DNA of 63,877 nt, the filler included, from Octopus bimaculoides (taxonomy: Eukaryota), in assembly GCF_001194135.2 (NCBI RefSeq). It is 7 parts of 7 records of this genome, joined end to end, with 100 filler letters (N's around TTAATTAATTAA, not from the genome) between each part and the next. Parts side by side here need not be neighbours in the genome. Positions count along the whole stretch, not along the records: positions 54,215 to 60,683 come from NC_068994.1; 6 more parts are not named here. One strand, given 5' to 3'. The stretch's first letter is position 1. Each line of letters opens with the position of its first letter. The notes under the pieces were generated by a model that worked only from the letters and a program-made list of their open reading frames with translations, did no database searches and had not been told where the DNA came from. Below, in pieces: positions 1-63,877 of the stretch. A program made the translations under genes and the position numbers.

Positions 1-7
1 ATATATG

Positions 8-44
<37 letters not shown>

Positions 45-45
45 G

Positions 46-82
<37 letters not shown>

Positions 83-312
83 GTATATATATGTATGTAT
101 ATATATCTAGCTATCTATCTATGTATCTGTCTGTCTATCCATCTATCTCTCTCTCTATATATATATATATGTGCGTGTGTATGTATATATATAGTATATA
201 TATATGTATATGTATATAGATAGATGGAAGTACATATGTATGTGTGTATGTGTGCGTATATACATATACACTGACACACACACACACACACACAAACATA
301 TACATATATGGT

Positions 313-352
<40 letters not shown>

Positions 353-960
353 CGAGTGCGTGTGCGTTCGTGTGTTCAATTCTTTTAATGTAACAATTTC
401 TCTTGCACATTCTCGTGCAATGTTGCTGATATAATCCTTGGATCCTTGAGAAGTTGGTTCTTTTGTTCTGGAATAGTCTCTGAGGAATGGTAAACCTGTG
501 CGTATCTGTGTGGGCTTGCGTGCATATGTTTCTTTGTGCGTAGAGTCGTACGAGAGTAACGAAGTGTATTTACGTGTATAGAAAGTGTAGAGATAAATTT
601 CCAGTTGTGTTTGTTCTTGTGTGTGTGAGTGTGTGTGTGTGTGCACTAGAGTCTTTCAGTGTGTGTGTGTGCATGTGCGTGTGTTTGTCCGTTTGTGTCC
701 GTGCGTGTGTACGTGTGTGCGTATGCTAGATATTTTCTTTGTAAGTGCGGGTGTGTATTAGAGGCTTTCTCTGTGTGTGTCTGTGTGCGTGTGTACGTGT
801 GTGCATGTTTGTGTATGCTACACATTTTTTATATATATGTGTATGTGTGTGTATGTTAGATTTTTTCTATGTATCTGCGTGTGTATGTGTGCATATATGT
901 GTGTTTTTTGTGTGTAGAGAAGGAGAGAGAAAGAGTGACATGTAAAGTGAAGGATGTATG
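1..960. repeat. Compound TA/TATG/CA/TG microsatellite field
   Basis: Directly visible dinucleotide and tetranucleotide runs with short unique interruptions; they generate the spurious YI/CV/HT ORFs. Confidence 0.95.
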
Positions 961-980
961 TGTGTGTATATGTTTTTATG

Positions 981-1178
981 TCTGTGTTCGTCACCCCAAC
1001 ATCGCTTGACAACCGATGCTGGTGTGTTTACGTCCCCGTAACCTAGCGGTTCGGCAAAAGAGACCGATAGAATAAGTACTAGGCTTACAAAGAATAAGTC
1101 CTGGGGGTCGATTTGCTCGACTAAAAGGCGGTGCTCCAGCATGGCCGCAGTCAAATGACGAAACAAGTAAAAGAGTAT
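981..1178 (+). mobile_element. SINE family B, 3' domain
   Basis: catcgcttgacaaccgatgctggtgtgtttacgtccccgtaac...ggcggtgctccagcatggccgcagtc recurs at about 17.8, 29.5, 32.1, 38.5 and 42.4 kb. Confidence 0.9.
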
Positions 1179-1293
1179 ACTCATGTATGTATGTATGTAT
1201 GCATGTTTGTTTGTATTAATGGATGTATACATGTATGTATATATGCATATATGTATATGTGTATGCATGTATCTATGTATACGTGTATTTGTT

Positions 1294-1410
1294 AACTTTG
1301 CCTTTTATTCATTCGGGGGTCGATGAAATGAGTACCAGTTAAACGCTGGGGGTCAATTTGATCGACTCACTCCCTCCCCCGATATTTTGGCCTTGTACTA
1401 AAATTTGATG
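1294..1410 (+). mobile_element. SINE family C, 3' fragment
   Basis: ggggtcgatgaaatgagtaccagtt...ggggtcaatttgatcgac matches the copies at 9.8, 13.7, 22.0, 33.8, 43.7 and 54.7 kb. Confidence 0.75.
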
Positions 1411-2036
1411 CCAGTTTATGCATCACCATTTATGTTACACGTCGAAGATACATATCTTGTGACGTGAACGAACGCTTAGTTGTGGCACCAACAGAGCCAA
1501 CGGTCAGCCATTCACAAGCGAACAGCGTATCGCCCTATGGCGTGGCATTCACAAAACCCACTTCAACTTTGGAGACGATTCGGTCATCTCTTTCCGTAAT
1601 CTTTTCTATATGTTCATGTGTGTATGCTTCTAGTCTGTATCTGTGTAAGATGCGTGTGTGTGTGTGCGTGTGTGTGTGTGTGTGTGCGTGCGTGTGTGCG
1701 TGTGCATCCATCCATACATACATACACACACACATATATATATGCACATACATGTGTGTGTGTGTGTATGTATGTATATATATAATGCATATCTGAGTAG
1801 GATGTGCGCAGATCTCATATATATTTTATATATATATATATATGTGTGTGTGTGTATGTGTGTGTGTCTGTGTGTGTATGTATGAGTAGATATATTCGTT
1901 TGTGCGTGTGTGTTTATATATAGATAGATAGGTAGAGAGATAGACAGATGGATGGTTAAATAGATAGAGAGGGAGAGATAATTAGAGAGATAGGGGGAGA
2001 GAGAAATAAATAGATAGATAGATAGATATATAGATG

Positions 2037-2067
<31 letters not shown>

Positions 2068-2199
2068 CTATATTGACAAACAATGTTAAGAACAAAATGA
2101 AGGAGGCGACTGAACGAAATAGCGAAATAATGAAAGAAAGAAATACATGATGTTTTGTGTAAGACAACAATAGATTTTTCATATAATGAAGAAGTTTGA

Positions 2200-2480
2200 A
2201 TAAGATGCTATGGCGCTAAATGTACCGTTATTTCACAAGACGAGCGATACGTTTAAAAGCGCCCTATCACTATCTGATCTGACTCGCTAGTTATTGGCGA
2301 CACGACTTCCGGCTGGTACTCTCTGTATATTTTAAGCGCTTCAATCTCTCTCTAAGATCTCCGTTTTGTCTCTAAACAGACGACACTTCACGAATAACGT
2401 TTACACGCACTCTTTTTACAACCGTCCGTACATTCGCCATTTTGTATTGCCGTTCGCTTTTGTCTTGTAGATACTTGATT
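2200..2480. promoter_or_regulatory. CpG-rich unique island with promoter-like motifs
   Basis: ATTGG (CCAAT box, reverse) at 2293, ACTTCCGG (ETS) at 2305-2312, CGCCATTTT (YY1, reverse) at 2435-2443. Motif presence only; no transcription evidence. Confidence 0.3.
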
Positions 2481-3141
2481 TGCTTGTCTTCTAGCGAATG
2501 CGTATGTGTGTGTGTGCACGTACTTGTTCGTGTGTGTGAGTTTTTACGAGTGTGTGTTTGAATTTCTGTTTGTTTATATGTGTGCGCGCGTACGTTTGAG
2601 TTTAAGAACGTGTGTGCTTGTATTTGGCAGTAAATGTATTTCTGTGTATGTGGCGCCTTGTGTGTCTTTGTGCGTGTGTATGTGCTCTTGTGTGTCCGTA
2701 TGTGCTCTTGTGTGTATGTGCTCTTGTGCGTGTGTATGTGCTCTTGAAGTGTATATAACTGTATATATCTATTTGTTTGTGTGTCTGTGTGTGTTTATGT
2801 CCTAGAATTTGTGTGTGCACGCGCGCGTGGGTGTTTGTGTCTATATGCGTTTGAGAACGTTCCTGTGTGTTGTGTGCCTGTTTTTGTGCTTCTATTTGAC
2901 TATGGCTGTGACGCATTTTGCATATGTTTTTTCTGTGTGTATATATGTGTATGTGTATGTGCGAATTCAGTGTGCATATTGCCTTTTAATTTAGCTGTCT
3001 ATGTCTATGCGTGGTGTATTGTGCAATTGTGTTTTCGAGACTATGGATTCGAGCGCGTGTGCTTCCGAACGTACGTAACTGCGTGTACGCGCTAAGTCCA
3101 TATATTTGTGTGTGTGTATTTGAATATGTACGTATATGTCT

Positions 3142-3474
3142 GTGGCGGCGCAATGGCCCAGTGGTTAGGGCAGCGGACTCGCGGTCATAGGATCGCGGTT
3201 TCGATTCCCCAGCAGGGGATGGTGGCGAACCCTGCTTTACTCTTTCACCACAACTTTCTCTCACTCTTTCTTCCTGTTTCTGTTGTGCCTGGAATTCAAA
3301 GGGGTCAGCCTTGTCACACTGTGTGTCACGCTGAATATCCCCGAGAACTACGTTAAGGGTACACATGTCTGTGGAGTGCTCAGCCACTTGCACGTTAATT
3401 TCACGAGCAGGCTGTTCCGTTGATCGGATCAACTGGAACCCTCGACGTCGTAAGCGACGGAGTGCCAACGCACA
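3142..3474 (+). mobile_element. tRNA-derived SINE family A with internal deletion
   Basis: Pol III A box (tggcccagtggttagg) and B box (ggtttcgattcc). 9-bp TSD tatatgtct at 3133-3141 and 3475-3483. Lacks about 55-60 bp present in the 21.4-21.8 kb copy. Confidence 0.92.
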
Positions 3475-4825
3475 TATATGTCTAAGTGTGCGTATGTGTG
3501 CTCCAATGAGCTAAGTATAAGCTGTAAATTTTTATATATACATAAGGGTGGAAGACCCCAGGATCAATAGCGTATATCCAACACAAGATTTAAAATATGT
3601 GTGTGTGTACTCAATTCATTCTCGAATCAATAAATATATAGTTTTAAGTCTCTAAAATGTCTAAAAAGTAAGGTAAATTCACTACTTACCACACAACTAT
3701 CCCTGCGTTTGTGTGTGGTGGGTGACACTTACACAGGCAAAATATATTTGTTATGCGAGGAGTTAACAAAATCGTAATATACATACATAGATACATACAT
3801 ATGTTTATATAAATATTGTGTATATATGTGTGCGTGTGTCTATGAATATACACACATACATTTATATATGTAAGTATATAAGTATATATATAGATATCTA
3901 TTATATATATATATATATATNNNNNNNNNNNNNNNNNNNNNNNNNNNNNNNNNNNNNNNNNNNNNNNNNNNNNNNNNNNNNNNNNNNNNNNNNNNNNNNN
4001 NNNNNNNNNNNNNNNNNNNNNNNNNNNNNNNNNNNNNNNNNNNNNNNNNNNNNNNNNNNNNNNNNNNNNNNNNNNNNNNNNNNNNNNNNNNNNNNNNNNN
4101 NNNNNNNNNNNNNNNNNNNNNNNNNNNNNNNNNNNNNNNNNNNNNNNNNNNNNNNNNNNNNNNNNNNNNNNNNNNNNNNNNNNNNNNNNNNNNNNNNNNN
4201 NNNNNNNNNNNNNNNNNNNNNNNNNNNNNNNNNNNNNNNNNNNNNNNNNNNNNNNNNNNNNNNNNNNNNNNNNNNNNNNNNNNNNNNNNNNNNNNNNNNN
4301 NNNNNNNNNNNNNNNNNNNNNNNNNNNNNNNNNNNNNNNNNNNNNNNNNNNNNNNNNNNNNNNNNNNNNNNNNNNNNNNNNNNNNNNNNNNNNNNNNNNN
4401 NNNNNNNNNNNNNNNNNNNNNNNNNNNNNNNNNNNNNNNNNNNNNNNNNNNNNNNNNNNNNNNNNNNNNNNNNNNNNNNNNNNNNNNNNNNNNNNNNNNN
4501 NNNNNNNNNNNNNNNNNNNNNNNNNNNNNNNNNNNNNNNNNNNNNNNNNNNNNNNNNNNNNNNNNNNNNNNNNNNNNNNNNNNNNNNNNNNNNNNNNNNN
4601 NNNNNNNNNNNNNNNNNNNNNNNNNNNNNNNNNNNNNNNNNNNNNNNNNNNNNNNNNNNNNNNNNNNNNNNNNNNNNNNNNNNNNNNNNNNNNNNNNNNN
4701 NNNNNNNNNNNNNNNNNNNNNNNNNNNNNNNNNNNNNNNNNNNNNNNNNNNNNNNNNNNNNNNNNNNNNNNNNNNNNNNNNNNNNNNNNNNNNNNNNNNN
4801 NNNNNNNNNNNNNNNNNNNNNNNNN

Positions 4826-5148
4826 CGGTTGTCAAGCGATGGTCGGCGTGGGAGGGGGGTGACAAACAGACACACGTACACACATTAATATATATATTTT
4901 AATGTATATATTTTAATATATATATTTTAATGTATATATTTTAATGTATATATTTTAATATATATATTTTAATATATATATACGACGGGTTTCTTCCAGT
5001 TTCCGTCTACCAAATCCACTCACAAAGTTTTAGTTGGACCGAGTCTATAGTAGAAGGCACTCGGCCAAGGTGCCACGCAGTGGGACTGAACCCGGAACCA
5101 TGTGGTTGGGAAGCAGGTTTCTCATCACACAGCCACGCATGCGCCTAT
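4826..5148 (-). mobile_element. SINE family B (tRNA-like head, core, internal minisatellite)
   Basis: Reverse complement reads gcgtggctgtgtgatgagaaacctgcttcccaaccacatggttccgggttcagtccc. An AT minisatellite (ttttaatatatata units) at about 4892-4981 lies inside the element. Confidence 0.9.
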
Positions 5149-5510
5149 AGTAACGTAATATTAAAAGTACAATTATTTATGTCCGTTATAACTGCATTTT
5201 CTAAAAAAACAAAAGAAAAGAAAGAACTTCCGGAATGCACCTTGTATATCTGTTTGTCCAGTGAAAAGGCTGTCGAACTGTCCATGCGCTCACACGCACG
5301 GAGACATGCGCAAACGTACACAAATGCGTAAGCACACACGCACGTATTAAGAGAGAGAGGTGGAGGGGAGGAGGCGGGAAGAGAGAGGAGAGACAGAGTG
5401 AGAGGTTTAGTAGAGAGAGGCAATTATATAGCCAAACTGATAAATACACAGACAGACAGTGTCTGAGTACATCAACGGTGTTATTAAACTCGATGCAAAT
5501 CTCTTCAGTG

Positions 5511-5603
5511 AAAATGGCGGATGCTTTTTCAAGAATCCACTTCCGGTTATAAGACCTTCAATGGCGTCTAGAATATTCTCGATTGTGAACTTTAACAGTG
5601 AGT
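5511..5603 (+). promoter_or_regulatory. Possible promoter/first exon (YY1 and ETS motifs, GT donor)
   Basis: AAAATGGCGG 5511-5520, CACTTCCGG 5538-5546, ATG at 5561 (MASRIFSIVNFN), donor AACA|GTGAGT at 5598. A decayed mariner HTH on the minus strand is an alternative reading. Confidence 0.2.
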
Positions 5604-6689
5604 AGGGTGCGACGTGCCTCTTCCTTTTTACACAACCACGAGGTATTATGCAAGCGTGTGAGTGTGTGCATGTTGTATATGAATATACATATATATATAT
5701 ACTATATATACTATATATATACTATATATATATATATACTTGTAAANNNNNNNNNNNNNNNNNNNNNNNNNNNNNNNNNNNNNNNNNNNNNNNNNNNNNN
5801 NNNNNNNNNNNNNNNNNNNNNNNNNNNNNNNNNNNNNNNNNNNNNNNNNNNNNNNNNNNNNNNNNNNNNNNNNNNNNNNNNNNNNNNNNNNNNNNNNNNN
5901 NNNNNNNNNNNNNNNNNNNNNNNNNNNNNNNNNNNNNNNNNNNNNNNNNNNNNNNNNNNNNNNNNNNNNNNNNNNNNNNNNNNNNNNNNNNNNNNNNNNN
6001 NNNNNNNNNNNNNNNNNNNNNNNNNNNNNNNNNNNNNNNNNNNNNNNNNNNNNNNNNNNNNNNNNNNNNNNNNNNNNNNNNNNNNNNNNNNNNNNNNNNN
6101 NNNNNNNNNNNNNNNNNNNNNNNNNNNNNNNNNNNNNNNNNNNNNNNNNNNNNNNNNNNNNNNNNNNNNNNNNNNNNNNNNNNNNNNNNNNNNNNNNNNN
6201 NNNNNNNNNNNNNNNNNNNNNNNNNNNNNNNNNNNNNNNNNNNNNNNNNNNNNNNNNNNNNNNNNNNNNNNNNNNNNNNNNNNNNNNNNNNNNNNNNNNN
6301 NNNNNNNNNNNNNNNNNNNNNNNNNNNNNNNNNNNNNNNNNNNNNNNNNNNNNNNNNNNNNNNNNNNNNNNNNNNNNNNNNNNNNNNNNGTGGTGGTGGT
6401 GGTGGTGGCGTATATATATTTGTGTGTGTCTGTTTGTGTGCGCGTGCATGTAGTTATCAGTGCATGCATATACTTATATATGTGTCTTTATATATTTCAT
6501 ATATCTATGTTAAGACTGTAGTGCAACTGTGGCGGTCGTGGGGCGGGGGGGGGCAGTGGTGGTGTTAAATGTAGCTATATCTCCCCATGGCCCGTCCCAT
6601 TTGCATGACTGCACATGCGCACACAGCGTGGGATGCTCCTCAATTCTTTCACACTAGACACCAGAGCGATTTTGATGTTAGGTCCAGGG

Positions 6690-6900
6690 TGGTGAAGGTG
6701 TGTGGCCTAGTGGCCTAGCATGTTACACGTACGATCTCAGCATCGCCGTTTTAAAGGGTGGAATCTTGTGTTCTTGAGCAAGGCACTTCGCCTCACGTTA
6801 TTCTGCGATCACCTCGACACCTGGGTGCACCTGTTCAAACAATGTCGATTTGATGGACAAAGTGAGTTAATGTACAGTACATACAGTTAATCACTCTCAG
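6690..6900 (+). mobile_element. Decayed tRNA-headed SINE (family D)
   Basis: Head gaaggtgtgtggcctagtgg followed by ttgtgttcttgagcaaggcactt; the same motifs occur in the 9.4-9.7 kb element. Confidence 0.7.
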
Positions 6901-7025
6901 CAAATAAGCTTTGGTTGAGCCCGGGCTATATTAGAAAGCACTTGCCTATGGTGACGCCAGCTGAGACCGTACCCGGAACCATGTGGTTGGAAAACAAGCT
7001 TCATACCACACACCCACGCCTACGT
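6900..7025 (-). mobile_element. SINE family B, 5' fragment
   Basis: cccggaaccatgtggttggaaaacaagcttcataccacacacccacgcc. Confidence 0.85.
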
Positions 7026-7242
7026 CTATGTGTATACATACACGCACACACACACATACATAATACAATATAGATACATACATACATATATGAATGTAAT
7101 TATATATATAATCTTCACTCTTAGTGGTTTCAGTCGACGGATTTCGTCCAAGCTGGAGCAGTGCCACATAGAAATTAAAATAGGGAGCGCTTCACGGGTT
7201 CGCGTGTGATTCTACCCGAATGTATGTTTGTGGGCGTGCATG

Positions 7243-7285
<43 letters not shown>

Positions 7286-7329
7286 NNNNNNNNNNNNNNN
7301 NNNNNNNNNNNNNNNNNNNNNNNNNNNNN

Positions 7330-7341
7330 TTAATTAATTAA
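7330..7341. other. Assembly spacer TTAATTAATTAA between N runs (also at 12860, 24393, 54159, 60728, 62524)
   Basis: Identical 12-mer flanked by about 50 N on either side in six places; an artificial contig linker. Confidence 0.95.
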
Positions 7342-7388
7342 NNNNNNNNNNNNNNNNNNNNNNNNNNNNNNNNNNNNNNNNNNNNCAC

Positions 7389-7433
<45 letters not shown>

Positions 7434-7816
7434 GAGAGAGATAGATAGATAGATACACACATATATATGTACACACACACATATATATATATATGTATGT
7501 ATGTATGTATGCATGTAATTGTATATATATTCATGTATATAAAAACGTGTGTACATTAATATGTACGTGCTTGTAGATATACAAATATGTGTGTGTGTGT
7601 GTGTAGCCATATATATGGTATGTATGTATGTATGTATGTATGTATGTATACGCACGCACCCGTCAACACACATATACGAACGCCTACCGCAAACGGGAAA
7701 GTACGCGGGCACTGCTGCACACGCAACGCACTCTCACATTCACACACATCCACACACATGCACACGGGTAACCGAACACACACACACATATATGCAGTAG
7801 TCACCCAGCTCTCTCT

Positions 7817-7849
<33 letters not shown>

Positions 7850-8721
7850 TGCAGACACTCCTNNNNNNNNNNNNNNNNNNNNNNNNNNNNNNNNNNNNNN
7901 NNNNNNNNNNNNNNNNNNNNNNNNNNNNNNNNNNNNNNNNNNNNNNNNNNNNNNNNNNNNNNNNNNNNNNNNNNNNNNNNNNNNNNNNNNNNNNNNNNNN
8001 NNNNNNNNNNNNNNNNNNNNNNNNNNNNNNNNNNNNNNNNNNNNNNNNNNNNNNNNNNNNNNNNNNNNNNNNNNNNNNNNNNNNNNNNNNNNNNNNNNNN
8101 NNNNNNNNNNNNNNNNNNNNNNNNNNNNNNNNNNNNNNNNNNNNNNNNNNNNNNNNNNNNNNNNNNNNNNNNNNNNNNNNNNNNNNNNNNNNNNNNNNNN
8201 NNNNNNNNNNNNNNNNNNNNNNNNNNNNNNNNNNNNNNNNNNNNNNNNNNNNNNNNNNNNNNNNNNNNNNNNNNNNNNNNNNNNNNNNNNNNNNNNNNNN
8301 NNNNNNNNNNNNNNNNNNNNNNNNNNNNNNNNNNNNNNNNNNNNNNNNNNNNNNNNNNNNNNNNNNNNNNNNNNNNNNNNNNNNNNNNNNNNNNNNNNNN
8401 NNNNNNNNNNNNNNNNNNNNNNNNNNNNNNNNNNNNNNNNNNNNNNNNNNNNNNNNNNNNNNNNNNNNNNNNNNNNNNNNNNNNNNNNNNNNNNNNNNNN
8501 NNNNNNNNNNNNNNNNNNNNNNNNNNNNNNNNNNNNNNNNNNNNNNNNNNNNNNNNNNNNNNNNNNNNNNNNNNNNNNNNNNNNNNNNNNNNNNNNNNNN
8601 NNNNNNNNNNNNNNNNNNNNNNNNNNNNNNNNNNNTATATATATATATCTTTATCTATCGATCTATCTGTTTATCCTTCAATCAATCGATCTTCCTGTCT
8701 ATTTATCAGTCTTTCTATCTA

Positions 8722-8768
<47 letters not shown>

Positions 8769-9037
8769 GTCTATGTATAAATCTGTCTATATATATATAT
8801 AGATATATATATATATATATTGAATATAAATATATACATTATATATATGAAATCAAATATACACACACATTTATATATATCTATATCTATCAGTCTATTT
8901 ATCTATATGTGCGTGTGTATGTGTGTGTGTGTATGTGTGTGTGTACAGACATATGTTAGTGTGTGTTTGTGTATTTGTAAAAACGCTACACCCTGTGTAT
9001 TGCAGTCTACAACAATAGTGTTACGCTTGTATTCGCC

Positions 9038-9186
9038 TCATTTTCGTGTATTTCTCCTCAGCACCCTGACAGGGGAAGAATAGTGGCCATCTATATCCAA
9101 TTCTCCAGAACTAGCGACTGCAGTGGGCAGAGAGGATGACAGAGACTGGAATCTGGGAAATTTGGAACACATCCTTTCATCAGTCA
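9038..9186 (-). CDS. Candidate terminal coding exon, unidentified
   Basis: Unique, relatively GC-rich island with an open frame TDERMCSKFPRFQSLSSSLPTAVASSGELDIDGHYSSPVRVLRRNTRK* (TGA at 9038-9040). The acceptor is weak and no homology is recognised. Confidence 0.2.
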
Positions 9187-9296
9187 CTGATGATGGGTAT
9201 ATATATATATATATATATATACATATATAGTCTACTGTTCCGTAATGATAAGATCAACAGAAAAGTTACTCCATCTGTTAAGAGATAAATATTATT

Positions 9297-9338
<42 letters not shown>

Positions 9339-9354
9339 GCATTCAGTTGGGTAT

Positions 9355-9665
9355 GATGCATTATTTATCCGGTTGATCTGATCAATGGAACAGCCTCCTC
9401 ATAAAATTATTGCGCAACTAGCAAAGCACCCCACAGACACGCATACCCTTAATGGGATACCCTTAGAGGTGATTCAATGTGATACAAGATGTGACAAGGT
9501 TGGCTCTTTCAAATAAAGGTACTGTTTATTTTTGCACCCTGAGTCGATTGTTGCAAAGTGGAATAAAGTGAATTGCTCAAAGACACAACACACCGTCGGG
9601 TATCGAACACACGAGCTTACGATCATAAGTGAATACCCTAACCAATAAGCCACAAGACCTCACAA
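9355..9665 (-). mobile_element. tRNA-headed SINE sharing its 3' end with family A
   Basis: Minus strand head gaggtcttgtggcttattggttagggtattcac...gttcgatacc, then gtgtctttgagcaattcacttt. The 3' part ctgttccattgatcagatcaaccgg resembles the family A tail. Confidence 0.8.
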
Positions 9666-9734
9666 GACCTCACAAGAGATATTTCGTGAATTTGTCACAA
9701 ACATTGTGTAATATACTTTTCTGATCAAGGCTCG

Positions 9735-9922
9735 AAATTTTTAGGGTGGGGGCCATTCGATTAGATCAACACCAGTATGCAACTGGTACTTAATTTATCG
9801 ACCCCGAAAGTATGAAAAGCAGAGTCGACCTCGGCGAAATTTGAACTCAGAACGTAAAGACAGACGAAATGCCGTTAAGTATTTCGCCCGGCGTGCTAAC
9901 ACTTCTGCCAGCTCGCCGCCTT
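9735..9922 (-). mobile_element. SINE family C
   Basis: Minus strand: ggcggcgagctggcagaagtgttagcacgccgggcgaaatacttaacggcatttcgtctgtctttacgttctgagttcaaatt. Confidence 0.9.
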
Positions 9923-10112
9923 ACAAACAGCATATAATATAAAGACAGACATTAGCGTTCCTCAACGTTTTCGCCGCTCCCTTCTTCACTCCAGGTGATG
10001 AACTATTTATCTTTTTTCATCATGTTTACTTCGTTGTGATACACATAAGTACACTAACACTTGCGCAGGAGTGGTTGTGTGGTAAGAAGTTTGCTTTCCA
10101 ACCACGTGGTTC

Positions 10113-10973
10113 TGCCCTAACTCTTCGAAACGCTTAGTTTTAGAATGGTGGCAGCTGATGAAGGAAATGTTCTCTATGTGGCGTGTGTATTTTCTGTACT
10201 CTGTTTATCATTTTGTATATGTTTTGTTTGCAACGTCATGTACCCAGATATGCATCTGTATATACAGGTAGATGTAGGTTTGTATATAAATGTACGTATA
10301 TATGCATATACTCATTTATTATTTGTATTATATANNNNNNNNNNNNNNNNNNNNNNNNNNNNNNNNNNNNNNNNNNNNNNNNNNNNNNNNNNNNNNNNNN
10401 NNNNNNNNNNNNNNNNNNNNNNNNNNNNNNNNNNNNNNNNNNNNNNNNNNNNNNNNNNNNNNNNNNNNNNNNNNNNNNNNNNNNNNNNNNNNNNNNNNNN
10501 NNNNNNNNNNNNNNNNNNNNNNNNNNNNNNNNNNNNNNNNNNNNNNNNNNNNNNNNNNNNNNNNNNNNNNNNNNNNNNNNNNNNNNNNNNNNNNNNNNNN
10601 NNNNNNNNNNNNNNNNNNNNNNNNNNNNNNNNNNNNNNNNNNNNNNNNNNNNNNNNNNNNNNNNNNNNNNNNNNNNNNNNNNNNNNNNNNNNNNNNNNNN
10701 NNNNNNNNNNNNNNNNNNNNNNNNNNNNNNNNNNNNNNNNNNNNNNNNNNNNNNNNNNNNNNNNNATATATATGAGTATATGCATATATATGTACATGTA
10801 TGTACATACCTTCATCTACATGTATATATAGATGCATATCTGGGTACATGACGTTGCAAAAAAACGTGGACAAAATGATAAACAAGGTACAACAAACACA
10901 CAGGCCACATAAAGAACATATCCTTCATCAGCTGCCACCATTATAACACTGGCGTTTCGAAGAGTTAAGGCAG
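10113..10973. repeat. Fold-back element: about 200-bp inverted arms around an N gap
   Basis: 10113-10315 is a diverged reverse complement of 10771-10973 (shared core gcaacgtcatgtacccagatatgcatct; ggtggcagctgatgaagga). Confidence 0.85.
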
Positions 10974-11261
10974 GACGCATCGTTAAAATGGCTCTTCCCA
11001 CGGACACAAATTAAATTCGTTCCGTAGAGGATAGTGGCGGACGGAAAACAAGACAGGAAAACGAAACGGTGAAATAAACACATAAAAAAGGCTGTACAGC
11101 CAGACGTGGAGAAGTGTGTGTATATTGAACGCTGTGAAGCACGAACTGGAAGGACGAAAATGTACGTGCGAGCTTGGGGAGACCAAGAATGAAAAGAATT
11201 AGTAGCTGAACTAAGACGCCTATATAGTTAATTATATTTTTATCTACTACGTTCTCTCTCT

Positions 11262-11956
11262 CTCTGGTTTGTCCAACCATTGTGCTAAATGTTTACGGTT
11301 GTTGTATTGGATACATTTCTCATCATATGCTACAATTTGATTAAAAAATGATTCATTTTCGTGACGAGAAAGTAGCATAATGCAGGCTTCAAACGTTGCT
11401 CTTTCTGATTTTCATTGGGTTCATGTGGAACCCACTTATCCAAATTTTTCACTTTACCAATTGGTAAGTCAATATTGTTTGCTTGCTAACACCAAACAAC
11501 AACGATAATTCACAGGCACTTTGAGATGTATCTGACTCCATGGTGGCTTTCACTCCATCATCATCCACCTTTGTTTCTGGTCGACCGCGTTGCTCATTTG
11601 TGAGATTAAAGTTACCAAAACGAAATTCTGCAAACCAATTTGATATTGTCTGCTGTATAATAACATTAAAATGAAATACTCCAGTAATATTCCGAGCCGT
11701 CTGTTATGCTATATTTCCAAGAAAAAAATCATATTTCAAAACTCTACGAATTCCCGACTTTTCCATCTCTAAACAAAAATAGCAAAAACGATTGATAAAT
11801 ACTTTATAAAGCGCAAAATGAGTTAGACTACAGAAATAGATATGTCAGCTTTCTGGCAAAAAAAAGAAAATTGTCAAAATATAATAATGGCGCAAAATGA
11901 GCAGCTGTCAAAGTTTACCATATACCTTACTACAAATTTCATACTTGACGACCTAA
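11262..11956 (-). mobile_element. Mariner (Mos1/Hsmar1-like) transposon, 3'-truncated, decayed
   Basis: ATG at 11766: MEKSGIRRVLKYDF...WFAEFRFGNFNLTNEQRGRPETKVDDD...KNLDKWVPHE...IVAYDEKCIQYNNRKHLAQWLDK. It carries the WVPHE motif and first catalytic D. A TIR-like ttaggtcgtcaagtatgaaatttg lies near 11956. Confidence 0.9.
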
Positions 11957-11968
11957 CATGTATTTTCT

Positions 11969-12000
11969 TTTATTTGTTTCAGCCATTTGGCTGTCGCGAT

Positions 12001-12050
<50 letters not shown>

Positions 12051-12220
12051 ACACATGCGACGGGCTTCTTTCAGTTACGGTTTACCAAATCCACTCACAA
12101 GTCTTTGGTCGGCCCGTGTCTATAGTAGAAGACACTTGCTCAAGGTGCCACACAGTGCGACTGAACCCAAAACCATGTGGTTGGTAAGCAAGCTACTTAC
12201 CACCCAGCCACTCTTGCGCC
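11969..12220 (-). mobile_element. SINE family B with internal (CA)n and internal deletion
   Basis: Head, core, (CA)n at about 12003-12055, then only the last 30 or so bp of the 3' domain. Confidence 0.9.
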
Positions 12221-12418
12221 TATATACATACATATATATATATGCAAACATATACAGGTTATGAGAGGTAATGGTGTCAAGAAGACCCAAAGGTGTCAGG
12301 TAATGCTGAGTAAGTGCTATAGACAGACTATAGTTAAGCTCCAGGTTTGGTGATAATGCGAATGAGGAGTCCAATGTAGGTCATATATCAGCATGCGTAT
12401 ATAGAAAAAAATTTACAG

Positions 12419-12804
12419 AATGAGATAAAAATCCAAGGCTGTGAAAGATTTCAGAACACTTCCAAAGATACCATCAGTTCAATAACACCGTTTACAAACT
12501 CTATTCTTGGAATGACCAATTTTAAATACTATTGGAACTTACGCACAAGTTACAGGAAACTTATATGTATACCATTCTGCTTAAATAATGCAACTGCAGA
12601 CAGAATATCCCTGCATATCTCACGTCTGTTTTCATTCCTCCACTTCACTCTCTATTTCATATCTTATCTAGAATAACTATTGCTTAACCATTTTCTCACA
12701 CCGTCTCCGAAGATGGGATATATAAAATATCCCGGAAACAGCCGTAAGACCTCCTCTTTATAAATGTTCTGAAATCTTTCACAGCCTTGGATTTTTATCT
12801 CATT
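12419..12804. mobile_element. Fold-back element with 40-bp perfect inverted repeats carrying a hammerhead motif
   Basis: 12419-12458 (aatgagataaaaatccaaggctgtgaaagatttcagaaca) is the exact reverse complement of 12765-12804. Confidence 0.85.
12703..12750 (+). ncRNA. Minimal type-I hammerhead ribozyme motif (one core substitution)
   Basis: gtct-CCGAAGA-tgggatat(ataaa)atatcccg-GAAA-cagccgt-A-agac. Stem I is 4 bp, stem II is 8 bp, and the cleavage triplet is GUA. Confidence 0.65.
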
Positions 12805-13614
12805 ATGTTAATTATNNNNNNNNNNNNNNNNNNNNNNNNNNNNNNNNNNNNNNNNNNNNTTAATTAATTAANNNNNNNNNNNNNNNNNNNNNNNNNNNNN
12901 NNNNNNNNNNNNNNNATATATGTATGTATGTATGCATACACGTATGTATGCATCGTTATATACATGAATATATATATACACATAGAAGATGAATGTGTGT
13001 GTGTGAGTGTGGATATGTGCGAGTGTGGATATGTGCGAGTGTGTATGAGTGTGTGGAATTGCGTACGTGTGTGTTTGACACTGCGGGTGTTCGTGAAAAA
13101 TGCCTGCTTTCCATATTTTCATGTTTACATGCTTGGCGGATTAAGCTTCACAACGACTCAGTGTGTTTATGTTCGTATGAGGAACATATGATTTCAAATT
13201 CTAAAGTGAAATGTATTGATTTCTAACATATGCCAAAATATTGCATTTTTGTGGGCATGTAAGGAGCGAACAGCTGATTAATTCCGCATCTGTACTCGTC
13301 AGGTCCATATTAGACCGGTGTCGGAACGTTGAAGGGCAAAGACAAACACGGTGCGTTTTGAATTCAAACCGTAAAGAATCACGACTTAATATTGCATGTC
13401 GTTTTCCCCACTACACAACTGATGAAACCAAACCACATGCGATTAAAAACAAAAATTGAACCACAATGTTCAAGTCGCCCTCAGTTGGGACCGAAACGGC
13501 ATAACCAGTATTTGCTGGTGCTCTCAGTTACACTACAGCCTTTCAGCTCAGCATCCTCAAATTAAGACCTTTGAATTGCGTCTAGATTTTAGCTGTATTA
13601 TTTTATCCTGCTAA

Positions 13615-13755
13615 AAATGTGGGGAGCTGGCAGAATCATTAGCACTCCAGGCAGTATACTTACCGATATTTCGTCTTCCGCTACGTTCTGATTTCAAATT
13701 CTTCCGCGGCCGACTTTGTCGTTCATTCTTTCGGGTTCACTGAAATAAGTACCAC
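13615..13755 (+). mobile_element. SINE family C
   Basis: gggagctggcagaatcattagcactccaggcag...ctacgttctgatttcaaattcttccgcggccgactttg. Confidence 0.85.
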
Positions 13756-14242
13756 ATACGTACTGGTGCCGACTAGCAACCTTACTCCTAAAGTTCCAAA
13801 TCCTTGTACTTGTTCTTACCTTTTTGCTAAAATTTTAGGCTTTTTGTCTAATGTCCTGGGTCACAGACTATACTATGTACATGTGTGCGTGTGCGTGCGT
13901 GTGCGTGCGTGTGCGTGCGTGTGCGTGCGTGNNNNNNNNNNTGCGTGTGCGTGCGTGTGCGTGCGTGTGCGTGCGTGTGCGTGCGTGTATGTATATGCAT
14001 ATAGTTTGAATTTACAAAAAAAAAAGAACAAAATAGAAGATGAAGACGGGTGTGTAAACAGATAGTTTAACACTATACATATATATATATATATTATATA
14101 TGTATATATGCATACACACACGCACACACGCGCACACACACACACACACACATATGTATATATATATATATGTAATTATCAATTTCTTTAGAAAATCGAA
14201 TTAAACTCAAGACGCTAGACAAGTTCAATACAGACGCTAGAC

Positions 14243-14830
14243 AAGTTCAACAAAGGCAGATTACGATTGGTGTATACATATACAGATTTAATATAAAGAA
14301 TTGTCTAAAACATATATTGATACATTCAAAATATAGAGTTATAGAAATATAAAAATATATATGAATGTGAAAAATATGCGAGGACAAATAAATATATAGA
14401 TATATAAATATAATGGAGTATAGATAAAAATATAGGCGAGTATAGTGATCTATAGAAAGACATTTCGTTTAAAATTTATGGAACGCAGGAAGTAATAAAT
14501 GTTTAAAAAGAGTTTTTGGTACCAAACTTAATTGAAATGAAGTAATCCTACGATCATTTCAAGGGTTCATTCCAGGAGTACATGTGAATCTTACGATTAA
14601 CTTTGAAGGAATGCCTCCATCATCAGGGAAAAGCGAAGAATAATGCTTGCGACAGAAATGTCTTTAATGTGTTTGAAAAATAATTTCATTTAAGTTTGGT
14701 ATCAAAAACTCTTTTTAAACAGTTATTACTCGCTGCGTTTTGAATGTGTTAATATATGTTTTAGACAATTCTTTTTTATTAAATCTGTATATGTATACAC
14801 CAATTGTAGGCTGCCTGAGTTGAACTTCTT
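14243..14830. repeat. Fold-back element with split left arm
   Basis: 14691-14830 is the reverse complement of 14481-14530 plus 14243-14330. About 150 bp of extra sequence splits the left arm. Confidence 0.8.
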
Positions 14831-14879
14831 CCTTGTATCTCTTTGAACTTGTATACATGTATATATGTATATGTATATT

Positions 14880-14970
<91 letters not shown>

Positions 14971-15773
14971 NNNNNNNNNNNNNNNNNNNNNNNNNNNNNN
15001 NNNNNNNNNNNNNNNNNNNNNNNNNNNNNNNNNNNNNNNNNNNNNNNNNNNNNNNNNNNNNNNNNNNNNNNNNNNNNNNNNNNNNNNNNNNNNNNNNNNN
15101 NNNNNNNNNNNNNNNNNNNNNNNNNNNNNNNNNNNNNNNNNNNNNNNNNNNNNNNNNNNNNNNNNNNNNNNNNNNNNNNNNNNNNNNNNNNNNNNNNNNN
15201 NNNNNNNNNNNNNNNNNNNNNNNNNNNNNNNNNNNNNNNNNNNNNNNNNNNNNNNNNNNNNNNNNNNNNNNNNNNNNNNNNNNNNNNNNNNNNNNNNNNN
15301 NNNNNNNNNNNNNNNNNNNNNNNNNNNNNNNNNNNNNNNNNNNNNNNNNNNNNNNNNNNNNNNNNNNNNNNNNNNNNNNNNNNNNNNNNNNNNNNNNNNN
15401 NNNNNNNNNNNNNNNNNNNNNNNNNNNNNNNNNNNNNNNNNNNNNNNNNNNNNNNNNNNNNNNNNNTATATATATATATATATATATTCATGTATGTATC
15501 TATATATAGCTATATATATACGTACATACATACGTATAGATATATATCTATACACACATACACATACACACACATGCATGAATACTTCACGAGACACTGG
15601 TCTGTAAGTAACCATGTAATTGGCCTTATATTGTAAAGATATTCCCCACATGCGTATGTGCGTGCGCATACACACACGCACACATATACGTATACAAACT
15701 TACATACACTCATAAATGCGCATATATAACAGCTACAATAGAGACAATCTTCACTGAAGCGTAACTTACTCAC

Positions 15774-15889
15774 CTGGTGTTTGTAATTGAAAACTTTGTC
15801 TGCGTGAAACATTCCATGTACTCAAATGGTATACGGCATCCATCACGAGAAAAACAGATCTTTTCTATTGTTGCCACTAAATACAGGTC
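15774..15889 (-). CDS. Candidate internal exon (116 nt), unidentified
   Basis: Acceptor ttcatttacAG, donor CAG|GTGAGT, and frame 0 is open throughout: DLYLVATIEKICFSRDGCRIPFEYMECFTQTKFSITNT. No homology recognised. Confidence 0.3.
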
Positions 15890-16279
15890 CTGTAAATGAA
15901 CTTATTTAGAGTGGCCACTAATATCCTTTTGCAAGAAATCCCCGTCTTGTCCTGGCTGGTCCATGCGTATTTTCAGGATATACAATTTTCAATTCGTAAA
16001 CCACATCGGAACCCACCAGTCCCTGGCAAAAAGTTCCGGACACACCTGTGCTTGACACGCAAACCGATGTTTAACGTGACTCTACGAAACTAGTTATCGC
16101 ACCACCAGGAACCTCACTTGAAACACCCAAGAAGAAAATTTCATGGGAGTACTAAGTATAAACTAAATTCTATTGAGGTGATGCAACAAATTTGGCCATA
16201 AACCTTGATATTGACCACTAAAAACTAATGACCCACTGTTAGTTCACGTAGACCACGGCGTACGTCACTAACATAATAT

Positions 16280-16560
16280 AAAGCAAGATAAGAAGTTCAT
16301 TATACAACCACGTGGTTTTGGGTTCAGTCCCACGGCGCAGCACCTTGGACAACTCTCTCCTACTATAGTTCGACCTATGACAAATGAGTGAATTTGTTTG
16401 ACTGAAACTGTGTGGAAGCCCAGTGTATATATGCATATGAATGCATGTGTGTATTTGTGTTTGTGTTTTTCCACCTCCAGCCAGCACCACCGCGAATTGA
16501 CAACCGACGTTGGTTTGTTTATACCTCCGTACATTACTGGTTCGGCTAAAGGCAGCATTA
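16280..16560 (-). mobile_element. SINE family B, diverged
   Basis: caaccacgtggttttgggttcagtcccacggcgcagcaccttggac, plus 3' domain remnants (ttgacaaccgacgttggtttgttta). Head and 3' domain read on the plus strand here, so the orientation assignment is tentative. Confidence 0.7.
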
Positions 16561-17149
16561 ACTCCACAAATATAACAAGATCAAAAACAACAACAACTAC
16601 AACAACAGCAACAACGACTACAACAGCAACAACAACGACGAGGTCAGCAACAACAACAAGAAAAACACAGCAAGATATCACAGACGAAAATAAATCTTCA
16701 AAAATGATTAATGGCTGACACTTGAAAGATATTTTTCTAAACAAACTTTTTCTGATTGTATAGTATGATTCAAACCACTGGCGTGAATTGAGGCTACAAA
16801 TATTTCTCACCCTAGGGTGTAATTGATAGCACATGTTTAACCTATCAAGGGTATGCATAAGAATTTAGTTCATATTGAGTAGAAAATTAACTCGACAGCC
16901 GAAACCTGAATTGTCAAAAACAGTAATATTGTGAAACATATTTTCCTTTTTTATTTCAATCAAAATGAAGATATTTATTCGTTTCGTGTCTAACATATAT
17001 TTTAATAAGTATAGATTTATCCGGCAGAATTTGGAATGGTAAACATATCTGGAACATTCCATAGAATAGTGTTACTTATGAGGGATGGTGACCTGTGAAT
17101 ATTGTAAAAAGGGGCGGGAAGAAAATTATCATTGCTTTTTTCTTTTTAT

Positions 17150-17375
17150 CTTTTTAGTTGTTTCAAACTTTAGACTGCGGCCATGCTGGGGCAACGCTTA
17201 GAAGAGTGGTTTTTTGCGGAATAAATCGACTCCAGTACTTACTTACTTTAAAGTACTTATTCTTTCGGTCTTTTGTCAATCCGCTACGGGGACGTAAATT
17301 CTCCAACACCGGTTTTGAAGCAGCGTTGAGGACAAATCCACACATACACACACAAACACAGAGATAGATAGATAA

Positions 17376-17442
<67 letters not shown>

Positions 17443-17597
17443 TACGACGGGTTTCTTTCAGTTTCCGTTTACCAAATCACTTACAAGGCTTTGGTCAGCC
17501 CGTTGCTGCAGTAGAAGGCACTTGCCCAGGGTTGCACGCAATACGACTGAACCCGGAACCATGTGGATGGGAAGCAAACTTTTTGCCACACAGCCAC
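17150..17597 (-). mobile_element. SINE family B with internal (GATA)n
   Basis: Complete head-core-microsatellite-3' domain layout; (GATA)n at about 17360-17442. Confidence 0.9.
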
Positions 17598-17756
17598 AGA
17601 GCATTCAATAGAATAGTGTCTCTCGTTGTAGGGATGATTGTGTGTGTGTGTGGGGGGGGGCTGCGAATATTGGAAAAAGGGGTTGGAAAATCGCCATGTT
17701 GAACCGTTCTTGATTTAGGTATAAGGCCAGCACTTTTGAGGTGACAAAAAACGATG

Positions 17757-18012
17757 GTGTGAAGTGCGTGGCCTAGTGGTTAGGGCGTTTGTTTCTGCTT
17801 GTATCTGTGTTTATCCCCTCCCCATCACTTGACAACCAGTGTTGATATGTTAACGTACCCATAACGTAGCGGTTCGGCAAAAGTTCCCGATATAATAAGC
17901 ACCAGACTTTAAAAAATAAAAGTACCGGAGCCGATTTGTTCTACTAAAACGCCTCAAAGCGGTGCCCCAGCATGGCCGCAATCTGATGATTGAAACAACC
18001 AAAGAATAAAAG
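17757..18012 (+). mobile_element. Chimeric SINE: family D-type head joined to family B 3' domain
   Basis: gtgaagtgcgtggcctagtggttagggcgtttg is followed directly by catcacttgacaacc...gcggtgccccagcatggccgcaatc. Confidence 0.7.
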
Positions 18013-18097
18013 ATAAAGATAGTATTTTTAACGGAAGCTTGGAAACTTCTGTATTTGTCTCAAGAAAGCATTTCGTACAAACATCTTGTGTTATATG

Positions 18098-18306
18098 TAC
18101 GAGAGGGTGCTGAAAACCTCCTTTCTGGGTAGAAGAAATCACAGGTGAATCAGTTAATTATGATTTTATTCAGCATATTTCCTTCTTAGATTCATACACC
18201 TATTGCAACGATCCTTCAGTTCTAAGCTCTGTAAAAGAACTCGGAAGTTTGGGCCTCCACCCAAGCCTATCATTACGCCCTTAAAGACAGTAATTTTTCA
18301 GCACCC
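18098..18306. mobile_element. Mariner-type MITE, right end clipped
   Basis: tacgagagggtgctgaaaa at the left end and ttttcagcaccc at 18295-18306 (12-bp inverted match). Confidence 0.7.
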
Positions 18307-19105
18307 GAAAAAGCAAAAGAAAATCACTAGACCAGATCTAAAGGTCTCTCAGAAAAAGTGAAAAATCCAGCAGAAGAAGATTTGATTTGGTTTTTCTCAA
18401 ACGAGAAAAACTTCGACCAAGATCAAAAAGTTGACGGAAGAAATGACAGATGGTTATGTGAAGACTCTTATGGAGTTTCATGTGTTATGCATACAAAATT
18501 TCTTGCAACTGTCATGGTTTTAGGGGTTGTCAGCAATGAAGGATATGTGATGCTTCCTTACTTCTTTCCACAAGGCTTTAGAGTTAACTCTGCCACCTAC
18601 ATTGAGGTCCTGGAAATAATTGTTAAGCCCTGGATAGATAGTATCAGCAATGGAAGGCCATAGGTGTTTCAGTAAGACTCTGCACTATCACACATGGCTC
18701 TAGTAACGCAGGAATAGATGGCTGAAAATTTTCATGATCACATAACCCCTAACATTTAGTTTCCTAATTCCTCAGATCTCAATCCATTGGACTATTACAT
18801 GTGGAGCGGTGTTGAGAGAGAGCTCAATGAACACACGCACAACACCAAAAATTCTTTGAAAGCTTCCATAGTCAGAATAATGTCCAAAATGAACCAGGAC
18901 CACTTGTTTCGAGCATGTAGATTTAGATCTCATATAGAAGCAGTCGATGAAGATGAAAGTGGCTTTATTGAATAACATTACCGAAAAGGCTTTTTTTAAT
19001 CCTCATAGCATTTATTTTTTTGATAGATAAAATTATTATCTGTTATTATATGTTTTTTTTTTATAAACATAAATCTGTCCTCAAATATCTTACGCACTCT
19101 ATATA
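18307..19105 (+). mobile_element. DD37D (maT) Tc1/mariner transposase pseudogene, 5'-truncated
   Basis: WFFSNEKNF...VMVLGVVSNEG...VFQ*DSA...NSSDLNPLDYYMW. Counting gives 37 residues between the second and third catalytic D. There are multiple in-frame stops. Confidence 0.92.
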
Positions 19106-19629
19106 TTTATATATTTAATCCTTTATATTGAACACTCAATATTTCATCTATTCAATAAGACATATTCCATATATTCAATAAGACATTCAATACTTTATTT
19201 CATAGTACCATCCATTTTTATTTTATATTATATATTGCATATTATATTATATATTGTATNNNNNNNNNNNNNNNNNNNNNNNNNNNNNNNNNNNNNNNNN
19301 NNNNNNNNNNNNNNNNNNNNNNNNNNNNNNNNNNNNNNNNNNNNNNNNNNNNNNNNNNNNNNNNNNNNNNNNNNNNNNNNNNNNNNNNNNNNNNNNNNNN
19401 NNNNNNNNNNNNNNNNNNNNNNNNNNNNNNNNNNNNNNNNNNNNNNNNNNNNNNNNNNNNNNNNNNNNNNNNNNNNNNNNNNNNNNNNNNNNNNNNNNNN
19501 NNNNNNNNNNNNNNNNNNNNNNNNNNNNNNNNNNNNNNNNNNNNNNNNNNNNNNNNNNNNNNNNNNNNNNNNNNNNNNNNNNNNNNNNNNNNNNNNNNNN
19601 NNNNNNNNNNNNNNNNNNNNNNNNNNACG

Positions 19630-19826
19630 CAAGCATATACACACACACACATATACATATATACGACGGGCTTCTTTCAGTTTCCGTCTATCAAATCCAC
19701 TCACAAGGCTTCGGTCGGCCCGAGGCTATAGTAGAAGACACTTGCCTAAGATGTCTCACAGTGGGACTGAACCCGGAACCATGTGGTTCGTAAGCAAGCT
19801 ACTTACCACACAGCCACTCCTACGCC
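19630..19826 (-). mobile_element. SINE family B, 5' part
   Basis: tacgacgggcttctttcagtttccgtctatcaaatccactcacaaggc...gccactcctacgccta. Confidence 0.9.
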
Positions 19827-20825
19827 TATATATATCTATATATATACCAAAAAAAAAAATAGATAGATAGATATTTATAATTATAATCTGAATTTTTAGA
19901 GTACTGCAAACATTCTTCAAAACTTTTCGTTTTGCAACTTCTTCCACCGGTAGAGATTATGCGCCATTTCTTTCGACCATAAAGTGCTACGGCTGCTAAC
20001 ATTATTATTAGGAACGTGATGGTTGACTTCTTGTACTCTTTTGAATCTCTTCATTTGTTTCCAGCGCTGCATTTGATTCTTTTACACTATTTATATAACT
20101 TCCACATGCCGCATCATCGATCAAGATGAAAGTGGTGCATTACGAAAGATCTTTGAAGTAGTCCACTTATTCTTGCCACATGGAATTGTTAGAATCTTTT
20201 GTTGCTATGCATCGTTTCGTCTACATTTTCATGTTTTCTCAAAGTTTTTCTAAGTCGTATTTTCTTTATAAATTTTAACCAGATTATCGTGTCTGCCTAT
20301 AAGATTTATTTTTATTTCACTCAGCAAAATAACATTTACCAATTGTTTTGCACTTAACCTACCAAACCACATCTATCTCGACCTAATTTTTTTTTATCTC
20401 AGACATGCCCTCTACTCGCTTCCACCTGTTTTTCCTTTCTTTCGCATATATACATGGATACATACATAAACACACACATACTCACATATATACATACACA
20501 CAGGCGCGCATGCACACACACACACACACACATTTATATATATATATATATATATAAATATATATATANNNNNNNNNNNNNNNNNNNNNNNNNNNNNNNN
20601 NNNNNNNNNNNNNNNNNNNNNNNNNNNNNNNNNNNNNNNNNNNNNNNNNNNNNNNNNNNNNNNNNNNNNNNNNNNNNNNNNNNNNNNNNNNNNNNNNNNN
20701 NNNNNNNNNNNNNNNNNNNNNNNNNNNNNNNNNNNNNNNNNNNNNNNNNNNNNNNNNNNNNNNNNNNNNNNNNNNNNNNNNNNNNNNNNNNNNNNNNNNN
20801 NNNNNNNNNNNNNNNNNNNNNNNNN

Positions 20826-20861
<36 letters not shown>

Positions 20862-21321
20862 ACTTTCTGTTTTCTTTCTTTCTTTCTCTCCCTCTTCCCG
20901 CTCTCTCTCTCTCCCTTTTTCCCATCTATTTCTCTTACTTTTATCTCATCTTTCTTTCTTGTACACAGACTCATCTTCACTCCTTCCTTGCCCATCCATA
21001 CCAAATGTATATTGGGAATAGTCATTTTGTTTTTAATTTTACTTCTTCTTATCGATGTATGATAAATTTGTTACTGTTTGTTTTTATTGCTTGTATTCTC
21101 TATCTATGTTTCTTAGATTCTAAACAGGTTCTAAACCTTGTTTTATCCTTCTTTATTTTACTCATCTTATTGAATACATTAAAAATCCGAAGCGTCTGAT
21201 GGATTCCAGTAACTTTAAAATATCACAGCTGCTTCTCGAATCAGCTTCAGGATATTTGTCAAAGTATTTTGTTAAGGGTGTTTCTACCGATAATTTATAC
21301 AATTTAAATCCAGCACTGATT

Positions 21322-21883
21322 TTTGCTACAACGTTTCGTATCGACATCAGATGTTAACAGACAATGTGATCGAAGACAATGTGTGTGTGTTTGCTCTCCG
21401 TCGCTTACGACGTCGAGTGTTCCAGTTGATCCGATCAACGGAAGAGCTTGCTCTTGAAATTAACGTGCAAGTGGCTGAGCACTCCACAGACACGTGTACC
21501 CTCAACGTAGTTCTCGGGGATATTCAACGTGACACAGTGTGACAAAGCTGACCCTTTGAATTACAGGCACAGCAGAAACAGGAAGTAAGAGTGATAGAAA
21601 GTTGTGGTGGAAGAGTACAGTAGGGTTCGCCACCATCCCCTGCCGGAGCCTCATGGAGCTTTAGGTGTTTTTGCTCAATAAACACTTACAACGCCCGGTC
21701 TGGGAATCGAAACCGTGATCCTATGACCACGAGTCCGCTTCCCTAACCACTGGACCATTGCGCCTCCACGATCGAAGACAATATGAACAGACAAACAGAC
21801 ATATATAGAGTCATTACCCACTTTTGTCTTCAATCACTTTGTCTGTTTGCATCTGACGTTTCGATACGAAACGCTGTAGCAAA
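21322..21883. repeat. Small hairpin element (about 58-bp inverted arms) interrupted by a SINE
   Basis: 21322-21379 is a diverged reverse complement of 21824-21883. Confidence 0.75.
21381..21769 (-). mobile_element. Full-length tRNA-derived SINE family A
   Basis: 13-bp TSD gatcgaagacaat at 21368-21380 and 21770-21782, A/B boxes, and a (CA)n 3' tail. Confidence 0.95.
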
Positions 21884-21924
21884 GTTCTATCGAATCTTTT
21901 CTACTCAAGGCACAAGGACCGAAA

Positions 21925-22088
21925 TTTTGTGGGACCCTAGTACGCAACTGGTACTTAATTTATCGACCCCGAAAGGATCAAAGGCAAAATCGTCCTCGGA
22001 AGAATTTGAACTCAGAACATAAAGACAGACGAAATACCGCTAAGCATTTCACCCGGCGTGCTAACGTTTCAGCCAGTTTGCCGCCTTA
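21925..22088 (-). mobile_element. SINE family C
   Basis: actggtacttaatttatcgaccccgaaagg...atttcacccggcgtgctaacgtttcagccagtttgccgcc. Confidence 0.9.
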
Positions 22089-22247
22089 ACATTGACAAAT
22101 TATGTAAAAGCACTGCTAATGCAATAGAACGTAGTACTGACTTATAAAAACATTTAGTATACCTTATAGTATACTGTGTTTGCGTAACGCAGTACCAAGT
22201 ACCTACAAATCTTTAATATTTGTCAAATAATCATCATAATCTGAGGG

Positions 22248-22425
22248 GAGGTGTTAAGTCTATGACATCGACCCCATTATTCAAATGGTACTTAATTTAT
22301 TGACCCAGAAAGGATTAAAATCAAAGTTAACCTCAGCGGAATTTGAACTCAGAATGTAGACACGAACGAAGAGCCTATATGCATTTTCCCCTGTGTACTA
22401 ATGATTCTGCCAGCTTACAGCCTTA
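22248..22425 (-). mobile_element. SINE family C, diverged
   Basis: catcgaccccattattcaaatggtacttaatttattgacccagaaagg...gatttctgccagc-like end. Confidence 0.8.
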
Positions 22426-22435
22426 AGTTGGTCCA

Positions 22436-22436
<1 letters not shown>

Positions 22437-22517
<81 letters not shown>

Positions 22518-22538
22518 ATAATTATTATTATTATTATT

Positions 22539-22600
<62 letters not shown>

Positions 22601-22646
22601 TGATGATAATAATAATAATAATATTAATGATGATGATGATGATGAT
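22437..22646. repeat. (ATT)n-(AAT)n-(GAT)n compound microsatellite
   Basis: Directly visible; the (ATT)n and (AAT)n blocks are mutually inverted. Confidence 0.95.
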
Positions 22647-23592
22647 AAATGCCTTGATGCAGTTCCAGGAAGTAGTTCTCATGACTTCTGATCTTAACTG
22701 ATTTGAAGTGTTATCATGTACATTGTTTTGTCTTGGTATAAAAGATGGGCTACAGCAAATATTCTGCTTGATACCACAGATCTGCTAATCAGTTTGTTTG
22801 ACCTTAACACTTGAGCATGTCCCTTAGTAGTTGATCATGAGCAGAAGAAATTGTGGAACATCATAGCCATGTGTCTAGAGGAATTCTTTGGGTCTTGAAT
22901 AATTCACCTCCGGAAACATGGGTGTTTCGTTCATCATCCTTAACCCTTATTCCATTGAGCGCAATGGGCTACTCGACCTAAAGCAGATTATAACTGGGCT
23001 GTTTATCTTGATATGAGACCACTATGTTGCGCATATATGGTTGTGATGCAGTACCAGGCAGTGGTTCTCATGGCTCCTGATCTTAATTGATTGGAAGTGT
23101 TATCATGTACATTGTTTTGTCTTGGTATAAAAGATGGGCTACAGCAAATATTCTGCTTAATACCACAGATTTGCTTGTCAGTTGTTTGACCTTAACCAGT
23201 TGAGCATATCCTTTAGTGGTTGACGATATGTGCATCTCTGTTCCCGTGCAGAAGTAGTGGGGTAGCATCATAGCCATGTGTAGAGAGGAATTATTTGGGG
23301 TTTGAATAATTCAGCTTTGGAAACATGGGTGTTTTGCTCAACATGCTTAAACAAACCTTATTCAGAGACATTTGAGCGCGATGGGCTAATCGACCTGAAG
23401 AAAATTCTAACTGGGCCCCACCCAGGAGGTCATGCGCTGTTTATCTTGATATGAGATTACCATGTCGCGCACATATGGTTGCGATGCATGTGCCTGGTGT
23501 ACCCTTATCAGACGGGTAGTCATGATGGGTATAATGGGCTTCGTATATTTTACCCCAGTGTCACTTTGATGGCATGCACTGCTCTCTCACGC
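22647..23592 (+). mobile_element. Two tandem copies of an (AAT)n-flanked interspersed repeat (family E), probably a non-LTR retroelement terminus
   Basis: Unit start gatgcagt(t/a)ccagg at about 22658 and about 23046; shared ttggaagtgttatcatgtacattgttttgtcttggtataaaagatgggctacagcaaatattctg. A third fragment lies at 61.3 kb. Confidence 0.75.
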
Positions 23593-23593
<1 letters not shown>

Positions 23594-23670
<77 letters not shown>

Positions 23671-23680
23671 AATGATGATG

Positions 23681-23726
<46 letters not shown>

Positions 23727-23849
23727 TAATAATAATAATAACAATAATAATAATAATGACAATTATTATTATGATTATTATTATTGTTATTTTTATTTAT
23801 TATTATTATTATTATTGTTATTTATTATTATTATTATTGTTATTATTGA

Positions 23850-23889
<40 letters not shown>

Positions 23890-23890
23890 G
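23594..23890. repeat. (AAT)n-(GAT)n-(AAT)n-(ATT)n compound microsatellite
   Basis: Directly visible. Confidence 0.95.
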
Positions 23891-24574
23891 TCATTCTAAA
23901 CACTAAATACACAAATCATTTAATCTCCCAAGAAATCATCCACGTTGATGATTTCTTCGGAGTCGAATTGATTTGCGCATTTAAACAGCGGAGTGATTAC
24001 ATAACATATAAAGTCGAATTTTCACAAACACGAAGTTGAAATTTTTTTTGCAATGAAATTATTGTCTTCAATAAATTTCCTTATTTTTTATTATTAATTT
24101 TGTTTCTGTACAATTTTTCAGTCACCTTTTACCTTCTGTTTTTCTTTTTTCTTTTTTTTTTTTATAGTGTTAATTGATCCAATAAATATACATGTTACTT
24201 TTTTCAATATCAATTCAATCAACTCGAACAGCAATTGGCATGTTTACATTCTCTGCGATGCCTTGAAGCAATTTCATTTTACATGAATAGAGTTTTGATT
24301 AATACCTAAAAGAAAAAAAAGCTTCTGACCACGTTATGTACACACACANNNNNNNNNNNNNNNNNNNNNNNNNNNNNNNNNNNNNNNNNNNNTTAATTAA
24401 TTAANNNNNNNNNNNNNNNNNNNNNNNNNNNNNNNNNNNNNNNNNNNNATATATATATATATATATATATATAACAGTTGCTAACTGAATATTAAATACA
24501 TAATTAACTGCAGTTGCTTAGAATATGGTGATAAGCAAAAATTCTTTCTACTATGAGCGCGTGGTTTGAAATTT

Positions 24575-24725
24575 GATTGCATCGACCTCATTACTTATCT
24601 GGTACTTATTATCAACCTCCAAAGGATGAAAGGCATAGTAAACCTAGCCAGAATTTGAACCGAGAGCGTGAAAACGGGCAGAATACCGCTAAGCACTTCC
24701 AGCATGCTTACTATTCTGCCAGCCC
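24575..24725 (-). mobile_element. SINE family C, diverged
   Basis: ggtacttattatcaacctccaaaggatgaaaggc...aataccgctaagcac...tctgccagc. Confidence 0.8.
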
Positions 24726-26390
24726 AGGCAAAAATATTTAGGCAGTATTGTAAGGGGCATAACTCTAAGATAGAAATGATTGGAGTTGCCCCCCTTGTGT
24801 CCTTAGTCAGCAAGCCACATTATCTGAAATTAGAAACGTGTTATCTTTCCTTGTATATTGTGAGCAGTTCATGTTTTCTCATGGTATTTGGTCCTTCTGA
24901 TGCTTTGGGCCTAATAAAAACCTCACATTACTTGAAAGACATAAACACGAATAGTAGAAATATGACCATTGAGTTTATGGTCTCAATTCCTAACAATAAT
25001 GCAATTCTTGACAAATTTTTACCTTTTTCATTTCCTTTGCTTTGCCTTTCAGTCAATAACATCATTTCAAAATTGAATGAAATTTTCATCTTGCTTGGAC
25101 CAACGGCATCAGTTCACACATACTGAAAGTTATAGTCAACACCAAAAGATTTTAAAAAAGAATAATTTCATGTATATTCTTTTAATTCCATACCTTATAG
25201 TATGCTAAAAATAATAACCAGTTTTGTTATATAAACTTTTATACTTTTAAATTTTTCGTTGGAAAACTACTGTGACAAAAGTTTACTAAATAACAAAAAA
25301 GTTGTAAGACAAAACTTGTCCATTGTTTTATCTAATATTACGAAAATTGAATGCCAAAATGAATTGTTGATATCCACGAAGTGATTTTTCTTCATCAACT
25401 TCATAAAAAAAATAATAATAATAAACAAAAAGAGATGCTAGTGCATCTTCCCACTTCTTCATTAGCAATAAAAATAGTAATGAAGTTGTAAATAAAAAAG
25501 AAAAACAAATAAAACAAGCAAGCAAATATGTCAACAAAAAACCAGTGACATGAACGTGAAAAGTGATGATCTTATAAAATCAAGTAGGCCTGTGTAGAAA
25601 CGAAATATTTCAAAGCTAATTTGCTTTTTTTTTTTTGTTACTTTTTATTTCCAAATATTTTGTTGCTGCTATCGCAAACTTGATGATTATTTCCCTTGGA
25701 TAAGTACAAGGATAACAGAAGAGATTTATAAGCCCAATGAAGCCTTTTTCATTACTTCACAAATATTTTGTCTATTTAGGCTTTCATAATCTCGATGAAA
25801 AATTAGTTCTAGTCTTCTTTTACTTTTCTTTTCTTTCTCTAATATTTCTTTTCCCTTTTGTTTGTTGTTGCTGTTGTACTTTTTGTTCTTCACCTACTCT
25901 TCTCTCCTTATCTTCTCCTTTCCCCTTTCTTCTAATGACCTTGATGTAAAGAAACTGCTAGAGATGTTTGGAAGCATTCCTTCTGCTATCAGCTTCAATA
26001 ATACAGATTCTTCAGATAACTGATACACAAGAATCATTAACTTATATGTTTTTCTTAGATTCACATTTTACTACAGCAATAATACTGATTTATTTTTACA
26101 AATGGTATCATATTTCTGAAATCTTGGCCCACTTCTAGTTTCTTCTTCTTCATCCACTCCACTTGTCTGTCTTTTCTCCTCTTACACTTCCATCTTTCTT
26201 AATTATCTATATATTTAAGATACTAATGAAATAAATATTTGTGATATTGTTTCATTTGAATATCATATATAAAAGTAGATTTAGTGGGGTGAATTTAGGA
26301 GATTAGACTGTAGTATGCAGTAGCTAATTATTTTATAAATCTCAGAGGTATTAAAGTGTTAGCATGCACACACACACACACACACACACA

Positions 26391-26427
<37 letters not shown>

Positions 26428-27794
26428 GCAAAAATACATACAGTACTTTGAGGGTTAATCTAGGAGATAAAAAATAATACACCTAGCTTAAAATATATAT
26501 ATATATATATATAAATATACAAACATTCATATGTTTGTATATTTAAACCTCTTCATATTTGCAGACAAAACAAGAAACTATACAAGAGAAGTGAAAATAC
26601 ATACAACAGTATCTTATAACCTACAAAACGATCAGCATTAACATATACAAATCAATGCGTAATGCATAGTAATGAATCACAAGATCTAAGACAGACTAAT
26701 ATATTTCACAAACAAAAAAAAGATACCTTCAAAACATTGAGGTCCTTAAAATAACTTGCACTTTCACCGAAATGCAGACTTATTAATCTTGCCAAAAATA
26801 ATGTAGTTTGTAAAACAATCTTAGATATTATGAATATTGACACTAAGTGGTCAAAAATATGAATCTGTAGATTCAAATTTGAATGTGTTTCAACAGTGTC
26901 CAAAACTGAAATGAAAATTTATTTAATTTGACATCATTGATCATTATTTTTCCATAAACCAGGATCTACTAAAAGCTGTCCATCTTGTCAGAAGAAGCAA
27001 GAAGTAACATATGAAGTCATATGATGAATATTATGCCACAACATCCCTACATTTTGACAAGTTAAAAAAAAGACAGAATGGGTGATTTCAATGTAACCGC
27101 TGGCTTTGATGGGGCCAAAATATGTGCAATTATAGGTTTGCTTTATGTGGCATAGCTGGTCATAGACTGAAGAACTGGAAGTGAAAGGGAAGTGACATCA
27201 GGTGAGGAGGAGAGGAGGAAGAAGAGGAGAGTGATTTGAAAAGGGTGTTTTGGACAGGTGGGCTGGTTAGCTTGAACAATCTCTGCATATTCTAGCTTCT
27301 GGCTGGTAGTGAGGAGGAGGTAGGGCAGTGAGTGTCTCTGAGATGCATAACAAGTTTGAGTCAGTGACTGAGGGGTTCCCAGAGGTTAAGGTAAGAGAAT
27401 TATTTTTGCCATTTATCATACGGGGTGTTTCAGCTCCTATTTTCTTTAGTTAATGTTTCACATAGCAATGAAAATAAAGACTGGAAGTAATTTTATTTGG
27501 CCTTTTTTTTCTGGTGAAGGTGATGTTGTGGCCAGAATTTAAAAAAGTAAGGCTTGTCATGAAGTTACATGGAATAAAGGATGTGGGGAGTCTCATGCTT
27601 GTATACCTGGAAGAAAGTAGACAAAATTTGTATCTGGAGATGGACAAGTTTGACTAATTATAGCCTGAGAAGATTGAGGAGTGGTTAAAAGATGCTTACT
27701 TGGAGGTTGCCTTCATGGCATGTAAGAAGCCAGGGAGGGTGAGAGGGATGGGATGACGGATGAATGATTATGTGAGCGAGATCAAGATACATAG

Positions 27795-27955
27795 GTGCAG
27801 GCATGACTTGGGTGGTAAGAAACTTGCTTCCCAACCACATGGTTCCATGTTCAGCTCAATTGTGTAGCACCATGTGCAAGTGTCTTCTACTATAGCCTCT
27901 GGCTGACCAAAGCCTTGTGGGTGGATTTGGTAGACGGAAACTGAAAGAATCCCAT
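27795..27955 (+). mobile_element. SINE family B, 5' part
   Basis: gcaggcatgacttgggtggtaagaaacttgcttcccaaccacatggttcc...gtagacggaaactgaaagaatccc. Confidence 0.9.
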
Positions 27956-28345
27956 AATATATATATATATATATATATATATGAATGTATATAATATCAG
28001 AATTTAATCTCTCCACCCTGAAGACAGATCTATCCAATGTTTCTTTGCTTTCAACACTGGTTGCATATTCTGGTGAACTACATCTGCCAAAATTATGAAG
28101 TAATTCTGAGCCCCCAGAAACAGCTGTCAGACTTGTAACACCATATCTTCTCCCCTTTATTTTTCTGAGTCTTTGTACTCTGTATAATCTTGCTCCATTA
28201 GTATATAAATATCCATATATGTATTTATACATATATAAGAAGAAGAAGAAAGAAGACAGAAGTAAACCACCAACCTTGCCCTACTCTAAAACAAATTTGA
28301 GGTGTCAAGCAGAGACCACCAGTTCACAATTTTCCTTACACTCTT

Positions 28346-29095
28346 ATACAGGTTGATGGGAAAAGCTTAAATTATGTGAAGCCATTTACATGTCTTAGTA
28401 GTAAAGTGAATTTGAGCACTTCCCTTGATGACGAAATCGTCAACTGTCTTGCAAAGGCAACCAATGCATTTGGCAATCTCCATCATCACCTATGGAATGA
28501 AAGGGGCATCAAACTCGACACCAAAGTACAGGTTTATAAAACAGCCATTCTTACTACTCTCTTGTATGGCTCAGAATTGTAGATACCCTATAGACGACAC
28601 ATTAACCAACTAGACATCTTCTACAAAGACTGTCTGAGGACAATCTGCAGTTAATCACTAAAAGGCAAAGTTCCTAATGCCGCCTTGTTTAGCAAGTGTA
28701 AGGTTGGTGGAATTGAGAGCTTCCTTATACAATCATAATTGTGCTGGGCTGATCATGTTGTCACAATGAGTGATGAGAGAATACTGTAAGTCCTCATGTA
28801 CAGCCAGCTTTAGAATGAACCCAGGAATGTTGGCTGACAATGGCTCAGATATAAGGACAAGCTGAAGAGTAACTTCTTAGTGATGAAGATAGCTTATTGC
28901 CTTAGTACAAACAAAATGGAGTTGTTGTGTCAAAATGGTATTAAAAACTTTGTTGCAACCAGCATTAATAAGCTTCAGGGTGCAAGGCAAAGGAGAAAAG
29001 CGGCTGCAAATATACCACAAATCTTCAAAATTTGCAACATTTGTGGCCTTCTTTGCAAATCGTTGGTGGGACTTAAATGTCACTCTTTGATATAA
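28346..29095 (+). mobile_element. RTE (BovB-like) LINE, 3' coding remnant
   Basis: FTCLSSKVNLSTSLDDEIVNCLAKATNAFGNL...TKVQVYKTAILTTLLYGSE (RT thumb region) and a C-terminal ICNICGLLCKSLVGLKCH zinc-finger remnant. Many stops. Confidence 0.9.
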
Positions 29096-29429
29096 GCATT
29101 ATGACTAACAAAGAAAGAGTACATTGTTGGAACATCATATGTTGAAACCAACGCGAGAGTCCATCATTTATACTTTAATATACATTGTCTAGGAATTTTC
29201 AGCGTTGCTTTCTCTTTATTTATATGTATACATGTTTATATATTTTGTACATCAAGCCCAAGCTGTTTTATTTCCTTATTTGCATCATTATCTCCATATC
29301 TGCTCACCTGGATTCCTCTTATAGTTACTCTTTACCCCATGGATGTAGTCTGTGGTAAAGATTTCAGAATGTAAGTTCAAATCATTTAAGTGCTACTTAG
29401 TGTTTGAGCATCTCTGGATCTCTTCTGTT

Positions 29430-29670
29430 GACTATAGGTGTGTGTGTGAGTGTGTCTTTGTGTCTGTGTTTGTCCCCCCACCACTTGACAACTAGTGTTG
29501 ATTTGTTTACATCCTTGTAAGTTAGTGATTTGGCAAAAAGAGACTGATAAAATAAGTACCAATCCTAAAAATGAAAATAAGTATTGGGGTTGATTCATTT
29601 GATTAAAAATTCTTCAAGGCAATATCCTTGCATGGCTGTAGTCTAATGACTGAAACAGATAAAAGAAAGA
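29430..29670 (+). mobile_element. SINE family B, 3' domain
   Basis: gtgtttgtccccca...cttgacaactagtgttg...gataaaataagtacc...gcatggctgtagtctaatgactgaaac. Confidence 0.85.
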
Positions 29671-30412
29671 TACTAGCTGGGTTTTCTGACTGGGTGATGG
29701 GGAGAGAGGTGAAATTGGTATTTGTGACTGGTTTCCATGACGTTATCTCATTGAGATAAGGTCAGAGGAACCAGACACATTTGTACATACACATAGATAT
29801 GTAAGTGGAAGTGGATGTGCTCGGTGTGCAACAAGATTATCGTTTTGGTTGTGGTTCTTAATTGTATTCTCCTTAAACTCCTTCTACTGCCTGATCTGGT
29901 TGGGTTCAAAGCAGCCTGTAGAGGACGAGAATGTAAAACAAAAAGTACATCTCTTATGAGAGAAAAACATGCAGCATGAATTAGATATTCTTTTATTTCT
30001 TCTGTTACAATTATTTCTGTGTTCAGTAATTGATTTTGTTATATTTTATATGTGATTTACAAAGAGCATTTAATCATACCAAACATGTTCTCAGATATGG
30101 CCAAAATATGAATCACAATCATGCAAGCATTTTATATAAATACCTGAGAGATATGAGATGATCAGTGGGAAGGGGAGAGGCAGAATGGGATGTAGGTTAA
30201 TCCCTAACAACATGTGTATATAGGTGGAGAGATAACAATATAATGAAATTGGAGGGGATATAAATCACCAAACCAGACATAGGTTTTCTGCTGGGGTGTC
30301 TAGCTGGGGTGCACACTAATCTGCTCCATGCAACAAATGAGTTGTTTGCTTTCATCACAATACGTGCACATAGGCATACACACATACACACTCCCATGTA
30401 CATTCATATATA

Positions 30413-30520
30413 TCATCATCGTCGTTTAACGTCCGCTTTCCATGCTAGCATGGTTTGGACGATTTGACTGAGGACTGGTGAAACCAGATGGCTACACCAG
30501 GCTCCAATTTGATTCGGCAG
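30413..30520 (-). mobile_element. 3' tail of an RTE-type LINE/SINE with (GAT)n end
   Basis: catcatcgtcgtttaacgtccgctttccatgctagcatgg, near-identical to 39823-39969 and similar to 50570-50686. Confidence 0.75.
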
Positions 30521-30542
30521 ATATATATATATATATATATAT

Positions 30543-31412
30543 ATAGGGTGCGGTGAATAAACTGTCATCTAAATTATACAAAAATGAAAAATAACACTGA
30601 CATTTCATTTTAATAGACATATTTACCAAAATTACATAAAAATATCTTGAAATGCTAAAGAGTAAATTTATTCAATAAAATCGCCATTGGCTTCAACCAT
30701 GACCTCCACATGACTTTGGAATCTTATGCAACTCTCATGAACAGTTTCTTTGTTTAAGTTGATGAATGCTGCCATAATCCTTGCCTTCAGTTCATCTTTG
30801 GTGTTACAAGGAGTTTTGTTGGTCTCTTGTTCAACTGTGCAACCCACACATAATAATCAAGGGGGTTGCAGTCTGGGGAGTTAGGTGGCCAAATGTTAGG
30901 GGTAGTTTGGTTGCAGAAATTGTCTGACAGCTGTGACTAGGTTCTCCTGGTGGTGTGGCAGGGTGCAGAGGCCTGTTGCCAGACACAGGGTCTTCCAACA
31001 GCTACCCTCTTGACCCAGGGAAGCACTACCTCCTCCAGGCACTTGATGTAGTCTTCTGTGTTGAGTTTGTGGCCGTATGGGAAGATGAATGGAGGCATAA
31101 TGTCACCATCACTATTGGTCACTCCAAACACCATGATGTTGACTGGATGTTTGAATTTTATCACTCTCAGTACATGTCCTTAGATTACACTCTGAAATGT
31201 TTGTATTGGAGTTTCTGGTGCAAAAGTGAAGTAGTACAACACATCGTTCCCAAATTTCTGGCAGAGTGAATTGTATCATGGTGCTGTTTTTCTCACAGAA
31301 AATGCCCAACTGACTATACTATACCATGTAGACAACAAAATCAAAAACAAACAATGCACATGCACAAGATTAAAAGTATAAAATGGCGACAATTACCTAT
31401 TGCACCCTGTAT
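30543..31412 (-). mobile_element. DD37D (maT) transposon, internally deleted, with imperfect TIRs
   Basis: Ends ta(t/c)agggtgc...tgtc. Protein IMVFGVTNSDG...WQQASAPCH...WPPNSPDCNPLDYYVW shows 37-residue spacing with the second D mutated to A. Confidence 0.92.
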
Positions 31413-32084
31413 ATGCACCCACATAAATCTCCCTGTTTATATATATGTATGTGTGTATATATAAGCATGTGTGTATGTGTATGTGTTTGTGTATACAAAG
31501 GAGTGCATGTAGGTATGTACGTCTGAATGTCTGTTTGCAGATGACATGATGGGGTGCTAACAACTCTTTTGCTGAATGGGGCAGATAAGTGGACACAGTA
31601 GTTGAAAACCTGTGTCTGGCTTGGTTGCTGGTGATTTATAACTCACCAGGTCAAACAGCTTGACCTCTGTCTCTAGATATCATTTGGTGACTTACCTCAT
31701 ATTGTTATCCATCCAACTATATACACTTGTTGTTATGGACAAACCCACATCCCATCTTTCCTCTTCCCTTTCCATTGGTCATGTACCTTTCAGGTATTTA
31801 TGTAAGATGCTTACTTGTTTGTAATTTGTATTTGACCATTTTCTGAGAACATGTTCGGTACGATTACATATTCTTTGTAAGTCACATTTATAATACAATA
31901 TCATCAGTTATTGAACGCAGAAGCATGTGTAACAGATGATACAAAGAAATGTGAAATTCAAGCTCTCTCTTTTACTCTCTCTTTCTCCCTCAGTCAATCT
32001 CTCTCTCTCTCTCTCCCGCTCTCTCTTTTTTCCTATATATATCTTTCCTATATATTTATATCTTTTATTCTTTTATATTCTTTT

Positions 32085-32312
32085 ACTTCTTTCAGTCATT
32101 TGACTGTGGCCATGCTGGAGCACCACCTTTAATTGAACAAATCGACCCCAGGGCTTATTCTTTGTAAGCCTAGTACTTATTCTGTCTGTCTCTTTTGCCG
32201 AACCACTAAGTTACGAGGACATAAACACACCAACATTGGTTGTCAAGCGATGGTGAGGGGAAAAGCACAGACACACAAATACAAGCGCACACACACACAC
32301 ACACATACACAC

Positions 32313-32379
<67 letters not shown>

Positions 32380-32535
32380 ATGGGCTTCTTTCAGTTTCCA
32401 TCTACCTAATCGACTCACAAGGCTTTGGTTGGCCTGAGGCTATTGTAGAAGATACTTGCTCAAGGTACCATAGAGTGGAACTGAACCTGGAATCATGTGG
32501 TTTGGAAGCAATTTTCTTACCACATAACCACTCCT
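32085..32535 (-). mobile_element. Full-length SINE family B with internal (CA)n/(TA)n
   Basis: Complete layout; CpG positions converted to TpG/CpA. Confidence 0.92.
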
Positions 32536-32911
32536 ATATATATATGAAAAATACTGAAAAAAGTTGAAAATACATGAAAATCTTCTTTTATATATGTGTG
32601 TGTAAATGTATTTGTACATCTATGTGTATAATTGTCCACTCATTCATTTAACATCTTATCTTCTAAGCTGGCATGGGTCTGGGCAGAGTGTCATTTGAGA
32701 CAGGATTTTGTAGTCAGACGCTCCTACTGTCATCAGTTCTTACCAGCTTTCTGAGAAAGGGATTTGTTTATTGCACAAGACTTTGAAAGTACAAAGCAAC
32801 TTATTACAATGTCAGCATAGAATGTCAGCATCAACACTGATTTGCTCAAGTGGAGACAGCATAAAATATAAGCCTGCATGTACATTCTCACATGCACATG
32901 CATGGGTGCGT

Positions 32912-32947
<36 letters not shown>

Positions 32948-32969
32948 TGCAGGAACTTCATGGTATATA

Positions 32970-33010
<41 letters not shown>

Positions 33011-33039
33011 ATACATATAAGCACCCCTGTGAAGAGGCA

Positions 33040-34553
33040 GGCTTGAAAAGACTGGAAGAATGGGGGCAGAGAGAATTATATCAGGTAGCTAGAAGAGAAG
33101 CTAAATGACAGGACTATCTAGCAAGTAGCAAGGAGAGAAGCAGTAAAGAAGAGGTTTGTGAATGTTCTGCAGTATGAGGATCAGAAACAATTGGGTTGTT
33201 GTGGGAGAGAGGTGTGTACAGATAGATAATAGTACACTTGCACTTAATGGTTCTGAAAAGAAAGAAGCATGTAAGTGTTTCTATGAAAGGCTATTAGATG
33301 TGAAGAATGTATAGGAAAAAGAGAATCTTCCCAATGTAGACCCAATAGAGAGACCAGCTATCATAGTTGACAGTAATATGACAGATTAAGTAATAAAGAA
33401 CATGGAAGCAGGGAAAAATCTCTGGTTTATCATAAATAACTGCTGAGATGCTACAATTATTTAGCAGAGTAAGATATGGCTTAGTCATCTGTATAGTTAA
33501 TCAGGCTATATGACCTTAATCAAGTCATACAAAAAGGTACTCAACAACTAGTACATTATAGTTAATTGTTGAAAGGTTAAAAAAGATGCCTTAGGTAGAT
33601 GCAAGTAAAGACATACCAATTTGCTGGACCAAGTAATGAAAGTTACAGGAAGAATTATTACCTGATTAATTGGTTTCAAATTTTGGTACAAGGCCAGCAA
33701 ATTTGGGGAAGTGGCCAAGTCAATTAAATTGATCCCAGTGTCCAACTTATTTTATTGTCTCTGAAAGGATGAAAGGTAAAGTCAATGTCGACAGAATTTG
33801 AACTCAGAACATAGAAACAGACAGAATGCCACTAAGCATCTTGCCTGGTGCGCTAATGATTCTGCCTACTTGCCACCTTTTAATAGCCCAATTAATTAAT
33901 AAGTGAATTAAACTTGATGACATGCAGTTTGATTTTATACCTGAGAGACAAACTACTGCTGTTCTCTTTCTTGTAAGACAACTGCAAGAGAAGTATTTAG
34001 CTGAAAGTAAGCCATTATACTTAGTATTCATCAACTTGGACAAAGTCTTCAACAAGGTTCCTTGCTCTATAATCTAAAAGTCTCTAAGTAAGCTAGTGGT
34101 GGAGTCATGCAACCCTGGTACAGGAATACTGTAAGTATGGTAAGAATTAGTAATGAGTACAGCAAGAAATTTATCAGGGCTTGACTCTTAGTCTTTAGTC
34201 TTAGTCTTAGAAAACAGACAGGACTCTTCTTCTTTCAGGAAATGACCCTGCTTGATATCTACGGAAGGTTTAGGTAGAAACTCCACACAATGTATTCAAT
34301 GTAAGCTATGAATACATAAGAGGTGCAGTGGAATCAGGAAAGTTAACAGAGAAAGGTAGACTTCATTTGTGGCAGATGCGTAAGAGCAATAAACTCTAAG
34401 AATACATGGAAAATAGATTTAGATTTTCTTAAATGTGCAGATGTTTCATACGGTAATAGATAGTTTCTGTCACCTAAGTGACCTAATTAGAAGTGGAGGG
34501 GGATGGTCTGAAAGTATAGTTGCTAGACTGTTACTTCTATTGGTAATGTAAGG

Positions 34554-34592
<39 letters not shown>

Positions 34593-35040
34593 CACAAACA
34601 CACACACACACACACACACGGTGTAAGGCAGATGGTATGATGCTTGTATATGAACAACAATGCTACATGTTGGCTCTAAATGCAGAGGACAAGCAAAGAC
34701 TTGAAAGAAATGAAGCTAGTATGCTCTGTTGGATATGCAATATATGACAAAATGCAACTGTGTTGAGAGAAAAATTGAGCATAAGAGGAATCAGATGTAG
34801 TGTTTAAGAGAGCAAACTGCATTATTATGGTCATGTGATGTGTATGGTTAAAGATAGCTTTTTAAAAGAAATGCCAATTGCTTAAAGTGGATGGAACTTG
34901 TGGAAGAAAGCAATCCAGAAAGATGTGACATGAAGTAGTGAAGACTGATCTCAATGTGTTGAGCCTCATGAAAGAAATGGAAAAGAACCAATATGATTGG
35001 AAAAAATTGAATAACTCCAGCAATTTAGCTTGGAAAAGTA
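33040..35040 (+). mobile_element. Fragmented RTE-group LINE (second family)
   Basis: RELYQVARREAK (33.07 kb), KPLYLVFINLDKVFNKVP (34.0 kb; RT motif), DSFCHLSDLIRSGGG (34.46 kb), AEDKQRLERNEASMLCWIC (34.7 kb). Interrupted by a SINE and microsatellites. Confidence 0.8.
33690..33880 (-). mobile_element. SINE family C inside the RTE remnant
   Basis: gaaaggatgaaaggtaaagtcaatgtcgacagaatttgaactcagaac...gccactaagcatcttgcctggtgcgctaatgattctgcc. Confidence 0.85.
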
Positions 35041-35239
35041 CATTAATGTGCCAAATTTTAAAATTTTTGATGAACTTTAATTTTTGAAATGCTGGCAGCC
35101 AAACGAACTGGATCCATATTTGCTCCAGTCAAGAATGTCATCTGACTCTGCTCTATTGACTTCTTCTTCTCTTTGGGAATACCACACTGCCTTTCTGACA
35201 CCATCTGTAGAAATTCGTTTTCACATTTTCACTTTACTG

Positions 35240-37010
35240 ATGCCTCCAGTCAAGAAAATTTGTTGACAGTACAATAGTGATTATTTATCGTTTGGATTTA
35301 TTCCCTCTCCTCAGAATTGTCTGTTACCAATGTGCCTTCTTTGCCATCAAACATTGACCAACAAAGCAATGAAACCTTCACGCTTGAAGTATCACATTGA
35401 TGCAAAGCATTCTGACAAGAAGGACAAGCCATTGTCATACTTTTTGCAACTGAATGCCTCTTTCAAAAAGCAAATACAAACATTCAGCACGCTACTCCAA
35501 GAAACTAGTAAACAGGAGAATGATGGTTTGATTGCATCGTACAACATGCTTGTTGCTAAGTCTGGAAAGTCTCACACAATTGGAGAAACATTACTTTGTC
35601 CGGTTATCAAAGAGGTTTTGTCAGCCATTATGCAAGAAAAACCTGATAACATTATGAAGAAGATCCCACTTAGTAATAACACAATTTCTTGATGCATCAA
35701 TGAAATGGTCAACGATGTAAAACATCAGCTCATTGATATTCTCCAGCATTCTGAATTTTCTATACAAGTAGAAGAATCAACTGTTGTGAACAATCAATGT
35801 TTGATGATGGTATATGTCCGATATCTTAGCAACGACCTTCAACCTTGTGAGGAAATGCTGTTCACAGAGAAATTGCTGCTTGACTCAAAAGGTGCATCTA
35901 TTTTTCTCACTCTCAAGTCTTTTCTTTTTGAACATAATATCTCACTCAGTATTATTCTTACCTGTGCATCTGATGGAGCCCCTTCGATGATAGGAAGATA
36001 CAGATGTTTTTCATCTCTCCTAAAGCGTGAAATTTCCCACCAGATACTAACTGTTCATTGCATGGCACACCGGCAGCATTTAGTGGCAAAAAATATGAAC
36101 AGTAGACTGAATGATGCTCTACAGTTAGTTATCAAGACTGTGAACAAATTGAAGTCTAGTCCCTTGTCGGATTGAATTTTCCGTTAACTCTGTCTGAAAA
36201 ATAGTGGGGACCACACTAAACTCTTATACCATACCGAAGTGCAGTGGCTGTCAAAAGGAAACTGTTTTACGCCTTGTTGAACTGTTTCATATAATCATAT
36301 CTTTGTTTAAAGATACTCCACTCTCCACTTCATTAATGGTTGTGAGGTGCAATATCTTTTTTCTTTGTGATATATTCATAAAATTAAATGATTTGATTAA
36401 GTTATTGCAAGGAAACAGAAAAACTCTCATTGATTGTAAATTATTTATCACTACCTTCATTTTGAAATTGGTGCTGTATAAGACTAACATCTCAAAATAT
36501 CACATCCATCAATTTCCAGAACTTTATTCTTTGAAAGATGAATTGGTTGATGAGGATTTAACTACATATTGCAACTATTTACAATCATTGCACAATAACA
36601 TTGTGGAGCAATTTCAAGATGTTATTGCACTGAATATTCCAAATTGGTATAGCAATCCGTTTGAGGTCAATGCAGTCAATTGTGAGGATGATGTTCAGGA
36701 GGAACTGATAGAATTACAAAATGACAATGGTATCATAATGCGATATTGCCGTAATGGCTAAGAAGGTTTGTGGCACTGTCAGAGCATATTGAATTCCTAC
36801 ACCAATCTGTGGAAACAACTGAAATTGATTTTGCTTTCCTTCCCTACCTCATACCTGGTTGAATCTGGTTTTAACCATGTTGGAACTTTACTTTCCCATA
36901 AAATAATTGGACTGGATGTGATACAACAAAGAGACTTGTGGCTAAAGTCGACAAGTTTGAAACCAAATGTATCTGCACTAGCTGCATCACACCAGACACA
37001 TGGTTTTATT
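35240..37010 (+). pseudogene. Near full-length hAT (Buster/ZBED-like) transposase pseudogene
   Basis: BED finger PMCLLC...MKPSRLKYH; FSIQVEEST; ASDGAPSMIG; HCMAHRQHL; YHTEVQWLSKG; FPTSYLVESGFN. At least 5 in-frame stops and a frameshift near 36270. Possible degraded TIRs at 35037-35057 and 37371-37391; no TSD found. Confidence 0.95.
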
Positions 37011-37858
37011 CTTTTCCTTTATAATACAATCATTAATTACTTTTGCATTGGTAGTTCTGATCAATGGTTCATTTAGGGAAAATGAAAATCAGTGTAAAAG
37101 GAAGTGCAAGTTTCCAGAAGTTAACCTGTCTTCATAATATAGTGTTAATGTTAGAATTTTATTCACACTTGTGGCAAAACTAAACCGCATATTTAGTCCA
37201 AACGGCACTAACAGGACAATAAGTCTACGATATAGTGTGTGTCCGATGATACAAGGGGGTGTTTTCCTAGGGGATTTTGTGTTGGTGGGGGGGAGGGGCG
37301 GTTGTGTCAGGGTTTTCTTTACACAGGTTGGCGATGGAACATTCTTTGGCTGATAGGTGGGCGACATTGCAATTTGGCATGTAAAGTACTGATTTAGATA
37401 GTCGTATAGTCATGTGTACAATGCACACACACCTATTATGATATATTATTATTATTGCAAGTTGGTGATAAACTCTACAGGCATGGAAGTTCTGTCAGGT
37501 GAGACTGTCCAAAATGCATGTAGAGTGATGAAACTGTTCTGCATGCACTTATGCAGTGTATGAATGTTGCTGAATTGTGGAATTATGTTGAACAGCTGTT
37601 ATCATGTGTGAGATGCATCTGACTATCAGCTGAATCCATCATGAGGATCGCCCCACCAACTACCTTTAACAAGGTAAGGTAGGTAGTGTTCCTTTGTCTA
37701 GTGGTTATGATGAAAGAGGTTGTGTGGAGGACGAGGCTGAAAGGATTGAGGAAAGACACCTTCCTCTTCAGTCAAGCTCTCATCGACTTTTTAAAGTTTC
37801 AATTGGAAAGCTGGCCCTATGCTTACATACACATTCATACACACAAGTACATGATCCC

Positions 37859-37899
<41 letters not shown>

Positions 37900-38303
37900 G
37901 ACACATGTATGTACTATATATTTATATTCTTGTACACATATACACATATCTACATAGACCCATGCATAAACATGTGTACCCCTAAGTATACATGCATATA
38001 TTTTTACATGCATATATATACATATACTCACACATCACATGTATACATATACCTAAATACTTACACTCATAAAAAGACACTTACATATGTGCATTGATCT
38101 ACATTCCATGATGAAGTGGTATATTCATATAAGTGTACACCTGTAACAACCCTGGAAAATATATATTTACATGTATGTATACATAGACACATACACACAT
38201 ATACACATATACCTATGCAATAGTGCACACATATACAGGTGTACACATATATACTTGTACAGATATTTAAAATTCTTAAACAGACTAAAAGAAAAATGAG
38301 GCA

Positions 38304-38447
38304 CAAGCATGTCTGTGTGGTAAGAAGCTTGTTTTCCAACCATGTGGTTCTGGATTCAGTCCCATTGTGTGGCACCTTGGGCGAGAGTCTTCTACTATTT
38401 CAAAGCCTTGTGAGTGGATTTTGTTGACGGAAACTGAAAGACATCTG

Positions 38448-38485
<38 letters not shown>

Positions 38486-38745
38486 TGTGTGTGTGTGTCT
38501 GTGTCTGTGTTTGTCACCCACCACTGCTTGATAGTCAGTATTTATGTCCCCGTAACTTGTTTATGTCCCCATCACTTCTTTATGTCTCTGTAAATTAGCA
38601 GTTTAGCAAAAGAAACTGATAGAATAAGTACCAGGCTTCAAAAAAAAAAAAAAGTACTGGGGTCAATCCATTCAACTAAAATTCCTCAAGGTAGTGCCCC
38701 AGCATGGCCACTGTCTAATGACTGAATCAAGTGAAAGAAATACAT
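38304..38745 (+). mobile_element. Full-length SINE family B with internal (TG)n
   Basis: gcacaagcatgtctgtgtggtaagaagcttg...(tg)n...ggtagtgccccagcatggccactgtc. Confidence 0.92.
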
Positions 38746-39589
38746 AGAAATGCATAAACATTAGCATATGCAGACGTATTTTTTTCACTTAAAATTATAC
38801 ACACTGCATACCACTAACTATATGGTTGTTGTTATGTGCAACCTCCTCAGTTTTTACATATGTTAAATTTAGGTGGTAAATTCATAACTAAACAACATAT
38901 ACATGTTACATATAGATACATGTCTATACATGTATTGCAGGAATTACAAGTAGACCTGTGCTGTTACTAGAGGTAGAGGATGATAAGAGAATTAAGAGAA
39001 AGTAATAATAGTAAATATATAAGTGTTCAACTCTAAATCCATATAATTCAAGTCTGTAGCTAAGAGCATTCAAATGGCCCAGTTATAGCTACAAGAATAA
39101 GTATTTAACCTAACAGCAAACAGAGAAGAACATAGTTTACATATACAGATTGACATGCACACACGCACATATCTGGTTCATAGCTTAGGAAATACCTAGT
39201 ATTCATCATTATACATAATCACAAATATGTGTAAATGCTTATAGATTATTGCATTGTCCTCAGTCCTCATAATTGCCTGACGATTGATTATGTGAAACTC
39301 TGAGTAAAAGTTTGTGAGACTTTTCAGCATTAATACGATATTATCTTATTCTACCTTTGATATTTGAATGCTATTTTCTCCACTTTGTTTTACACCTATG
39401 TACTCACATGTGTATATATACTCACACATTTCCCTACCACATGATTCTGGGTTCAGTACCACTTCATATCATCTTGGGCAGGTGTCTTCTACTTAATCCC
39501 AGGAGTGGATTTAGTTGATAGAAACTGAAAGAAGCTCATTGTATTTATATTCATATGTGTGTGTGTGTGTGTGTATGTTACTGTCTCTT

Positions 39590-39969
39590 GCCTTGATATC
39601 ACATGATAGTTGTTAAGTGTCACTATCAATGCAAGCAGTGTCCTCCATTTTCAATCCCATGTCAAAGCATAACATATGGGAAATATTGCCTTACTTGGAA
39701 ACAGGTGAGCGTTGACAACAGCAAGGACATCTAGCTGTAGAACATCTGCCTCAGCAAATTCCATCCGAACCATTTGAGCATAAAAAAACTGAATGTTAAA
39801 ACAATGATGATGATATGTATCATCATCATCATCATCATCGTTTAACGTCCGCTTTCCATGCTAGCATGGGTTGGACGATTTGACTGAGGACTGGTGAAAC
39901 CGGATGGCAACACCAGGCTCCAATCTAATTTGGCAGAGTTTCTACAGCTGGACGCCCTTCCTAACGCCA
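39590..39969. mobile_element. Two RTE-type 3' tails facing each other
   Basis: The plus-strand copy ends gttaaaacaatgatgatgat at about 39815. The minus-strand copy begins (atc)n gtttaacgtccgc at about 39823. Confidence 0.7.
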
Positions 39970-40877
39970 NNNNNNNNNNNNNNNNNNNNNNNNNNNNNNN
40001 NNNNNNNNNNNNNNNNNNNNNNNNNNNNNNNNNNNNNNNNNNNNNNNNNNNNNNNNNNNNNNNNNNNNNNNNNNNNNNNNNNNNNNNNNNNNNNNNNNNN
40101 NNNNNNNNNNNNNNNNNNNNNNNNNNNNNNNNNNNNNNNNNNNNNNNNNNNNNNNNNNNNNNNNNNNNNNNNNNNNNNNNNNNNNNNNNNNNNNNNNNNN
40201 NNNNNNNNNNNNNNNNNNNNNNNNNNNNNNNNNNNNNNNNNNNNNNNNNNNNNNNNNNNNNNNNNNNNNNNNNNNNNNNNNNNNNNNNNNNNNNNNNNNN
40301 NNNNNNNNNNNNNNNNNNNNNNNNNNNNNNNNNNNNNNNNNNNNNNNNNNNNNNNNNNNNNNNNNNNNNNNNNNNNNNNNNNNNNNNNNNNNNNNNNNNN
40401 NNNNNNNNNNNNNNNNNNNNNNNNNNNNNNNNNNNNNNNNNNNNNNNNNNNNNNNNNNNNNNNNNNNNNNNNNNNNNNNNNNNNNNNNNNNNNNNNNNNN
40501 NNNNNNNNNNNNNNNNNNNNNNNNNNNNNNNNNNNNNNNNNNNNNNNNNNNNNNNNNNNNNNNNNNNNNNNNNNNNNNNNNNNNNNNNNNNNNNNNNNNN
40601 NNNNNNNNNNNNNNNNNNNNNNNNNNNNNNNNNNNNNNNNNNNNNNNNNNNNNNNNNNNNNNNNNNNNNNNNNNNNNNNNNNNNNNNNNNNNNNNNNNNN
40701 NNNNNNNNNNNNNNNNNNNNNNNNNNNNNNNNNNNNNNNNNNNNNNNNNNNNNNNNNNNNNNNNNNNNNNNNNNNNNNNNNNNNNNNNNNNNNNNNNNNN
40801 NNNNNNNNNNNNNNNNNNNNNNNNNNNNNNNNNNNNNNNNNNNNNNNNNNNNNNNNNNNNNNNNNNNNNNNNNNNNN

Positions 40878-40944
<67 letters not shown>

Positions 40945-40999
40945 ATATACTCATATTTATATATAATAATTTTATCCTGGAGTTTATTTACTCTATTAA

Positions 41000-41218
41000 C
41001 CTTTCAGTGTTTATATTGCACTGTTAAATATACTGCATTTTTTTCAAATTGTTTTGAATTAATCATGTATTATCATATAGCTTTGAAATTTTGATGATGT
41101 TATAGTTAATCTTTAGAAAAACATTTTAGGGTTGGTGTGAAAGGTTGGATATGGTCGATTTGAATGTAAAATGTGTAGAATATTTGGACCAGATTGGGTT
41201 GGTTTAAATACTAAAGGG
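41000..41218. mobile_element. piggyBac-type MITE (about 219 bp)
   Basis: TTAA at 40996-40999 and 41219-41222; ends cctttcagtgttta and taaatactaaaggg form imperfect TIRs. Confidence 0.75.
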
Positions 41219-41729
41219 TTAAAGTATTGGCCATCAGAGAAGACAGTAATCCAGAGATTGAATGTTTTTTCAAACAGATGTCTGAAAGTTCATGAATATT
41301 TGTAGAGATTTTACCATTACAAGCAAGAAGAATGGCATTAGCAAGTCGTTTTGCTACATCAATTTACAATTGTTTCATCTCAATTCAATCTCATCAATAT
41401 TGCCATATTATGCAACAATATATGGAACCATTAATTCTTGAGGTGTCATTGAAATGACACCGACCAAATAAAATCAATTTGCTGTAGGAATTTGAATGAT
41501 CAAAATTTTATACCTCAAGAATTTACACCTCTATGGTACTCAGGTGTGTTTACATAATTACTTTAGAATATTGCAAACAAAAGAAATCATTGGTTTGAAT
41601 TAACGAGTCAAGTAAGAAAGATGAATAGAAAAGAAAGAAGCAGAAAAAATGCTTCTTGCTTTCAGGTGTTATCATAATAAATTATTGGCTTGTTAACAGT
41701 TTCTATCTTAACAAAACGATTTTATGGCC

Positions 41730-41763
<34 letters not shown>

Positions 41764-42369
41764 ACACACACATAAGTGTGTGGGTATATATTTGCACATT
41801 TGTTTGTATGTGTACAAGCATATGTAATGAGTGCTATGTAAGTATATATATTCATGTGTATGCATGTATCGTTTGTCTGTATGTGTGTATATGTGCATTT
41901 AAATCAATATTTAAATTAATGCATCTGTGTGTCTTTGTCTTTACATATGGTTGTTTATTTAAGTGTGACTATGTGTGTGTGCATGTGTATGTGTATATGT
42001 ATATATTTTTATATATGTATGTGCCTTTTACTTGTTTCAGGCATTGGACTGCAACCATGCTCAGGCAAGACTTTGTGGAATTTAGTCAAACAATTTGGGC
42101 CCACTAATTGTTTTTTTAAGTCTGGTATTTATGGTATTGGTCTCTAAGTTAAGGGTGCCTAAACAAACCATCACTGCTTGTCGCGTGCTTTGGGGGACAA
42201 GCGCAAGTACAAATATATTATATATATGGCAAATGAAAGCTACCAGGTTTATTTATTTATTAATATTTAGAAGCAACAGACTGACTTGAGGGCCAAAAGT
42301 TTTGTGTGTTCGATAAGTGCCAATGCATGAAATTCTCAGCCCTTGAGTCACTGTTGTTTCTGCTAAATA

Positions 42370-42405
<36 letters not shown>

Positions 42406-42408
<3 letters not shown>

Positions 42409-42834
42409 TTTTATTTGTTTCAGTCATTTGACTGTGGCCATGCTGGAGCACCACCTTTAGTCGAGCAAATAAACCCCAGGACTTATTCTTTGTAAGCCTA
42501 GTACTAATTCAATTGGTATCTTTTTGCTGAACTGCTAAGTTACAAGTATGTAAACACACCAGCATCGGCTGTCAAGTGATGCTGGGGTGACAAACACAGA
42601 TACACACACACACACATATGTGTGTGTGTGTGTATATATATATCTAGGGTAGCAAATTTTTACAAATTTCACTATAACCGTAAAAACAAGGTAAAAGATT
42701 TTATTTCTTCATTCCTTTTGAAATTGCTTAAATTTTGTGGTTTTCGGTCGTTTTGACTGTCTCCACGTATGTAGAAATTGCCTGTAATAGGTCATTTCTC
42801 TTGTGTTTAAATGTACACTATTTCATATATATAT

Positions 42835-42874
<40 letters not shown>

Positions 42875-43220
42875 GACAGGCTTCTTTCAGTTTCTGTCTA
42901 CCAAATCNNNNNNNNNNTGGCCCAAGGCTATAGTAGAAGACACTTGCCCAAGGTACCATATATATATATGTATGTACGTACAGATGTTTGTTTAAGTAGA
43001 TTTAGTACTAACAGCTATCACACAGCATCATAAGATAAGAAGACTCACATATACACATACACACACACATATACATACAGCAGTCTACTTTCGGTTTGTC
43101 TGCCACAAGGCTTTGGTTGGCCCATGCTTACAGTAGAAGATATATCCATGGTGCCATGCAGCAGGACTGAATCTGAAACTATGTAGTTTGAAGTGAACTT
43201 CTTAAGCACACAGCCATGCT
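42406..43220 (-). mobile_element. Cluster of SINE family B fragments
   Basis: 3' domain 42406-42620; core fragments at about 42873-42960 and 43085-43220. Confidence 0.85.
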
Positions 43221-43258
43221 TATGCTTATACCCATGCTTGTACCTATAACCATACCTA

Positions 43259-43322
<64 letters not shown>

Positions 43323-43504
43323 CATGTATATGTATGTGTGTGTGTATGTATATATGTATATGTTTATATNNNNNNNNNNNNNNNNNNNNNNNNNNNNNNN
43401 NNNNNNNNNNNNNNNNNNNNNNNNNNNNNNNNNNNNNNNNNNNNNNNNNNNNNNNNNNNNNNNNNNNNNNNNNNNNNNNNNNNNNNNNNNNNNNNNNNNN
43501 NNNN

Positions 43505-43555
<51 letters not shown>

Positions 43556-43664
43556 CATATATACATACACACATGTATATATATATATATGTGTGTAGGA
43601 AGATATGCATATGTAATTTTATTTCTTTAGATATATTATGTTTTTTTATATATTGGTTTCAAAT

Positions 43665-43860
43665 TTTGGCAAAAGGCCAGCAAGTTCAGAGGAGGGGGTA
43701 AATCAATTACATTGACCCCAGTGTTCAACTGGTACTTATTTTATCAAAAGGATGATCATCAAAGTCGACCTCAACAGAATTTGAACTCAGAATGTAAAGA
43801 CGGAGAAAATGCCACTAAGCATTTTGCCTGGCAAGCTGATGATTCTGCAGTTGACTGCCT
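43665..43860 (-). mobile_element. SINE family C
   Basis: attgaccccagtgttcaactggtacttattttatc...gaatttgaactcagaatgtaaagacgg. Confidence 0.85.
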
Positions 43861-44079
43861 TTATAGTTATTTATATATTCATACATGAATATGTTTGTTT
43901 GTACATATATATTCAATTTTCATGCTTATGCCACTTTGAGTGTACTGTGATGCATCCCATATTCACACACACATATGCACACATAGACATAGCCACTCAC
44001 GCATATATGTGTACATATGAGTGTGCATGTCATTGTGTGTGTGTGCATGTGTGCGTGCGTGCGTGTGTGTGTGTGTGTT

Positions 44080-44129
<50 letters not shown>

Positions 44130-47100
44130 TCTGCATTTCACTTGTATGTATGCCTTACCTGTTTAACAAGCAGATTTGTGAAATTTCTAATTTCCATGTA
44201 ACGCACTAACATTAATCTTTAATTGAACATTCCAGAAAAGAATGTAATTCACACTACATAAAATTTGTTCCCAGCTTGATAAGTGTTGTACATGAAACTC
44301 TTGGCACTTGAGTCAATTTTGCAGCTTTCTGCTGATTAAAAACTAAAAACTGTATGTGTGTGTGTGTGTATATATATATATATTTATGTATCTATGTATG
44401 TGTATATATATATATGTGTGTGTATGTATGTGTGTATGTGTATATCTATCTGCCTGTCTGTCTGTGTATCTGTCCGTCTCTCTTTCTTTTTCTGTCTGTC
44501 TATCTGTCTCTCTATGTGTGTACACACACACACGTACATATTTTATTGATGGATATTTTCACAGTTATGTATTTTGGGATTTTATTTATGTTTTAATGGA
44601 GAAATAGTATATAAATACTGACATTACCTTAACAAATATGAATCTACTAGAGTTATCTTTGCTTGCTATTTATATACTAGCTTGAAAAGAGATACTCTCT
44701 TACTACTGTTGCTTTCTTTTATTTCTCTTCCCTTCTATTGCATGCAGACACACACAGACAGACAGACACACACACACACAAGCTCCACCCCCCAAATTCT
44801 CAATTCTCTCTTCTTTGCCCTTGCTTCCCTTTCTGTTTTTAGATAGAGCCTGTTTGGTTTCATTTAAACATAAAATATAGAGATATTCTAGGAATACTCT
44901 AAGTTAAAAGAAGTACACAGCACATTAATTGAAAACATGCACCAATAATTTTATAAACTGTTGGTGCATGTTAAATGCTTTTTCTAATGGGTTTAAATAT
45001 TTGATTTTGTGTGTCTTTATTATTTTTTCTCCTCATTATTCTTCAAAGATATATGCATATCTGTTTGTGTGTGGGGAGGGCAAATACAGTGTGGAGTAGG
45101 AGGCAAGCTCCCAACAAGCCAAACTTGTGGATAAGTTCAAATTCCTGGTTACTGGTATTACTCTTCAGTTTTGCTACTGATACCCTTAGAAAAGGATGAA
45201 TGTCATGAAACCAATTTCTTCATCCTTCAATTGAAAGGACTGAACAACAATTGATACAGACTATTTCCGATCATAAAATATGAGGCAATTGATATTATTT
45301 TTCAAAAGATGAATATATATGTGAGTGTATGTGTGTGTGCGTGCATGTGTGTATATGTGTGGGTAACTTAATAACATTACTAAAACTTTCTAAATAACTT
45401 TATATAACTAATTAGCATGGTATTTTTGATTTAGCCATTCATCTTTTAATTAGTAGTAACTTTTCATATGAATATTGTTTTCTCATGACACTTTATTCTG
45501 TAGTGCTGTAATTTTGGTTTATGTGTCTTTATTTGATGTTATTGATATTACTTTACATTATAGAAGTAAAGGTAATGCTACTACCCCTCTGACTTTTGAT
45601 TGCTTCAACTCATCTCATCCCGTTTCACAACTCCCTCGGTCTCTTTGCTCCTCTCACTTTGTGATACAATGCACAGCAGTCTTGCCTGTAAATGTTACTA
45701 CTGCAAGTTGATTATTATTATCTGTTCTTTTCATTAATATGATAACTGTCAAATTCAAATTTAGAAAATTATATATGGAAAAAAACTTTTTTAATGGTTC
45801 AGAAATGCAGCATTATCTACATAGGGTATTCTTTAAATAATATTTTGTTTCAAGATCTTAATTATGTAACTTCAAGTTGATAATCATAATTTATTAGGTT
45901 TTATGCAGGTTCTACTGCATATTTTTTTTTATTCCACATTATTTGAAGGTAAGTGAGACCTGGTAGCATTTTCATATCAATTATAAATCATAATAGATAA
46001 CTTGTCTTACCTGTAGCTTTGAAATATGCATATCTTGAAAGTTAATTACTTCTTTTTTTTTTTTAATTTAGATAAAATGTTAGATGTGTGCCTCAATTAC
46101 AAACTTTAACTTGTGCTCTTATACTTTTAATAATTGAATCTTTGAGTAAATTTTATGATATATATTAAAATAATAATGTTGTAATCAATGATTTAAAAGT
46201 CTTCTTTCATTTCATATAATATTACAACTTTTGACTTTTGCAAATTAGAAGAATGAATCGTTGAAATTTCCTTTCAAAATGCATTATTGTATATATTTGA
46301 GGCTAGTTGTTGCAGTACAAATAGTAATTAACTAAACTAACTTGTGATATAATATCTGATTGTTAAAAAAAATTCTATTTTTTTAATTTATTCTTTTAAA
46401 CTGAAACTACTTTCCCAGCTGATCATGAATAGTGCAGTGTATTCAATGTTTTCATTTTATTTAATACCACATGTTTTAACAGAAAAAAAAAAACTTATTT
46501 AAAACTACTATAATTTCATTTTTTAATAATTGAATGAAACTTATTTTAGTTTATTTTGTATAATTTTTGGTAGCAATATATTTTTCTTTTTAATGATTTA
46601 ATTATTGATAATTTGATTATTTCTTGATTTTATTCATTTTCCTTTAAAGCAACTTTTGTTGTTCTATTAGGAGAAATGTTTCACCCTCTGTTCCTTAGTT
46701 TTTATCATCACTATCTATATCTAATTATTTTTATATCAAGATAAAAGTGCTAAGTAATTTGAATATGCTGTTTATACTTGTAATGCTTAACATTTTAATT
46801 TTAAATCAAATTTATGATAACATATCCTTTATATTTGTCATTTCCAATCATTACTTAAGTGCCTTGATAATTCCTATAGTTTCTAAATCAAATATGCTTT
46901 TATTTTACTAGCATCTTGTTAATAAGTTTCTTCAAGTTTTTACAATTAAAGGAATATCCTTAAAAGACTCATTTTTAGAGTTGGTTAACAAGTGCACTCA
47001 TTCAGGTGCAATGAATTTATGTATTAAACTTTATGGATATCACTATGATGATGTATTTTTTTCTGTTATTCTATATGTGATAATGTTTGTTCCCTATCAT

Positions 47101-49349
47101 AATATTTTAAGATAATTTATGTTTTTATATCAGTATATATGTTTCTTACAATTTATTAAAAGAATTACCAAATTTCAATGACAGGAATCAAATTAAAATT
47201 TGGTTTATTATCTGGTTTTAATTTGACTATCATTTTATTTCTGCACTTTAGATTTTATAGTTTAAAATTTATCCTGTTTGAATTTAATCCTTGATAAATA
47301 AATGTAAAAAGAAAAAAAATAATTGGAATAACATATTAAAGAATTTATGTTATTCCAATTGTTTTTTTTCTTTTTGGTTTTGGTTGAGAGAATTACAATA
47401 ATTGCTCAGTTATTCAATATAAAAGTAAAATATGGTCTTTTGTCTTTAAATCTTATCATGAGATTTAATATGATAATCATCCAGATGGATTGACATATAC
47501 TTCAAATATAATAAAGTTATCTTACATTTCTTGTTTGAAGTAAGTCCATGTTTAATAAACTCCATTTCCTCAAGCAACCATATAGATATGGTTGAGAAAT
47601 GGCAACCAAATCTTCTCTAGTGTGTAATTCTAATGCACATTATGTGTATGCATTGTTTCAGTCAATCAGTAACGATAATTTAAAAGTGCTGAACACATTT
47701 GAAGGAATGCATTGCTATGATATCTATAGTTCCAGAACTTGGCCAGAATGTATTAGCAATCATTGAAATTATTTCAACTAAATGTATTTATTACATAAAT
47801 GAAACTACAAGTGAAGCTGTAAACAGTATTCCTTGTAAGCAACATGGGGCTTATGCACTGGTCAAAACTGAAACCAAACTATTGAAAAAGTGGGTGTGAC
47901 TTACTAACACTTCTACTTCTATGAATATATAGTATATATATTGTGGTATATATCTTCAGAAAATCACTTTCATTGTGATTATTGTTTACTTCCATGGTAT
48001 TATTTAAATTTTCAATATATAGCTATTTATTAACAATCATTTTAAACATGGAAATGCATAAAACAAATGTTTAAAGACCTCAGTTAACATGTGACAAAGA
48101 TACCGAAACTAGTGTCATACCAGTTTTTTGTGTTATATCTATATGCATTTCTTTGAAAAGGAAATTTGCATTATTTTTGTCATTATAACTTGTTAGGAAA
48201 CAAATTAGGATGTAAGTTAACATACAAAGTTGCTGTGTTTACTGTACAATACGAAATACGCATGAATTTCAGACATGCATATAATGGAGACATGCATATA
48301 TATGCATATGATGAAGGCATGAATATAAAGAACAGTGAACATGATATTAATGTTGCTTGTTAGAAGTTTAAGTATTTTATGCAAACTGAAAATTTGAAAC
48401 AACTCAGGAAATGTAGTTAGATCTAGGACTACATTATCCAATACAGCTTTAGTTACAACTACATTTTAGTTCTTTTAGGTGTGCAAGCATACATACATAT
48501 GTATATATATGTACATACATGTGTACACACACATACACAAATAGTGGAAGTCAGCTTGTGGCCAAGTAAGACCATTTTCTAAACTCAGTAAATTCATGCA
48601 CACGTTCTAAGAGTCCAAGAAGTTACTGTGCATAAATTTGATATGAATGGATAAAGTGTTGCACAGTACTGAACCCACTTTTCAACAGAGATTGAAACGA
48701 CCAGAAATTGAGTGCACTTCACATTTAGACATATTTATCTTCTCGAAGGAAGTTCTAATGAGAACTAGGGGTCCTTCACTCTCAGTGGTTCACATGCTAG
48801 TTAACCCATAGTTAGGACCCAAACAGGTGCTACAACTTCAGATCAGAGTAAACCTGGGAACAATGGTGGCTAAGAGGCGGTTCCACACTCTTCAAAACCC
48901 TGGAACTCTTGTACCAGGGTCCAACTACTGGATGCAGTTAGAAGTCATACCCAAGACATACATACACACGCATGTATGCACGCGCGCGCGTGCACACACA
49001 CACACACACACACACGCACGCACACACAGAGGAACTGTAAAACTTTGTAAAACTTTTCTGAAGTTTATCACTTAAGCATATATGCATGAGAATATATACA
49101 TCATAAAACAAAACATACAAATCTGCATGTGCATTGGCTCCAAGTACTGCACATATACACTCATACATGAAAAAATACCATCTTGATGTTGTTGAAATTT
49201 AATGAAGGAGCTTTGGATCTTGGTTAGGAAATGGTTCTTTCTCTAATGGCAAGAAATCTTGAAATAAAACTGAATAATGACATAAATACGTTGCACTCTA
49301 TCTCCGCATATATGCAAAAGTAGTTAACAACTAGAATCTTCATGATTGC

Positions 49350-49680
49350 TCCAAATGCTTGGTGTCACCATCACTGAGTATTTTTCCTGGCAAACACATC
49401 CTTAACATTGTTAAGATTGCATCTCAATGACTAACCCTTCTCACAAGAGCTAAACAATACTTCCACCCCCCACCCCCAACATCTACAAACTCTTTACAAA
49501 GGTCAGATGAAACCCACATTAGTTTACTTGCTATCACATCTGGGACAGTGCCATTGTCATACCCACTGATGTCTTAGTACACATTTAGACAAAGGCTGCT
49601 TGACTGATTAGCATAAACTCATTCACAGACATGGTTCTTGAAGCTGGCTGGTGTCATTTTTCTCTTTTTAACTTGAAAAA
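49350..49680 (+). mobile_element. CR1/Jockey-group LINE, RT C-terminal remnant
   Basis: Across frameshifts: MLGVTITEYFSWQTH / ILNIVKIASQ*LTLLTRAKQYF / LQTLYKGQMKPTLVY / HIWDSA. Confidence 0.7.
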
Positions 49681-50569
49681 GAGACTGACCTGACTTGTTT
49701 CAGCATTTATTAATGTTTTATCAGATATCTGTTACACATTCCTTTTTACAAAGTGAATATTATGTTATAACTATTTATAGTATATGCAAGGTCAGATATA
49801 ATTGACTCACTCTCCCTACTTTGTGTAACAGTGCAGGTATTGGTAACATGAATGAGTGAAATGGTTAGCAGAAGCAGCACTTAGTGACGGATTGAAAAAG
49901 CCTGTAATTTGCCCATATAAAAGTAAAATCTGTGACTATTGTCATCCCATATTGACACCTCTGTAATGCAAGTCATCACTCCTACTCCTCTGTATTATTC
50001 CCAGTCAGCATCCACCCCTCATTCTCATCATTTACCCCCAGCCATTCATCATTCACTACATTCATTCCCTATATACATCTGACCGCTTCCACACCATGTT
50101 TATATCTACCTCACAATCTTCCCACACTCTCACAACCTTACTCACCATCCTTCCTGGCTCTATTGCAACCACACTCTCTTCTATTCATTCTCATTGTAGG
50201 TTTGAGCCCCACTCCTTCAGCCTCCCTCATTAACCCATGTAAAATACAGGGTAGCTATGACTCTTCTCCACATACTGTAAATCTGTTTCTACTTCCCTAT
50301 TATACTTTAGCCTCTAACACCTTGCTTATAGTGATCACCCTGTCTCCTACCCTCTTTGCTCTTGAAAGTTACTGGGTGACCTTATTAATGTTGATACTAA
50401 AAAACAAAAAAAGCACCTATCACACTGTCTAAAAGCGTTATCTTTAGGAAGGGCAACCAATCATAGAAATCATCCTTCTGAAGCAAGATGGGGACCTTTT
50501 ACCTATTGGGTCTTTTCAAAATGACCAAACTATCTTCACATGAAAAGTGGATGAAAGTGAGTGATATAC

Positions 50570-50600
50570 ATATCATCATCATTATCATCATCATCATCAA

Positions 50601-50648
<48 letters not shown>

Positions 50649-50686
50649 TTAACGTCCGTTTTCCATGCTGGCATGGGTTGGACGGT
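50570..50686 (-). mobile_element. RTE-type 3' tail with long (ATC)n
   Basis: (atc)n tttaacgtccgttttccatgctggcatgggttggacgg. Confidence 0.75.
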
Positions 50687-50966
50687 ACATATATATATAT
50701 AAACATTATCGACTGCACATGCTCAATATATGTGTTTTGCCTTTTGCTGGTTCCCACACTGGGGACAACTCCCTTATAATACTGAGTGTTGAAACACCTG
50801 AAAGTCATAGACAGGCAAGACAGCTCATCTCCTACTCCCTACAAAAGTTATCACTGATATTTCACCATTTTTGTGGCTTATCAACACCACATACTTGAAT
50901 CGAACAGGGGATGAACTGAACCGCCAATCTATGACTATATACAAATAGTGTAAGGACCATTTGCAA

Positions 50967-51012
<46 letters not shown>

Positions 51013-51060
51013 NNNNNNNNNNAGAGAGAGAGAGAGAGAGAGATAGATAGATAGATAGAT

Positions 51061-51093
<33 letters not shown>

Positions 51094-51114
51094 TAGATAG
51101 ATAGATAGAGAGAG

Positions 51115-51149
<35 letters not shown>

Positions 51150-51584
51150 TAATTTTATTGTAGTAGTGAGGCTATTGTTTCATGTTTACTGTTATTCACA
51201 TAACTAATTTACAATAGACAGGATAAACAATTTTATAGCATAATGTATTTATAGCTGATCAATTATTGGTTTAAGATATAAATCTTATAGAATATTAAAC
51301 AAATGAAAAACAATTGCAAAATGGTAATCTATAAGCTGAGGGTGTCTGATGAGAGTGCATTAGCATGTATATGGGAAAAGATGTGTACTATTGACATCAC
51401 AGCTATTTACATGTCAAATGTATGCATATCCGCATTTACATATCTGTTGGCTACATAAGTGAGACAATGTAACTCAGTCAAGTGTATGCTATGTATGAGC
51501 TTGTGCAGGTGTGTATATTTTACATCAGTGTCAGCTTTGGAAAATATATACACATACTCACTCAAGCGAAACACATGCACGCAT

Positions 51585-51630
<46 letters not shown>

Positions 51631-52018
51631 CCATCCACATGTACACATGTACATGTACACATGTACATGTACACACACATGTATGTTCATATATTTGCAC
51701 TTATGAAACATTGATATATATCTATATTATTATATCTATATTATTTTTGGGAAAATGAGGAGTCAAGTGTTGTTTCCTATATATCAAATGTTATTCCTTC
51801 TGTTTGTCTATCTATTCATCTCTTTCTCTGTCAATCTCTTTATCTATTTATCCTCGCATCCATCTATATGTGTCTGCCTATCATCATGTATGTATATATA
51901 TATATATGTGTACATAGTTATGTATACATACTATATGTATACATATAGTAAAAAATAATAGTAGCCTTTTACAAAGATATTCCTTAATTCTTTATTATGG
52001 ATATTTCTTAATTCCTCC

Positions 52019-52110
52019 TCTCTGAAGATGGAATAGTTGATTTTATGTGAAAATATTTGCTCAGTGACCTATGCACCATATGCACAACTATTCTAGAAAC
52101 AGTTGTAAGA
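52019..52110 (+). ncRNA. Type-I hammerhead ribozyme motif with intact core and long stem II loop
   Basis: tct-CTGAAGA-tggaatagttg(45 nt)caactattcta-GAAA-cagttgt-A-aga. Stem II is 11 bp, stem III is the near-palindrome acagttgt, the triplet is GUA, and stem I is 3 bp. Confidence 0.7.
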
Positions 52111-52406
52111 AACTTTATGCATTTCTTAATTCCTTATAAATTCTAACAAGTCTGCAATTATGTTTGAGTTATAAACTAACATGCTCTAAAGTGATACCAC
52201 ATGTTTTGCTTATTCATTCCTTTTTCATATATATCTACCTGTTCAATGATGAACCACATGTAGCCATTGTTTGCTACGAAGCCCAACACTACTTTTGTTT
52301 TAGTTGCAAATCAAGTCTGAGTTTTAATGGTAAACCAAATGAGTACTTATACATACCTATTACATTATGTCATTAGATGGAATTTTGTATATATGTACAC
52401 TGCCCA

Positions 52407-52482
<76 letters not shown>

Positions 52483-52577
52483 ATATATATATAACTTTGA
52501 TAACTTTCGGCCAGTATATGCCCAGGCCATGTCTAACTCAATAGTAAAACTTGAAGGATGTATCATAAACAATTCAA

Positions 52578-53288
52578 AATTATTTATGAATATATCAATG
52601 GCCAGAACATGCAATCAAAAAAATTTTTCATAAAAGAAGTGTGTATAATTGTGAATAAATCACAGTTATAATGGAGAGGGTTTCAAAGACCCTTACATGT
52701 CTAGAAATAGCAGTCAGAACTGCTATAGAGCCACTATAACCACTAATATTAAATCTCTTCACAATAAAGATGTTGGCAAGCGATATGACATAAAATTCAA
52801 AACTTAAATAAAAGGTTAGTCCTCTATTGCAATTTCGAAGTTAGGAACCAAAATGGTTCCACTCTTCTCTTCAAGGAGAACATTTCTGTAGATACAAATT
52901 AACACAAAAAACATACCTTGGTGCTTAACATGTGTCCCGGCCAGCAAGAATGATGTGTCAAATTCTGAATTTCAATGCCATGCACAGCGTTTAAAAGAAA
53001 AGACCAGTAAATCAAGTTATGGGGATAAACTGGATATCAGTGAAATATTAAATAATTAAAGAGGAATGTAAAAATACATTACAATGGATATACCGTTTAC
53101 GGATAAATTATTTATGAATATATCAATGGCCAGAACATGCAATCAAAAGTTTTTTTTTCTTCAAAGAAGTGTGTATAATTGTGAATAAATCACAATTACA
53201 ACAGAGAGGGTTGCAAAAACCCCTACATGTCTAGAATTAGCAGTCAAAACGGCTATAAAGCCACTATAGCCACTCATATTAAATATCT
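52578..53288. repeat. Two diverged about 180-bp direct repeats, about 528 bp apart
   Basis: aattatttatgaatatatcaatggccagaacatgcaatcaaaa starts at 52578 and at 53106. Confidence 0.85.
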
Positions 53289-53634
53289 TACTGTTACTCT
53301 TTGAGAGATTTAGAAATAATAATATTCCTATTAAATATATACACTTGCTCAACATACCATACTGTAGGATTATTCCAATTACCTCATGTTTATGTGGCTA
53401 GGTTACATCCACACACACATGCACATGTCCATACACAGACACATATGCTCCCCGCCCCTGCACATTAATTCGCTTTTATGTTCACATTTTTCAATATTGA
53501 TATGGACTGGATGAATCTTCTTAAAGTGGTATTCAACAGCCAGATGCCCCTTATTATGCTAACCCTTATTTGTTTATCTAGGATATAAACATCACCATTG
53601 CTGGCAACAAAAGTCTTTTTAATCAGTGTAATGG

Positions 53635-54045
53635 GCAGCTTGTATTAGAGCTTTGTTACTGCATGCTGATGAGACATGAGCCTTGAATGTAGAGGATTTG
53701 AGAAGATTGGAAAGAAATGATGCTAGTGTACTCTGCAGGATGTGCAGTGTAAGTGTGCATGAACGACAAAGTAGAAATGCAAAGTAGAAAGAAAACTGGA
53801 CATAAGAGGAGTCAGATGTTGGGTGCAAGAAAGAAGACTACACTGGTATGGACATGCGATGTACATAGATGAAGACAACTGTATGAAGTGCCACTCACTT
53901 CATGTAGATAGAGCTTGTGGAAAACAGCAACCCAGGAAGACATAAGAAGTGTTTATGGCTCATTTCAGGACTGAACCTCATAGAGGAAACGACAAAGAAC
54001 CAGTGTAACTGGCAATATGCAGTTCCTGAGTAAATCTGCCCACCT
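53635..54045 (+). mobile_element. RTE-group LINE, 3' coding remnant
   Basis: AACIRALLLHADET*ALNVEDLRRLERNDASVLCRMCSVSVHERQS; same group as the 34.6-35.0 kb piece. Confidence 0.85.
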
Positions 54046-54074
54046 CAGTCAAAGATTCGGTAAGCACACTGTGC

Positions 54075-54114
<40 letters not shown>

Positions 54115-54214
54115 NNNNNNNNNNNNNNNNNNNNNNNNNNNNNNNNNNNNNNNNNNNNTTAATTAATTAANNNNNNNNNNNNNNNNNNNNNNNNNNNNNN
54201 NNNNNNNNNNNNNN

Positions 54215-54263
<49 letters not shown>

Positions 54264-54296
54264 TTGAAGAAAAGCAGCAGAAATTCATTAGGTTAT

Positions 54297-54386
54297 AGCG
54301 CAACGTACGTTTCGTACAAACTTCATTTATTTATGTAGTGAGAACACCACATAAGATGTGCAATGAAAAGGTACTCCTCAGCTGCA
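54297..54386 (-). ncRNA. Type-I hammerhead ribozyme motif, intact core, damaged stem I junction
   Basis: Minus strand: tgcag-CTGAGGA-gtac...gtac-GAAA-cgtacgt-tgcg. Stem III acgtacgt is a perfect 8-nt palindrome; stem II has nested helices. Confidence 0.6.
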
Positions 54387-54584
54387 TAATGGAAGTTCAT
54401 TTTAGAAAGTCATGTTGTAGATGTGTGCAAATACAAGAGAAGGAGAGGAAGAAAATACCATCTTGACTGGACTGTTAATCAACAGTCTAGTGAATCAAAC
54501 ATGAATTTAATTTCTATATGTTATCTTACCCCTCCAATTAGAATATATGATGATGATGATGATGACGATGATGACGACGATGAT

Positions 54585-54775
54585 GGCTTCAAATTTTCGC
54601 ATTATGCCACCAATTTCGGGATACTCGATTTCATCGACCTCAGTACTCAACTGGTACTAATTTTTTTGGACCCTGAAAGGATGAAAAGTCAAAGTCAACC
54701 TCGTAGCAATTTGAAACCAGAACGTAAAGACGGACGAAAATGCCGCTAAGCATTTCCCCAGCGCTGTAACGAATC
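54585..54775 (-). mobile_element. SINE family C between (GAT)n and (TAA)n
   Basis: catcgacctcagtactcaactggtact...gaacgtaaagacggacgaaaatgccgctaagcatt. Confidence 0.88.
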
Positions 54776-54858
<83 letters not shown>

Positions 54859-55051
54859 GAGGTAACTCGAATGTGGAATCTAAAAACAGAAACAATTCCT
54901 ATCATAGTAGGTGCCTTAGGTATAATAAAAAAAATATTCAGACAAATACATAACAAAAACACCAGGACTTACAAATATATATAACATACAGAAAATTGCA
55001 CTACTGGGCACTGCAGTAGTGAAGTGAAAGCACATTATTAAAATAAAACTA

Positions 55052-55055
<4 letters not shown>
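54859..55055 (+). mobile_element. R4/Dong-like non-LTR retrotransposon 3' fragment inserted in (TAA)n
   Basis: EVTRMWNLKTETIPIIVGALGIIKK / YSDKYITKTPGLTNIYNIQKIALLGTA (one extra A in the A-run). This matches the restriction-like endonuclease C-terminus. (TAA)n lies on both sides. Confidence 0.8.
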
Positions 55056-55088
<33 letters not shown>

Positions 55089-55125
55089 TTAGTAATAATA
55101 ATAATAATAACGATCGTCATCATCG

Positions 55126-55165
<40 letters not shown>

Positions 55166-55393
55166 TTCTTAATTTCTCACACCTCATCCTCCATATCCTC
55201 TTTTTCATTGATCCGTTCCTTCTTTTATTCCTTTATTCTTTCGTTCTTTCCTTCGTTCGTTTTTTTCTTTCTTCCTGTTTTCCCTTCCTGTTTATCTCCG
55301 CTCTTCAAGTTACAAATGCTGCCACCATAAAAAATCTGTAAAAGGAACGAGAACCGGTCCCTAAATTAGAGGGACCGGCTTTGGTCCTATCAC

Positions 55394-55394
<1 letters not shown>

Positions 55395-55439
<45 letters not shown>

Positions 55440-55624
55440 GATGTTGTTGTTGTTGTTTTCTTTTTCTCAGCTCTTCCCTTCATTGAATCCCCGAAACAAC
55501 AATAAACCGGTTCAAAAATGGCGCTCAAAAACTTTCCAGAGGTTTCCATTGTTGCAGTGTGAAATTTTGCTTGAAGGCTGTTGATTATTGCAGTTGTTAA
55601 TGACATTGTTCTTGCCATTGCTGC

Positions 55625-55706
<82 letters not shown>

Positions 55707-55827
55707 GGTAGTGGTAGTAGTAGTAATTATTGTTGTTGTAGTTGTTGTTGTTGCTATTACTGAGGTTGTTCCTGGAATTATTGTTGTTTTCATTAACGCT
55801 GGGTTTTTATGTTGCAGTTGTTGCGCG

Positions 55828-55858
<31 letters not shown>

Positions 55859-55950
55859 CTTGTTGTTGCTGTTGCAGGAGATGTTGTTGTTGTCGTTGAT
55901 ATGGTTGATGTTGTTGTTGTGGTTGTTGTTGTTGTCGTCGTTGTTGTTTT
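55395..55950. repeat. Compound trinucleotide field (ATT, TAG, GTT)
   Basis: Directly visible; source of the poly-V/S/T/C ORFs. Confidence 0.95.
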
Positions 55951-56405
55951 TAATATAGTTCTTGTTGCTGTTGGGGAGTGGTGTTGCGAACTAAACTGAT
56001 AATTTTCTAGCTCATTGCTCCTGTGATACGTGGTAAATGCACTCTCTGACCTTTTGGGGGATGTGTTTGGAAGCCCTACCCAACGTAGAAGCACCTTCGA
56101 GCTGATGAAGGGGCCTTCGATATGGTTACTGAACTTGCTATAAATAGTAACCAAATACATATACACTCACATAAGCACACACACATTCATACACACACAC
56201 TATGGTCTTGGAAAAAAAGGGGAAGTGCACCGTGAATAATGTATTCCTAGATACACTGTTTGAATAGGAAGAGGAATGATCACAGTCACGTAGGAAGGTC
56301 TTTAATCATGGGTGTGTTCGATCAGGGCTTCCTTGGGATTAACCAAGAACAAGGACATACACCGACTGTTACGTATATACAGATACGCGCGCACACACAA
56401 ACGCA

Positions 56406-56460
<55 letters not shown>

Positions 56461-56519
56461 ATACATGCACGCCAACAAACTCTCACATCTTATAAAGTAA
56501 CAAAGAGACAGACAGATGG

Positions 56520-56567
<48 letters not shown>

Positions 56568-56663
56568 AGTTAGCGGTCATTCTAATAGCTCTTTTGTCTT
56601 AATAACGGTCAATGACACACTAATTTCATTTTGTTTAACGGTCATTTTCATAGCATTTTTTGA

Positions 56664-56737
56664 TGGCCCGATAACTGAAGAGATGCCGGCGTGGGTTTCC
56701 GCCCCGACATCCGAAACTCAGATTTTTATCATGGCTA
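56664..56737 (+). ncRNA. Degenerate type-I hammerhead ribozyme motif
   Basis: gataa-CTGAAGA-gatgccgg...ccgacatcc-GAAA-ctcagattt-ttatc. Stem I gataa/ttatc is extendable. Stem III and the cleavage triplet appear mutated. Confidence 0.5.
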
Positions 56738-56832
56738 CCGAATAATTGTCACATATTATATTTACAGATAAATTCCTCTATTTACATAATATCGAGGTCT
56801 CTTTCGTTCTTTTGTTGTCTTACTATTTCTAT

Positions 56833-56881
<49 letters not shown>

Positions 56882-57111
56882 TTAGAAGTTAGACAACCAT
56901 CTAAGGGATAATAAATATCCAATATACTACTAGAAGGATACCTATTTATTTCCAAATTCTTACTGTTGCAAGGCAATAGTACAATTGTATAAAAGCTACA
57001 AGTGGAGGTAAACAAAAGTTTATCCAGAATTTATAAGGCAGGGAAGGAAATAGAGAAGAGATTCGATCGACAAACAACAGCAAGATCTATTTATTACAAT
57101 CATAGGAATAA

Positions 57112-57363
57112 ATAAATAAATGCAAATCAACTCTTACATCTGTTTCTACTTTGATGTTTTCAGTCTGCTAAATTTGACATATCAAAAATCCATAATGGTA
57201 AGAAGTAAAAAAGTAAAACGTTAAAGTTCAAGGTTATATCCAGAAGTTGTGAGATCACATCTTACTACAATTTGAAGCTTTGGGATTCAATTTTTGATAT
57301 GTCAACTTTAGCAAACTGAACCCCCAATGTAGAAACAGCTGTAAGAGTGGAGTTGTATTTATT
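57112..57363. repeat. Diverged fold-back (about 80-bp arms)
   Basis: 57112-57193 is a diverged reverse complement of 57281-57363; both arms contain gtagaaacag(c/a)tgtaagagt. Confidence 0.8.
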
Positions 57364-57922
57364 GATTATAAAAAGACAATATCTCATCTTACAGCTGTTT
57401 CTGTTCGCGCTATTTTGGGCGTAATCAGGCTTAATTATTACAATAATAATAATTATCACTGTAAATAATTATACCAACTTAAATAGTGGAACTTCATCAG
57501 AGCGGAAAAATAAAGAAAAAGAAAAGAGAAAGCATGAGAAAAGAGAAAATAAGGATATACCAATCGATGTTACATGTTAACCCTCTGAAAACTTTTCGAC
57601 CGACTGAAAACTTTAGTTATACAGTTAAAATCCTAATTATTCTAATTATTCTAACTGCACGACTAAATTTTTCAGTCGGTCGAATGGTTTTCACAGGGTT
57701 AACATGTAACATCGATTGGTATATCCTTATTTTCTCTTTTCTCATGCTTTCTCTTTTCTTTTTCTTTATTTTTCCGCTCTGATGAAGTTCCACTATTTAA
57801 GTTGGTATAATTATTTACAGTGATAATTATTATTATTGTAATAATTAAGCCTGATTACGCCCAAAATAGCGCGAACAGAAACAGCTGTAAGATGAGATAT
57901 TGTCTTTTTATAATCAATAAAT
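57357..57922. repeat. 566-bp palindrome with identical 224-bp arms
   Basis: 57357-57580 is the exact reverse complement of 57699-57922 (compared base by base; no mismatch seen). Confidence 0.95.
57581..57698. mobile_element. 118-bp piggyBac-type MITE
   Basis: TTAA at 57577-57580 and 57699-57702; CCCT...AGGG ends; 37-bp TIRs with 4 mismatches. Confidence 0.8.
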
Positions 57923-58637
57923 TATAATTTATGTTTATCAACTATCAATTTTATCTCCATTTTCTTATTTTTCCTTATATATATATAAATACATATCTAA
58001 AAGAATTCTCTCTCCCTATCTTGTTATATGAGGGTATGTGTATGTACATATGTACGTATGTATGTATGTTTGCATATATATATATATGTATATATATATA
58101 TATGAAAATCTATGGGAATGACTTAATACAGTTTTTTGAAGTGTAAAGGTGATTTAAAAAAAGAGAATTATTTTTTATAAAAGTGTTATGAAATATTTTA
58201 TGAGGATGTTACTAACCTTTTTTTGGGAAGAAGTTTTTTCTAGTGTCTGAGCGCTTTCGTTAAACCTTTTCAAACACACGTGCTCTTAAAGAGGAAGTTG
58301 TTATTTTCGTACACACTGTGCATATATACCTTTGTATGTGTTTATGAATGTATATGCTTGTCTATCCGCCCCACTTATATTATTTTATCAGCATTGTAAC
58401 TGAAAAGCGATTATTCAACGTAGGTTTCTTCATCATAAACAGAGTATTTCAATTATATTTATAACTTATTTAGTAAGTTCATCTGACTTTTAGTTTGGTT
58501 TAGTCTCGCTAAATGTTGACACATGTGTAAATCTCTTCAACATTTGACTTTTATTTTGTGTCTTAATCATTACTTTATTTTCTCGTTTTCCCCGTTACCT
58601 TAACTGCGTTTTAATGTACTATAATATTGTTTTGTAA

Positions 58638-58691
<54 letters not shown>

Positions 58692-59361
58692 GTGTACGCA
58701 CGTATGTTGTGTGTGTGATTATAATACGAACGCCAGACCAACCCGTTTTCAATTACCACGGTGACAAAACATAATAGGCACAAAGAAAGCAAAGAAACGA
58801 GTAAGAAAAGCGATATGAAATACTAGTCATAAGCAAAAACAAATAGAAGTCCGATGAGGAATTAAGAAAATAATAAAAATCCGTGAGTTTTTATACAAAA
58901 ATAAACGAACAGGATTTAATAAATACGAAAAATGGTAGAAATAAATATGATATATGCAAAATTGAGAATTTATGTTATTTTTTTACTGTAATACTTCAAA
59001 AGCAATGAGAATTAAATGTGACAAGGATAGGTCAAATTTCAGTATAGGGGATGGATTGAAGTTAATACATGAGCAACTGATATGTGGTTATGGGGGAGGA
59101 ACATTGAGAGCATATCGGCGTGATAGGCGCGCAATCAATATGATTAATAATGATGACTACCAATACATGAGAAAGAAACTGAGAAACGAGTAAGAAAAGC
59201 GAAATATCGTATTGGACAAAGGGAAAACTGCAGCAGTAACGGGTAGCCACAGTTTATACAGTTACAATAGCCAAAAGGACCGGCTATTATAAGCAAAAAT
59301 AGATATTGAAAACAAAAACGCATTTGGCCATATTTAGACATACGACAGTTTAACATAATAG

Positions 59362-59403
<42 letters not shown>

Positions 59404-59926
59404 AAACAAGGTGTACGTACGCCGCTATATATATATATATATATATATGTATAAATAGTACAGAAAGGGACAAGGATGCAAAACATCCAGACAGTTAGGT
59501 GACACAAGAAAGGGACAAAACATCAAGATAGACGATACAAGGAAACAAGGACAGGTCATTCGGAGTTTTCTTTCCTCAGTCGAGATCCATATTATCCTTG
59601 CAATTTCGGCTGGTTATTCTCGATATTGCTCCAATCTGGCCAGCCCCAAGGAAAAACTAAGCGAAGAGCATTAGATTCCTTGGAAGAAAGCAGCGAATGT
59701 ATACAAAAATATATTAAATACATGAAATACAAAATATGTACACACATATATATATATAAGTACACATGTTTTGCAATCCAAGTATTTGATATGCTTTATA
59801 TAATGATCTGTCTAATTTGCTTGTCCTCATATTTACTTCTATACACACTCAAGTTTAAATCTTTTAAATCTCGTGAGCACTACTAAGTGTATTCCATATG
59901 GAGAATATCTGGATCTCATCTGTGAG

Positions 59927-59965
<39 letters not shown>

Positions 59966-61259
59966 CTTTAAGCTTGTCTTTCTACATTTGCTATTGAATT
60001 CAGGAGTTACGATGTTTCGTAAACAAATACGTAAATGTAAACGTTGCGATTAAAAGTAGAAAATAGGTAATGGGTGTATATACACATATCAAGAGTTATT
60101 GCTCTTTCATCAGCACCACATCCAATCCATCAACTATCCACGAAAGCATTGCTTAAATACACACTAGGTTTAGAAGTGTAACGCAACTGGAGAGACCAAT
60201 CGGCATATTAAACATATTTCTAACAACTTGTACGTACGTATTAAATGCTGGCAAGGCCACAGTATTTCGTTGCACAACCATAATATACAACTGAGTATGC
60301 TAAAGGTTTACAAGTCAATACTGTGTTACATCTTGTGTTAACAGTGCGATATTTGTAATCTTTAAGTTTATTGCTATAGATTTTCTTTAAAATTCAGAAC
60401 CTGCACGGGAAGTTACAGTGTGTCGTAAACAATTACTTTTATGTAAACATTGAATCGAAGATTGAAAATACAGGTAATGGCTGTATATTGATAACACAAG
60501 GTAAGACAAACTGTTGACTTGTAAATGTGTATTAATATACTTAGAAGTATATAATTGTAGCAAAACGAAATACTGTGTCCTTGACGGCAATTAATAATAT
60601 ACGTAAGCATTTGTATACAGATAGTACTGGAAATAGGAGCCTTTAAGTGATGTATGTATGTATATATATATATATATATATATNNNNNNNNNNNNNNNNN
60701 NNNNNNNNNNNNNNNNNNNNNNNNNNNTTAATTAATTAANNNNNNNNNNNNNNNNNNNNNNNNNNNNNNNNNNNNNNNNNNNNTATATATATATGCATAC
60801 ACACATGTGTATGCTTCTTAATCTCTACCCTTCTGTGAGTGTATGTTTTACCATTTACTATCGAGTTTTCTGTAGCATTGTATATCACCAGTGAGTACAC
60901 TTCTTCCTTGGTCTCTTTCTGATACCCAGTTTTTCTCTCAACTTATTTGTACCCTGGTAATCTTTTTACACTAACATTACACATTTTCAGTGCAAACTAG
61001 TTATGGTTCTTTCTAGTCTTCACAAATCTGAATTCTTGGCTCAAGTCTTGCTTACCATGCAGCTTTGCAGTTCTAACACAAACATCATACAATCTACTTT
61101 ACACTCTGAAGGACAAGACCTTTGTCACCAGCAGCAATAACACTGTGTAACATGAGTTTTGTCCTTTATTCCCTGTTGCTTACCCTTAGAAAGTATGAAA
61201 AATGGATAATATTTCCTTCAAAACGTAACTTTTGTTACAATATTTATCCAAGCCCCAAA

Positions 61260-63877: not shown

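What the first reader, a model, noticed from the sequence alone, without database searches (positions are those of the whole stretch)
57357..57922. Perfect 224-bp inverted duplication of flanking DNA around a piggyBac-type MITE
Seen: the MITE's own TIRs have 4 mismatches, but the 224 bp outside each TTAA are identical mirror images. So one flank appears copied over the other very recently. Established: piggyBac transposes through hairpin intermediates at TTAA, and long perfect palindromes are unstable. Inference: (a) hairpin-mediated inverted duplication at a MITE end, (b) a new larger fold-back element capturing host and ribozyme-remnant DNA, or (c) an assembly artefact. If transcribed it would give about 260 bp of near-perfect dsRNA.
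Basis: partly seen in the sequence, partly recalled or inferred. Interest (0 to 1): 0.75.

Follow-up and report, generated by a model that had tools for sequence, protein, structure and literature searches.

The report
MITE-seeded fold-back duplication of flank
A 118-bp piggyBac-type miniature transposon sits at the exact centre of a 566-bp palindrome whose outer 220-bp arms are flawless mirror copies; this is most simply the scar of one DNA-copying accident in which the transposon's own hairpin primed a backwards copy of its neighbouring DNA, a known kind of mutation seen here at unusual length but not checked against raw reads.

Summary
57357-57584 is the perfect reverse complement of 57695-57922: 228 nt, made of 220 nt of flank, TTAA and CCCT. 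Simulated sequence gives at most 20 nt. The 110-nt core (57585-57694) pairs at only 39 of 47 positions. The switch from perfect to imperfect falls exactly at TTAA|CCCT, the only TTAACCC in the piece. So a 118-bp piggyBac-type MITE (57581-57698) is flanked by a much younger inverted copy of one flank.

Best explanation (about 0.6): a 3' end at the MITE boundary folded back on the MITE's own inverted repeats. It copied 220 nt of the opposite flank and then rejoined the chromosome. Such fold-back (template-switch) insertions are documented experimentally up to about 150 bp.

I found no support for a new mobile 566-bp element (no target-site duplication, no TTAA at the outer edges) or for a ribozyme remnant (no Rfam hit).

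It would need two unrelated novel junctions. Genomic copy number, the ancestral allele and transcription are untested. This is a new member of a known kind, of moderate-to-low interest.

The parts
57357..57576 (.). Left outer arm X (220 bp). It is non-coding, AT-rich, and has a purine-rich stretch at about 57505-57556.
   Evidence: Exact reverse complement of 57703-57922. Unrelated to the outer flanks apart from one 16-nt motif.
57577..57580 (.). Left TTAA (piggyBac-type target-site duplication)
   Evidence: Read directly from the sequence. This is the only TTAACCC in the piece.
57581..57698 (.). 118-bp piggyBac-type MITE. Termini are CCCT...AGGG. The imperfect inverted repeats are about 57581-57631 and 57648-57698, with a central 16-nt loop containing a CTAATTATT x2 repeat.
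   Evidence: With its flanking TTAAs (57577-57702) it folds as ssDNA at -37.8 kcal/mol, z=-13.6. Its longest perfect internal run is 16 nt.
57699..57702 (.). Right TTAA
   Evidence: It is self-complementary, so it is implied by the palindrome and is not independent evidence of a duplication.
57703..57922 (.). Right outer arm X' (220 bp), the inverted copy of X. Which arm is the original cannot be told from the sequence.
   Evidence: 100% identity to the reverse complement of 57357-57576. Extending a snapped-back 3' end at 57702 in silico reproduces 57357-57922 exactly.
57387..57402 (+). 16-nt motif TCTTACAGCTGTTTCT inside the arm, mirrored at 57877-57892. It is identical to the tip of the neighbouring hairpin element's inverted repeat.
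   Evidence: Exact 16/16 match to the reverse complement of 57331-57346. The alignment score beat all 300 shuffles.
57130..57348 (.). Neighbouring 219-bp hairpin (MITE-like) element with about 60-nt inverted repeats at 87% identity. It ends 8 bp left of the palindrome and is not part of the duplication.
   Evidence: 57130-57189 against 57290-57348, 86.7% over 60 nt.
57923..57945 (.). Right outer junction and flank B (TATAATTTATG...). This is where the copied arm rejoins unique sequence.
   Evidence: Palindromy stops abruptly at 57356/57923. B aligns to the arms no better than shuffled sequence.

Best explanation
This is a one-off structural mutation, not a gene or a mobile unit. A piggyBac-type MITE had inserted at a TTAA.

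Later a DNA 3' end arose at or within about 8 nt of one MITE boundary. The cause could have been a replication stall at the MITE hairpin, a random break, or an abortive one-ended transposase cut. The single strand carrying flank-TTAA-MITE-TTAA snapped back on the MITE's own inverted repeats. The last 8 nt (AGGGTTAA) paired perfectly with TTAACCCT and served as a primer terminus.

A polymerase then copied about 220 nt of the opposite flank, making its reverse complement. The new strand then left that template and was joined to the other side of the chromosome, either by a second template switch or by end joining.

The result is flank X, the old imperfect MITE, and a brand-new perfect X'.

Shown: the anatomy, and that this mechanism reproduces it base for base. 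Inferred: that the event happened in vivo, its trigger, which arm is the copy, and how the second junction formed. The likely consequence is neutral, or a locally fragile, hairpin-forming site. If transcribed it would give a dsRNA stem of about 270 bp.
For: 1. The perfect/imperfect boundary coincides with the MITE end. Identity is perfect through TTAA+CCCT and the first mismatch is the fifth MITE base. TTAACCC occurs only here in the piece, and the chance of it lying within 5 nt of a given boundary is about 5e-4.

2. There are two age layers: 0/228 against 8/47 mismatches, p=4e-7.

3. The hypothetical resected tail 57357-57702 folds as ssDNA with the MITE hairpin formed, the 3'-terminal 8 nt paired, and X left as template. 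The MITE with its flanking TTAAs folds at -37.8 kcal/mol, z=-13.6.

4. In-silico extension of that primer gives exactly 57357-57922.

5. Outer flanks A and B are unrelated to the arms, and there is no duplication at the outer edges. So the arms were not delivered by transposition.

6. The mechanism is demonstrated experimentally. In yeast, a break next to a 10-bp imperfect inverted repeat with a 41-nt spacer yields fold-back inverted insertions of 2 to about 150 bp, made by Pol delta and captured by end joining (PMC11724301). Replication template switches create or expand perfect inverted repeats in a single event (PMC13100816; PMC8794818).

7. The longest perfect run inside the MITE repeats is 16 nt. 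A k>=21 de Bruijn assembler therefore cannot turn back here without real reads carrying the junction.
Against: No ancestral or alternative allele is available. At 220 nt the copied tract is longer than documented fold-back insertions (about 150 bp) and template-switch events (10-59 bp). Microhomology at the second junction cannot be assessed without the pre-event sequence. That the 118-bp unit is a multicopy mobile family is unverified: no other copy was found in the 6.5-kb piece, and the searchable collections showed no sign of this genome's DNA. Perfect arms could also be kept identical by arm-to-arm gene conversion, so 'very recent' is not proven.
Confidence: 0.6

Rival explanations
1. An assembly or library artefact. 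The real genome has flank-MITE-different flank, and the inverted arm was created by a chimeric molecule (fold-back during amplification or end repair, or a chimeric long read) or by a gap-filling step.
For: Perfect identity (0/228) is what an artefact gives. MITE hairpins promote in-vitro fold-back just as they do in vivo. Both ends of the 6.5-kb piece lie in (TA)n, which suggests a fragmented draft assembly. No reads could be examined.
Against: Two unrelated novel junctions are needed: right inverted repeat to X' at 57702/57703, and X' to B at 57922/57923. A fold-back chimera makes only the first and then runs on into the reverse complement of A, not into B. The MITE repeats share at most 16 perfect nt, so a k-mer graph cannot fold back without junction-bearing reads. 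The palindrome is internal to the contig, with about 3 kb of unique sequence on each side.
Confidence: 0.2
2. The order of events was reversed. A spacer-less perfect 444-bp palindrome X-TTAA-X' existed first, and the MITE then inserted into its central TTAA.
For: The result would be identical: TTAA on both sides and perfect arms. piggyBac transposase binds a severely bent target with the TTAA unpaired (PMC7351741). A TTAA at the tip of an extruded cruciform would suit that. piggyBac families are reported as recently active in Octopus vulgaris (PMC13282606), if this is an octopod.
Against: It needs an extra unexplained event to create a perfect spacer-less palindrome, a form treated as fragile and recombinogenic (PMC7999016). 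It also needs the insertion to hit one particular TTAA; there are 46 in this 6.5-kb piece alone. The fold-back model explains the central position of the MITE for free.
Confidence: 0.08
3. The whole 566-bp palindrome, or a larger unit, is itself a repeated mobile element: a long-inverted-repeat or fold-back transposon, or a composite built around the MITE like coral CMITE-IN.
For: Composite elements created around a piggyBac-type MITE exist (CMITE-IN, PMC2872659). Each arm carries the 16-nt repeat tip of a neighbouring hairpin element, so the arms contain transposon-derived DNA. Copy number in the genome could not be examined.
Against: There is no target-site duplication and no TTAA at the outer edges (GGAGTTGT|ATTTATTG ... 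CAATAAAT|TATAATTT). The arms have no tandem subrepeats. The sharp step from 0% to 17% mismatch exactly at TTAA|CCCT is not expected inside a single element's inverted repeat. No relative turned up in protein-space or pattern searches, though those collections do not appear to hold this genome.
Confidence: 0.07

Closest known systems
Local fold-back templated inverted insertions at double-strand breaks (yeast Break-Ins study, PMC11724301; snap-back synthesis in SD-MMEJ, PMC5728401)
   Same: An imperfect inverted repeat with a spacer lies next to a DNA end. The 3' tail folds back, a polymerase copies the adjacent flank in reverse complement, and the product is captured by the other end. The seed repeat stays imperfect while the new copy is perfect.
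   Different: Documented tracts are 2 to about 150 bp and mostly under 14 bp; here the tract is 220 bp. The seed here is a transposon's ~47-nt paired repeat zone rather than 10-bp microhomology. This is a natural genome with an unknown trigger, and the event itself was not observed.
Replication template-switch mutations and inverted-repeat expansion (PMC5453318, PMC8794818, PMC13100816, PMC10710096)
   Same: A single event turns or extends a short or imperfect inverted repeat into a longer perfect one. Two switches are involved, out and back. The events create hairpin-forming loci de novo.
   Different: Reported arms are 10-48 bp and the largest pattern is about 59 bp. This would be about 4 times longer and nucleated by a MITE.
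piggyBac-like MITEs (PMC5381638; coral CMITE, PMC2872659)
   Same: The inner 118-bp unit has TTAA on both sides, CCC...GGG termini, inverted repeats longer than 12-19 bp and no coding capacity.
   Different: Family membership by copy number, and a matching autonomous element, could not be tested. The outer arms are not part of any piggyBac element.
Large fold-back inverted duplications and ODIRA (PMC3907307, PMC10766183)
   Same: Short inverted repeats seed an inverted duplication with the repeat's spacer at the centre.
   Different: Those have kb-to-Mb arms, dicentric or extrachromosomal intermediates and copy-number change. Here the arms are 220 bp and the chromosome continues normally.
Hairpin-RNA (hpRNA) / endo-siRNA loci and ADAR dsRNA substrates (PMC10317233)
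   Same: A long near-perfect inverted repeat that would fold into dsRNA of about 270 bp if transcribed.
   Different: There is no evidence here of transcription, small RNAs, editing or a target gene. The arms look like non-coding, transposon-rich DNA.

Membership tests
piggyBac-type MITE (inner 118 bp) | TTAA target-site duplication on both sides | tested here: met
   TTAA at 57577-57580 and 57699-57702. Caveat: TTAA is self-complementary and lies inside the perfect palindrome, so the two copies count as one independent observation.
piggyBac-type MITE (inner 118 bp) | Inverted repeats starting CCC / ending GGG (C[C/A/T][C/A/T]), at least 12-19 bp (PMC5381638) | tested here: met
   CCCTCTGAAAAC... 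and ...GTTTTCACAGGG. 39 of 47 positions pair. The hairpin with its flanking TTAAs folds at -37.8 kcal/mol.
piggyBac-type MITE (inner 118 bp) | Small and non-coding | tested here: met
   118 bp. The only ORFs crossing it are incidental read-throughs with no homologues.
piggyBac-type MITE (inner 118 bp) | Multicopy family with the same ends at different loci | not testable with these tools
   No second copy in the 6.5-kb piece. The repeat pattern had 0 hits in the metagenome, prokaryote-genome and viral collections. Those collections showed no sign of this genome's DNA: a word from its SINE-like repeat hit only one unrelated 51%-GC contig.
piggyBac-type MITE (inner 118 bp) | Autonomous partner encoding a piggyBac transposase with matching inverted repeats | not testable with these tools
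   No eukaryotic genome collection was available.
Kolobok-type MITE (also targets TTAA) | Terminal RR / AG(G) motif next to TTAA (PMC6004289) | tested here: not met
   The termini are CCCT / AGGG when read outward-in, i.e. they start with CC, not AG or RR.
Fold-back templated inverted insertion / template-switch repeat expansion | A pre-existing inverted repeat at the centre, with the copied tract starting at its outer end | tested here: met
   The perfect tract begins within the last 8 nt of the MITE plus TTAA.
Fold-back templated inverted insertion / template-switch repeat expansion | The new tract is an exact reverse complement of the immediately adjacent opposite flank, and the seed repeat is left imperfect | tested here: met
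   0/228 against 8/47 mismatches. The simulated product is identical to the observed sequence.
Fold-back templated inverted insertion / template-switch repeat expansion | An ancestral or alternative allele lacking the inverted copy | not testable with these tools
No contig encoding any of five window ORFs is on record.
Fold-back templated inverted insertion / template-switch repeat expansion | Short (0-5 bp) microhomology at the return junction | tested here: inconclusive
   The junction ...AATAAAT|TATAATTT is sharp on the template side. The pre-event partner sequence is unknown.
Fold-back / long-inverted-repeat transposon (whole 566 bp) | Target-site duplication at the outer ends | tested here: not met
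   The left flank ends GGAGTTGT and the right flank starts TATAATTT. There is no direct repeat and no TTAA.
Fold-back / long-inverted-repeat transposon (whole 566 bp) | Arms built of tandem subrepeats (classic FB elements) | tested here: not met
   Tandem Repeats Finder reports nothing between 56879 and 58034.
Hammerhead ribozyme / retrozyme remnant in the arms | Match to a hammerhead covariance model | tested here: not met
   No hammerhead family at E<=1 over the piece or at E<=10 over 57100-57980. The only hits are sub-threshold miRNA-shaped ones caused by the hairpin.
hpRNA / endo-siRNA locus | Transcription across the repeat and phased 21-22-nt small RNAs | not testable with these tools

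The most novel reading that the evidence does not exclude
MITE hairpins in this genome (possibly a cephalopod) may recurrently seed fold-back duplications of their flanks. That would be a general route by which short transposons grow into long perfect palindromes. These could become fragile sites, new fold-back elements, or de novo long-hairpin RNA genes feeding RNAi or ADAR editing. This locus would then be a freshly made example caught before decay.
Probability: 0.07. Interest if true: 0.7.

Novelty: new member of a known kind. Interest (0 to 1): 0.33.

Why it matters
If real, this is an unusually clean natural example of a fold-back or template-switch mutation. The seed (an old, imperfect transposon hairpin) and the product (a flawless 220-bp inverted copy) can be told apart base by base. 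The tract is longer than those documented experimentally. It shows how a miniature transposon can turn ordinary flanking DNA into a long perfect palindrome in one step. Such a structure can stall replication, break, or yield long double-stranded RNA if transcribed. It is also a useful warning for assembly quality control, because perfect palindromes centred on MITEs deserve a read-level check. As a single unverified locus in apparently non-genic DNA, its wider importance is limited.

Tried and rejected

2. Independent assemblies of the locus: the look-up of encoding contigs with five window ORFs found nothing on record. The ORFs were the 98 aa across the centre, the 64 aa across the left junction, the 71 aa right flank, and the 161 aa and 109 aa ORFs.

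3. Other copies through protein space: the 98-aa ORF gave no homologue at E<=10. The ORF from the SINE-like repeat shared no words with any protein in the database.

4. Other MITE copies by DNA pattern: TGAAAACNNTTCGACCGACTGAAAA gave 0 hits in metagenome, prokaryote-genome and viral contigs. As a control, a 21-nt word from the SINE-like repeat hit only one chance 51%-GC contig. These collections therefore show no sign of this genome's DNA, and the negatives say nothing.

5. Ribozyme remnant: rejected; no hammerhead in Rfam. The sub-threshold miRNA hits are generic hairpin matches.

6. A long, older imperfect palindrome extending beyond the arms: rejected. Flanks A and B align to the arms no better than shuffles, apart from the 16-nt repeat tip.

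7. The piggyBac transposase hairpin as the cause: rejected on mechanism (PMC7351741).

8. Kolobok assignment: rejected because the termini are CC, not AG/RR.

9. Organism: the repeat at 54575-54770 looks like the common octopod SINE from memory. A literature search for its sequence words found nothing relevant, so the organism stays unverified.

10. A literature search found no paper describing a MITE-centred inverted duplication of flanks. That library is partial.

Full report
**1. What is there**

The piece 54215-60683 is AT-rich (about 32% G+C). It is very rich in microsatellites (21 Tandem Repeats Finder rows) and has no convincing coding sequence.

The longest inverted repeat runs 57357-57631 against 57648-57922. 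Base-by-base comparison about the axis i+j=115279 gives three zones:
- 57357-57584 is an exact reverse complement of 57695-57922 (228 nt).
- 57585-57631 pairs with 57648-57694 at 39 of 47 positions.
- 16 nt at the centre are unpaired.

Palindromy stops abruptly at 57356/57923.

In 200 first-order Markov simulations of the piece, the longest exact inverted word averaged 14 nt and never exceeded 20. '224 bp' is 220 nt plus TTAA, and the perfect match continues four bases into the inner element. '4 mismatches' applies to the first ~37 nt of the inner repeats; the whole pairable zone has 8.

**2. Anatomy**

The step from perfect to imperfect lies at TTAA|CCCT on the left (57577-57584) and AGGG|TTAA on the right (57695-57702). 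TTAACCC occurs nowhere else in the piece. The chance of finding it within 5 nt of a given boundary is about 5e-4.

The inner 118 bp (57581-57698) therefore has the defining marks of a piggyBac-type MITE:
- a TTAA target duplication;
- CCC...GGG termini;
- inverted repeats longer than the family's 12-19 bp;
- no coding capacity (PMC5381638).

The other superfamily that targets TTAA, Kolobok, has AG/RR termini (PMC6004289), so it does not fit. With its flanking TTAAs (57577-57702) the unit folds as single-stranded DNA at -37.8 kcal/mol, z=-13.6.

Two membership features could not be tested: other genomic copies, and an autonomous partner element.

The arms differ sharply from the inner repeats in mismatch rate: 0/228 against 8/47, Fisher p=4e-7. 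So the arms are either a much younger layer or are actively kept identical.

The arms are not related to the sequence outside them. Alignment of either arm to 300 bp of left flank A or right flank B scores no better than shuffled sequence. The one exception is a 16-nt motif (57387-57402, mirrored at 57877-57892). It is identical to the repeat tip of a separate 219-bp hairpin element at 57130-57348, which ends 8 bp from the palindrome.

There is no direct repeat and no TTAA at the outer edges (GGAGTTGT|ATTTATTG ... CAATAAAT|TATAATTT). The arms have no tandem subrepeats.

No hammerhead or other Rfam family reaches threshold. Even at E<=10 on the 881-nt neighbourhood, the only hits are sub-threshold miRNA-shaped ones produced by any hairpin. 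The 'ribozyme remnant' in the finding is not supported.

**3. Mechanism**

The simplest history that yields 'old imperfect hairpin in the middle, flawless inverted copy of one flank outside it' is fold-back priming.

A single strand ending at or just beyond one MITE boundary snaps back on the MITE's own inverted repeats. Folding the hypothetical tail 57357-57702 as ssDNA gives exactly that structure. The MITE hairpin forms, the last eight bases AGGGTTAA pair with TTAACCCT, and the 220-nt flank is left as template.

Extending that 3' end in silico along the flank reproduces 57357-57922 base for base. A second switch or an end-joining step then reconnects the new strand to flank B.

This mechanism is documented:
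- In yeast, a break beside a 10-bp imperfect inverted repeat with a 41-nt spacer yields fold-back inverted insertions of 2 to about 150 bp. They are made by Pol delta and captured by NHEJ or alt-EJ (PMC11724301).
- Replication template switches create or expand perfect inverted repeats in one step. Reported arms are 10-48 bp and the largest pattern is about 59 bp (PMC13100816; PMC8794818; PMC5453318).

What is unusual here is the tract length (220 nt) and that the seed is a transposon.

The following remain inferred and not shown: the trigger (a fork stall at the hairpin, a random break or an abortive transposase cut), which arm is the copy, and whether the event was germline.

That hairpin caps the transposon end, with TTAA as its loop (PMC7351741). 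Replicating through it would duplicate the MITE itself, whereas only one MITE is present.

**4. Rival explanations**

Both ends of the piece lie in (TA)n, which suggests a fragmented draft assembly.

Against an artefact:
- Two unrelated new junctions are required. A fold-back chimera gives the first and then continues into the reverse complement of A, not into B.
- The MITE repeats share at most 16 perfect bases. A k-mer graph with k>=21 cannot turn back there without reads that really carry the junction.

I put this at about 0.2.

*(b) MITE inserted into the central TTAA of a pre-existing 444-bp perfect palindrome.* The product would be identical. piggyBac transposase does bind a bent target with the TTAA unpaired. 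But this needs an unexplained, fragile spacer-less palindrome (PMC7999016) and a hit on one particular TTAA. I put it at about 0.08.

*(c) The 566-bp unit is itself a mobile composite.* Composites built around piggyBac-type MITEs exist (CMITE-IN). Here, though, there is no target duplication and no TTAA at the edges. There is also a sharp identity step that a single element's inverted repeat would not show. I put it at about 0.07.

Separately, arm-to-arm gene conversion could keep the arms identical. 'Perfect' therefore does not strictly prove 'recent'.

**5. What could not be done**

- No independent assembly of the locus was found through five window ORFs.
- Protein-space searches with the central ORF and with the ORF from the SINE-like repeat found nothing.
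- The MITE repeat pattern had no hit in the metagenome, prokaryote-genome or viral collections.
- A control word from the piece's SINE-like repeat found only one chance match, in a 51%-GC contig. Those collections show no sign of this genome's DNA, and the negatives say nothing.
- The organism is unverified. From memory the repeat at 54575-54770 resembles the common octopod SINE. piggyBac families are reported as recently active in Octopus vulgaris (PMC13282606).
- Transcription, small RNAs and RNA editing are untested.
- The predicted RNA hairpin is -435 kcal/mol over a stem of about 270 bp. That is a property of the sequence, not evidence of function.

**6. Verdict**

Most likely this is a MITE-seeded fold-back (template-switch) inverted duplication of 220 bp of flank: a new, unusually long and clean member of a known class of mutation (confidence about 0.6). 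An artefact remains a live alternative until junction-spanning reads are checked. Interest is moderate to low for a single locus. It would rise if a genome-wide census showed that MITEs do this repeatedly, or if the hairpin is expressed.

Noticed in passing
window 57130-57348: A second 219-bp hairpin (MITE-like) element lies 8 bp left of the palindrome. Its ~60-nt inverted repeats are 87% identical (ACTCTTACAKCTGTTTCTAC...), and no clear target-site duplication was seen. Its 16-nt repeat tip recurs exactly inside each palindrome arm (57387-57402, 57877-57892). Two ends of one element family therefore face each other across 40 bp.
   Followed up: partly
window 54575-54858: A SINE-like unit (54575-54770) is followed by a perfect (TAA)27 tail. 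From memory it resembles the abundant octopod SINE, which would make this a cephalopod genome. I could not verify this with the tools.
   Followed up: partly
window 54860-55050: This stretch translates to ...TETIPIIVGALGIIKK..., which reads like the decayed C-terminal tail of an invertebrate LINE ORF2. It is followed by an (AAT)n run. This rests on memory only.
   Followed up: no
window 54215-54263 and 60655-60683: Both ends of the piece lie inside (TA)n microsatellites. The piece holds 21 tandem-repeat rows: TA, TAA, TAG, TGT, CA, TATC and ATC. Ends in microsatellites suggest contig breaks of a short-read or fragmented assembly, which bears on the artefact question.
   Followed up: partly
window 55040-55464: Inverted microsatellites (AAT)n at 55055-55110 and (TTA)n at 55394-55439 bracket about 283 bp. 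That interval contains an (ATC)n run and a small perfect hairpin, CCGGTCCCT...AGGGACCGG, at about 55354-55378.
   Followed up: no
window 60005-60488 and 58793-59227: Diverged direct repeats lie about 406 bp apart (60005-60081 against 60411-60488, 81-86% identity). Another pair lies 389 bp apart (58793-58838 against 59182-59227, 76%). These are old local duplications or tandem transposon fragments (families D12, D13, D17).
   Followed up: no
window 56095-56125: The stretch CGAGCTGATGAAGGGGCCTTCGATATGG contains a CUGAUGA box followed by a short stem. It gave no Rfam hammerhead hit at E<=1.
   Followed up: partly
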